Assembly (NCBI RefSeq): GCF_006345805.1 | Contig: NC_042998.1 | Coordinates: 63,922,001 to 63,986,000, forward strand | Direction: 5' to 3' | DNA length: 64,000 nt | Source of the DNA: Octopus sinensis | Lineage: Eukaryota | Shown here: positions 1-64,000 of the stretch, piece after piece | How the letters are laid out: every line of letters begins with the position of its first letter | Numbering within the stretch: position 1 is the first letter of the stretch | Notes under the pieces: model-generated | What the model saw: only the letters and a program-made list of their open reading frames with translations | Told to the model about the DNA's origin: nothing | Database searches by the model: none | Program-made: the position numbers and the translations under genes

Positions 1-225
1 TGGATATGAGATACGAAGTTTACTTCCAAACCACATGGTTCTGGGTTCTGTCACGCTGTATAACACCATGGGCAAGTGTCTTCTACTATTCTCTCCGGCT
101 AGTTAAAGCCTTGTGAGCGGACTTGTTTCAACGGAAACAGAAAGAAGCCTGTCGTATACACATACATAGACATACGTACACACACACACACACATACACA
201 CACACACGCACACACACACCACACA

Positions 226-292
<67 letters not shown>

Positions 293-510
293 GCGTATAT
301 GTCTATGTCTGTGATTTATCCTCGGCACCACTTCGCAAACCTCGCTGGTGTAATTACGTTTCTGCAGCTTAGCGGTTTGGAAAAATAGACCGATAGAATA
401 AGTACCATGCTTTATATACAAAATTCTGGAGTCCATTCGTTCGACCAATATTCTCCAAGGTAGTATCTCTGCATGGCTGTATCCAATGATTGAAACAATT
501 AAAGTAGAAA
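1..510 (+). mobile_element. SINE type A (tRNA-like head, central (CA/TA)n, CR1-like tail), 5' end cut by window
   Basis: Matches other type A copies: ...gggcaagtgtcttctactat...gaaagaagcctgtcgtata-(microsatellite)-...gaccgatagaataagtac...gcatggctg...tgattgaaac. Confidence 0.85.
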
Positions 511-825
511 GCTTAAAATCTCTCAGACTGAAAGGCTTTATGTCTGTATAGTTTGTGCTAGTGAGGAAAAAACATGAGGATCTATTTTTAGAGTATAATT
601 ATTTCTTTTGAAGTGTATGCACCCATGAACTATTTTTGAATCTTCGATCGCGTTGTTTACATAGACGTATTCGTATACGAAACGTCGTAACTGTTAGTAC
701 GGCTTCTAAATTGTACAGAAAATCTGTAAAGATACACTAAAGAATTTTAACAATGTACTGCTAATACAAAGTAGGACACACTATTCACTTATAAAACTTT
801 ATCATATTTGGTTACAAAATAAATA

Positions 826-1382
826 TATTTGGTTGTCAGGAAAGTTCATGCCGATTTTTAAAGGAAAGAAAAAGGTCAATAAATACTTGCCATTACATTT
901 CTAATTAACCAAATATGAACCATTTTGTTGCACAATACGTCTCCATCTTTCCTTTAACTTGAAAATACCCTCTTCCCAGAATTGTGGTGGTTTCATGGCA
1001 AAAAATTCATCAAGGTATCTTTTACGTCATCCAACAAATTGAAATTTTTACCATTAAGACTATTTTGCAGAGACCTGAATAAGGGGAAATCCGAAGGAGC
1101 AATATCTGGTGAGGTGGGATAACACATCCCAGCCAAGCTGCAGCAATTTTTGTCTTGTTCCCAAAGCCTTAAATGCCGAAAATGAACTTATCTTCCATTT
1201 TAAAGGGTTACAGAATTAACACAGGTTATAGGAACGTAAACCTTCTTCCACGAAAAGATAGCTTAAACTGTTCTCTAAATGGAGATGTAGTCAAATCCTA
1301 TTTTATGGACTCAACCATGTTCTAAGATAAGTCGAAAGGTAAGCTACTATAACTTGGCACGAACTTTCCGGACAACCCAATA
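826..1382 (-). mobile_element. Internally deleted mariner (DD34D-type) element with both TIRs
   Basis: TIRs tatttggttgtcaggaaagttcatgcc (826) and ggcacgaactttccggacaacccaata (ends 1382), TA at both ends. Minus strand 901-1160 translates, with frameshifts, to LLQLGWDVL..SPDIAPSDFPLFRSLQNSLNGKNF...YLDEFFAMKPPQFWEEGIFKLKERWRRIVQQNGSY, a mariner transposase C-terminus. Confidence 0.9.
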
Positions 1383-1787
1383 TTATTGTAGTAAGACCCA
1401 ATATGGCGTGAGTACCAGCAATTGTTAATTATTTATGTTGTACATTGGTTGATTAGTGCCTTGCAATTCAGAAAATTCATACATTCCTCACTTCCCTTAT
1501 ATTTTGTGCGCCAAGTTCTGAATACATAAATTCTTACGTCAAAATTATGAGAAATAAATGAGTCTTCTTCTGCTTTCTTCGTCATGCATTGATTCAGCTT
1601 AATTTGATGTCAACTAAATAGTGTTTTGCTAATGTAATTTAATTTTAATGGTCAAGCGTTCATTAATATAAATGTTATCTATAGAATAACTTTAAGAAAT
1701 CAACAACAAAATATATTTAAAAAATAATGTTAATGAATTACTTACTGAAGAATGTTGCAACACAGCCATTTTATATTTTATTTCGAA

Positions 1788-1971
1788 TTCTTCTTCTTCT
1801 TCTTCTTCTTCTTCTTCTTCTTCTTCTTCTTCTTCTTCTTCTCCTTCTCCTCCTCCTCCTCCTCCTCCTTCTTCTTCTTCTTCTTCTTCTTCTCCTCCTC
1901 CTCCTCCTCCTCCTTCTTCTTCTTCTTCTTCTTCTTCTTCTTCTTCTCCTTCTTCTTCTTCTTCTTCTTTC
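1788..1971. repeat. (TTC)n/(TCC)n compound trinucleotide, pure pyrimidine tract
   Basis: Direct reading; explains the poly-E, poly-L, poly-F and poly-R ORFs. Confidence 0.98.
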
Positions 1972-3660
1972 ACAGCAGCACATTATTCTTTATAGGTACT
2001 TGTTGGCATTATCATTATAACACCAACATTATTTCTTCTTTAAGTATAAGTGTGAAAGCTGAGCCAACAGATAGGAGTAACAACCAGATGAAATTTCCAA
2101 ACGTTTTAAAAGCGCCCGTCTCCAATATCCAAGTTGCTAACACGAGTCATCAGGAGGGCAGCCGGGAATCTTAACTTGGATACAGCGCGGACCCCTTACA
2201 GTGTAAGTAGTTTCGTGAGAGTGTTTTCTTCTGTTCAGCTCCCCTACGAGTTCCTAACTATTAACACAATCTCATCTTTGTAATTATAACTAATGCATCT
2301 TCTTTACACAAGCTGGCTTTAAATTGGTGTATCACTACATTTAAATTCATACAAAAAATTATTTGAGCTGTTTTCTCTAAAGAATGCTTAAGTAATTCTG
2401 TATGCCTATTCCGATAATTTTGTGATGGAAATGATATAGTTAGCAACTATCTTATTTCCATCACAAACCGTTCAGGAAACTCACACAATTTCCTAAGCCT
2501 TCAGTCAGGAAAATGAGAATTATTCGAAATTTTTTTATTTTCTTTTTTGGAAGTATTATTTTTAGGAAAAAATTCGCTCCCCACACTGGTGGTAGCGATA
2601 ATGTATGTAAATGTACCACAATATTTTCGAACGATTGCAATCACATCCGACTGCAATGAAAAGAAAAAAAACAATATCAATCACTCTCTAGGAAGTAAAC
2701 ATTAAACAAGGAGAAAACTACTGTGATGGCTTCTTGATACTAAACAGTAATTTAACGCAAGAATTCACAAAAATAAAGCGAACACACTACCGCTAACAAG
2801 AATAACAAGAGATACAGATATTGTGCACTGTTTACGAATATTATCACAACAAAGAATCAATAATCCTAATTACAAAATACATTCTGATCCGAAATCAACT
2901 GACCATCATTATACGAAAGCACATATTTGCTGGCTTTTTATTTTTAAATTTGAAAACAACAGAAATAAAATGTCATCTACAGATGCATCATCGATAAGAG
3001 GTGATACTTTCAAAAGAAGTATTAGAAAGTGCTATGGTCAATGTATCGTGAAATATCACCTGCACAGGTCAAAGGAAAATTTGCCGAGACATATCTGGTA
3101 ATGAAATGGTGGAATTAGCAGTGACGTCGAGTACGGAAATATATACGACGTTTTGGTACTCTTCAAAGCGGGAGGTTGTTCAGAGCGAATTAGGCGTGGA
3201 ATGACATAAAGTTTGGTAGCAGCAATATGTGCATAAACTTCATAATGGTAATCGGAACCTTGAAGAATATTAGGAGAGTTACATTGCAAAAATGGCAAAG
3301 GAGAGTAATGTTAAAAGCTGAGGATTTTGGTTGGCGGCAAACTGAACTAAAAAGCCACAAACTTTCACGTGATATGAAGCAAAGAAACATATTTTACTCC
3401 ATCTGATTCTTGGAACAATGTGTGAAGATGGTGAACCGTAAATTCAACCATTAAAGATAAATTTCATGCACTCCATATTCAGAAGATTCTCAAAGTTCAC
3501 AAATTGAAATGTATCTCATGGCGGATGCCAAGACATTATTATTATAACTCAGAAAAACCTACTAGTCAGGATAATTTTAAGGCATTCTATCCAATAGCCC
3601 GGTTGCGCTACGTAGGGAACATACACCGTTGCAACACATCATTATAACCACACGTTTCAG

Positions 3661-3771
3661 TTTTTGCTCGAGTCGTTTCGGAAAACCTGCAGAGCGGTGT
3701 CTTTGTCAGTGCCTATCTCCACGAAATACATCGTCATTCGTCGTACCTATTTGATCATATAAATAACCAGA
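3661..3771 (+). CDS. Candidate internal exon (111 nt, phase 1-1), product unknown
   Basis: cgtttcag acceptor and gtaagt donor; only one open frame, xFARVVSENLQSGVFVSAYLHEIHRHSSYLFDHINNQ; no family recognised. Confidence 0.25.
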
Positions 3772-4196
3772 GTAAGTACACTATTGCAGATAGTTAAAAC
3801 ATGCAGCGGGAGTAGATCTTCGTGCACAAGCAACTTCAAGCATACGATCGGCAAGAAATGTCTCACCCTCTACATTGCAAACGGACAATAAATAAAATTG
3901 TTAGAAACCAAGGAGTGTTCTTCTCTTAATAATCCCAGTACAACGTATTCTACGATTGACGTTGAAGCTAAAATTGATGATGGATAAAAAAATCTCCTGA
4001 TGTTTTGCAAGATAGCCATGCCGTTAATGTTTGCTAGAGGCAAATTAATGATCAAGTACAAGGTAAACACGCAAAAAGAAAACGCTGTTGGTAAAGAATT
4101 CGCTGGTGATCTATAGATATCTGAATGATAAAACCCCACGTGAAATTCAGCACTCCATATTTTCCTTCGGGAAAAAACATTCATGGACCAAATACA

Positions 4197-4412
4197 GCGA
4201 GCTGGCAGAACTGTTAGCAGGCTGGACGAAATGCAAAGGGGTATTTCGTTCGTCGCAACATTCTGAGTTCAAATTCAACCGAGGTCGACTTTGCCTTTCA
4301 TCCTTTTGGGTCCATAAATTAAGTACCAGTTAGGCACTGGGTTCGATGTAATCGACATGTCCATTCCCCACACATTTCAGGCCTTGTACTTATGGAAAAA
4401 AGGATTATAATG
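4197..4412 (+). mobile_element. SINE type B, single copy, tail variant 2
   Basis: gagctggcagaa...ttctgagttcaaatt...gaggtcgactttgcctttcatcc...aagtaccag...ggccttgt. Confidence 0.85.
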
Positions 4413-4496
4413 TCATGACTACAATTTGGTTGGAAATGTGGCGTTCATTCCTCCTCAAAGTTGCCTTCCTATTCTTTAAAGAAAAAAAGAAGAAAT

Positions 4497-4772
4497 GGTT
4501 CTCCGTCGGTTACAACGATGAGTGTGCCACTTGGTCCAATCAACAGAATAGCCTACTCGTGAAGTTAACGTATATCTCAGGGAGATTTAGTGTGATACAA
4601 AGTGCGATAAGGCTGGCCCCTTTGAATTGCTAGTATATCACATTTTAATCAGCCGATCGGACTGGAGTTATGAGGAATAAAGTGTGTTGCTCAAGGACAA
4701 CGCAGCGCCGGGAATCGAACTCACGACCTTATGGTCCTGAGTCGAATATCCTAACCCCTAAACCACGCTACC
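4497..4772 (-). mobile_element. SINE type E (tRNA head, ttgtccttgagcaa..cacttta central domain, tail shared with type C)
   Basis: Minus strand reads aggtagcgtggtttaggggttagg...gtgagttcgattcccggcg...ttgtccttgagcaacacacttta...ttcaaaggggccagcctt...gtaaccgacggag. Confidence 0.7.
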
Positions 4773-5131
4773 TATAATATGATTACAGACGCAAATTCCG
4801 TCTTCATATTTGTTTGTTCACTCATTTGTTTTCATGTTTCTAGTTAAACTCTGTAGTACAAAACAGGAAAATATTTCTCACAATATATATTGAATTACGT
4901 CTCGTTATGACGTAAATGTATATTTGTATTTACACCCACGTCCTCAGAGTCACTTTGTAACAAGTTTTACGTGGGTGAATAGCTGTAGATGCAAATAAAA
5001 GATGGTCAGTATGTTTGTGCGTGTGTACGCATCTGTGTATGTGTGATTATTTCTGTGCGTGTGTGTGTGTGCGTGTATGTGAGTGTGTTTGTGAGTGAGT
5101 GTGTGTGTGTGTGTGTGTGCATATTCTTCCA

Positions 5132-5383
5132 TTCTTTTCTTCTTTTACTTGTTTCAGTTATTTGACTGCGGCTATGCTGGAGCACCGCCTGCTGTCGAAC
5201 AAATCGACCCCAGGACTTATTCTTTGTAAGCCTAGTACTTATTCCATGGGTTTGTTTTGCCGAGCCGCTAAGGTACAGGGGTGTAAAGACACGAACATTG
5301 GTTGCCAAACGATGTTGGGGGACAACCACAGACACACAAATACACACACATACACACACACACACACATACACACACACACAT

Positions 5384-5422
<39 letters not shown>

Positions 5423-5595
5423 AAGCTTTATATACGATGGGCTTTCAGTTTCCCTCAAACAAATCCACTAACAATGGTATGGTTGGCCCGAGGCTATAGT
5501 AAAAGATACTCGCCCAAGATGCCAAATAGGGGAACTGAACCTGGAACCATGTGGTTAGGAAGCAACCTTCTTACCATACAACCAATCCTGCGCCT
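5132..5595 (-). mobile_element. SINE type A, full length
   Basis: Head (aggcgcagg...ggtaagaagg...ggttccaggttcagttccc), central (CA)(TA)n, tail ggcggtgctccagcatagccgcagtcaaataactgaaac. Confidence 0.9.
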
Positions 5596-5605
5596 GTATA
5601 TATAT

Positions 5606-5652
<47 letters not shown>

Positions 5653-5699
5653 ATATGTATAATCTCATATTCCCCTTTTTACTTTTTGTCTTGTTTCGA

Positions 5700-6603
5700 C
5701 TTCCACAACTAATTTTTAGGTTAACGAATCCCGTCCGAACGTTTCTGACATTGCAAAACCGCTAGAAGGTAGTCCAAAACCTAGTGTTACATATCTGCAT
5801 AAGCTTAGGTATTATGGACGAGCAGATAGAAGAAAACCTCTCCTTCAAGTAAATAATATCATTAAAAGAAAGAAATCGGCTAGGGAGATGTCAGAAAAAT
5901 CTATTTCATTTTGGGATAGAGTGATTTTCTCAGATGAATCCAGGTTTGCAATATTTTCAGACAGTGGACGTGTTTAGGTGTGGAGGCTTCCCAATAAAGA
6001 ATTTGATTTGAAACGCCTCCAGCCAACTAAGAAACATGGCGGTATCTCTGTAATGGTATGGGGAGCTATCACCAACAATTGTCGTTCTGAGCTGATCGAA
6101 TGTGTTGGAGCTATAAGCTCTGAAAAGTACATTGAAATTCTTAAGGATCGACTACTTCCGATGTATTCACACGAACACCTAACAAAAAATGAGTTTTTAT
6201 TCATGGAAGATGGGGCTCCATGCCGCACAGCAAAAGGAAATCAACACTGGCTGGCTGAAAATGGGATCAAAAAGCTTCCTTGGCCGAGTCAATCTCCTGA
6301 CATGAACCGAATTGAACATTTTTGGAGCATAATAGATAGAGCAATAAGAAAAACTCGACAGAAAACTACATCTAAAGATGAATTGTTTCGATTGTTGCGT
6401 GAAAAGTGGGCAGAAATTCCACAAGAGACAATTACAAAGCTCATTAGTTCAATGCCAAAAAGAGTTTCTGCATTAAACACTGTCAACTAAATACTAAAGC
6501 ATGTTGTCCTACCTATCGATTACATTTCAATTGTTCGCTTTGCGTATTAAATAAAAGATTTTGAAAAATAAAGGTGTCTCTTTACTTCCTGTATGTCTGT
6601 GTA
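5700..6603 (+). mobile_element. Tc1-family transposon remnant (DD34E transposase pseudogene, 5'-truncated)
   Basis: In-frame upstream YYGRADRRKPLL...FWDRVIFSDES; TAG at 5975-5977; ORF 5978-6490 has VMVWGAI, MEDGAPC and [12 protein letters not shown] with 34 residues between D and E; probable right TIR ending ...ctgtgTA at 6603. Confidence 0.92.
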
Positions 6604-6611
6604 TATACAGG

Positions 6612-6652
6612 CACATACACACACACACACAAACACACACGTATATATATAT

Positions 6653-6689
<37 letters not shown>

Positions 6690-6752
6690 ACGCGCGCGCG
6701 CGTGTGTGTGTGTGTGTGCGCGTGTGTGTCCCTGTGTCTGTGTTCGTGTGTG
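6612..6752. repeat. (CA)n(TA)n(TG)n(CG)n(TG)n alternating purine-pyrimidine tract
   Basis: Direct reading, including a cgcgcgcgcgcg core near 6690. Confidence 0.95.
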
Positions 6753-8215
6753 CGCAGGCTTATATATACTTTACTAAAATTGAAGCAATCTTCCCATACA
6801 TGTGAAGTGAAACGGATACGGACCGAAGGAGGGCATGCGATACTTTGGGTGTTATATTTTTATAACTGAGGGCACGGAAAAGGCGCAACCTCAGTTATCG
6901 AGAAATGCCTTCGCGTAAACTGAATTCCACGCCATTTAGTCGTAGGAGCAGAAGGGTCACTGTAAAAGATAACGCAGATGTAAATCATATCAATCTATTC
7001 ACAAAAGCCGGTCGTTACGCATTAAACCTACCTCTAGAAATATCCCCGTCTTTTGAAAATATAACGATCGAACATTCTATATATTCTGATTGAGAAAGCA
7101 TAGAATACATATATTTTATTCATTTATATAACATACAAAGTGTTCGGCTCAGACGAAACTTCTAACCATTGAAATGATAATAATACTATTTCTAGCGAAA
7201 ACTATTATTCCGATCAGTTGTGAAATGTATTCCAAGATAAAATATTTTCATTGTATGAAGTCGTTAGTAGCACTTCTGAGCCCACATGCACCAATATATA
7301 AGTTATAAGAATTGATAAAAGATTTGTAATGAATGAAAGCTGAAGTAACTTTGGAATAAATAGGAGCATCGTATGTGATTCCACACATATGACGTTTGAT
7401 CTTTTGTCATACGTACGACAAAGAGATTTCAAGTTTGCACGTCGTTTCAAGATGGCCCACTAATTTCTATCATCTGCAGAAATGGCAAATAATACCAAAG
7501 AAGCCATTACTAAGAACTCTCATCTTTTGAACTTTAGATAATATTTATCTATTTTTCCGCATGCGAAATATTTTAATGTTGTAAGCTTAGCAATATCGTA
7601 GACAGTTTTAAACAAAGACAGGCTGCTTCTAATTTTAGACACAAAATAGAAATAAGAGTCACGCTAATTGTTGACAGAAGATGTAAAATATATAAACAGT
7701 CAGATTTATCCTGTATTGATACGAACTAAATCTAACGTCCAGTGATCTGCTATTTGTATGTGTTAAAACGTTTAGGCTGAAGTTTTTCTTTAATTTAGCG
7801 TGAATAATAATAAAAATAATTGTAAACAAATGGGATTGCACATTCATATATTCACTATCATTCTATAAAATGTCACACAAACATTCATTATTCACACGCG
7901 CACATACACGCACGCTCGCATACGCGCACAAACACACACATTTATATACTATCCACGTATGTGCGTATGTATGCAGGCATTTATGTTAAGTGGTTCACAA
8001 AATCTTTAGAGCATCGGACAAAATGATGTGCAGTGTTTGTTTCGTTTCGTGACGCTCAGAATTTAAAGTCCATTGACGTCACTTCCGACTTTCCTGCTTC
8101 CGCAATAGATATAACGAAGTAATAGTGAAGTACATGGGTGGCTGGTGTTTTATTTTCCGTATTCTGCCTACATTAGAAACAATGATGTGTTTTTGTGTGC
8201 ACACGTGCGTAACTG

Positions 8216-8276
8216 TCTATGTGTGTATGTATATATGTATGTATGTATGTATGCATGTATGTATCTCCTCTCTATA

Positions 8277-8362
<86 letters not shown>

Positions 8363-8365
8363 GTA
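8216..8365. repeat. (TATG)n and (TA)n microsatellite
   Basis: Direct reading. Confidence 0.95.
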
Positions 8366-8706
8366 CACACAGAAGTTTCGTTAAGCAGAAGTTTATATCA
8401 TTTGTTCCTACGTACGTGTCACCATTGTGGTTGAAACACCGCATTGCATTTTCCTAGTACAAATGGATGCTTCAGTGTGATGGATGTTCAAGACAACACT
8501 TTATTGCATTATGTTACAGAGAGCGAAGTTCGTTCCCCTAGAAATTGGTTGTGGTTAAGCATCCAGTTTCATTTGGGACATCCAGTGCAGAATTCTACTC
8601 TGAAAAATACTTAGGAACAAATAATACAAACTTGCATTTATCGTAATTTCGTAATACCATATTATAAAAAGTCACACAAATATTCATTACGCTTACACAC
8701 ACGTGT

Positions 8707-8755
<49 letters not shown>

Positions 8756-8865
8756 TGTAAACAACCATATATGTATGTTTGCATGTATGTAAATCAGTGG
8801 ATTGTCAGAAACTGTATAACATCAGACAAAATGCATGTCATGACTATTTTTGCTAACAGTCATAA

Positions 8866-9249
8866 TCTCTCTCTATATAAACGGCAGTTTGTCTGTGCGT
8901 TTTCTGTGTGTCTGTTTTCTCGTACCCTCACTCTGACCACGGCTTTCAACCGATTCTGATGAAACTTGACACACACATAGCCCAATGTCATAATTCAAAA
9001 CTAACGCAGCGAAAATTTTGAAAAGTTCCCCCAGTTCTGAAAAAAATCGATAAATTCGACATGGGGTCGAGAATCAGAAACACAAACCACAGACCGTCTA
9101 GGGGACGCAACTCCACCTTTTTTAACTCTCAAAAAAAATTTACCATCATTTTTTTCCCATTTTTTTGCTATTTTTTGGCTATAACTCTCTAAAAATGCTT
9201 TATAGTTATTTCCCTTACAAACCTGAGCAACGCCGGGCGATACTGCTAG
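8866..9249 (+). mobile_element. Non-autonomous Helitron
   Basis: 5' A|TCTCTCTCTATATAAACGGCAG; 3' GC-rich hairpin cctgagcaacgccggg (9222-9237) then CTAG|T; inserted in an AT dinucleotide with no TSD. Confidence 0.85.
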
Positions 9250-10484
9250 TAGTACATAAAAGTCTACACTGGAAGCAAACTAGTTGATGTTAATCTACAT
9301 AAAGCTCTATCTGAAGATTAGCAGTCGCAAATCCATTTGTATACACAAGTTGTACCACATAGACACACGGACACACAGACACACCCTACGCTTTTGTGCG
9401 CATGCGCTTGCATATATGTATATGGCTATGTCTGAGTGCTTCCATTTCCCTCGGTAGAATTTACCAGCTATCAATGCTCGTAAATTATAGAACATTTCTT
9501 TTTTGCCAGAGCTAAATCAAGTATTCTATGAATACTTGTGAAGAATCACATTGCGTTATGAAATAACAAAGTAGGTGTGGAAGATTTTGGTTTGAAAGAT
9601 ATTAATCCGGCTTTGACTAGAATACAATATTAGGTAGCAGTGCTTTAACACTTGTTCAGAAATTTGCAAGGAATAAGTAGAAACTGCCATGTGAAAGTCA
9701 CGAAAGGATACAGTGTATGAACGTCTCGAAAAATTTTCACCAAATCCTGGTAAGTCTTACTAGATTATAACTAAGGAATTTCCTCATTTGTAATACTGTC
9801 TAAGTCGATAGAAGGAAAGCGGATTAATGTAGTCGGAATAGCACATCTTATATGTAGGAATGTATTTACAGTTGTACAGAACTAATAGCGGAAATACGAT
9901 TATCTTAAAGGATTAACTTGTAATAATGATGAATATTAATTAATGAATATCTTCTAGTCATCACTTTCAGTATTGATTAAAGGGAATACCTGTCTTTGGA
10001 GAATGAGATTACAAGTCGCAGATGTAATAGACAAAGACAAATATCTTTATGGACATTGAGTTCAAAGGGTTAAATTTTGTAACGATTTCTCGTTACAATT
10101 ATCAATTATCTGGCCATGTAAACATTTAGAAGAGTTCTCTTGCTTGATCCCGATGGACACATAATCAATATTATACATTAAGCATAATGGACACGCTTAA
10201 AAGCCTTCAGCAAAATTAACTCAAATTCACCTTTGAAGTTACATTATCGCAAATCCAGAGATATAAACACTTGTTTTCTTACTGCTCCAAGATGTTAGTG
10301 GCTTTCACAGTAATCAGACGGATATGTTTTCTAATTGTACAAAATATAAAATCTGGGAACAAGTTAACTATTATCGAGAAATAAAGATGAGAGAATAATT
10401 TCTAACGTCATTTATCCGGTTGTACTGCACTGATTAGATCAACAATATTACTGTCCTCGATACGAAACAACGAAAGTGATATAG

Positions 10485-10640
10485 ATAAAGTTACATTTAA
10501 GAGAGAAAATGATATTTGTTACAAATAATATATTTCTAAAAGTTTGCATAGAGCAAAGTCTATAAACTTATATGTCTCTAAATCTCCCTATCTATTTACA
10601 CACATATATAGAAAAGATTATGTGTTTATGTATGTGTGTA

Positions 10641-10720
<80 letters not shown>

Positions 10721-10775
10721 GATCTATCTATCTATCTATCTATTTCTCTCTCTCCTCTCTCTCTCTCTATATATA

Positions 10776-10850
<75 letters not shown>

Positions 10851-10865
10851 AGATAATAGATAGAT

Positions 10866-10901
<36 letters not shown>

Positions 10902-11044
10902 CACATACATAAACATAATATTTTCTATATACGTGTGTAAATAGATAGGGAGATTTAGAAACATAAGTTTATAGACTTTGCTCTGCAAACTTTTAGAAAT
11001 ATATTATTTGTAACAAATATCATTTTGTCTCTTAAGTGTAACTT

Positions 11045-11047
<3 letters not shown>
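10485..11047. repeat. ~560-bp foldback (long inverted repeat) with a symmetric microsatellite core
   Basis: Unique arms ~10485-10625 and ~10905-11047 are reverse complements with scattered differences; core is (TATC)n(TC)n(TA)n(GA)n(GATA)n. Confidence 0.9.
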
Positions 11048-11130
<83 letters not shown>

Positions 11131-11160
11131 GTGTGTGTGTGTGGTGTGTGTGTGTGTCCT

Positions 11161-11308
11161 TTACTCTTTTACTCGTTTCAGTCATGTGATTGATTGTGGC
11201 CATGCTGGAGCACCGCCTGTAGTCAAGGAAATCAACCCCAGGACTTATTCTTTGTAAGCCTAGTACTTATTCTATCGGTCTCTTTTGCCGAACCGCTAAG
11301 TTACGGGG
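11161..11308 (-). mobile_element. SINE type A, 3' portion only
   Basis: Tail motif ggcggtgctccagcatggcc...gactgaaac on the minus strand. Confidence 0.85.
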
Positions 11309-11317
11309 AAAAATGAT

Positions 11318-11365
11318 CAACCTTAATCGCTTTTCGAAACTTATAGGATTCTCATCAGAAGAGTG
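11318..11365 (-). ncRNA. Minimal hammerhead-like motif (Penelope type)
   Basis: Minus: cactctt CTGATGA GAATC ctataa GTTTC GAAA agcgat TA aggttg. Confidence 0.55.
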
Positions 11366-11379
11366 TACGACATTTTGCT

Positions 11380-11415
<36 letters not shown>

Positions 11416-11418
<3 letters not shown>

Positions 11419-11740
11419 AGTTGAGTCTATGTTCAGTCATAGAGTGACCAATGGTTTGCCGAATGGACCCGGAAGAGTTCGTACGATCCAAACGCAGCCC
11501 TTTTTCCCCATGAAATAAGAACACTAGTCTAACGGGGACAACGTATCCTCAGTGACCCCGGACGATTTATTCCTTGGGAACTAACTGACCAAATGACCCT
11601 AACGGATTCAGGCCGCCCAGAGGTGAATATTTGCATTTGTCTTCGGCTTCAGAGCCTGAATGACCTGACGTTCATGGGGCAAGGGCTTTGTAGATGCGAA
11701 GCTACTGGGCACTCCATGACCGAACATAGATTCGATTGCT
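11416..11740. mobile_element. MITE-like element with ~35-40 bp imperfect TIRs
   Basis: agtagttgagtctatgttcagtcatagagtgacca versus tgggcactccatgaccgaacatagattcgattgct; TA-rich flanks. Confidence 0.7.
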
Positions 11741-11797
11741 TATAAATACAGTACTGCTCTATGCATCACAGTGTATTTCTTTTACGGATATATATAT

Positions 11798-12209
11798 AGG
11801 TGCATGAATGGCTATGTGGTAAGAAGCTTGGTTCCCAACCACATGGTTCCGGGTGCAGTCCTACTGCGTTTCACATTGGGAATGTGCTTTCTACTATAGC
11901 CTCAGGCCGACCAAATACTTATGAGTAGATTTGGTTCTCGGAATCTGAAAGAAGCCCGTCGTATATGTGTGTGTGTGCGTGTATATGTGTGTGTATTTAT
12001 GTGCCTGTGTTTGACTCCCGAATGTTTGACTTAACGAATGATGTTATTATGTTTAAGTCACCGAAACTTAGCGGTTCAGCAAAAGGGACCGATAGAATAA
12101 GTACTAGGCTTACATAGACTTAGTTCTGGGGTCCATTTGTTCGACTACAGACGGTACTCTAGCATAGCAGCAATCAAATGAGTGAAACAAGTAAAATAAT
12201 AAAAGAATA
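11798..12209 (+). mobile_element. SINE type A, full length
   Basis: Head, short (TG)n core and tail all present. Confidence 0.9.
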
Positions 12210-12257
12210 TATGTATGCACTCATACGTTATTATATCTATTCTTTATATGTACATAA

Positions 12258-12636
12258 GTGGCACTCCTTCGGTTGCGACGACGATGGTTCCAGTTGATCC
12301 AACCAACGTTACAGCCTGTTTGTGAAATTAACGTGCAAGTGGCTGAGCACTCCACAGATACTTGCACCCTTAACGTAGTTTTCTGTGAGTTTCAACGTGA
12401 CACAATGCGTGACAAGGGTGGCCCTTTGAAATACAAGTACAAGAGAAACAGGAAGAACGAATGAGAGAAAGTTGGGGTGAAAAAGTACAGCAGGGTTCGC
12501 CACCACCCGCTACCGGAGATTCGTGGAGCTTTGGGTGTTTTCGCTCAATAAACACTCGCAACGTCCGGTCTGGGAATCGAAACCGCGATCGTACGACCGG
12601 GATTCCGCTGTCCTGCCCACTGGGTCATTGCGCCAC
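12258..12636 (-). mobile_element. SINE type C (tRNA-derived), tail variant 1
   Basis: Minus: gtggcgcaatgacccagtggg...gcggtttcgattccc...ttattgagcgaaaacacc...ttcaaagggcca...gtcgcaaccgaaggagtgccac. Confidence 0.9.
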
Positions 12637-12905
12637 AACTATATGCGTAAGTATATATATGTGTGTGTGTGTATGCATACGGACTGACGCAAATAAAAAC
12701 ACATATAGAAATAGAACTACACACATAATTATAGTGGCGGCTGTTCAACATTAAAAGAAAGTTCTCAGTAGTGGGGAATTTAAATGAATATCATTAGAAA
12801 TTCAATATTTCTTATTTTGATAATCAGTGAATAAACTTCACTAAATATAGATATATAGAATTACGAAGTCGAGGCAAATATCACCAGCTGACCGGTGTCT
12901 GCTAC

Positions 12906-12951
12906 TCTAGGCCGATGAAGGACAATGATCCTGAAACACGGTGTCGCTAGA
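12906..12951 (+). ncRNA. Degenerate minimal hammerhead motif
   Basis: TCTAGg CCGATGA AGGA caatga TCCT GAAAC acggt GTC gCTAGA; core U4 is C. Confidence 0.5.
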
Positions 12952-13179
12952 TGCAGTTCCGGCAGCCGGGGGTGTTTGTCTCCCCTTCGTATATCTATAT
13001 AAGGACACAGGGAAAAAAATGTGTCAAAGCTATCAGGAGGCGTTCGATGCTTCCTAGGGCTATACAGCGGTGGTTTACCCCCTACTGTCACGTTCTTGTT
13101 AGATTGACAGTATACAACCATTCTCATTTTATTTAATGTCTGTTTGAAACGTATATATTTTATTCAAAATATATTATAC

Positions 13180-13780
13180 ATGGGCGAAAAATTGCATAGG
13201 AAATAGAAGAATTATTTTATGAATCATTTATGGGGTGGAGATGAGGGCCATTAGGTTTGAATCTGGCGCTGCGATAGGGATAGAAAAAGAAGATATGTTG
13301 CATTGTAATAAACTACGGACTCATAAATGAAATATTGCCTTAAAAAATAAATATACACGAAATTTGTAGGCTCAGAATTGAAAAGGATTATTAGGACGGA
13401 TGTTTTATAAAATGCAACGTAACTCTAAGTATTGAGGATAATAGAAAACATTTGATAGGGTTAATACTTGATTAGGGAATCGCTATGTAAATTGTTGAAT
13501 GTGGGTCAGACAATAAGTGGTGTGTGTTATTATAAGTTATGAATCTAAGAAGATTATTTTAGAAACCGAATTGGGGATTTATACAAACAAGAATGCAGAA
13601 CGTTAGCAAAAGAATTAGGATTGCGAGATCAGTAAGAGATAGAAAGTGGTACGTGATATTTATACAGATGAAAGTATTACAGACGAGGTTATTAAAAGAA
13701 AGTGGACATATAAGGTAAACTGAGAAGGCCAATTTCAAAGGCGAAAAATAAGGTGGTTCATAACAATGAATAAATAGATC
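13180..13780 (+). mobile_element. Possible highly decayed L1/Tx1-like ORF2 fragment
   Basis: Purine-rich; a broken frame gives IEELF..HLWGGDEGH*V, like the FLWGG motif after the RT domain; weak. Confidence 0.3.
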
Positions 13781-13796
13781 ACAATGGTAGAGCGGC

Positions 13797-14945
13797 GAAG
13801 GCGGTGAGCTGGCAGAAACATTAGCAGGCCGGCCGAAATGCGTAGCCGTATTATATCAGCCGTTACGCTCTGAGTTCAAGTTCCGCCTTATTTTTTCCTG
13901 TCTGTGTTTAGCCCCTTGTGTGTAGTAAAGAAATAGGCATTTCGTCTGTCGCTACGTTCTGAGTTCAAATTCCGCCGATGTCGACTTTGCCTTGCATCTT
14001 TTCGGGGTCGATTAATAAGTACTAGTTACGCACTAGGGTCGATATTATCGACTTAATCCGTTTGTCTGTCCTTGCTTGTCCTCTCTGTGTTTAGCCCCTT
14101 GTGGGTAGTAAAGAAATACGTATTTCGTCTGCCGTTAAGTTCTGAGTTCAAATTCCGCCGAAGCTGACTTTGCCTTTCATTCTTTCGGGGTCGATTAAAT
14201 AAGTACCAGTTACGCACTGGAGTTGATGTGATTTGTCTGTCCTTGTTTGTCTCCTCTAAGTTTAGCCCCTTGTGGGCAATAAAGAAATAAGAAACGTTTG
14301 CACGCCGGGCGAAATGCTAGCGGTATTTCGTCTGTCGTTAGGTTCTGAGTTCAAGTTCTGCTGAGGTCGAGTTTGTCTTTCATCCTTTCAGGGTCGATAA
14401 ATTAAGAACCAGTTACACACTGGGATCGATCTAATTACTGGCCCCCTCCCCCAAAATGTCGGGCTTTGTGTCTAGTGTAGAAAAGAAATAATGGTAGAGA
14501 GGCGAGGTGGCAGATTTGTTAGCACGCTGGGCGAAATGTTTAGCAGTATTTCATCTGCCGTTAGGTTCTTAGTTCAAATTCCGCCGAGGTCAACATTGTC
14601 TTTCATCATTTCGGGGTCGATATATTAAGTACCAGTTGCATACGTGGATGCCTCTAATCGACTGTTCCCCTCCTCAAGAATTTTGTGTCTTGTGCCTAGA
14701 TTAGAATAGAGAGGCAAAGGCGACGAGTTAATAGAAACGCTAGCACGCCGCGGGCTTAGCGGTACTTCGTCTGTCTTTACGTTCTAAGTACAAAATTCTG
14801 CCGAGGTCGACTTTGCCCTTTATCCTTTCAAGATCGATTAAATAAGTACCAGTTACGCAATGGGGTCAATGTAATCGATTTAATCCCTTTGTCTATCCTT
14901 GGTTGTCGCTTCTTTGTTTACCCCCCAGTGGATAATAAATAAATA
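13797..14945 (+). mobile_element. Head-to-tail cluster of about six SINE type B units
   Basis: Repeated core ttctgagttcaaattccgccgaggtcgactttgcctttcatcc...gtcgataaattaagtaccagtt; ~183-bp period at 13936/14119. Confidence 0.92.
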
Positions 14946-15339
14946 ACTATATCATAATGGTTTGTAGTTTAGTCGCAAGACCAATAGTTTGAAGAGGATG
15001 GTCATACACATGTATCCTATATTTATCTTCTATCTTTTCTCTTGTCAAAGAAAATATCGCTCCAGCGTTCGCTATCGTACACTCGATCTGGTCTACCGAC
15101 CCGACATATTTATTTTCTTTGGGCTTTCTTTAATTTGGTATATATGGGAGCAACTGTCTTCGAAGAAAATTATTGTAGTTCAGTGGACGAAATGAGGAGT
15201 AAATAGACAGACAACAACTTATGAAGGGTCGTACTTTATGTTACCTGTCCTGTTTACCATTTGTTTCCCTCGTTGTTTGCGTATTGACACCATCTGTCTT
15301 CGTATTTCATGTTGTTTACTGTTGTTGACGTCCTGCACC

Positions 15340-15340
15340 C

Positions 15341-15376
<36 letters not shown>

Positions 15377-15394
15377 CTCTCTCTATATATATAT

Positions 15395-15429
<35 letters not shown>

Positions 15430-15502
15430 TAGATAGAGATACCTATCTATATATATATATATGCATGTGTGTAAATGTATATATACATACACATATATGT
15501 AC

Positions 15503-15543
<41 letters not shown>

Positions 15544-15813
15544 AATACATATATATTCATATTATATATATGTGTGTGTGTGTACATATATACATATATA
15601 TATACTTACATATATATAAATATATATATATACATATATCTATAAATATATATGTACATATATATATATATACATATTCATATATATATATATACATATA
15701 TACATATACATATGTATGTATATATATATATATATATATGCATATATATACATATGTATAAGCATATATATATATGCACATGTATATTTTGCACACACAC
15801 ATATATATATCAT

Positions 15814-15851
<38 letters not shown>

Positions 15852-15937
15852 ATGTCTGTGTGTGTGTGTTTGTGTGTATCTGTGTCTAGGTGTATATATA
15901 CATACATATTATATATATATATATATATTATATATAT

Positions 15938-15988
<51 letters not shown>

Positions 15989-15995
15989 GCATATA
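15340..15995. repeat. Compound microsatellite (TATC)n(GA)n(TA/CA)n
   Basis: Direct reading. Confidence 0.95.
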
Positions 15996-16694
15996 ACCCA
16001 CGGAATAAGTAACAGCCACCCTATAAAGATTTGTGGATATATTGATAAGCTGATTACTAACGTTACTGAAAGCCAATTTGTACGAACCTAAATGAAGAAC
16101 AAGTATCCCTGGCCTAAAATTCATTCTAAGCTACTAAAGTAGCACAGTGAATGGGATTTGTTTACAAATTTGATTCAGCAATCTACTACATGATATCGGC
16201 TAGTTCATAATAGAATACTTATTGTAATCAAGAGCGTATTACTCAGCTGCAGCGGATTTGAACTCAAAGTACGAACAACTACACAAAATCACACATATGC
16301 ATTGTACCTCCCTGTGCGCTTATGTATTTAATATCATAATTTATAAATTCATTAATGAGTATAGCAATATTGTAAAATAACAAATAGAGTTATTTGTTTT
16401 TATCGAAACCTGCTGAGAGCGTAGATTATTTGTTTACACTTCGGATTCCGCATTGTTTTATATCGTATGAATTAATTTGTTTGTTTTGTATTACTTGTAT
16501 TGTTGCTTCTATAGAAATACAAATAACTTTTCTATTACTTTGGAGATAAACTAATTATTGTTACTGCAATTTCAAATGAAAATTTTCATTAGAATAAATC
16601 ATACCTTTATTGCATGTTACGCCTATGAAATTAAATAATATGTCTTACACGCGCAAGCATACAGATACACACATACATCCATTCATATATATAT

Positions 16695-16769
<75 letters not shown>

Positions 16770-17566
16770 TTAAATAATGTATACGTATATTTTCATTTAT
16801 CCTTCATTCATTCATAATAAAACGGTCACTTTAGCGGGTGAATCACATTATGTTTATGTAACTAAGTCCAGTACTTGAAAAGAAAGCATACACACTTATT
16901 TTAACGGATATTCATATTGACAAGATTTCTGAGAAATAGCTTGGTTGGAAAATAATACGTTACCTTGACAAGTATTCTCTTAATCATTTCAACATTAAAT
17001 AACATACTATCAATTCCTCGTTTGCTTTATCTTACAACAAAAGAATGACATAATTACCAAAACAAAACATGTCAAGAAGTATGCATGATTTTAATAGTTC
17101 CTATTTTTTTTCAACTTATTTAGAATGATTATTCTGCTATGTTGCATATTATAGATGCACCCAATACCAAGAACTACATGATTGCGAAGAAAAAATATAA
17201 AACTGAAAGCAGAAAAGGAAAGAATAAAAATCGCTGGATGATCATTGATGTTTTGAAATGAGAGAAAATTTGATAATTACAATTTTTATATTTTATTTTC
17301 ATTTTCGCTTAATTTCTCATTGGTGAACACAGTTGTTGGAAGAAATAAAATTTATTGAACGTTATGCTGTTTATTATTCAAATTTAATCAAAGCTGTCAA
17401 CTTAAGATGAGTAACTCTTTGAAAATAAGGCAAATTCCTTTTGACTGGTTTAACCTCGATAATAACATGTAGAGGTAGAAAAATGTAAATTGCAAAAATT
17501 AATTGAATATATTGAATCTGTGTTTATTAAACAGTTTGCACCGGAAATATTAATGTGTAATCTTAC

Positions 17567-17644
17567 TATGCTTTTTGGATCTGTGTGCTTTCGTAAACAT
17601 ATTAATCCCTCTTCATATACATGGATCTCGTGCAATGGACACTC
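17567..17644 (-). CDS. Candidate exon (78 nt, phase 0-0), product unknown
   Basis: ttcacatag acceptor and gtaaga donor; only open frame is ECPLHEIHVYEEGLICLRKHTDPKSI. Confidence 0.2.
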
Positions 17645-18394
17645 CTATGTGAATATTAAATAATAATTTCAAGGGTTTGTCAAATGCATAATCATCCGTC
17701 ACACTTCATGCTAAGTATACAACACAAAATTTACCTTCATCGTATCCAAATTTTAATATGTGATGTAATAAAATCCATCGAAACATAGCCGAAAATGTTA
17801 TGATGACTATATTAGATTGCAAATAAGATATGCCGATAAACGCAAACGCATTGCATTGACATTTGTACATATTTTACCTCTCGAAGTATATAACCACATT
17901 GTCTAGGCCGAATGACTATCCAGATCAATAAAATATTAAAACGAATCCACTACATAGCGTCGAATACATGACTTACTATTTACAGCTATTGCTCATAAAG
18001 ACAAAATATTTGATGACCATGCAATATAATTCTTGCAATAAGCGCACAAATATTTATATGTTTGTTTTTGTTTTTTCGGAACTCAGACACGACACATCTC
18101 ACAAAACCTCAGATTTCACTTTCCTACATTGCTACAAATCAGTTGAACCTTAGAGCAATTAATTAATGAGTTTTCCCTTTCAAAAAGAATTGCTATAAGT
18201 GAGCCGGTCAGTGCAGATCATGTGGTCAATGGGTTTTCTGATCAAACATCGTTATTATTAATATATATTTTGGAGGGATTTATTAACCAGGACATAGTTC
18301 TTTCATATTGAACTGAGGCCAGGTCTAACTTCGATGGGCTCGTCAAACACTTAAGCAATAACTAAACTCTCTACACACGATTGAACAAGGACTC

Positions 18395-18420
18395 ATGTAT
18401 GTACGAATATATGTATATGT

Positions 18421-18489
<69 letters not shown>

Positions 18490-18620
18490 GATATATATAT
18501 ACATAAATAATTATATATACATATATGTATGTATATATATATGTATATATAATTATATATACATATATGTATATATATATATATATGTATGTATATTTGT
18601 ATGTATATATAATATGTATG

Positions 18621-18703
<83 letters not shown>

Positions 18704-18706
18704 GTG

Positions 18707-18780
<74 letters not shown>

Positions 18781-18788
18781 TATATATT
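18395..18788. repeat. Degenerate (TA)n array
   Basis: Direct reading. Confidence 0.95.
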
Positions 18789-18789
18789 T

Positions 18790-19183
18790 ATTGCCCAAAT
18801 GATGTTGGCATCACCTTTAAGGTACATCCAAGGCTTGGGCTCCGTGCCATCCGCCCAAAACAAAAAATCGCACCCTCATCTCATAACAACAATACGGCAC
18901 AATTATTTCACCTCAATTGGCCCCGCTCTCTTTAACATTACACCAAACACATTAAAACAGAAACTGACCCTATAGGGTTCAAGAAGTCTTTGGACAGATT
19001 CCTTCAAGAAATCCCGGATAAACCCCCTACACCCGGATATGTCTCTGTAAACAATAACTCTCTACTTGAGTGGGCCATAGTGCCCAAATTCTGACTTGAA
19101 AGACTTCACCAGGTGGTGCTATTAAGTTAGACATGGCCTGGGCCAATAATGGCCGAAACCTATCAAAGTATCAAAGTATCAAA

Positions 19184-19190
<7 letters not shown>
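18790..19190 (+). mobile_element. 3' fragment of a second CR1-clade LINE family
   Basis: Translates, with one frameshift, to [21 protein letters not shown]...HNYFTSIGPALFNI...FKKSLDRFLQEIPDKP; 3' hairpin ggcc-aataat-ggccgaaac; (ATCAAAGT)3 tail. Confidence 0.8.
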
Positions 19191-19225
<35 letters not shown>

Positions 19226-20449
19226 AGAATGATTCAAATTCGTTGGTACTCTTGACTTTCAAATCTGATTCTATTTGCCAGTCAAATGACTGGTGACTCC
19301 CCATACATGTAACTCCTAATAAATTGGTTGTGTGCCCTTCTTTCGTATATGTATATATCAAATGAATATCTTATTAAACTATTCCGCACATACAATAACA
19401 GCCGTAATAACAATCCAACATCCCTCGATCATCAGCTGCCCCACGGATATCACTACGTTTTCGATATCCGGACAGTATCATTCAATCCGGTGGTGTCAAC
19501 AACACCAAAATAAGTGTTGTTTGCGAACAAACATACCTTATGTATCACCACATTCATTCAATCTCAATTCTAGGAAGGATTAAACACTAACATTAATAAT
19601 TAAACTACAACAAAGAAACCACATTTACCCTATGTACAAAAACCGTTTCGGTACATTAATAATTTTGTAAGTAAACCTATAACTAACTCTTAAGTTATCT
19701 AACTAAATATCAGCCCAGCCCTTGAAGTCCATATATATACTAGTTCCACCGGTCTTACATAGTTATCAATATAAAGTTGAAAGCATTTATATTCTATTTT
19801 TCAAAAACAAAACAAACTCGATTCAACTTAACAGAGAACATAACTAATTCTAAGTGAATTGCGCTATTTCACGACCCAAAGTCAAGAATAGAAACATTCC
19901 ATACATACTAAATCTGCGTTATCCTCACATGCTCTAAAGTTAAACTTGTACCTGTAATTTAATAGATAATACTAAATATTCTTATTAAATCAGGAACTAA
20001 AAAGCATACCAATAATTAATAATTACTTTTTTTAAAAAACAGTGTAACGATTAAAGCTAAATATATAACTTTTTAAAAGATAACATAAGATAAATATTAC
20101 CGCTTAGATGTTATGTTGGAAAACAAGGTTATAATCAACTATTTTCTCAAAACAGCTTAACTATTTGGTGGCGTTGTGGGTAGTCGACTACATTCTCAAA
20201 TGTATTTAACTATTTTGGTGAAGTAGTACGCAATTAGAGTGACTTGTAAACAGTCCACATATGGTCAACCTACAATCCAAATCATTTGACATTTACAAAT
20301 ATTTACTAAGTTGAATGCTAGATATTATACCATAATCATTTAAAATTTGAAGTCACCCACCTAAACAGCGATTAAACATATCAACTAATTTACTGTATCA
20401 TTACTCTTGTTTTGCTAATGTCTTAACAGTTTATGTATGTGTGTGTGTT

Positions 20450-20494
<45 letters not shown>

Positions 20495-20589
20495 ATATAT
20501 ATATATAATAACAAAATAATAAATAAAACATATGCATATATACATACATATATGTACGTACCTACATCTATATGTATATATACATGCAT

Positions 20590-20790
20590 ATATGGGTACA
20601 GGACACCATAAAGAAACGTCGAACACAATGAGAAACGAAAACATAAACACAAAACCAAGGAAATGGACATTTTTGTTAAACAACGAAAAAATAGAGTACA
20701 AGACATACAACACAAAGAACATTCCCCTTCTTCAGCCGCCTCTGTTTCATCTACTCCGCATTTCGAAGGTCGACGTTTAAGTATAAGGTA
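20590..20790. repeat. Interspersed repeat fragment, possibly Penelope-derived
   Basis: Resembles recalled octopus PLE-type fragments (aacacaatgagaaacgaaaac...ttccccttcttcagcc); not verifiable here. Confidence 0.3.
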
Positions 20791-21054
20791 AGTATAGTAC
20801 GTAAGTAAGCTTCGAACAGTCCAATAATCCATTGGTGAGGGTTGTAGGCTTTATTTATATCGATAAGCTGGAAAATATGTTTTCATATAATACACGGTTA
20901 GCAACTTGGGTCGCTTTGAATGGGAATATAAATCCAAACTGGGGGATTTGACCAGGTAAAGTTCACTCTACACATGCTTCCTAGTTAGCAACCCTCTGAT
21001 GTAGCAATTAGTCAGCTAGTTGCTCATGTGGCTGAAGATACTTTCCTTATAAGA

Positions 21055-21270
21055 GGACGTTAGCACGCCAGGCGAAATGCGTAGCCGTATTTCGACCGCC
21101 GTTACGTTCTGAGTTCAAATTCCGCCGAGGTCGACTTTGCCTTTCATCCTTTCGAGGTCGATAAATTAAGTACCAGTTACGCACTGGAGTCGATATAATC
21201 GACTTAATCCGTTTGTCTGTCCTTGTTTGACCTCTCTGTGTTTAGCACCTTGTGGGTAGTAAAGAAATAG
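21055..21270 (+). mobile_element. SINE type B, tail variant 1
   Basis: Near-consensus core and tail ending gtagtaaagaaata. Confidence 0.92.
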
Positions 21271-22022
21271 ATACTTATATGAAAGTTACGTTGTCGTTAA
21301 GGAATCCCTACCAACTCGCGTACAAATAATATTTCCCCCAATAATTTACCTAGTTATTCTTATTACATTCCCAGCCCCACTTGAATGTATTTATAACTGA
21401 TACTTGTTTAAGCTATCGTTATATATTTTCTTAACCTTGTGATCTGTTTAGACCTTCCCTTTTGCATTTCTTCAATGTATTTATAACATACATTCCGTGA
21501 TATCTTTATATATTTCATTAACAATGTGATCTCTTTATTATCTTCCTTTTTTTGCCTACAGAAATGTGATGTGCATGTACGTACGTGCGTCTGTAAACGT
21601 ATGCAAATCTTTTGGGCACGCAGTAAATGTACGCATGAGCGCGGCGTTACGCGTATATGTTTGTATATTTAATATGATGTAGTACTCGACCACATTTAAC
21701 TAGAACTACTATGTCCCCGCACCCACTAGAATGCAATCTTCGAATCCTAACTTCCTCTTCTCTCATTCGTCCTCTTTTTTCTTAATTATTCCACCCAATT
21801 CCCACTCCTAAATTTACCCGCTTCCTTTTCTTTCTCATCTCTTTTAAATTCTTTTGTATATAAATATTTACGCATGGGTGCAACCAAGTATCGGTTTACA
21901 GTACACAAAGTAAAATGACCCCAGCTAACCCCCCCCCCACTAAAGTCAGTATCCAACTAAACTATATCTCCTGTCTTCCCTCCTCCACTACATTTCTTTA
22001 TTCTAAAGAACTTTAGAAAAAT

Positions 22023-22856
<834 letters not shown>

Positions 22857-22924
22857 TATATGAAAGAATGGAGCTGAACGACGAATTAACAAAATTCCTT
22901 TATTTAACTTCAACCGTGTTTTTT

Positions 22925-23001
22925 CTGATATGAATTTGCCACCCAGGTATCGGCTAATTCGAATTATCCTTAATAAGATAATTCATTCAACTACTCAAAT
23001 A

Positions 23002-23067
<66 letters not shown>

Positions 23068-23068
23068 A

Positions 23069-23110
<42 letters not shown>

Positions 23111-23313
23111 CATATACATATACATATATATATATATCTTATATATATATATATATATAATATAAATTACATATAATACATTTATATTATATATATATAT
23201 ATATATATTAAAATATATATATATATATATATAATATATATATATATATTTTAATATATATATACTATATAAATATATATATGTCCTTTTATTTTATAAC
23301 TATATATCATATA

Positions 23314-23350
<37 letters not shown>

Positions 23351-23460
23351 TATATTCTACATATAAATATATAGTGTTATACATAATATATATATATATA
23401 TACATATAAAATATTATATACCTATACATATAATATATATACTATATATATATATTTACG
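22925..23460. repeat. Degenerate (TA)n array between the two LINE copies
   Basis: Direct reading. Confidence 0.9.
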
Positions 23461-26400
23461 CATACACCTTACCTCGATGCTCCTACTGAACATCAGAGGA
23501 CTGCAAACACTCAGTAACAGGACAAAAATCCCGCTCTTGAGAGACATTGTCGCATGCAATCAAGTCTTATGAATAGCACTTACGGAAACGCACCTGAAAC
23601 CGGACCTAGCAGATGCGGAATTACACATACCACAGTATGTTGTACTACGGACCGACAGAAAAGAAAGGAGTCATGGAGGAGTTGCTATGTACATCCGTGA
23701 GGACCTCACACCCCGGGTCCTTTTGTCATACTCAAACTCGGTGTGTGACACACTAATTGTACACATAAGGCAACTTGATGTAGTTGTGTGTGCTACATAT
23801 CGCCCTCCAGATGCCCCAAGCCATGTAGGCAAGTTTGAAGACTGCCTTATAAAAATAGAAGAAGTTCTAATCACATTAAAACAACACATAAGTGTACTTC
23901 CCATGGGAGACTTCAATCTACCCAATGTCAGATGGCCTGAGGCCCATTCTCTCCCAGGAATGACAAGATGTGAACGAGGACAGGCGAGGTCCCTCCTGAA
24001 CCTCATCAACACCCTGTACATGGAGCAAGTAATACTCCAACCAACCAGGGCAGGTAATACACTGGATCTCTGCTTCACAAATAATATGGATCTCATCCAT
24101 AATGTGAAAGTGACACCGACACTACTCTCGGATCACAACATGGTAGAGCTGACCATGTACGGGCCAAAAGAGAGCACGGACATGCAGCCTACAAGAAACC
24201 CTCAGAATCTGTCCAGCTTGAACTACCATAAGGCAAACTGGAAACAAATTGAGAAAGAGATCCTCAAACAAAACTGGCCTAAATGTCTCTCCTCGCCAGA
24301 CATCGACGTGAAACTTCAACAATTCATGTCTGTAATGCAAGCCATATGCTACAAATGTGTCCCAGGGAGAAAGGCCACTGTACACAAGAAGAAAATTTTA
24401 ATGAGACGGCGTACAAGAGAGAAGAAAATTTTAATGAGACGGCGTACAAAAATTTCAAATCGCCTAAACAAACAGATTGAAAGCAGTGAAAAGTCCCGCC
24501 TGAGAATAAAACTGTTGGAAATTGAAAAATGTCTGCAACTCTCCCATGAAAAGGAAAGAGCAGACAAAGAAGCCTGGGCTATAGACAACATAAAATCTAA
24601 CCCCAGAGCTTTCTACAGGTATGCCAAAGAAACAGCTAGGGCGCACTGTAGGATAGGGCCACTCCTTGAAAAGGATGGCACACTTACATGAAAACCAATG
24701 AGGGTAAGTGAAATACTGAATGAGCAATTCAAGAGTGTTTTCACTCCACCCCTTGGGCATCTCCAAATCACCAATCCAACTGACTTCTTTACCACTGCAG
24801 ATATAAAATCAGAGGCGGCGACGATAGATTACATCGATATAAAGGAAGACGATGTTAATAAAGGCTATAGATGAAATGAAAACAGACTGAGCTACTGGCC
24901 CCGATGGATTCCCGGCAATCCTCCTAAAAGTATGTAAGAGAGTCCTAGCAAGACCACTGCAGTTCCTCTTTCAGAGCTTCCTTGCAGCTGGCAAACTTCC
25001 AAGAAAACTGAAGGAAGGTAAAATATGCCCCATTCATAAAGGAGGTAGCAGAGCGGAGGTCAAGAACTACAGACCTATCTCTCTGACCTCACACATCAGC
25101 AAGGTCATGGAACGAATAGTCAGAAGGAAACTGATCACCTTCCTTGAAGAAAATGACTTGCTGCCCGACACCCAACATGGTTCCGACCAGGGAGAAGCTG
25201 TTTAACTCAGCTCCTACAACACTATGACTGGGTGCTGAAACGGCTGCTCAACCACTCAAATGTGGAAGTGATATATCTCGACTTTGCAAAGGCCTTTGAT
25301 AAAGTCGATCATGGAATGATATGTCACAAACTGCGTGATCTCAACATAGTTGGAAAACTGGGAGAATGGCTTCATGACTTTCTGAAAGATAGAAGTCAGG
25401 TGGTAGTAGCCAACGGGGCCACTTCCATTAACACGCAAATAGTGAGCGGTGTTCCGCAGGGCACTGTTTTGGGACCACTACTGTTCATAATGGCCCTCTC
25501 AGATATGCCCTCAGCCACGCAGAGAGCCACGATCACAAGTTATGCAGATGATACAAAAGTTTCACAGGCAATACAGAACCCTGAGGACACTAAACGCCTG
25601 CAATGTGAGCTGGACAAAATATACAAGTGGGCTGAAAAGAATAGCATGCAGTTCAATGCTGAAAAGTTTCAAGCTTTATACTATCAGCATGCAAAACTAA
25701 ATGCAATACCCAATGAATACACTGGACCCGGAGGAATAGCAATCCCAGAGGCACAATCAGTGCGTGACCTGGGTATTTACATGAGTGATGACGCAATCTT
25801 TCGTGTACATGTTGCTAAATTGGCAATGAAATGTAGACGACTGGCCGGATGGATTCTCAGAACCTTTAGAACAAGAGAACAAGAAACCATGATGGTCCTC
25901 TGGAGGACACTTGTCCTAAGCCACTTTGACTATTGCTCTCAGTTATGGTCACCATCCAGTGTCAAGTTGATCACAGAACTCGAGGCGATCCAACGTAGCT
26001 ACACGAAGAAGATAGCCTCTATGCAGAATGTAAGCTACTGGGAAAGACTCAAGAGATTAAAACTATATTCCTTGGAGCGTAGGCGGGAAAGATATGCCAT
26101 AATATACATCTGGAAGATCCTGGAGGGACGTGTCCCAAACTTTGGCATTGAGAGTTACACAAATGCCAGAACTGAGCGCCACTGCGTGGTGCCTAGGACT
26201 CCAAGTTTGCCATCAAGATGTAGGACAAGATACTGTGATAGCCTGGGCTTCCGAGGCCCACAGCTCTTCAATATCCTCCCGAAGAACCTGAGAGACCTGC
26301 ATGGGGTGGATGCAGATGTCTTTAAAATGAAACTGGACCTCTTCCTGTGAGGTGTCCCAGATGAACCAACTTCACGGCAGGAGGTGCAGATGAGGGCAGC

Positions 26401-26531
26401 TGCATCGAACTCCCTCATGCACCAAATGGCAGTCGCTAAAAAGCTTTCGTGAAGTAAAACCATGTAGCAACACCAAATGGCGGTGCCCCAGCATGGCCAC
26501 AGCTCATGAGCTGAAACTAAAATCAATCAAT

Positions 26532-26535
<4 letters not shown>
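23461..26535 (+). mobile_element. CR1-clade non-LTR retrotransposon, near-complete ORF2 (AP endonuclease + RT), disabled
   Basis: ATG at 23477 (MLLLNIRGL..TETHL..RTDR..GGVAMY..YRPPD..GDFN..LDLCFTN..SDH); RT motifs NYRPISLTS, YLDFAKAFDKV, SGVPQGTVLGP, SYADDTK; C-terminal SLERRRER. Stops at 23570, 24689, ~24887 and 26348; frameshifts at ~24855 and ~25180; (AATC)n tail. Confidence 0.95.
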
Positions 26536-26607
<72 letters not shown>

Positions 26608-26609
26608 TC

Positions 26610-26880
26610 GTGTATCAGTCTCCGCCAACACTTCTTGACAACTGATGCTGGGGTGTTTACGTCGCCGTGACGTAAATTTCAGAATCCCGATATTTGACAA
26701 ATTCACGTCCTTGTAGCGTAGCTGTTCGGCATAAGAGATTGATAGAATAAGTACTAGCCGTAATAATAAAGTACAGGTGTCGTTTTCTTCCAGTAAAAAA
26801 AGAAATAAAACAAAATAAAACAAAAAAAAAAAACTTTAATGGCTGCAGTCAAATGAGTGCAACAATTAATAGAATAAAAT
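26610..26880 (+). mobile_element. SINE type A, 3' half (diverged)
   Basis: ttgacaactgatgctgggg...gatagaataagtactag...atggctgcagtcaaatgagtgcaac. Confidence 0.75.
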
Positions 26881-27356
26881 AATATATATGGCTTATATGT
26901 GTGTTAGTGTGTGAATGTCTTTGTTTTTCTCAGTCAATTATTAGACTACGAGAAACGATCGTTGCCAAACCTTGTATTCATTTTCCATGGAAAATATTTA
27001 TTTTACCGAAAATGTCATTTGGTGAATGCTTGGACAGGCCACTACAACTTCTAATAAGATAGATTCAGCAGAAAGACTAGACATCATAGAAATATTCGAT
27101 AAATATCTCATCGATTGTCTATAAGCACCTATGTAAGAAAGGGGAAAAATTGTTAGATTATGTACTGCTAGCTATGTTTGAAAATAAAACAGGATGATTA
27201 AGCCGGGTCACTTTCAAAATCAGTTTGATTGATTTCATCGAAAGTTATTAAAATGCATCGCCATAAATAATAAGTCCAGAAGAAATATTTATCAATGTAA
27301 AATTAAAATGTTAATGAAAACTCAAATGCAGCTCTCGTGCATACTACTTATATTTA

Positions 27357-27755
27357 AAGGCGGCGAGCTGGCAGAATCGTTAGCACGCCAGGCGAAATGC
27401 CTAGCAGTATTTTGTCTGCCGTTTCATTCTGAGTTCAAATTCCGCCGGGGTCGACTTTGCCTTTCATCCTTTCGTGTTCGATTAAATAAGTACCATTTAC
27501 GCACTGGGGTCGATATAAACGACTTGATCCGTTTGTCTGTCCTTGTTTGTCCCCTCTGTGTTTAGCCCCTTATGGGTAGTAAAGAAATGGGTATTTGTCT
27601 GCTGTTACGTTCTGAGTTGAAATTCCTCCGAGGTCGACTTAGCTTTTCATCGTTTCGGCTTCGATAAATTTAGTACCGGTTGCGTACTAGGGTCGATCTA
27701 ATAGAGTGGCCCCCTCCCGCAAAATGCGGGCCTTGCGCCTAGAGTAGAAATAAAT
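27357..27755 (+). mobile_element. SINE type B dimer (tail 1 unit followed by a headless tail 2 unit)
   Basis: Junction aaagaaatg-ggtatttgtctg at ~27590. Confidence 0.9.
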
Positions 27756-27768
27756 ATTTCTAAATAAC

Positions 27769-28565
27769 TACGAGGTGCTATCAAAATGTTCCCAATGTAG
27801 TCTTGTTTAATGTAAAAGAAAAACAAAGAAAAAAACTTCTCCATAGAAATAGCTAACTTGAGCAGCACTACGCCGGTCCCTGCTTTCCTGGGTTTTCTGT
27901 AAGCGAGTTGTGGACCTTCCGACATTCATGCTAGACGTCGACAACAGCTGCATTTTCATCTCAGTGAAGCTTGCATGTGTTAAATCTGGCGAACAGAATG
28001 GGTGGGGAAGCGATGTTGTTTTTGGCGAAAAACTAAGGAATAAGGAGAGCTCGATGACGGTGCACATTGTCGTGGTGAACAATGCAATACCTCGCTCTCC
28101 CCCGAATGTTCTCCCTCAAACGCTTCCAAACATCGCAAAATAACTCATGATTGACGGTCTGGCTCTGAGGGACAAATTTTCGATGTACAATACCACATTT
28201 CCGAGAGTCACACTCGTGGCAGTTCTTCCAGATTGCTAATCGTCATCCAAGCAAGTTCTTTTGAAATATTGCGTACGATCCATTGTTTCATCGATGTAAA
28301 CTTGCCAAAGCATGCTCGGTGTCTCTGTAGCAGACGTCCCAAGTTTAACGCAAAATTTCACGTTGGCTCTATGTTCCTGTCTATCAGATCTTATATCTGA
28401 CCACAAAAACGTAAATTTCACAACTTGCAAAGTAAACACAGCGATGTCCCTCGGCACCCTGTCTCATGTATGTAACTGCTAGCTCTCAGCTCACATGCAA
28501 AAGTGTGCTGACATCTGTTGGCGTGCTACAGAACTAGTAAGGGAACTTTTTGATACTACTTCATA
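27769..28565 (-). mobile_element. Internally deleted mariner with both TIRs
   Basis: TA-cgaggtgctatcaaaatgttcccaatgtagt versus actagtaagggaactttttgatactacttca-TA; minus strand has EHRANVKFCVKLG..ATET (N-terminus) and GIVHRKFVPQSQTVN..VHHDN..FFAKNN (catalytic region). Confidence 0.88.
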
Positions 28566-28790
28566 TATCAAAGTATGTGTGTTTGACAGTACTGATATGG
28601 ATTACCGAAACAAATGAATTTTAGATAGCGATGTGATGTGTGTAATTTTCACTGAACAAGATTTTATGGGTGTCATGAGCATATATATAGGAAATAGTTA
28701 TATAAAATGTTGACAGTAAACATAAATATACGTGGGAACTTGATTCGGAACATTCTGAATAGAATTTGATTAAATTTCTTAAATTATTTC

Positions 28791-28925
28791 ACGGCAGGCT
28801 TGGCTGTTGGTTAAGAAGCTTGCTTCCCAGTCACATGGTTCTGGGTGCGTGACACCTTCGGCAAATATCTTCGAATATTACCTCGAGCTGACGAAATCCT
28901 TGTAATTGGATTTGGTAAACGGATC
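28791..28925 (+). mobile_element. SINE type A, 5' fragment
   Basis: ggcaggcttggctgttggttaagaagcttgcttccca...ggatttggtaaacgg. Confidence 0.7.
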
Positions 28926-28939
28926 TATTTCAAAGTTAT

Positions 28940-29490
28940 ACAAAAGTTCGTAGTAGCTTACCAGCCTTGGTATCCTACTAGTGTCAATTTCCTTGACCCA
29001 GTACTGAACATAATCCTCGTAATCTTTCAGTCTCTATATGTATTTTGGGTCCACCACGTCACAATTAAAGTGCAAGGGTGTCCCAGCGCATTTTGCAGCG
29101 TTTGACCTTATTAGCATGTCCCAAGTGTCTTATCTTTTTAACAAGCTTAACAGTGGATTCATCATATAATACAAAATATTTTTCCTCATAGGGTGGGGGT
29201 TGGGAAGTTTGGGGGCTCCTGTGTGATTGTGCTCATCTTTTCAGTGTCAGTTGAGGCAGCAATAGGGTTGGTGTCTGTAGGGGAATGGTGGGACTGAGTA
29301 GATTTGGGTGGGAGTCGAGTGGGTGTGTGATGGGAGCCAACATTTAGGGAATGTGCTTCTCCATTTTCTGCTTTTTCCTGCTGTTTATTATCCATTTCTT
29401 TCTTTGCTTTCACCATCATTCTCGGTGGTAATACTGGTTTCCGCTGGCGGTGGAGTTGCAGTTTCATTCCGGCTCTCAGGCTCCTCTTGT
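28940..29490 (-). mobile_element. Decayed retroelement ORF1-like fragment
   Basis: GC-richer island; P/T/S/E-rich minus-strand reading (ORF 29186-29503) followed by GTPLHFNCDVVDPKYI*RLKDY..WVKEID; assignment from recall only. Confidence 0.35.
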
Positions 29491-29662
29491 GGCTAAGCAG
29501 CATTTCGCCGGTCGCTACGTTCTGAGTTCAAATGTCACCTAGGTCGACTTTTCATAATTTCGGGTGCCATAAATTAAGTACCAGATACGTAGTGGTGTCG
29601 ATGTAATCGACTAGCCGCCACCACCTAAATTCAGGCCTTGTGCCTATAGTAGAAAGGATTAT
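29490..29662 (+). mobile_element. SINE type B, headless, tail 2
   Basis: Core and tail ggccttgtgcctatagtagaaaggatt. Confidence 0.8.
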
Positions 29663-29829
29663 GTGATTTGCAAGGAAAGAGACTCGAGATCTGGAAATTG
29701 AAATGCGTGGGAAATATAAATGAAACCATAATGCTATAGGTCAAAATGGTTGCACATTAATAGTATCAAATTTATTTCATAAGCAGCTCGAAATATTTAT
29801 TTCATTATAATGTCAGTGTTGTTATTGAT

Positions 29830-30196
29830 AGTGGAGGCGCAATGGCCCAGATGTTAGGACAGTGGACTCGCGGTCGTAGGATCACGGTTTCGATTCCCAG
29901 ACTGTTGTGAGTGTTTATTGACTGAAAACATTTAAAGCTCCACGAGACTCCGGAAGACAGTGGGGACCAATCGTGCTGTTCTCTTTCACCACAACTTTAT
30001 CTCACTCTTTCCTCCTGTTTCTGTTATATCTGTATTTCAAAGGGCCAGCCTTGTCACACTCAATCTCCCCAAGAATTACATTAAGGGTACACGTGTCTGT
30101 GAAGTGCTCAACCACATGCACTCTAATTTCACGAGCAGGCTGTTCCGTTGATCGGATCAACGGGTACGCACGTTGTCGCAACAGGCGGAGTGCCAC
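29830..30196 (+). mobile_element. SINE type C, tail 1
   Basis: gtggaggcgcaatggcccag...gtttcgattccc...gagtgccac. Confidence 0.9.
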
Positions 30197-30744
30197 GTGT
30201 TATTGATAGTATTATTGTATTGTGCAACCAAAGTTCAACACCAATCGAATGGACATAAGTTCGACTCATATCTGTTTTCAGATTTCATGTACTACAACAT
30301 GAATTTTTAAATAGTGGTTGTGTTGTTGTTTCAGGAAGGGTGCCCCACCGCATAAATGTTTTGATGTGTGTTCTACAAATGTAACTGATTTCTTGCGCAT
30401 CATATAGCAAAGAACATGTTTTTCTTATTATCACTGCGTATTTTCGTTTATTCCAGACAGAAATCATATTAATTCAAATAAGACAAACGGATGGGGTAAA
30501 AATGATGAATCTTCGGAAATATAGCCAAAGATCCTCCAATATTTGATTTCAGATTACACCTTATTCATTTAAAATTTCAAGTCTGCCACCTAAACACCCC
30601 AAGACACTAATAAAGAGAATTTAATAAAATGAACCTTAAGAAATAATGGCGAGGAATATACAAAACTACAAAAGATATTACCGAGGAATGCATTCATGAC
30701 TAAACTTATAAAAAAAGAAGCCTGTTTAAATTAGCCATATTATT

Positions 30745-30925
30745 TATTTCTTTATTGCCCACAGGAGGCTAAACATAGACGGGACACAGAAAAGGATTAA
30801 GTCGAGTACATCGACTTAAGGATTAAGTCGAGTGCATAACTGGTACTTATTTAACCGACCCCGAAAGGATGAAAAGTAAAGTCGACCTCAGCGGAATTTG
30901 AACTCAGAATGTAACGGCAGGCGAC
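30745..30925 (-). mobile_element. SINE type B
   Basis: Reverse-complement core; internal duplication of ggattaagtcgagt. Confidence 0.85.
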
Positions 30926-31343
30926 ATACCGATAGGAAGTGATATATTAATAACTACTCAGTTGGGTATGGCGCATACCTCAAAGACAAGATTATGCATT
31001 GCTAAATTGTTTGTTAGAAATTTCTTCATTGTGATGTATTATGTTGATGATACATCGATTAAAGCAATCATCCCAACAAGTATACAAGAGATATTGGAAG
31101 ACTACGACGACAGAAAATCTTTATGTTTGAAACAAATTATTATTTCTTTTTTCTAATTTTGGTTTACTATAAAATTAGATCTGTTACAGAAAATAACATC
31201 AAAAATATACGCTCCGTTATTAATCCACATGAGACAATGTCCTGGCTTAGCGATTGCCTACACAGAACCAATTATATGCTAGTGTTACGGATCATATTAA
31301 TAGAGAAAAGCTTTCAATTTTAATGTTTGAAATATTATACAGA

Positions 31344-31584
31344 TTAAATGTAACGCTGGAAAATTAATTTGAAACTTTCATTAATTTTCAACTTATTAAG
31401 TGTGTTATCATTTCCTTCGTCCGAAAAAATCATTAGAATAATATGTTTTCGATATTTGTCTCGGTTCTTTATGTTCCAAGTTATAATGTCATCGTGGCAA
31501 ACTTTGCTTTTCATAAATCCGCTATCGACACAAATAGAGCAACAGTGAAACAATTCCACCTCCCTGAAACTACTGTTCACGAAC
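31344..31584 (-). CDS. Candidate terminal exon, product unknown
   Basis: tttccaatttag acceptor; 80 open codons FVNSSFREVELFHCCSICVDSG...QRYI*; could instead be antisense of a fossil HTH transposase. Confidence 0.2.
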
Positions 31585-31834
31585 CTAAATTGGAAATATT
31601 TAATTAACTTTGTATTCAGGAATATGTTAGTGTATATTCTGAATTAGAGTTGCTTTATGTTGACAATAATTCTATTGGTAATAATATATATCTTAAGTTA
31701 GCTGAAACAATTTTCTTAAACTGAATACCTAAGGATATATAGCAAACGAGTCCAATGATTAGATTTTCGTAACTACTTCAAACACGACCAATGTTATTTG
31801 GAATTAATATAAGGTTATTAATGTTGCAACTAAC

Positions 31835-31972
31835 CAGCTGCAATAACAGAAACCTCGTGTATGTCCATTGAGGATGAACACTATAATACTGTACATTACT
31901 AGTTCAACGTCTCTGTTATCCACAATTTTGGTCATATTGATAATACATTTAGTAGTTAATTCCAAATCTAAT
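31835..31972 (-). CDS. Candidate exon (138 nt, phase 2-2)
   Basis: ttcttcgttttatag acceptor and ctg|gttagt donor; open frame LDLELTTKCIINMTKIVDNRDVELVMYSIIVFILNGHTRGFCYCS. Confidence 0.22.
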
Positions 31973-32397
31973 CTATAAAACGAAGAATGCGAACGTTGAT
32001 ACAAAATGGATTTTTGTGTAAAAAGGGATCTAAATGGGGCTGGAAAAGGATTAAAATTTACAGGAGGAGGTAACTTGAGGTGAGAAATTGATCGGGACAC
32101 GTTTTGGAGTATTACAGCGGTTACTTTGGTTTGAAAATGGGGATTTTATTGATATTTGGGGACACTTGGGGTTCTAGATTGGACACCTTTTGCCCGATTT
32201 CAAGAGTCTTAACCTCACAACCATGTATGTGTGTGTATTTGTAATAATATGTATGTAATCTAGAAAAAAGATATAATGCAAGATCGACTCTGACCCAAAT
32301 TGAACCCGTAAACATTTTTATTAAAATTACATTTTCAAGGAATAAGGTACAACTATTATCTTACATTTTCCAAAACAATCTTTTAGTGTGTATGTCT

Positions 32398-32815
32398 TTA
32401 TTTCTTCACTGCCCACAGGAGGCTAAATATAGAGGGGACAACAAAGGGCAGACAAAGAGATTAAGTCGATTACATCGACTCCACTGCGTAACTGGTACTT
32501 ATAAAATCGACCCCGAAAAGATGAAAGGCAAAGTCGACTTTGGCGGAATTTGAACTCAGAACGTAACGGCAGACGAAATACCTATTTCTTTATTACCCAC
32601 AAGGGGCTAAACACAGAGGGGACAAGCAAGGACAGACACAGGTATTAAGTCGATTACATCGACCCCAGTGCGTAACTGGTACTTAATTTATCGACCCCGA
32701 AAGGATGAAAGGCAAAGTCGACCTCGGCGGAATTTGAACTCACAACGTAACGCAGACGAAATACCGCCAAGCGTTTCGCCCGGCGCGTTAACGTTTCTGC
32801 CAACTCGCCTAGCGT
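32398..32815 (-). mobile_element. SINE type B dimer
   Basis: Junction cgaaatacctatttcttt at 32574-32591. Confidence 0.92.
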
Positions 32816-33477
32816 GTATATCTTACCAATATTCGACTGCCATTCCATAATAACAGTAATTAAACTACTGCATTTAGTTCACGACTATGCTAACCTAGAA
32901 AACTTAGAGCGAGAAGTGTAAAGTTTCTGTCAATATTCAACGTAAATATAACCTGACATTTAGGAGAAAAGAATCTCTAAAGTAATTAAACATTTCTTAT
33001 AGAATTATCAAGAGGGCAAGATGGCTCCAGGTTTCTTGGAATTATTTGCAATGTAACAAACACAATATTGTCAGAGTAATTAGTGCCATAAATATAATTA
33101 GAACATATGGATTACTATAATTCTATCATCAATAACTCAGACTTCGATTTTGTTATAAATCTGCAGAGCTTTCTAAGTTGCAGTGATTTGCATCTGATAC
33201 ATATATAAATATAATAAATTGAAAAGTGTTCATCACACGAAAGCCTCCTAATATTAGAATAGTGTGGAGGGAATCTCATGCTATCAACTATAAATCAGAT
33301 GTTGTTTTATTTTGTTAGACTCGTGGGACTAAGCAATGCTTTAATCTCTTCAATAATTTATACTAATATACATAAAGTCCTGACAAAAGTCGGCCAAGGT
33401 TACATATGGATGTACGTAGGTAATAAAGTCTGTATTTCTACGGCTTTTATCCCTTGAGCTAAACAGACTTCTTTAAT

Positions 33478-34008
33478 TTTTTTATTTGTTTCAGTCATCT
33501 GACTGCAATCATGCTGGAGCAGAGCCTTTAGTCGAATATATCCTCTCCAAGCCTTATTCTTTGTAAGCCTAGTACTATCGGTCTGTTTTGCCGAACAGCT
33601 AAGTTGTTACGGGAAGTTAACCTCTCTGTCTATATATCTACCCTCTTTGTAATGTTGGCAAATGAAATAAGTATAAGAATGTGCATTGACCGTTTAATTT
33701 AAAAAATCTGTATGTGGTTGAAGATTGCTCGACATTTTAAAACTGATGTAATACTTTCAGTGTTTAATAAAATGAAGTAGCATGAAACAATTGTACTACA
33801 CTAACTTGGATATCCTTGTTGCATATTTTGATTATATATATATACGACAGGATTCTTTCAGTTTCTGTCTACAAATCCACTCATAAGGCATTGGTCGGCC
33901 CGAGGCTATAGTAGTGGGCACTTGCCTAAGTTTCCACGCAGTGCGAGTGAACCCGGAGCCATGTGGTTGTTAAGCGAGCTACTTACCACAAATCCACTTC
34001 TGCGCCTA
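33478..34008 (-). mobile_element. SINE type A interrupted by ~230 bp of other sequence
   Basis: Tail at 33478-33615 and head at 33843-34008 in the same orientation. Confidence 0.8.
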
Positions 34009-34069
34009 TGGTTATTGTTATTTCTGTTTGCTGTTGTGTCTCTCTTCATTTGTCTATTACAAACGTACG

Positions 34070-34075
34070 TACATG

Positions 34076-34107
<32 letters not shown>

Positions 34108-34315
34108 TGTATGTATGTATGTATGTATGTATGTATGTATGTATGTATGTATGTATATATATATATATATATATGTATGCACGTATGTGTGTACGTATGT
34201 ATGTATACATGTATATATGTATGTATGCATGTATGTATGCATGTATGTATGCATGTATGTATGTATGTATGCATCCATGTATGTATGTATATATGTATAT
34301 ATGTATGTATGTATG

Positions 34316-34349
<34 letters not shown>

Positions 34350-34390
34350 TGTATGTATGTATGTATGTATGTATGTATGTATGTATATGT
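34070..34390. repeat. (TATG)n tetranucleotide array
   Basis: Direct reading. Confidence 0.97.
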
Positions 34391-34464
34391 TAATTTCTTT
34401 AAACGGGTATCTCCATATGCGTTAATAGAAATCTTTAGCAGCAATATGTATGGAATCTAACAAC

Positions 34465-34632
34465 ACAGTTCTATATTTAAGAGATGAGGAATTATGTACA
34501 TTATTTACATTTGACGGATATTTGCCCTCATCTTGTTTGTTTTTAACACAACGTTTCGGCTGATATCAGCCGAAACGTTGTGTTAACAACAAACAAGACT
34601 AGGACGAATATCCGTCAAATGTAAATAATGTA
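34465..34632. mobile_element. SINE type D tail fused head-to-head into a 136-bp palindrome
   Basis: 34497-34632 is self-complementary around GAT|ATC (34564/34565) with few mismatches. Confidence 0.9.
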
Positions 34633-34860
34633 AATCTAAAAATGCTTAAATTTTAAAAGGTTATCAACAAGTACAGATAAATGACTGTGGTAGTTTGATT
34701 TAATATGCTCCCATTTGTAATAATTACGTCAGGGTATGAATGTTTTGTGCTAATTTGTTTGAAATTGGTTTAAATGGAAACACTTCCATACAGCATACTT
34801 ACCCGTACGTTATGATGCTGACCATACATATTTTTTTGTAATAGAATATAAAATAATTTG

Positions 34861-35243
34861 GTGGTGACACAATGGCCCAGTGGTTAGGGCAGCGGACTCG
34901 CGGTCGTAGAATCACGGTTTCGATTCCCAGACCGGGCGTTGTGAGTGTTTTTTGAGCGAAAACACCTAAAGCCTCACGAGGCTCCTGCAGGATGTGCTGG
35001 TCAACCCTGGTGCACTTTTTCACCACAACTTTCTCTCACTCACACTTCCTGTTTCTGCTGTACCTGTATTTGAAAGGGCCAGCCTTGCCACAGATTGTGT
35101 CAGGCTGATTCCCCTCTGAGATCTACGTTAAGGGTACATGTGTCTGTGGAGTGCTCAGCCACTTGCACGTTAATTTCACGGACAGGTTGTTCCGTTGTTC
35201 GGATCAACTGGATCTCTCGTCGTCGCAACCGAGTGTGTGACAC
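34861..35243 (+). mobile_element. SINE type C, tail 1
   Basis: aatggcccagtggttagggcagcggactcgcggtcgtagaatcacggtttcgattccc... Confidence 0.92.
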
Positions 35244-35647
35244 AAAAATACACAAGAAATAAAATATTTGCAATCACATCTACACATCTTTCTCAATAGT
35301 ACTAACACTCACTCTGAAATATGTACGCATACACATACACCCACTCATATATTTACACATATACACAGCTACTCGTGTGCCGTTGGCGATTTCTTCTCTA
35401 TCTTTGGGGACTGGTCCCTGTCTTCTTTCCGACGAAAAGCTATGCTCTAAACGTCAAATTATTTCCATTCACTGAGCGTCAAGCAAATACATTTCTTAAG
35501 CGCGTCCTCACGTTCGATGTTTTTGTTTTGACGAAATTGTTTTTTCAATTGAATTGACTAATGTATATCTATACCTGAGTAAGTAAATACATGTGAAACA
35601 AGGTGGAAAAAAAGAGTACTCAAATACCAGATGTAGAGTAATACCAG

Positions 35648-35649
<2 letters not shown>

Positions 35650-35746
<97 letters not shown>

Positions 35747-35762
35747 TATATATATATGTATG

Positions 35763-35805
<43 letters not shown>

Positions 35806-35821
35806 CTCTCTGTCTCTCTCT

Positions 35822-35856
<35 letters not shown>

Positions 35857-35885
35857 ATATATATACATAAATACGTACATACATA
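35650..35885. repeat. (TA)n(TC)n microsatellite
   Basis: Direct reading. Confidence 0.95.
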
Positions 35886-36427
35886 CTTACACGCAGAAGG
35901 AAGAGGTAAAAGAAGCAGACCGAAAATAAGTGGATATAAAAAAAATATATATATCAATGAGTCTGAATAATGTATTTCAATGTTGAAGATTTTGTTTAAT
36001 GTCCACGGAGGGTGTTGAATTACAGAATAATTAGTGCATCAGAGACAATGGTTTGGGGGTACTTCACTCGTTGTGTAAGTACAAATCTCTATGGCGGGCA
36101 ATTTTGCTTACATCCTTTTGGGTTCGCAAAATTGAATTACCATTCAAGTACTATAAGTAATTGACTAGCCGTTACTGCAACACTTCAAATTTTCTGGACA
36201 TGAGTTAACTGTTTTCCAGTTAAATGCATATTTGACAAACCAAGCGTGTTAAGATAAGTGCAACAAGAAATGCGATCCTTTAAAATGCACACAGACTGAC
36301 TTATCAAATCCAGTTCGAACGCAAACTTTGTTCTTGAAGTATTCAATTGTCCTTCAGTGGAGTCCTAACATAAAAACGAGGATACACTGGTAAAACTATT
36401 CTATAAATGACGCTTCTACTCTCATAC

Positions 36428-36536
36428 CTGCGCAAACACAAACACAAATATTTTACTTGCTTTATCTGATGGAGTAGGAATGTCTCGACTTGTGGGATTA
36501 ATGTCATTAATGTTCCACTAGAAACTTCAACACTTG
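36428..36536 (-). CDS. Candidate exon (109 nt, phase 1-2)
   Basis: Strong acceptor ttttctccctacttatatctttacag and donor cag|gtatga; open frame xSVEVSSGTLMTLIPQVETFLLHQIKQVKYLCLCLR. Confidence 0.3.
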
Positions 36537-37339
36537 CTGTAAAGATATAAGTAGGGAGAAAATTCAAAAATGCTGCTACCTTACTATGGAAAGACTGGTG
36601 CGATGCATGCTACTCATGTGAATAGAGGAGGTGGAAGGGGGAATAAGAAGTGGGAAAAACGCGAGCCCAGGATAGTTGAGGCAAAAGTAATCATAGAAGC
36701 TGCTTAAATGCAAATGAAACCATACAGATTTTTGATTAAGGCAAAACAACACAATTTTAGAGTGGAAGTATCAGCCGATTAAATCAGACATGGATTAAAT
36801 CGATAACGGAAAGACGGAAATCTTGTTGAAATTTGAAGTAAGAATGTAAAGAACACACACAAATGTTGCAAGGCAATTTTCCCGACATTCTACCGATCCA
36901 CCGCCATAATGAAACTAAGAATATTATATAGAGAAATGAATATACACTTCACATGAGAGAGAAAGGAATTGAACTCTGGCCATCCTGTATATGTAATGAG
37001 TCCCAGTATAATGCATACTAGACAGCCGTGATACGACAATGTCTCTAGACCGAATTGACGCTGATAAACGTACAGTCGTGAAATTAGAAAGCGCTGTCGC
37101 TATACGCTAGGAAGTGAATAAATTAATTTTCGCGTGTCTGTAGGATTGAAATGTTTGAAAGTAAATATTTTAGAGAAGGTGCACAAATGCAAATAAGAAA
37201 AGTCCATAAAATACTTTTGTAAAAAGTCATATAAAATATTCTTCAGACAGAATCAAAATAAACTTCTTGGACAGAACAACCTATATATATTGTACGGGCG
37301 TGATACCAGGGCACCAAACTCTACAATATGATATTATAG

Positions 37340-37380
<41 letters not shown>

Positions 37381-37382
<2 letters not shown>

Positions 37383-37408
37383 TCCAGGCAGTGACCTGAA
37401 TAATGATA

Positions 37409-37453
<45 letters not shown>

Positions 37454-37625
37454 TCCAAAATACCTTAGGAATGAGAGCCCAGGTTCGAAATTCCCCCAAG
37501 ATACTTGATGAAGGGTGGAGGGTATATAAGCCGAAACGTTGTGTTACCAATAAAAAAGATGAGAACAAATATCCATCAAACGTAAATAATGTACATAATT
37601 CGTCATTTCTTAAATACAGAGCTGT
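37381..37625 (+). mobile_element. SINE type D (end of tRNA head, (AAT)n, hammerhead-bearing tail)
   Basis: attccaggcagtgacctg-(aat)n-aaaataccttaggaatgag...gatgaaggg...gccgaaacgttgtgtt...aaataatgtacataatt. Confidence 0.85.
37499..37545 (+). ncRNA. Degenerate minimal hammerhead motif in SINE D
   Basis: agatac TTGATGA a gggtg gagggtatat aagcc GAAAC GTT gtgtt. Confidence 0.6.
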
Positions 37626-37898
37626 ATAATCACTGCATTGCAACAAATGCAAATGCCAAAGATAAATAAATACCTAATGACAAAAACAGATTTATTGAGG
37701 CGTCCCTTACAATTTATTAGTGTACAAGAGCAGGGTTCGTACAGGAATTGCGATTGCTAGATCGTGTGATTGTTAGGTCTTATTGTTGGTGCATTTTCGA
37801 ATCAAATCAACCGTTAGTGTACATATTATATGTACATATAATCACTAGAATCCAAGCCATGTAAATAAAATGTTTTAAATTCATAGTCGATATAGTAG

Positions 37899-37940
<42 letters not shown>

Positions 37941-38157
37941 TATATATATATATATTTAAATAACACATGTTTTAAGTTCATAGTCGATATAGTAGTACAT
38001 TAATGACATATATATATATATATATATATTTCATGGAAAATCAATGAAGACTAGTTTTGTTCCTGTAAATTTAAATTAATTAGTCGCATAGAGCTTCAAA
38101 TAATGATTGCAGCAGAATCGTGATATCTGTATATCAAGGAATAATACTTACATTTTA

Positions 38158-38224
38158 GAGGCCTTATACAATACATCTATCATTAACAATTAGAGTAGTC
38201 AACGAAATGTATATGCTATTTCCT
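38158..38224 (+). CDS. Candidate short exon (67 nt, phase 0-1)
   Basis: cttacattttag acceptor and gtaagt donor; only open frame is RPYTIHLSLTIRVVNEMYMLFP. Confidence 0.15.
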
Positions 38225-38894
38225 CGTAAGTAATTAATTAAATGAAACAAGTGTCACAACACAAATGAAATAAAGCTAAAATACATTTATGAATTCCGTG
38301 TCAGATCTAAAGCGTGATTGCATCAATGAAACTGTAATTTCGTCTAGACTCCAAATTGAATAAATCCGGTAACTAAATGGGAATTTCAGAGAAGACAATG
38401 AAGAATAAGTAAGTTTTTTGTTTAAATTTACATTTATTCATTCCCTATATTAAAATTTTTGGCATGTAAATTTTAGACGCACGATCACGACATCTTCACA
38501 CATACAAACTCACACACATATACTCACCCCCACACACACATATGGTTAGCTATTCATGCAAAAGACCACCCAACCAGACGTATTTCAGGGTTGTTGCAAA
38601 TGTGTATGTGACTTTATAGATTAAGCTGGACTAAATCTGAATATTATTTATCAGGCAATAAGAGTTTAATTTGAAGAACATTCTGTAGCTATATGTATAT
38701 GAAACACTCACACACATATATCCATAGATAGATAGATAGATAGATAGATATATAGACATACAGATAGATAGATAAATAGCTAGCTAGCTAGATAGATTGT
38801 TAGATAAATAGATATACACATACATAATGTTTTGATTAAACTTTTATTGCCTGAACGAAAATGTTCAGATTTACTTCAGCCACATACACATGCT

Positions 38895-38902
38895 TATATA
38901 TA

Positions 38903-38996
<94 letters not shown>

Positions 38997-39018
38997 GAAT
39001 GTATGTATGTGTGTGTGT
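38895..39018. repeat. (TA)n microsatellite
   Basis: Direct reading. Confidence 0.95.
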
Positions 39019-39345
39019 GGTTCTCATTCATAAGGTTGTTTCGATGTTGTTGTTATTATTATTATTATTAGTAGTAGTAGTAGTAGGAGTATTTTTTTTC
39101 AGATCACTGCCTGGAATCAAACTCGTAATCTTGGTGTTAGTAGCCCGTGGTCTTAACCTCTACGCCACATGCCCTAAGGTATTTTTCGCATTTTTGGAAA
39201 AATACCTTAGGAATGAGAAGCAAGGTTCAAAATTTCCCAAGACACCTAATGAAGGTTGGTGGGTATATCAGCCGAAATGTTGTGTTTACAACCAACAAGA
39301 TGAGGACAAATATAAATAATATAAATAATGTAGATAATATACCTT
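39019..39345. mobile_element. SINE type D, inverted composite (minus copy with tRNA head, then plus tail)
   Basis: Minus head 39105-39174; hairpin junction cctaaggtatttttcg...ggaaaaataccttagg (39173-39211); plus tail to ~39345. Confidence 0.85.
39241..39286 (+). ncRNA. Degenerate minimal hammerhead motif in SINE D
   Basis: gacac CTAATGA a ggttg gtgggtatat cagcc GAAAT GTT gtgtt. Confidence 0.6.
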
Positions 39346-39426
39346 AAAATATGATTTATTGGGAGTTGAAATCTTCCACAGTCTCCCTACTCAATTCTTT
39401 ATCATTATACGATATATAGAGCGTTT

Positions 39427-39640
39427 AAGGCGGTGAGCTGGCAGAAACCTTAGCCCGCTGGGCCAAATGCTTAGCGGTATTTCATCTGTCTCTTTGTTCT
39501 GAGCTCAAATTCAGCCGAGGTCGACTTTGCCTTTCATCCTTTTGGTTTCTTTAAATTAAATACCAGTCGCGTACCGGGGTCGATGAAATCGAGTGTCCCC
39601 TCCCCACCAAATTCGGTCCTTGTTCCTAGAGTAGAAGAGA
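39427..39640 (+). mobile_element. SINE type B, tail 2
   Basis: aaggcggtgagctggcagaaac...cctagagtagaaga. Confidence 0.88.
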
Positions 39641-41149
39641 TATATAGAGCGTCTACTTTGAGAGGAATTCATTGTAATCATTTAAATGCTTCAATCATCA
39701 AAACGTTATGGGATGATTTTAGAATTTGAATGTAGCTTTGAATATAAGGGAAGCCCGATATTGTATCGTATGAATTATCCTACTCAATAATAGCTATATA
39801 AATGCATTATGGATATATAAAAAAAAACAGTGAAAAGTAGAAAATAGGAAAAAATACGGGAGACTCGTGCGAGAAGTAGAAGAAAGGTAAAAAAAAGAAG
39901 ACAGCCAGGGAAAATTCGCTCGTGAATCAGTTCATATGCTCGATACACAAATATGTGTGTGTTTGTGTGTGTGTCGTCTCTTTCTCTCTTTCTCTCTGTT
40001 TCACTCTCTGTGTCTCACTCTCTCTCTATGCACACACACGCTCTCACACACACATATTGTCGTGTATATTTTGCTGGAGGCTACAATCATTGATAATTTC
40101 ATATCTCGTTTACCTTGCGTGTTATTATTTAGAATACATTTATTCGGTTTATAAATCCTTTCCATCACAGTTATTCAGCAGATATCAATACGTCTTGTAT
40201 GTGAATTCGTTAACTTGAATATTTCAATATCTTCTCAACTAGATTCCGCAGACGGAAACTAATAGAAACCTGTCTCTGTGACCTGAAGTTGTATTCTGCT
40301 TTATATAACAATAAGGCCCTTGGGCGCCTTGAAAGGCGTACACCTTGCCGTGAGCCCTCTGGGAAGTAATCTGATCTGAAAATAAGATTCTGCATTCATT
40401 TCTCATGTTTCAGAGACACTGAGAATTCCCGTGGTCAATACTGAACTTTTCTGACACGGTAATGTAAAAAAAAAAAAAAAAAAAATTCGCAATCGATATT
40501 AAAATGTGTTTGAAATAGCTTCATTTTATAACGAAACGAGGTCATGTTGTGCTTTTAGACGATAATCTTATAACTGCAAGACTTTACATTAATAATGTTA
40601 ATTCTTCGAGAAATCAATGTATTTTCTAGTTTTTGGGAAAGTGTTTTCAACGAATTTGCTTTCAAATATTCGTGAGTTTATCTTATTTGATATTATATTG
40701 TTGTCTTTAGGATGCATTGCCTAGTCACGCTTAACTTTCCATACCGCATTGTCCATAAAATAGTCAATCCTTTACCACTCACAACAATACTAGACTTACT
40801 TTCATTTAAAATTCTACAATAATTGTAAAAATAAAATAAGATTAGTGCCAAATAAGTCACGATAAAATATGTACACAGCATTATCTACAAGCATTCTCAA
40901 TTGAAAAAAAAAAGCGGGCGGATAACATTCTGCGAGCTGCTGGGTTGAATATCAAGGCATATATTTTAAAGTCTTTGCCATGAAAACAACTCGAAAAGAT
41001 TTTTTTTTTAATAAAAGCATGGATCATGGTTAGGCATGAAGAAGGTGTATTAGTCTGCAGAAGTAGATTAAATATTTATTCTTGACAATATATTCGAAGG
41101 ATAAAAAGAGTTGAAGATTGAATCTTTCACACAAGTTTCCATATACTCA

Positions 41150-41167
41150 ATTACATACAGGTAAGCA

Positions 41168-41201
<34 letters not shown>

Positions 41202-41470
41202 CATACATACATACATACAGATAGATATACGTGTATGTATGTATATATATATATATATATATGCTCTTATCCATCCATCTATTTATATGTGTGGGGGTAT
41301 GTGTGCATGTGTGTGTTTGTATATTTATATACACACATTTACATATGTATGTTTATGTTTATATGCATAAACACACGCAGATATGTATGCATTTACATGT
41401 GTGTGTGTGTGTTTGTGTATGCTTGTAGGTGATTATTTACACTCATACACACATACATTTACACACGTAC
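41150..41470. repeat. (CATA)n/(TA)n/(TG)n low-complexity tract
   Basis: Direct reading. Confidence 0.9.
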
Positions 41471-42099
41471 ATTCACTCATATTATTATTATTTTGTTATA
41501 TGTATTTACGTAGTTTTTCGTCGCACATGTCTCTTGTCCTCTATCTTCTAATTCTTTACCCTTCTAAGGTTTATAATCTGAGAAATATTAACAATCACAG
41601 GCACTAATAGATGTGCCATGGAAATGGATCCCTTTAGTTTTCACACGCTTACAATCTATGCTGATTCTCATAAAAGTGCTTCATTTCTACACTTAGTAAT
41701 ACAACATATTAAATTTTAAATCATAGCACTTAAATACTAGGAAATATATAACAGAAAGTTAAAAAAAGGAAAAAAAAAAAACTACTGTGGGGTGAAGCAG
41801 CAGAAGTTGAGTTATGTAGCGAGCAATGGCCACACACTCGGAATAAATGGATTCTAGTCTACAAGACTGACGAGTGATGTTCCATGATTAATTTCCCTTT
41901 TCCGTTAATCATTTCAAAATCACGCCTAAATTTTCAACTTGATTTTGAACCACCTATAATCCTATTATTATTGCCCCTATATAGATTTCTTACTCTCTCA
42001 TTGTGACAACTTCATATTTCTCTCCCTAAATTCTTTCTTGCTTTCTATCCCCCCCCCCTTCTTGTTCTCGGTGCCGCTTGTGTATTTCTTTACACTCCT

Positions 42100-42278
42100 T
42101 TAGCGATATTTCATCTGCCGCTACGTTCCGAGTTCAAATTCCGCTGAGGTCGACTTTTCCTTTCATCCTTTCAGGGCCGATAAGTTACGCACTGGGGTCG
42201 ATATAATAGACTTAATCCCTTTGTCTGCCCTTGTTTATCCCCTCTATGGTTAGTCCCTTGTGGGTAATAAAGAAATAT
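42100..42278 (+). mobile_element. SINE type B, headless, tail 1
   Basis: Core and gggtaataaagaaata end. Confidence 0.85.
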
Positions 42279-42709
42279 AAATAATTCTTCATTCTTTCTT
42301 TCCCTTTCTTACGATTTCTCTACACTGCTGCGGCTAATACTGTTAGCTTCGAGTCCATTTTGAAATTTCTTTCTTCCTTTTCTTTATAAATATCTGATGT
42401 GGCTAAAAGTATTAAGATACAAACGCGACCTCAGTCAACACTGAATTAGTATATAGAACATTTGAAATGTTTCCTTATTGTTAAAAATTGAATTGAAGTT
42501 TGAACAATGAAAATAAACTATTTGACAGAAGAAATTTCGATTTGCATAAATTTCATTACAGTTTCTTTTTTCTATATAGTCTAAGAAAACTTACATTTCC
42601 TGAATCGATACACGTTACTCACACAAACATGCGCACCAGAGTGTATATATGTACGTATGTGGGACATAATACGCGCGCGCACACACTCACATACAAACAC
42701 ACACATATG

Positions 42710-43190
42710 TAATGGGTGATACCATAAATAATTCGGTTTTTTCAATGGCATGAAGTAAAAGTCGGAGCATCAACAGACTATAAAACCAGGTAGAAATTTT
42801 ACCATGTGTATATTCTTAGTGCAAGTTTTGAAAAATGCAGTGCGAATTTAACAGTTTTTTAAAAAAAATTATAGTGGAAGTGACAAAGGAGAATATGCGG
42901 TGTATTTTGCTGTATGGGTTCAATAAAGGCAACAACGCAACGTAAAGTGCGATGAATATTAATGCAGTATATGCGGATAGGACAATAAACATAAGCCAAT
43001 GTCAACGGTGATTCCAGAACTTTGGAACCGGAAACTACAGTATAGACGACGAGCTTCGTCCTGGAAGCCCTGTAGAGCTCGACGAGACCGTCCTGCAAAA
43101 TCTGGTTGAACAAAATCTCATCGTAACTGTTGGTGAACTAGTAGGGAAGCTTAGATTTGGTCATTAACTCATACATCGACACCTGGGTTA
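42710..43190 (+). mobile_element. Mariner 5' fragment (left TIR and transposase N-terminus pseudogene)
   Basis: TAatgggtgataccataaataattcggtttt; frame from 42874 reads EVTKENMRCILLYGFNKGNNAT*SAMNINAVY..QCQR*FQNFGTGNYSIDDELRPGSP..LVEQN..TVGEL. Confidence 0.85.
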
Positions 43191-43393
43191 TTTATAAAAA
43201 TGTCAAGCGCCAAAACAGTAGGCAATGAAATGAGAAGAAACCGGTACTGCAGGTAAAGGAGTTCTTCAGACATGTAAGGATTTGTTGCCGTTTGATGAAT
43301 TCAATGATGAATTTGAAATCACCGCTGATATGACTACATCTCGCTTGTCGTTGAGAGGAGCCTGTCTCCCGTGGCAGCGATTACAAAATGTGT

Positions 43394-43444
<51 letters not shown>

Positions 43445-43448
<4 letters not shown>

Positions 43449-43804
43449 CTCTTTTACTTGTTTCAGTCATTTGACTGCGGCCATGCTGGAGCACCACCTT
43501 TTAGTACTTATTCTATCGGTCTCTTTTTGCCGAACCGCTAAGTGACGGGGACCTAAATACACCAGCATCGGTTGTCAAGCAATGCTAGGGGGACAAACAC
43601 AGACACAAAAACACACGCATACATATATATATACATATATACGACAGGCTTCTTTCAGTTTCCGTCTACCAAATCCACTCACAAGGCATTGGTCGGCCCG
43701 GGGCTATAGCAGAAGACACTTGCCCAAGATGCCACGCAGTGGGACTGAACCCGCAACCGTGTGGTTGGTTAGCAAGCTACTTACCACACAGCCACTCCTG
43801 CGCC

Positions 43805-43805
<1 letters not shown>
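43445..43805 (-). mobile_element. SINE type A, near full length, low divergence
   Basis: Head aggcgcaggagtggctgtgtggtaagtagc...; tail ggtggtgctccagcatggccgcagtcaaatgactgaaac. Confidence 0.93.
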
Positions 43806-43835
<30 letters not shown>

Positions 43836-43940
43836 AAGAAGGGTAGTAATATTATTTACTCTCGATAAATTTATCACTCTCGATAAATTCATCCCCTTTT
43901 TGTGTTCCCAGCACTCGGCATCTTAATTTAGGAGCCCTTA

Positions 43941-43985
<45 letters not shown>

Positions 43986-44004
43986 CTCACCAGTGATATT
44001 TAGT

Positions 44005-44380
44005 GTCGGCTGGCTTGTTTTTATATGTACCAAATCCACTCACAAGTCCTCAATCGTTCCGGGGCTATAGTAGAATTCACTTGCCAAAGGTGCCACGCAA
44101 TAGGACCCTAACCGGGGCCATGTGGTTGGGAGGCACGTTTCTTAACATGCCTAATATTGTTCCTCATTTATTTTAGTCATTCGAATGTGGGTATGCAGAG
44201 GGAACCACCTTGAAGAGGTTTTGTTGAACGAATGGATCCTAACTTTTATTTTTTTAAACTTGGTATTTATTCCATCCGCCTCTTTTGCAAAACCGTTAAG
44301 TTACCTGTAAGTAAACTCACATTCATCGGTTGCCACATGGTGGGGTACAAACAGTTACAAAGACACATACAAGTGCATAC
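44005..44380 (-). mobile_element. Two adjacent diverged SINE type A halves (head 44005-44146, tail 44160-44375)
   Basis: Degenerate matches to the type A head and tail. Confidence 0.65.
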
Positions 44381-44399
44381 ATACATATATACATACATA

Positions 44400-44482
<83 letters not shown>

Positions 44483-44487
44483 TATAT

Positions 44488-44903
44488 GAGTATGTTACAA
44501 AAAGAAAATGGAAACTATACGTGGTAATGTAAGGGGGAAGTAGGAAATATAAACGAAAATGCACACTGGAAATCAAAAAGAGTAAAGGCTTTTTATGAAA
44601 AGTAACGAAAAATATATAAAATTAGATGAACTGAGGTAGGAACAAAAGTAATAAAAATCATTATTGTGAATTGTTAGATTCAAAAGCATAACCGGTATGC
44701 TTTTGAATGTCTTTAGCAATTCATAATGACATTTATTACTTTTATTCCTACCTCAGTTCATCTAATCTTATATATTTCTCGTTAATTTTCATTAAAAAAA
44801 ACTTTACTTGAATTGATTTACAATGTGCATTTTCGTTTATTTTTCTTACTTTCCCCTTACATTACCACGTGTAGTTTCTATTTTCTTTTTGTAGCATACT
44901 TTT
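44488..44903. repeat. ~415-bp palindromic foldback element flanked by (TA)n
   Basis: Centre ttcaaaagcata-accgg-tatgcttttgaa at ~44693; arms reverse-complementary (both translate to SMLQKEN.NYTW). Confidence 0.9.
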
Positions 44904-44951
44904 ATTATATATATATATATATACATACATAATAGCAATATATATAATATA

Positions 44952-45007
<56 letters not shown>

Positions 45008-45009
45008 TT

Positions 45010-45240
45010 AATCCAAACATGACCAAAGAGAAAGCAACATTGCGAGAACGTGGATCAAGTATAGTGTTATTGGACACTAAGGAAAGAAAGAAGGAAGATA
45101 CAACGTTTCGAGCGGAGCTCTTCGCCAGCAACAGAAATGTCCAAGGAAGGGACGAAGGAGAAAGAAAATCGCCATCGATACCCACGCGGTCACATATTGA
45201 AATGACCGGAACGGAATGGGTGAAGAAAATTTCTTTCAAA
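45010..45240. repeat. Penelope-type repeat fragment carrying a hammerhead-like motif
   Basis: Contains caacgtttcgagcggagctcttcgccag (see 45097-45134). Confidence 0.45.
45097..45134 (-). ncRNA. Degenerate minimal hammerhead motif
   Basis: Minus: CTGGCGA a GAGC tcc GCTC GAAAC GTT; core A6 is G and stem I is broken. Confidence 0.5.
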
Positions 45241-45259
45241 GACAGGAGAGTGCAAGAGA

Positions 45260-45515
45260 AGGAGGTATGTGTGTGTATGTCTGGGTATGTAGTGTGCGCA
45301 GGTCTGTGTGTGTGTGTGGTTGTGGATGTTTCTCTATGTATGTGGTTGGCCTTAGTATCGTTTAAGGTCATAAGAAGTATTTATAATAGGAGTCGCTCCT
45401 GTTGTGTGTCTACCTACACATGTGCGCAGGAGAATGGTTAGTGCAAGGAACTGGTAGTCTAAAGTATGTGTGTTCGTGTAAATATATGTAGTGTGTGTGT
45501 TTTGTTTGCTGTGTG

Positions 45516-45592
<77 letters not shown>

Positions 45593-46345
45593 ATGTGCGT
45601 GTGTGTGTGTGTGCTCGTGTGTGTATGTGTCTATACGTAGGGGTTGTATGTGTGGGAGTAACTGTACTTTACTTTCTGTATGCGTGCGTGTGTGCTTGTA
45701 TGTGAGTGTACATGTATGTAATTATCGTGTGCGTGTATGTATGAGTGTGTGCTCTGTGTGTAAGGGTGGTATGCGTGGGTTCATTTGTGTGTACGTGCGT
45801 ATGTATGTATGTATGTATGCATGTATGTGCGTGTTTATATACACGTGTGTGCGTGTGAGTGTATGTGTATTGGGTGTTGGAGGTATATATGGGAACCTGT
45901 GCTAGTGTGTTTGTGTGCGTATGTACGTGTGCGTGCGTATGTATGTGCGTGTTCGTATATGTACGTGTGTGCATGTGTGCATGTGTGTGAGCGTGGAGAT
46001 GTGTGTCGGGTTATGTGTGCATTTTGTTGCGTGTATGCGCGTGTGCTTGTGTATATGTGTATGTGGTTGTGTGTACGTTGATGTGTCTGTGATTGCGTGG
46101 GATTGTTTGGGATAGGTATCTGTGCATTCTTGTGTGTGTACGATTGTGCACGTGTGTGTGTACGCGCATATATATGTACGCGCGTGGATGTATGTGAGTG
46201 TGGGTGTATGTATGCGTGTGTGTATGTGTGTGGAAGTATGTGTGTGTATATGTGCATGTATGTGTGTCGTATGTGTGTGGTGTGTGGGGGAGGTATATGT
46301 GCGTTCGTGGATATGTATGTGTGTGTATGTGTGCGTGTATATAAA
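45260..46345. repeat. ~1.1-kb cryptically simple (TG/TA/CG) tract
   Basis: Direct reading; source of many H/T/Y and C/V/M ORFs. Confidence 0.9.
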
Positions 46346-46624
46346 AATAAAAACACTAATATATAAAAACAACAATTCATAAAAACAATAATAAAAGAAA
46401 AATATAAAAGCAATAAAATATAAAAATTAAGGGTGAAAGGAGATAAGGAAGTTAATGCAATATAAAAGACGCAATTACAAGTAAAAATGAAAAATGAGAA
46501 AAGAAATTAAGTTACTTGTTGCGGGAGGTGTAGAAGCAGTCAATAGGAGGATGGAGTTGTGCTTAGTCCGTGGGGGAAAGTTGTCTGTAAATTCACGATA
46601 TAGCGCTATAGATAGATAGATAGG

Positions 46625-46660
<36 letters not shown>

Positions 46661-46745
46661 AAGATAGATAGATAGATGAATAGATAGATACACACACACA
46701 CACACACACACAAAAACACATATATATATGTATGTGGATCAAAAG

Positions 46746-46930
46746 AGTTTGATTCAAATTCGTTGAGTTTCAAGCGTGATGCTAGCCATCAGCCATTTTG
46801 AATTTGAATGATAGAAACGGGATTTATAACAGTAAACTGGGCTGCGATTGCTTGAGAAAGGTCACGCGGCGTTATAGTTTGATTTAGGTATATTGGTAAC
46901 AGTTAGTACCAACGAATTTGAATCAAACTG
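46746..46930. mobile_element. Small MITE with 20-bp perfect TIRs
   Basis: agtttgattcaaattcgttg (46746-46765) versus caacgaatttgaatcaaact (46910-46929); a similar end at 19225-19250. Confidence 0.7.
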
Positions 46931-47002
46931 CTTTGCTCCATACACGTAACTCCCGTTAACTTGGTTAAATGCCCTTTTTGCGTTTGTCCACTCACTCGTA
47001 TA

Positions 47003-47076
<74 letters not shown>

Positions 47077-47120
47077 CATACATACATATATTTATATATA
47101 CAATGATCTTTTATTTAAAA

Positions 47121-47360
47121 CAGTGGTTTCCAAACTTTTCGGGCTGCCGTCCCACTGCCACCCAGCCCGCATACTTAGGGCCCCACCCCAGCTAACCATC
47201 ACAAACATAGATCTTTTTCTGAAGCAAATTCTAAGCAACTGTATTTCACAAATAAACTTTAACGTAATGGACCCACTTTTCCTCAACGCCGCCGTGGAAC
47301 TTTGTCCGGCCCCATCTGGGGGTGGGGTGGGGGCATTACCGCCCTCTTTGGGAAGCACTG
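47121..47360. mobile_element. hAT (Charlie-like) MITE, 240 bp
   Basis: TIRs CAGTGGTTTCCAAA / TTTGGGAAGCACTG; perfect 8-bp TSD ATTTAAAA at 47113-47120 and 47361-47368. Confidence 0.92.
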
Positions 47361-48324
47361 ATTTAAAAGATATTGAAACTATGTAAACTATATTTTCTTT
47401 CTTTTATTGTATGTATATTTTTCTTGTATTATAACTCAACTTTTCTTACTATATATAAATATGAATGTGTGTATTTCTATAATATATACATACATATATC
47501 CAGACATACACACCCCTTATGTATATACAAATAGAGAGAGCGAGTGAGAGAGAGTGTGTGAGAGAGAGAGTGGTGTGTACATACCTTGATGCACACGCAT
47601 ATATACATATATATATGTGCGTTTATGCTAATACAATACGTTGTATTAATAATTATTTTACATGGACTGACATCATTATCATCATCATCATATATACGTT
47701 AAGTTTAAAATTTAAAAATAATATATCCATGAAGCAGTTTTAGAATCAATATTGAATAGTTTAATAATTTCTGTAGATATTACAGAGAACAGAGACATAC
47801 GTCTGACAAATACTAAAATAATCTCTGATATGAGATATTTCCTATAAACAATGAATAATTAAATATCTGCGACAATTTGTTAATAAGATTACGTTCGGCT
47901 CGTTCGAATACAGACTAAATTTATGTAGACACTGTCTGACTAAATCAAATTGTTGTCTTCGAATAGGAACTAATATTAACTTTAGAAATAAGCTTTCTAA
48001 ATTTCATCTATTCTTAGATTACGTACGGTGAAATAAAAATATTGCATAATACTGTAGTCGGTAAGCTAACAACCAAAAATGAGTGTGGATTTAAATGCTT
48101 TAAAGATACGATCTACAAATTTGATTAATTGTTTAGAATATACGACAAAGATATTTTTAAAAATGTATTAAGCCGAATATACATAATTTGTTTCTGTTCC
48201 ATAGAGAAACATATCGATTAACGGTTGAAGTTAATTACCAAATGAATTTACCTGCTCACATTTAGATTCAGGTGATACAAATGTATCGTAATAAGGAAAA
48301 TGACAATTATTTACATATCTTATT

Positions 48325-48550
48325 TCTTTACTATCCACAAGGGGCTAAACACAGAGGGGACAAACAAGGACAGACAAACGGATTAAGTCAATTATATCGA
48401 CCCCAGTGCGTAACTGATACTTATTTAATCGATCCCGAAAGGATGACAGGCAAAGTCGACCTCGGCGGAATTTGAACTCAGAACGTAACAGGAGACGAAA
48501 TAATGCTAAGCATTTCACCCGGCGTACTAACATTTCTGCCCGCTCGCCTT
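48325..48550 (-). mobile_element. SINE type B, tail 1
   Basis: Reverse-complement core. Confidence 0.9.
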
Positions 48551-48681
48551 CTTATTAATCAACCTGACGATTGTTATTTTAAATACATGTGCAAAAATAT
48601 AGAATTGATAAATTATAGTGTATTGCTCTGCACCAATTTGAAATTACCACATTCAGTATAAAATCGTTATCATTAAGTATA

Positions 48682-49765
48682 AGGCGGTGAGCTGGCAGAA
48701 TCGTTAGCAACGCTTATTGGTATTTCGCCCGTAACTACGTTTAGAATTCTTATCCCATCCGAGATCGACTTTGCTTTTCATCCTTTCGGGGTCGATAAAT
48801 TAAATACCAGTGAAACACTGGGGTCAATGTAATCGATTTAATCCCCCTCCCGCAAGCATCCCATGTGGCAAAAATTTGAAATCATTATTATCACTAAGTA
48901 TAAGGCGGCGAGCTGGTAGAAACGTTAGCACGTCGGGCGAAATGCTTAGCAGTATTTCGTCTGCCGCTACGTTCTGAGTTCAAATTCCGCCTAGGTCGAC
49001 TTTGCCTTTCATCCTTTCGGGGTCGATTATATAAGTACCAGTTACGCACTGGGGTCGATATAATCGACTTAATCAGTTTGTCTGTCCTTGTTTGTCCTCT
49101 CTGTGTTTAGCCTCTTGTGGGTAGTAAAGAAATATGTATTTCGTTTGCGTTACCTTCTGAGTTCAAATTCCGCCGAGGTCGACTTCACCATTCGTCCTTT
49201 CGAAGTCGATGAAATAAATACCAGTTACGCACTGGGGGCGGTATAATCGTCTATCCTCTACCCCCGAAATTTTCAAGGCCTTTAGCCTTGAGTAGAAATA
49301 ATGTAAATTATTATTATCATGACGGTGAGCTAGCAGAATCATTAGCGCGCTCGACGAAATGTTTAGCGGTATTTCGGCCATCATTATGTTTTGAGTTCAA
49401 ATTCCGCCGAGGTCCACTTTGCCGTGGTCAATGAATCAGTTACCAATAAAATACTGGGTTGGATATAATCGACTAGTCCCCTTCCCCAAAATTTCCGGCT
49501 TTGTGCCTTTTGTAGAAAAGATTATCATTATTATAATCAAGTATAAGTTGGTGAGCTAGCAGAATCGTCAACACGCCCGGCAAAATGCTTAGCGGCATTT
49601 CGTCTGTCTGCTGGTTCTGATTTCAAATTCCGCCGAGGTTGACTTTGTCTTTTATCCTTTCGCGGTCAAGAAATTAAGTACCAGGAAAACAATGTGGTCG
49701 ATGTTATCGACTATACCCTTCCCCACAATTTTAAGCCATGTGCTTGTAGTTGAAAGGATTATTAT
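48682..49765 (+). mobile_element. Cluster of five SINE type B units
   Basis: Units begin ~48682, 48903, 49134, 49320 and 49545; junction gaaata-tg-tatttc at 49129-49142. Confidence 0.92.
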
Positions 49766-49798
49766 CGTTAAATATATTATTATCGACTCTAACAGTAG

Positions 49799-50127
49799 TT
49801 TTATTTATTTATTTATGCACCCTTTTCAAGCCTCGCCAGGCTTATGGGCCCGGTTTCTCCGGTTTCTATGGCGTATGTGTTCCCCCCACCCCCAGCTTGA
49901 CGGGAGGCCTGTCCATCGCAGCGTTACTCAAGAAACAGGAAGAAAGAGTGAGAGAAAGTTGTGGAGGAAGAGTACAAAGGCGTCGCCACCTCCCCCTACC
50001 GGAGACTCATGGAGCTTTTCCGTGTTTTCGCTCAATAAACACGCACAACGCCAGGTATGGGAATCGAAACCGCGATCCTCCGACCGCGAGTCCGTTGCCC
50101 TAACTACTGGGACAATTTTGCTCCACC
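49799..50127 (-). mobile_element. SINE type C head with alternative tail 2
   Basis: Same head and centre as 29830, but tail is cttgagtaacgctgcgatggac...tacgccatagaaaccggagaaaccgggccc...(taaa)n. Confidence 0.85.
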
Positions 50128-50543
50128 TAATAGTAGTTTTAACTCTAGTACTTCCGATTCGAATCTCTCTCTCTGGAAAATGATCTACTACTTATATTAG
50201 CAAAAGAATATTACAACTATATTTACACACAATGACAATAGCATGAAATATATTTGGTTAACTAACTACAGGATGAAGTGCAAAGTGAAAGAACATGGTT
50301 TGCTGTATATATGTAAAACGAGAAAACGAAATAATTCCTGATGCTAAAAAGAAAACTAAATTTGTTTTTTTGCAAATTTTCACCTACATGAAATTATTTC
50401 GCAAAAACCGATATATTAAATATGGTAGGGCAACACATAACGAAAAGCTTAGGGAAAGTATGTAACACACGTCCGTTCCTGCGCACATACATGTATATAA
50501 AGAAGAGAGACGGAACATAGAATTAACTAGATTCCTTATTCAG

Positions 50544-50650
50544 AAACGCTACAAATGTTTCGACGCATTATGCACCCGTACCTCACCGGTGAGATGCTGT
50601 ACAATCCATTGATATGCATTATAAGTCCCTCTGCACCTCGTCAGGCGACT
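50544..50650 (-). ncRNA. Hammerhead ribozyme motif (type I, minimal stem III) with intact catalytic core
   Basis: Minus: agtcgc CTGACGA GGTGCA [~65 nt] TGCGTC GAAAC attt GTA gcgttt. Confidence 0.65.
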
Positions 50651-51289
50651 TTTTGAAAAAAAATACTTCGTTTTTCACTTGCTATTTCTCGCATTTTTAT
50701 TACAATACATTTTGGCTATAATGAACAGAGAGAGAATCTTAAAGAGTTGCGATAGAATTTTAATTCATTATGGAGACAGATAGTATACATGCCCAACTAA
50801 ATGGATTTTATATAAACTCTACGGATGCAAAATAATTCCTGAAGAAATTCAAGTGGCAAGTGTCATCAGGTAGCTGAATAATGTGGACGGGCTTTAAACA
50901 ACAAGCTGTCTATCCGAATATATAATCATTACCAGACACACACACACAAACACACGCGGCGCGCGCGCGCACACCCACCCACCCACACGCACACATATAT
51001 ATACGTACTTATAACTTTTCCATACGTCACCTAGACGTCGATGATTATTGACGGGAAGACGTTGAAAGTTTCGCTTCCTATAAATTTTCCTGTATAAATA
51101 TACACAGGAAAGCAGACATATACACCATGTATGTATGTGTGTATGGATGTATGCATGCATATTTGTTATATTTGTTGAGGTTTCAAAAAAAATCTGTCTG
51201 CTTTTATACAAGATAAATACATAAATATAGTTTATATCTCCAAAATTTTAATTGCTCAAATGTAAAACAATATTAAACATGATAGATGC

Positions 51290-51720
51290 AGTACCAGGCA
51301 GTGGCTCTCTTGGCTTCTGATCTTAGCTGATAGGGAGCGATAATATGTACATCTTTTGCTTGGTATAAAATATGGGCTTTTACACGCTGAGCAAGTCGCT
51401 TAGTGGGTGAGGATATGTACATCTCTGATCCCGAGCAGGAGTTGTGTGGAAGCATCATAGCCCTGTGTCGAGAGGATTTTATGGAGGTTTGAATAATTCC
51501 CCTCTGGAAACATGGGTGTTTCGCTTATTAAACAACACTTATTTAGGGATACTCGACCGGAAGAAAATTCTAATTGGACCCCACCTGCAGGGTCATGTGC
51601 TGTTATCTTGATGTAAAGTCACAATGTCCTGCATGTATGGTTGTGATGCATGTGCCTGGTGTACCCTTATCAGAAAGGCAGTCATGGTTGGTATATTGGG
51701 CTTCGGGTACACCAATTTCA
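51290..51720. repeat. Interspersed repeat, possibly RTE-derived
   Basis: Starts gcagtaccaggcagtggctctc..ggcttctgatctta; recognised from recall only, single copy in the window. Confidence 0.35.
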
Positions 51721-52079
51721 AATTAATGATATGCTTTGCTCTCTCACTAAACGACAACAACAACAAAAAAAAAACAACAACAACTCTATCCAAGCAGATT
51801 CACACGATTGTATGTAACATGGTTGGATTACAAAAAAAAATGTAACATTGTATCGCACAGTTAAATATGTAACATAATGAGTGCGCTTGGAATAACAGAA
51901 AATATTATGAAAACGGTTAATGAAAGTATGAAACAGAAATACTGAATTGATTGGAATAAAACAAATGTTTGGGAATGTATACATCAGAGATGGGATGTAT
52001 ATATTGGACAAGGTGATAACTTATTTCCATTATTATTTGTATTGATCATGATACCGCTCAGATTGATATTACGGGTCAA

Positions 52080-52950
52080 AAGAGCTTATTATTTGGGAAA
52101 ATTTTATTGTCAGCTACATCATGTCTTTTATATGGATGATATAACGCTTTATGCGTAAAATGAGAAGCAGCTAGTAAATCTTGAATATACTGTTTCATTT
52201 TCGCATATAGTTTAAGTATGGAAATCGGGACTGAAAAGTGTGCTGTGTTGATATTGATACAAGGAATATTTGAAAGAAACCAGGAATTGAAATGCCAAAT
52301 GGACAAACAATGAAAGCAGTTGAGAAAGAACAGTGCTATAAGTATTTTTGGAATAATGAGGCCAGATGAAATAAAACAGGAACAGAGGAAACAAATTACA
52401 ATTAGGGAATATAAAAGGAGAGTACGAAAAATATAGTCAAGATTGAGTGTTAAAAATGTTATTGAAGCAATTACTTGCTGAAAGGAAAACTTGAACTAGG
52501 AACTTGGAAAGCTGACTATGCATGGAGCCCACCATCCAAAAGCCTATATTAACTGGTTGTACTTGAACAGATATCTGAGTGGAAGAGGCTTAAATTTCGT
52601 GGCGGTTTACGAGGGTTTGGCAGCACTGCTCAGAGATATCACTAAAGGTAGTCAATAAAAAACAGGTAGTGAAGTGTGGAATAGAAAAGGACAAGAATGA
52701 AACTCTTAGAGAACATGTTAAACCGATTGGTGAGAGAATTTGCATAGTTAGTTTTGGAAATGAGGAACAATATCAGGGGCTTGATTGAAAAAGGACAATT
52801 TAAAAAGGAAAGAACTTTCTTATAGCAGCTCAAGATCAAGTGTTACAAGCGAACAACTTGAGAAATATGAGCGTGGGGATAATATGTCAATATGTAGAAT
52901 TTGGGATTAAACAATGCATACATTGTTGCAGAATGCTCCGGGTTGGGATT
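52080..52950 (+). mobile_element. Fossil R4/Dong-type non-LTR retrotransposon (end of RT to zinc-knuckle region)
   Basis: Broken frames: HVFYMDDITLYA (YMDD at 52129-52140), EKCAVL, GIEMPNGQTMK, YKYF, EYKRRVRKI, HGAHHPKA..LY..R..GRGL, FLIAAQDQV. Confidence 0.8.
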
Positions 52951-53574
52951 AATGGGAAAGTAAGAAATGTGGAAGCTAGTAAAACGAGATATTGTCTACA
53001 TGTCCTAAAGTTGGAAGATACTCCATGAACATTACATCCTCATATACAGAATATCTTCATCTAGTTTCATTGTTACAGTAAATACCCGTCTGTTTATAAT
53101 TAAACAATTACGTATATTCGAATCACAAAAAATATCTAATTTTATGATTGAGCAAATACATAATAGAGTAATATAAACACTCGTTTGTTATTTATTTTAA
53201 TTATGATTTAAGATATAATAGAGATTAATTTTATAAATTTTTTTTTCTTTCAATTAAAGAATCTGCAAATACACATTATTTTAGTTATTTCCGTGGATTA
53301 TTGTTAATCAATATTGCATCACTATTCACAGTGTTATACATGATATCGTGTAGCTGAAAGTGCGAAGGATAAATTTCTTTGTGGATAATGCCTGTAATAC
53401 ATTTCCCTAAAAAAACTACAATATAAATACTGTTTACTGCAAACAAAAGAGAAAATATCTATTTTAACGTAACAAACATTTGGTGCCTGCATATTATGAA
53501 TAATTTTGTGCATATGAGATTGAATTTAGGTCAACGTTATAGTGTAAAATTTTCCCATTGTATGAGTGCCGTAT

Positions 53575-53900
53575 GTCGATTACATCGATCCCAGTGCTCG
53601 AATGGTTTTTATTTTAATTATCCCGAAAGAATGAAAGGCAAAGTCGACCTCGGCGGAACTTGAACTCAGAACGTAAAGACGGACGAAATGCCGCTAATGA
53701 TTTTTTTTATTGCCCACAAGGCGCCAAACATAGAGGGGACAAAGAAGGGCAGACAAAGGGATTAAGTCGATTACATCTACCCCAGTGCATAACTGGTACT
53801 TAATTCATCGACCTCGAAAGGATGAAAGCCAAAGTCGACGTAACGGCAGACGAAATACCGCTAAGCATTTCGCCTGACGTGCTAAGGATTCTGCCAGCTC
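53575..53900 (-). mobile_element. Two SINE type B units
   Basis: Reverse-complement cores, one with an internal deletion. Confidence 0.85.
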
Positions 53901-54079
53901 GCAGTGGTAATGATTCTGCCAGATCACAGGTAGGGAATAGGCACAAACACGAAGACACGCACATATATACACACGCTCCCCCATTTATATACATTAACAC
54001 ACACGCATCCCTTATATATGTGCATGTATGTGTGTGTGCATGTGTGTGTGTATTCACACACATGCACAGACACACACAT

Positions 54080-54195
54080 ACTTTTTTCTTTTGTTTCCAC
54101 CCAGTTCACTCACAAAAGTGTGGTTGGCCTTCGGTTATAGTAGACGATGCTTGCCGAAGCTTCCTTGGCCAGGCATGTTCTATAACACGCCTGCT
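54080..54195 (-). mobile_element. SINE type A, diverged 5' fragment
   Basis: ttcactcacaaaagtgtggttggcc..ggttatagtagacgatgcttgcc. Confidence 0.55.
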
Positions 54196-54841
54196 ATATC
54201 GGTCTTTGCAGTAATACTGTAATTAGTGGCAACACTGAGTTTTTCTAAACATGTCCTGTTAAATACAAAATTAGCCCATTTCATTCATACTTCCCACAAC
54301 AGAGTCATGCTTTGCAGGGCGACAAACTTCCATTTTACATTTCTTTGTACAGTTCTAGGAACGAATTATTGTATGATTCCTAACAATACTGGTATTTCAG
54401 TTTTAGCATCCTGCTGGCCATATTAGGATATCCGTCTTACATTATAAATCAAGTTAATGCAACTAGTTGTAGTATAGTTCCATTTTATTATATACAATGC
54501 TTCTATGGCTGTACATTTAAAAGGCAACGCATATAGAATAGTTAGAGAAAAGACAATCGATGAGTCGAGAATTACATAGAATAATTTGAATGAAATACTG
54601 GACCGGATCATTCCATCAGAACAGCTAATATGTTCAACATTTTATTCATTAAGTTGTCTGTAGGAAAGAGTTTATTGGAACATACTTTTACAATTTTCAA
54701 TATATCGTTTAATTTCAAAAAATATAAAAGTTTACAAAGGACATGACAGATTTATTCTTGTATTTGTAAGCTGCTTTCTACATATCTATACAAGGTCTCT
54801 CTCTCACTCTTTCTCTCTCTGTATATGCATGTGTACGTGAG

Positions 54842-54892
<51 letters not shown>

Positions 54893-54941
54893 TCATATGC
54901 ACTTACGCACACACACACAGAGAAACATACATACATAGACG

Positions 54942-54972
<31 letters not shown>

Positions 54973-57524
54973 GTGTGTGTGTGTATGTATGTACATATAT
55001 AGCTTCACATCCGTTTATTTGTGCATGAACATGAAAGCGTAACACAAATAAATGCTACTCCTATAACTGGATTATAGAATCCTTCATTCAGATTCGATTT
55101 AATCAGTGACGAAACGGGAAATGTTTTGAGCCATGTTGTCTTGTTTGAAACCGGAATATATCAGAGAGAATGTAATAAAATGATTTACAGCGAGAAAAGC
55201 ATCAGCATAGTTCAAACAAACCCTGGTCTCCTACGTAGATAGAATAGAATATTATACGATTATGGGAGCCACAGCCCATATAACTAAGCTTCAGAAGTGT
55301 AATAAAGCAATTGTAAGAAGTAAAATGAAAATGTATTTGTAGGAGGGAAAATGTAGCAACATAACGTCATACAATTGTAAGCGACCATAATTCTCTCTGC
55401 TTCCTTTTAATAGCGCTGTAATGCCATACGAATGGAGAATTAGCTCATTTGTTTAATGATGCTAGGTCATCTAACTTCCTCTTTCTCTCACTCCCTTTAT
55501 ACATTCCTTTACAATCTTATGAAAGCCATCAATTACCGATCTATGTTTTATTGCATACTGAACAGTTCATATATATTCATCATGTTCTATGACAAAGAAG
55601 AGCTCTGTTACACTATGTTAACAGAAACATTTCCTATTCTTATTCATTTTATTGAATGTTTTCGCAAATTGCTAAAACGAGGACGCGCAATAGCATATTT
55701 ACTGTACAATAAAATATACGATTCAGAGAAATATACGATAACAAAAAATAAGAGATTGAGATTTTGATTCAGACCTAAAGAGATGGAGATAGTGAAGAAA
55801 AAGAGAAAAACAGAACAAAAAAAAAAAAGAAAAAAGAAGGGAAACGACATATAAACAATGTCATTGAGATTTTTACATAATCGCTATTTCACGTACACAT
55901 TCACGCCAATATTTAGAGACTATTTCGTGTGTTTGTGAGAAAATTGTGCACTTTTAAACTCATATACTACGGCAGTTTCAATTCCCTTTAGATTCACTGG
56001 AAAATCCACTTCTTCGTTGCGCTCGCATTAAAGTCTTGGTTTTATTCTGTTCTATCGTGAAGTAAAAGAAACAGTGGGTTTTATTGATACATAGAATTAT
56101 ACTAAGAGAAATATTTCAAGGAAACCATCGCCAAACATTGCCAGTGCATTCACGAGATCGAATAAGTTAATATCCCCTGCATTGAAGCCAGGGTTAGTAG
56201 GTTGAATATGTCATGAGTATAGGAGACTTCTCGTTCCTGTTACACTAATTGAATTCTAGGTTAACTGAGGATATGTTTGTTGTGATATTTACTTAAAGAA
56301 AATTCGAAAAAAATGTGGTATCGGGGCGTATGCGTTACCAATCTTTGCAAATACTAGACAGTAATGCATACACATTATCTAGGATTAAGCACAACAGTTA
56401 ACACATTGAGTATCCCAGTAATATGTGTGAGCGGAGAAACCAACATGACTGATCAGCAAACCAGTAATTGTCAGTGAGGGGGAAAATGTCTGCTGCGTCT
56501 TGAATTGTTCGGGGCAAATTGCTTTACACAACTGTAAACATATGGAGAAATTCATCTGGTGTTCGATTTCATTAACTTTATCAGGCATAAGTTCATAATA
56601 TTCAGATGAAGCCTTTTAAAAGCATTTGATACAATTATATTATTGCTTATGATTTACAGAAATATTTATACTTATCTCAAAGGTACATGCACATGTAACT
56701 GAATATCTAAAATTCAGATAAATCCATAGTTGGGTGTTATATCGTCAATCAAATTTGAGCTCAGAATATATATCTACTTCTAAATCAATAAATATTCATT
56801 TTGTGGAGCTGCAAAATGTGGTTTTGTTTACTAGACTCAGTTCAATCTAAATCAGGAAAACTCATGTTAAGTTAGATAACTTTCAATGCATTGGTTGTTA
56901 TTGCGACTAATGTTAACTTCTAAGTCAGGTGTAGTCGAGTAAAAGAATCTTTCTATTCATTCTAACCTCGACAATATTTCCCATTTACGATCTTTATTTA
57001 AATCCAGATTATTCCATGTGCTATTCTGTTTTCAAAGAACGTTCTCTGAAAAATGAGAGAAAATTGTTTGTATATTTTTAATTAGAATAGATTTCATTTT
57101 GTATTTTAAGGTTTAAATATTTACTTCGGCGAATCTCCAGTCTGTGTTTTGTATGTTTACATACATAGCTGGATATATACATCTCATTCTCTTTTCATAT
57201 TTCTTCTTCTGCGTGCATAAATAACAAATATCTACTATTATATGCACGTGAAAAATCCCTATTTCCTTGCACACACATAGATGAGGGAATATAAACAAAT
57301 ACACATACACGTAAGCAGATACACAATACATACATACCCGCAGGCATACGCGCTACTCCCACATGGATATGATCTTAGAAATACCAACAGGAACTGAAGA
57401 TTTCCTCTTACACTTCCGGTTAATTGAGCACTTCTGGCTAACCCACGCGAGTTTTATTCCTGGCTCTCATTTCTACTCTCTTATCACACTGCCTATCATT
57501 CTTGTCTCTCAATGGACTTTCGTC

Positions 57525-57562
57525 TAGTTTCTGATGAAGGACTGTGTACAAAACGTATTACT
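57525..57562 (+). ncRNA. Degenerate minimal hammerhead motif
   Basis: tagttt CTGATGA a GGAC tgt GTAC AAAAC GTA ttact; G12 is A. Confidence 0.4.
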
Positions 57563-57636
57563 TTCAAGATGTAGCATTTACTCCATAACTTTTCTCCATC
57601 TTTGAACGAAAACACTAATAATATATACTATTACTT

Positions 57637-58062
57637 ACATTATTTACATTATGTACATTTGACGGATATTTGTCCTCATCTTTTTGTTTTTAACACAACG
57701 TTTCGGCTGATATACCCTCCAGCCTTTATCACGTTCTTGGGGGAAATTTCGAACCTGGCTTCTCATTCCTAAGGTATTTTTCGATGTTCTTATTATTATG
57801 GTGTAGGGGTTCACAGCGCGGGGCTACTAACCCCAAGATTCCGAGTTCGATTCCAGGCATTGACATCAATAGTAATAACAACAACAATAAAAACTTATGA
57901 ATGAGAACCCAGGTTCCAAATTTTCCCAAGTCAACTTTTGAAGGCTGGAGGGTATATTAGCCGAAACGTTGTGTTAACAACAAACAAGATGAGGACAGAT
58001 ATCCCTCAAATGTAATTAACGTAAATAATGTACATAATTCTTCATCTCTTAAATACAGAACT
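57637..58062. mobile_element. SINE type D composite: inverted tail, tRNA-like head, (AAT)n, tail; two hammerhead motifs
   Basis: Minus arm 57637-57798; head 57799-57865 with A-box-like tggtgtagggg and B-box gagttcgattcc; plus arm to 58062; HHR motifs at 57692-57737 (minus) and 57930-57975 (plus). Confidence 0.85.
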
Positions 58063-58624
58063 GTAATATCTACTATGTTGCTTGTTTGTTTATATAATTT
58101 TGTTTTTATATTTTATTTTCTTTATATAAATTCATTGGGCACTGAGTAAAGTCTGTGAAAATCCAAACTAGATCGAATGTATTGCTTCTCCACAAAAGTG
58201 TTTTTTTCTGTATTTAGACAACCAGTCTTGCCGCCATTGTTTGTCCTGTTGTTTAGCTATTAGTTAGCCCTAATTCAGTTGAACTTTGATGAATATTTAC
58301 GTCGCACGTCAGCTATATTGTGTATACAACGGCGATATAAACTATGGCTTTTCTTTTCTTGAGAGAGTAAATTGAATTGTGATATTGCAGCGGACACACT
58401 TGGGATTTCACACAATAATGGCCTCGACTAAAAGAAACTATATAAGAATTTAAATAGAAAAATTCTCATCATTCTCTCAATTCTCTTATCAATTTATAAA
58501 TGGTCTGAAGATCTCAAGTAACAAAAAGCATCATTTAAAATAAAACTAATTTGATTCCAGGACTGTTATGAATCTGATAGTTTCATGAGTGCAAATTTAA
58601 TTGATATAATTACACATGTATGTA

Positions 58625-58658
58625 CACGCAGCTATACATACATACATATATACATTCA

Positions 58659-58747
<89 letters not shown>

Positions 58748-58881
58748 CATATATATATATACATACATACATATATATATGTAGATAGATAGATAAATAC
58801 ATATATATATGTGTGTATATAAATATGTGTGTAAATGTATTTATATATATACATACATGCACAGATACACATACATATATG

Positions 58882-58948
<67 letters not shown>

Positions 58949-58962
58949 ATATATATATATAT
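58625..58962. repeat. (TA)n/(CATA)n array
   Basis: Direct reading. Confidence 0.95.
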
Positions 58963-59550
58963 TACGAGTTGATAAAATATAGATCACTATAATTAATGTA
59001 TGTTGTCTGAAATGTATCGTAATCTCGACGGATTTCCTGCCCCGAAAATTCTCTTCAAAATAATGATACAGAGTTTTCAAATGAACGTAGCGAATTAATT
59101 GCAGAACAATTGCAGCAACAAAGCGTTTTATAACTCAATGGATTTTCTAGAAAAAGATACTGTTAATGGTGATATTAAGTACAAATTGAAGACAACTGTA
59201 TTTGGAAATTCTAATGGATTAATATAGAAAATATCGTAAGATATTCATCGTTATGTTTTAGCATACTGGAGCAAAAGGCGTGTTTAATAATAGTTTCTGC
59301 AAATCTACAATGAAACAATTTTCTATTTACAAGATTATTGATATTTAAGAGGGTATATTAGGATTATATTTCAAGATTATAGAGAATATGATGTTTAAAT
59401 GTAGCAAGGGAAACGTAAGAATTAAATAAAGTTATGATTATAGTTACGAAAACAAAGCTGGAGAATAATTAATTAAAAGGAAGTTTAAAACAAAATTTAA
59501 CCACATCAGGTTGAACCACTGAGGAAACAGTTGGAAACAAACCACTTTAC

Positions 59551-59729
59551 CTGGATGGTTTTAACATTAAATATGTAATTATACTTCACGGAATGTAATA
59601 CGGAGCAACTTAATAACAGTAAGGAAAGAATCAAAATGTAAACAGTCATCGCAGTGTCAACGGTATTAAGAAAGATTACTTTATCAACAATGCAAACGGC
59701 ATTTTTCTCGACAACAGTATTGGAAAGTT
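59551..59729 (-). CDS. Candidate exon (179 nt), possibly a first coding exon with a signal peptide (ATG at 59649)
   Basis: Acceptor ttttctcctctctgcggtttag and donor cag|gtaaag; open throughout; MTVYILILSLLLLSCSVLHSVKYNYIFNVKTIQ. Confidence 0.3.
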
Positions 59730-59909
59730 CTAAACCGCAGAGAGGAGAAAATAACGTATAAATTGTATTCTTCACAAAAAAGAATATTTTAATTGTTTAT
59801 TATTTTAAAACAATATGTTGCTAAGCATAAACAGTTTCCGGCAAATTTCACTGGGAATTTTGAAACAATATATAATAATTTGAGTGGAAAAACATATTCA
59901 TATATTTTC

Positions 59910-60289
59910 GTGGCACTCTGTTAGTTACGACGACGAGGGTTTACAGTCGATCCGATTAACGGAACAGTCTGCTCATAAGATTAACGTGTAAGAGGCTGAG
60001 TACTCCACAGACACGTGTACACTTAATGTAGTTCTAGGGAAACTTCAGCGTATCACAGTGAGACAAGGGTGGCCCTTTGAAATACAGGTACAGCAGAAGC
60101 AGGAAGAAAGAGTGAGAGAAAGTTGGTGTGAAAGAGTACAGCAAGGTTCACCGCCACCCCCTACCTGAGCTTCGTAGAGTTTTAGGTGTTTTCGCTCAAT
60201 AAACACTCACGACGCTCAGTCTGTGGATCGAAACTGCGATCCTACGACCGCGAGACCCCTGTTATAGCCACCAGACAATTGCACTTCTA
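59910..60289 (-). mobile_element. SINE type C, tail 1
   Basis: Reverse complement of the type C consensus. Confidence 0.88.
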
Positions 60290-60309
60290 CTATTGATATA
60301 TAATTGTTT

Positions 60310-60510
60310 CTACTCTAGGCACAATGCCCGAAATTTAAGCGAAGGATGCCAGTCGATTAGATCGATTGCAGTAGGCAACTGGTACTTAATTTATCGACCC
60401 CGAAAGGCAAAATCGGCCTTGGATGAATTTGAACTTGCAACGTAAAGAAAGACGAAATACCACTAAGCATTTCGCCCGGCGTGCAAACGTTTCAGCCAGC
60501 TGGCTGCCTT
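60310..60510 (-). mobile_element. SINE type B, tail 2
   Basis: ggtacttaatttatcgaccccgaaagg...gacgaaataccactaagcatttcgcccggcg. Confidence 0.85.
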
Positions 60511-60807
60511 TCCATCTTTGATATATATAATGAGAGAAATATAAGTGTTACGCACTATAATTTACAGGAAATTATACGTAAAAATATATGAATATATACA
60601 TTTGTGTGTATGGTGTAGTGTAAATCCAATTTAAGTTATATGTATGGAATACTATATCCTAAGCAGATTAAAAGCAAACATAAAATAAACTCAGAAAATA
60701 AAGTTAAATATTTAAACCTTAGTAGTTTTATGTTAACGAATTAATGCATTGTTGTTTGTTTCTGGATATAAGCATCAATAAATGCACTTTTACATATTAG
60801 GAAGCTT

Positions 60808-60975
60808 CAGGCTGCGAGCTGGCTGAATTGTACGCGCGTCTTTTGGTTCTCAATTCAAATTCCACCGAGGTCGAGTTGGCCTTTTATCTTTCCGAGATCA
60901 AATGATATAAGTGCTGGTTGAGCAGTGGGCTTAATGTACCCAAAGTTTCAAGCCATCTGCCTATAATAGAAAGAA
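60808..60975 (+). mobile_element. SINE type B, highly diverged
   Basis: ggctgcgagctggctgaa...ttcaaattccaccgaggtcgagttggcctttt. Confidence 0.6.
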
Positions 60976-61336
60976 TGTATTAGGGAAAATAACCTAAAGA
61001 TCATGGATTCCATTGAGGGACGGGGTTGTGCATCGCTTTCTTGAGGAAAACAGTTCATCTCTCTTTACTTGACGTGTGTTAAACCACGTACCTGTTCAGG
61101 CAATGTTGATTTGATTGAGAGAGTGAACTAATGTACGGCACGAATATTTGATCGGTATAAACAAATCATTAATGCAGACTTTTCAGCAAGTAATTGTAGA
61201 ACCGTCTTCGTCGGACCACGAAAGACAAACTATTATGCATAAATTTTGCAAATGATAGTAAAATAATAGACTGTTATAACATAAAAGATTTTCTATCGTG
61301 TTCTTAGGGTTTATTTAATCTGTAAGTTGATTTTAT

Positions 61337-61630
61337 GTGGAGGCACATGACCTAGTAGTTAGAGCAACGGACTAGCGGTCGAGGGATCTCGGGTTCGAAT
61401 CTCGGACCGGGCGATGTGTATGTTTATAAGCGAAACACCTAAGCTCCACGCGGCTCCGACAGGAGGTAACTGCGAACTTCTGCTGATTCTTTCACCACAA
61501 CTTTCTCTCACTCTTTCCTCCTGAATCTTTGAGCTCACCTGCGACGGACCGGTGTCCCGTCCAAATGGGGAACCTATACGCCAAGGAAACCGGGAAACCG
61601 GCCCTTATGAGCCAGACATGGCTCCAGAAA
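61337..61630 (+). mobile_element. SINE type C head with alternative tail 2
   Basis: gtggaggcac...gcgaaacacctaagctccacg...ctatacgccaaggaaaccgggaaaccggccc. Confidence 0.85.
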
Positions 61631-62499
61631 TCATTGATACTTTCGGTACTAGTAAATAAAGTACGTGTTAAAAGCAGAGATACTGGAAGAAATGGATAAG
61701 ATAGAATGCAAGAGAATAAATCTTTGAGTGTGCACTTTGAGAAAGTCTAGTATAAGAAGCCAATAGTCGAAGCAAGGAATGGAGATCAACTGATGATAGA
61801 TAGTAATATAGATACAACAGGTAAACATGCAAAACTGGCCTTATGTTCAAAGAGATATAAGCGCATACTTAAAGACTTGTCTGGAGGATGATACTCGGAA
61901 ATGATTCTGCGAGAAGGATTACAAATAAAATGGCTAAATTTCGGACAGGCAGAACAAATCTAGTTCCTGAACTATAAGCATTTGTTGGAAGTCCTGTAAG
62001 TGATATAGATGTTCAAGAGGGCATACTCGACATTTTTGGGACCTGTTGATATAGGGCCTGGTTTTTGAGAAGGTTTTTGAGAAGATTTACTCTGCAAACG
62101 TAATGACGAAGGGGTCAGTTTTGACATCAAATGACTGCATTTCATAAATACATCTTTTCGGAATTTGAAAGTAGATGACCAGACACTTAGTGAACAATTA
62201 ACATCATGCTTACGTCTGTTTCACTCTCTCACTTATGTTTTACTCCTAATCTTCTCCCTTACCAGTGTCTCTTGTTTATATAAACGTCATCAACTCAAAT
62301 GACAACTGGCAAACGGTCTTGTTCTCAAATTGAAAAATGTTGAGATAATTATTACTTTCACCAGCAGACCTGAATAGCTGTATTTAAGAATATTTGTGCT
62401 TTTTTATGATCACATTATATATATATATATATATAATATATATATATATGTACATGTTTATGCATGTGTGAGGATATGAATATCATTGTATTTTTTTCA

Positions 62500-62690
62500 C
62501 AAACCACTTGAGGAACGACGTTTATCTGTTTGCGCTTCGCAATCTATCGATTCAGCAATAAGAGGCGATAGAATAACTTTTACACTTGAGAAAAATAAGC
62601 AATTTGTTCAACTAAAACTGAGATGGTTGTGTCTCGGCATGACTGCTGTCAAATGACTGAGACGAGCAAACTGATAAAACAATAAAATAA
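62500..62690 (+). mobile_element. SINE type A, diverged 3' half
   Basis: gcgatagaataac...ggcatgactgctgtcaaatgactgagacgag. Confidence 0.6.
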
Positions 62691-64000
62691 TTTTCGAAAC
62701 GGAATGATAATCTCAGTATAAATTCCTCGATACTTTATCGATTTCACATTCATCTGATCAGTCATATAATAGTTGTCTAAGTGGAAATACTAACAATTAT
62801 TGATAATTTTGTATTTGTTCAAGTGGACTCATTGTAGCTAATTGAAAAATTGTTGCATTTTATCAATTTATGCATTCAAAGAAATAGAATTATTGGCATA
62901 TATCTTTCCCTTAATCCTTGCATGAATTCTTCAAATCTTTGAATTTTTCAAATAGAGAAATGAATGTAATTATATATCAGATATCGTTTATTTGATAGTC
63001 TAATAAAAGGAATCGGAATCCAGCAGGCTTTGATTCAGAAATATTTATATCAGAATAAAATGCAGACCATAGAAATGTAACTTAAGAGCATGATTCATAC
63101 GATCATATATTATACTTCATTGTTAGCGAAAGCAAATAATTATACAAGAAACCACACCTATCATTGTAATGTAGTCCAACATTTCTCTGTGAAAAATAAC
63201 TCATAGAATAAAGCAGGCGGAGTCAAATTTTGAAACGGACTTTTTTTTTTATTTTTGTGTTCTCTAACAAATTCCTAATTGTTTACTTTGCACTAAGAAA
63301 CCCGAACAAGACTCTTTTCTTTTACTTCGATTTCATTCTTAATTGATACAGGCTTTCTGTTTTCTGTTAAGTCTGTTCGAGTGAAGCATTAGAATTCAAA
63401 TGAATTAGATTTAATGTACGTCTTGTTTTCTTTATGAAACTATATTTCGAAAATATAAACAATTTCGCAAAGAACCACAGCAGAAATGTTTTGATGTGTT
63501 TCGTTATAAAATAGTATTTACGTCCATATTGAAGTAAACTATTAGTGATTAGAGAAGTAGAAGCGGTAAAATCAATTGTAAGAAATAACGTAAAGAATAA
63601 GTTAACAGTATGAGGAAAGTCGATTCATAAAGGAAATCCGATTTGAACTAAAATGAACTCAAACTAGTTACATTATCGAATAAATCTAAATCTTAATGTT
63701 GTGACATTGATGACATTTTATTTTCAGAATTTATCTAAATAGTATTTTAGATAAATTAAATAATCCATTTGCATTTGATTATGAATATATTGGAAATACG
63801 GAGATCACCACCTAGGTCATGTATTTTAGGTTTAGTCTATGGTTCAAAAAGGTTAGTACAAATTGTATAGTATGCTCGAAAAATTGGTATTAATATGTTG
63901 AAATATGAAATGGATACATGCATTTCAATGAAATAACCAGAAGGAATAAAGGAAGAAGCATACACGTAAAAGGAAGAAACATACACCTTCAAATATCATG

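What the first reader, a model, noticed from the sequence alone, without database searches (positions are those of the whole stretch)
37381..37625. SINE D tail encodes a minimal dimer-type hammerhead; four copies reconstruct a perfect core
Seen: the core heptamers of four copies are TTGATGA (37505), CTAATGA (39246), GTGATAA (57732-57726, minus) and CTTTTGA (57935). Their position-wise majority is CTGATGA. The consensus is GACAC-CUGAUGA-A-GGCUG[GAGGGUAUAU]CAGCC-GAAAC-GUU-GUGUU, with 5-bp stem I, 5-bp stem II, and no stem III loop but the palindrome AACGUU. Known: Penelope-like elements carry such minimal HHRs that need dimerisation, and an extra A after A9 is tolerated (CChMVd viroid). Every copy here has at least one core lesion, so none is predicted to be active.
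Basis: partly seen in the sequence, partly recalled or inferred. Interest (0 to 1): 0.8.

Follow-up and report, generated by a model that had tools for sequence, protein, structure and literature searches.

The report
Penelope-type minimal hammerhead in a SINE
The finding holds: a short, very abundant mobile element in this AT-rich 2.7-Gb animal genome carries a stripped-down hammerhead self-cleaving RNA motif of the kind known from Penelope-like retrotransposons; about 2,000 genomic copies keep the core and helix II letter-perfect, the four copies in this window are dead, and cleavage has never been tested.

Summary
The four heptamers sit where stated, and their majority is CTGATGA. About 8,400 lie within two mismatches, which suggests roughly 20,000 copies.

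The motif has every hallmark of the minimal hammerheads of Penelope-like elements (PLEs). It has no helix III loop, a palindromic 15.2-16.2 pair, an extra base between A9 and G10.1, a G10.1-C11.1 pair and a 5-bp helix I.

The carrier is a composite of a tRNA-like head, an (AAT)n stretch and a 190-nt tail. Its insertions look like PLE insertions. In 19 of 20 cases a neighbouring copy is inverted with the 5' ends facing. About half the copies carry an optional 36-nt 3' extension. Partial tandems also occur.

One core variant has amplified: N7 U-to-A, 297 copies, at the only freely variable core position. The neighbouring A6-to-U change has 9 copies.

No partner PLE was found, Rfam's hammerhead models miss the motif, and catalysis is untested. 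I rate it a new member of a known kind, of moderate interest.

The parts
37381..37626 (+). Copy 1 of the SINE, 5'-truncated. It holds a head remnant (about 37382-37398), an AAT-rich stretch, and the tail from about 37465. It sits next to a (TA)n microsatellite and ends with the long type of 3' end.
37500..37545 (+). Hammerhead motif of copy 1. Parts: helix I 5' strand 37500-04, core 37505-11, extra A 37512, helix II 37513-17 with 37528-32, GAAAC 37533-37, GUU 37538-40, helix I 3' strand 37541-45. If intact it would cut between 37540 and 37541. It is dead: C3 to U and a helix II mismatch.
37591..37626 (+). Optional 36-nt 3' extension, present in about half of the family's copies.
39189..39338 (+). 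Copy 2: tail only, with the short type of 3' end. Hammerhead motif at 39241-39286, with G5 to A and 15.2 C to U.
39019..39188 (-). Inverted partner of copy 2. It holds the tRNA-like head on the minus strand (about 39100-39171), a 17-nt snap-back of the tail start, and a tail fragment at 39019-39049 cut off by a (GT)n run.
57637..57788 (-). Copy 3: tail with the short 3' end, 5'-truncated within (AAT)n. Hammerhead motif at 57736-57692, with core GTGATAA at 57732-57726 and a 1-nt deletion in helix I.
57800..58065 (+). Copy 4, full length: head from 57800, a short AAT/AAC run, and a tail with the long 3' end. Hammerhead motif at 57930-57975 with core CTTTTGA. With copy 3 it forms an inverted pair whose 5' ends face each other.
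34465..34635 (.). Two 5'-truncated tails joined head to head inside loop 2 (minus arm 34465-34566, plus arm 34563-34635). Both keep CAGCC-GAAAC-GTT-GTGTT but lack the CUGAUGA half.

Best explanation
The region is a decayed, 5'-truncated copy of a composite SINE with roughly 20,000 copies. The SINE has a tRNA-like head with A- and B-box motifs, an internal (AAT)n run and a tail of about 190 nt.

The tail holds a type-I hammerhead of the Penelope-like-element (PLE) minimal class. It has a 5-bp helix I, the core CUGAUGA, one extra A, a 5-6-bp helix II, GAAA, and only A15.1-U16.1 and C15.2-G16.2 with no loop.

A single molecule cannot close helix III. Its lowest-energy fold instead pairs G5-G8 with C15.2-U17. 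Two copies, in a tandem transcript or in trans, could pair their ACGU/AACGUU palindromes to build the extended helix III of a double hammerhead and cut after GUU.

I infer that the tail is a module taken from the 3' end (pseudo-LTR) of a PLE, and that the SINE is copied by PLE reverse transcriptase and GIY-YIG endonuclease.

Shown: the motif, its copy numbers, the insertion architecture and the lesions. Inferred: the PLE origin, mobilisation by a PLE, and any cleavage. The four window copies are inactive relics.
For: Motif and counts:
- 934 exact 42-mers, 1,991 exact 35-mers and 8,393 copies within 2 mismatches. The reversed-pattern controls gave 0.
- The chance rate of the descriptor is 1 site per 20 Mb or less.

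PLE minimal-hammerhead hallmarks not forced by the core (PMC4209133) are all present: the extra base between positions 9 and 10.1, G10.1-C11.1, a palindromic 15.2-16.2 pair, a 4-5-bp helix I and no loop 3.

Insertion signature matches that described for PLEs (PMC8557442; PMC11167929):
- 19 of 20 neighbouring copies are inverted with 5' ends facing, 0 have 3' ends facing, and 1 is direct.
- In the exact-match lists, six close inverted pairs all run minus-then-plus.
- Inverted 5'-truncated tails are fused directly to the first base of a full-length head (L019, L027, L021).
- Tail-tail partial tandems occur (L010; C1:210736057 and 210736252, 195 nt apart).
- 3' ends are bimodal, 28 short and 26 long by about 36 nt, and this does not track the sequence variants.

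Other support:
- The head is followed by the tail in 24 of 28 cases.
- PLEs with intact 762-883-aa frames are abundant: 4,846 GIY-YIG candidates.
- The N7 U-to-A variant has 297 copies against 9 for the adjacent A6-to-U change.
- Helices I and II lie within 1.4 kcal/mol of the lowest-energy fold.
Against: - No partner PLE sharing the tail was found. The flanks of three intact PLE open frames (L054-L057) show no similar motif.
- Rfam's hammerhead models give no hit on an intact copy, even at E of 10 or less.
- Helix III in trans is only 4-6 bp, about -3.5 kcal/mol. The monomer's lowest-energy fold hides the core.
- Covariation is weak and could reflect relatedness: 5 pairs changed on both sides against 1.7 in shuffles, reached by 4 of 500 shuffles.
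- Across decayed copies the motif is no better conserved than the rest of the tail: 7.9% against 7.5% mismatch.
- None of about 12 5'-truncated copies starts at the predicted cut site.
- In the one PLE studied in vitro, hammerhead mutants did not impair insertion.
- ARAGORN and Rfam do not call the head a tRNA.
Confidence: 0.65

Rival explanations
1. The motif is real and derives from a hammerhead, but in this SINE it is only a structural passenger. Helix II and the 3' hairpin would serve as binding sites for the reverse transcriptase, and self-cleavage would play no part in the element's life cycle.
For: - In the PAc Penelope-like element, hammerhead core mutants did not affect insertion, and no RNA ends mapped to the cut site.
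- Naiad PLEs thrive without hammerheads.
- Cleavage after GUU would separate the head from the 3' end that must prime reverse transcription.
- No truncated copy starts at the cut site.
- 5' truncations cluster in helix II and loop 2 (tail columns 74-89), as expected if a stable hairpin stalls reverse transcriptase.
Against: - The only amplified core variant found lies at N7, the free position: 297 copies against 9 for A6 to U. A mere hairpin would not protect the single-stranded core letters.
- The core stayed intact in the source elements long enough to seed about 2,000 perfect copies.
Confidence: 0.3
2. The element is an ordinary LINE-dependent SINE, for example with an R4/Dong, CR1 or RTE partner. 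Its tail would resemble a hammerhead by convergence or chance, and the short TGTAAATAA repeats would be a LINE-type 3' end.
For: - The short-type 3' ends finish in 2-3 copies of a 9-mer, as in many stringent LINE/SINE pairs.
- The internal (AAT)n run recalls microsatellite-tailed SINEs.
- No PLE partner was found.
Against: - The chance rate of the descriptor is 1 per 20 Mb or less, and the unforced PLE hallmarks are all present.
- Inverted pairs in which both arms keep their 3' ends pointing outward (19 of 20) are not what LINE twin priming makes. They are what priming on both strands by a PLE predicts.
- The optional 36-nt extension occurs in every sequence variant.
Confidence: 0.1
3. The inverted pairs are the true unit: a foldback or MITE-like DNA transposon. 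The long ends read TA-CAGTTC..., reminiscent of Tc1/mariner termini. Single copies would then be half-elements.
For: - The long 3' end, read on the other strand, begins TACAGT.
- Pairs are very frequent.
Against: - The arms join at variable truncation points, from tail column 4 to 137 or within the head.
- The two arms of a pair often have different 3' end types, as with window copies 3 and 4.
- Ten of 29 loci hold a single copy with a tRNA-like head and 5' truncation. Two of those ten still have an inverted head abutting.
- Arms are no more alike than random copies: 91.6% identity in both comparisons.
Confidence: 0.04

Closest known systems
Minimal type-I hammerheads of Penelope-like elements (Cervera & de la Pena 2014, PMC4209133; Lunse, Weinberg & Breaker 2017, cited in PMC7761336)
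   Same: No helix III loop, a palindromic 15.2-16.2 pair, an extra base between A9 and G10.1, G10.1-C11.1, a 4-5-bp helix I without loop-loop contacts, thousands of dispersed copies per animal genome, and a predicted dimeric mode of action.
   Different: Here the motif sits in a tRNA-headed SINE and not in the pseudo-LTR of an element with an RT/GIY-YIG frame. Helix II is 5-6 bp, against the 7-8 bp typical of schistosome families. The family is sequence-homogeneous, whereas most animal PLE hammerheads are reported as highly variable.
Sm-alpha SINE-like elements of Schistosoma with an active hammerhead (Ferbeyre et al. 1998; from my own knowledge, cited in PMC4209133)
   Same: A short, high-copy, non-coding retroposon with Pol III-type promoter boxes that carries a type-I hammerhead.
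   Different: Sm-alpha has a canonical hammerhead with loop-loop contacts and a short closed helix III. This one is the loop-less minimal class with the extra base.
Animal non-LTR retrozymes (PMC7229834; bioRxiv 10.64898/2026.07.22.740005)
   Same: Non-autonomous, hammerhead-bearing elements proposed to derive from PLE pseudo-LTRs and to be mobilised by PLEs.
   Different: Retrozymes are tandem arrays of units of about 300 bp with canonical type-I hammerheads, expressed as circular RNAs. This family is dispersed, mostly as single copies or inverted pairs, has a tRNA-like head and has a minimal hammerhead. The same genome also holds a retrozyme-like canonical family.
Rfam Hammerhead_1 (RF00163)
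   Same: The same catalytic core letters and the same order of helices.
   Different: The model does not score an intact copy at all, because helix III is missing and there is an inserted base.

Membership tests
Hammerhead ribozyme, type I | Invariant core C3 U4 G5 A6 N7 G8 A9 ... G12 A13 A14, the A15.1-U16.1 pair, and H17 that is not G | tested here: met
   Met by the family consensus (A1) and by 1,991 exact genomic copies. Not met by any of the four window copies.
Hammerhead ribozyme, type I | Three helices around the core, all able to form in one molecule | tested here: not met
   Helices I (5 bp) and II (5-6 bp) form. Helix III is 2 bp with no loop and can form only between two copies.
Hammerhead ribozyme, type I | Site-specific self-cleavage after position 17 | not testable with these tools
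   No biochemical or RNA-end data are available. No 5'-truncated copy starts at the predicted site.
Rfam Hammerhead_1 / Hammerhead_3 covariance models | A score at or near the gathering threshold | tested here: not met
   No hit in the window, nor on the intact copy L005 at E of 10 or less.
PLE minimal hammerhead (min-HHR) | No helix III or loop 3, with a palindromic 15.2-16.2 pair | tested here: met
   GAAAC-GUU: C15.2-G16.2, the palindrome ACGU (AACGUU), in 29 of 39 distinct rows.
PLE minimal hammerhead (min-HHR) | An unpaired base between A9 and G10.1, and a G10.1-C11.1 pair | tested here: met
   The extra A is invariant in A1 (column 18). G-C at 10.1-11.1 occurs in 34 of 39 rows.
PLE minimal hammerhead (min-HHR) | Short helix I (4-5 bp) and a longer helix II (6-8 bp) | tested here: inconclusive
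   Helix I of 5 bp is met. Helix II is 5 bp plus one G-U pair, 6 in all, at the low end of the range.
PLE minimal hammerhead (min-HHR) | Location in the pseudo-LTR of an element that encodes RT and GIY-YIG | tested here: not met
   The motif lies in a non-coding SINE. The flanks of three intact PLE frames lack it. Other PLE families were not sampled.
Element mobilised by PLE machinery | An inverted 5'-truncated copy adjacent to the 5' end, and partial tandems | tested here: met
   19 of 20 neighbours are inverted with 5' ends facing. Six of six close inverted pairs in the exact-match lists have the same sense. Tandems occur in L010 and at C1:210736057/210736252.
Element mobilised by PLE machinery | An optional 30-40-bp extension at the end of a fraction of copies | tested here: met
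   26 long against 28 short 3' ends, differing by about 36 nt.
Element mobilised by PLE machinery | A 3' sequence shared with an autonomous PLE of the same genome | tested here: inconclusive
   Not found in the two ORF families sampled. The limit on genome letters prevented a full survey.
tRNA-derived SINE | An internal Pol III promoter (A and B boxes) in a tRNA-related head | tested here: inconclusive
   TGGCGTAGTGG and GAGTTCGATTCC fit the A- and B-box consensus by eye. ARAGORN and Rfam find no tRNA.
Non-LTR retrozyme | Tandem arrays of units of about 300 bp with hammerheads, giving circular RNAs | tested here: not met
   Copies are dispersed, and direct tandems are rare (1 of 20 neighbours). 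Circular RNA cannot be tested here.

The most novel reading that the evidence does not exclude
A major tRNA-headed SINE family of this (probably octopus) genome is copied by Penelope-like elements and not by LINEs. It would have captured a PLE 3' module, and the minimal hammerhead in that module would be kept under purifying selection in the source copies. That would explain many of the 'dispersed' minimal hammerheads of animal genomes as SINE parasites of PLEs, and would point to PLEs as a driver of at least part of the SINE expansion.
Probability: 0.45. Interest if true: 0.7.

Novelty: new member of a known kind. Interest (0 to 1): 0.5.

Why it matters
Minimal hammerheads are already known to occur by the thousands in animal genomes, and their role is still called a mystery (PMC7761336).

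This family offers an unusually clean case. It is homogeneous, with about 2,000 copies that keep the core and helix II letter-perfect. It has a recognisable Pol III-type head. Its insertion architecture (inverted pairs, optional 3' extension) mirrors what purified PLE protein does in vitro.

If PLEs mobilise a tRNA-headed SINE, that widens the accepted rule that SINEs depend on LINEs. It would also bear on which enzymes drove SINE expansion in this lineage.

The contrast of 297 against 9 copies, between the free core position and its neighbour, gives a simple and extendable test for selection on the ribozyme.

Tried and rejected
1. An apparent dead-core lineage (CTGTTGA or CTTTTGA in 5 of 49 sampled copies) suggested that catalysis is dispensable. 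Genome-wide there are only 9 exact copies against 934. The excess came from my BLAST query, window copy 4, which carries those changes and so pulled in similar copies. The 37% share of U at position 11.5 was the same artefact; an unbiased listing gives about 4%.

2. Search for a partner PLE. A GIY-YIG scan found many intact PLE frames. The 3' flanks and one 5' flank of three copies (L054-L057) show no similar tail or hammerhead.

3. Rfam scans of the window and of an intact copy found no hammerhead.

4. Similarity between the two arms of inverted pairs, as a test for origin in a single event, was uninformative: 91.6% identity against 91.6% for random pairs.

5. Conservation of the motif relative to the rest of the tail shows no difference among decayed copies, as expected for neutral decay.

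6. A MITE or foldback reading of the inverted pairs was rejected because the junctions vary and the arm ends differ.

7. Literature searches for the sequence, and for octopus SINEs with hammerheads or PLE partners, found nothing.

8. The organism was not verified.

Full report
**The observation**

Their position-wise majority is CTGATGA. They belong to four homologous copies of one repeat. Two more 5'-truncated copies, joined head to head inside loop 2, lie at 34465-34635.

All four motif-bearing copies carry core lesions. Copy 1 also has a helix II mismatch, copy 3 a 1-nt deletion in helix I, and copy 4 a broken closing pair of helix I. Neither Rfam nor ARAGORN reports anything in the window.

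**The genome-wide family**

The window comes from a 2.72-Gb, AT-rich assembly of 13,516 contigs. I take it to be an animal and probably an octopus, but I did not verify this.

Whole-genome pattern counts:
| Pattern | Copies |
|---|---|
| Exact 42-nt motif | 934 |
| 42-mer within two mismatches | 8,393 |
| 35-mer covering core, helix II and GAAACGU, with W at N7 and Y at position 11.5 | 1,991 |

The reversed-pattern controls gave zero matches. The ratio of exact to near-exact copies implies about 7.4% divergence per site and roughly 20,000 copies. That agrees with the 7.5% I measured directly.

Among copies I had not selected by similarity, 5 of 20 still satisfy a minimal-hammerhead descriptor.

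**Chance**

I wrote a descriptor with these terms:
- helix I of at least 4 bp;
- CUGANGA;
- an optional extra base;
- helix II of at least 4 bp;
- GAAA;
- a palindromic helix III remnant;
- U, then H.

It hit one site in 20 Mb of Markov-random sequence. It hit none at this motif's helix lengths. For one consensus of about 300 nt, that is a probability of order 1e-5.

**Which kind of hammerhead**

The paper that defined PLE minimal hammerheads lists features that emerged without being imposed by the search (PMC4209133):
- a base between positions 9 and 10.1;
- a conserved G10.1-C11.1 pair;
- a palindromic 15.2-16.2 pair;
- a short helix I;
- no loop 3.

All are present here. The extra A is therefore a class hallmark and not a tolerated oddity.

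Rfam's Hammerhead_1 model does not score an intact copy, as expected for this class. The same model does find a separate, canonical type-I family in this genome.

**Folding**

For an intact copy, helices I and II lie within 1.4 kcal/mol of the lowest-energy fold. The lowest-energy monomer extends the hairpin by pairing G5-G8 with C15.2-U17, which hides both the core and the cut site (z = -1.9). The intermolecular AACGUU duplex is worth only about -3.5 kcal/mol. This fits an RNA that is silent alone and at best weakly active when two copies meet, as reported for PLE motifs.

**The carrier element**

The unit has four parts:
- a head with A- and B-box-like motifs;
- an (AAT)n run;
- a constant leader;
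- a tail of about 190 nt holding the hammerhead, a 9-10-bp 3' hairpin and TGTAAATAA repeats.

The head is followed by the tail in 24 of 28 assessable cases. Inverted truncated tails are fused directly to the first base of the head (L019, L021, L027). So the composite is the unit that gets copied.

**Insertion architecture**

Of 29 loci centred on one copy, 18 hold a second tail copy. In 19 of 20 pairings the neighbour is inverted with the 5' ends facing. None has 3' ends facing, and one is direct.

The unbiased exact-match lists show the same. Six close inverted pairs all run minus-then-plus, and two close pairs are direct, one of them 195 nt apart.

The 3' ends are bimodal: 28 stop in the 9-mer repeats and 26 run about 36 nt further. 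Both end types occur in every sequence variant.

These three traits are the published signature of PLE insertions (PMC8557442):
- an inverted 5'-truncated copy at the 5' end;
- partial tandems;
- an optional 30-40-bp extension.

They match the in vitro behaviour of a purified PLE protein, which cleaves and extends both DNA strands and starts reverse transcription at two internal sites (PMC11167929). LINE twin priming would not leave both 3' ends pointing outward.

**Selection**

Decayed copies show no extra conservation of the motif, as expected. Covariation on A1 is slightly above shuffles, with 5 pairs changed on both sides against 1.7. Some of those cells come from CpG decay or doubtful alignment, so I call this suggestive only.

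A better signal comes from the variant counts. N7 is the one core position that hammerheads leave free, and the N7 U-to-A variant has 297 exact copies. The same kind of change at the adjacent essential A6 has 9. That is one data point, but it points to constraint on the core in the source copies.

**A correction to my own sampling**

My BLAST query was window copy 4. It enriched for copies that share its private changes, which produced a false 'dead-core lineage' and an inflated U at position 11.5. The genome counts corrected both.

**What is missing**

PLEs are abundant: 4,846 GIY-YIG candidates, with open frames of 762-883 aa.

No truncated copy begins at the predicted cut site. Truncations cluster in helix II and loop 2 instead.

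In the one PLE tested in vitro, hammerhead mutants inserted normally. The motif may therefore be a passenger or a protein-binding structure.

**Verdict**

This is a PLE-class minimal hammerhead carried by a tRNA-headed SINE with a PLE-like insertion signature. It is a new member of a known kind. Catalysis and the partner element remain open.

I found no prior description of this SINE or of a link between octopus SINEs and PLEs in the searchable literature.

Noticed in passing
L031-L040 (e.g. G000:C13:29988995-29989039; C16:25146363 and 25146794): A separate canonical type-I hammerhead family, with core CUGAAGAG, a closed 2-bp helix III and an AUGU loop. It scores up to 48 bits on Rfam RF00163. 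Two copies lie 431 nt apart on C16, which suggests a retrozyme-like tandem repeat.
   Followed up: partly
L034:1686-1728 (+), with an inverted copy near L034:734-776: A third hammerhead-like motif (CCAC-CUGAAGA-UUGUC...GACAA-GAAAC...GUA-GUGG) with an unusual U10.1-A11.1 pair. It is present as an inverted pair flanking a canonical hammerhead unit.
   Followed up: no
L010:1229-1420, L025, L029, L004: A conserved stretch of about 190 nt precedes the tRNA-like head in some copies. Internally deleted variants join it straight to the tail (L004) or to the head (L029). A longer 5'-extended form of the element may therefore exist.
   Followed up: partly
window 37508-37585 and all intact copies: The AUG inside the CUGAUGA core opens a 25-codon frame that runs through the hammerhead to a stop in the TGTAAATAA repeats. 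In the anole PLE studied in vitro, the ORF likewise starts inside the hammerhead. This could be a relic of a PLE ORF start.
   Followed up: no
tail columns 74-89 (e.g. window 34563-34566, L003:1712, L027:1754, L015:2005, L032:1146): Six of about twelve 5'-truncated copies begin within loop 2 or the 3' strand of helix II. This suggests that reverse transcription stalls or switches template at that hairpin.
   Followed up: partly
G000, 149 listed places (e.g. C6:12733272, C10:27570372, C8:18818750): PLEs with a C-terminal GIY-YIG domain are very abundant, and many have intact frames of 762-883 aa. Many listed places have the identical score (31.4 bits), and seven of those have an intact 781-aa frame, which implies recent activity. 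The 3' flanks of the copy examined at C6:12733272 carry repeated TGATGACGTC-containing units and no recognisable hammerhead.
   Followed up: partly
window 39172-39205: A 17-nt snap-back: the start of the tail occurs as a short inverted repeat at the junction between copy 2 and the inverted head. It looks like a template-switch scar.
   Followed up: no
L002, L005, L008, L019, L023, L029, window 57920-57927: Some copies have TTTT instead of TTTC about 15 nt upstream of the hammerhead. In those copies a Pol III transcript from the head might terminate before reaching the ribozyme.
   Followed up: no
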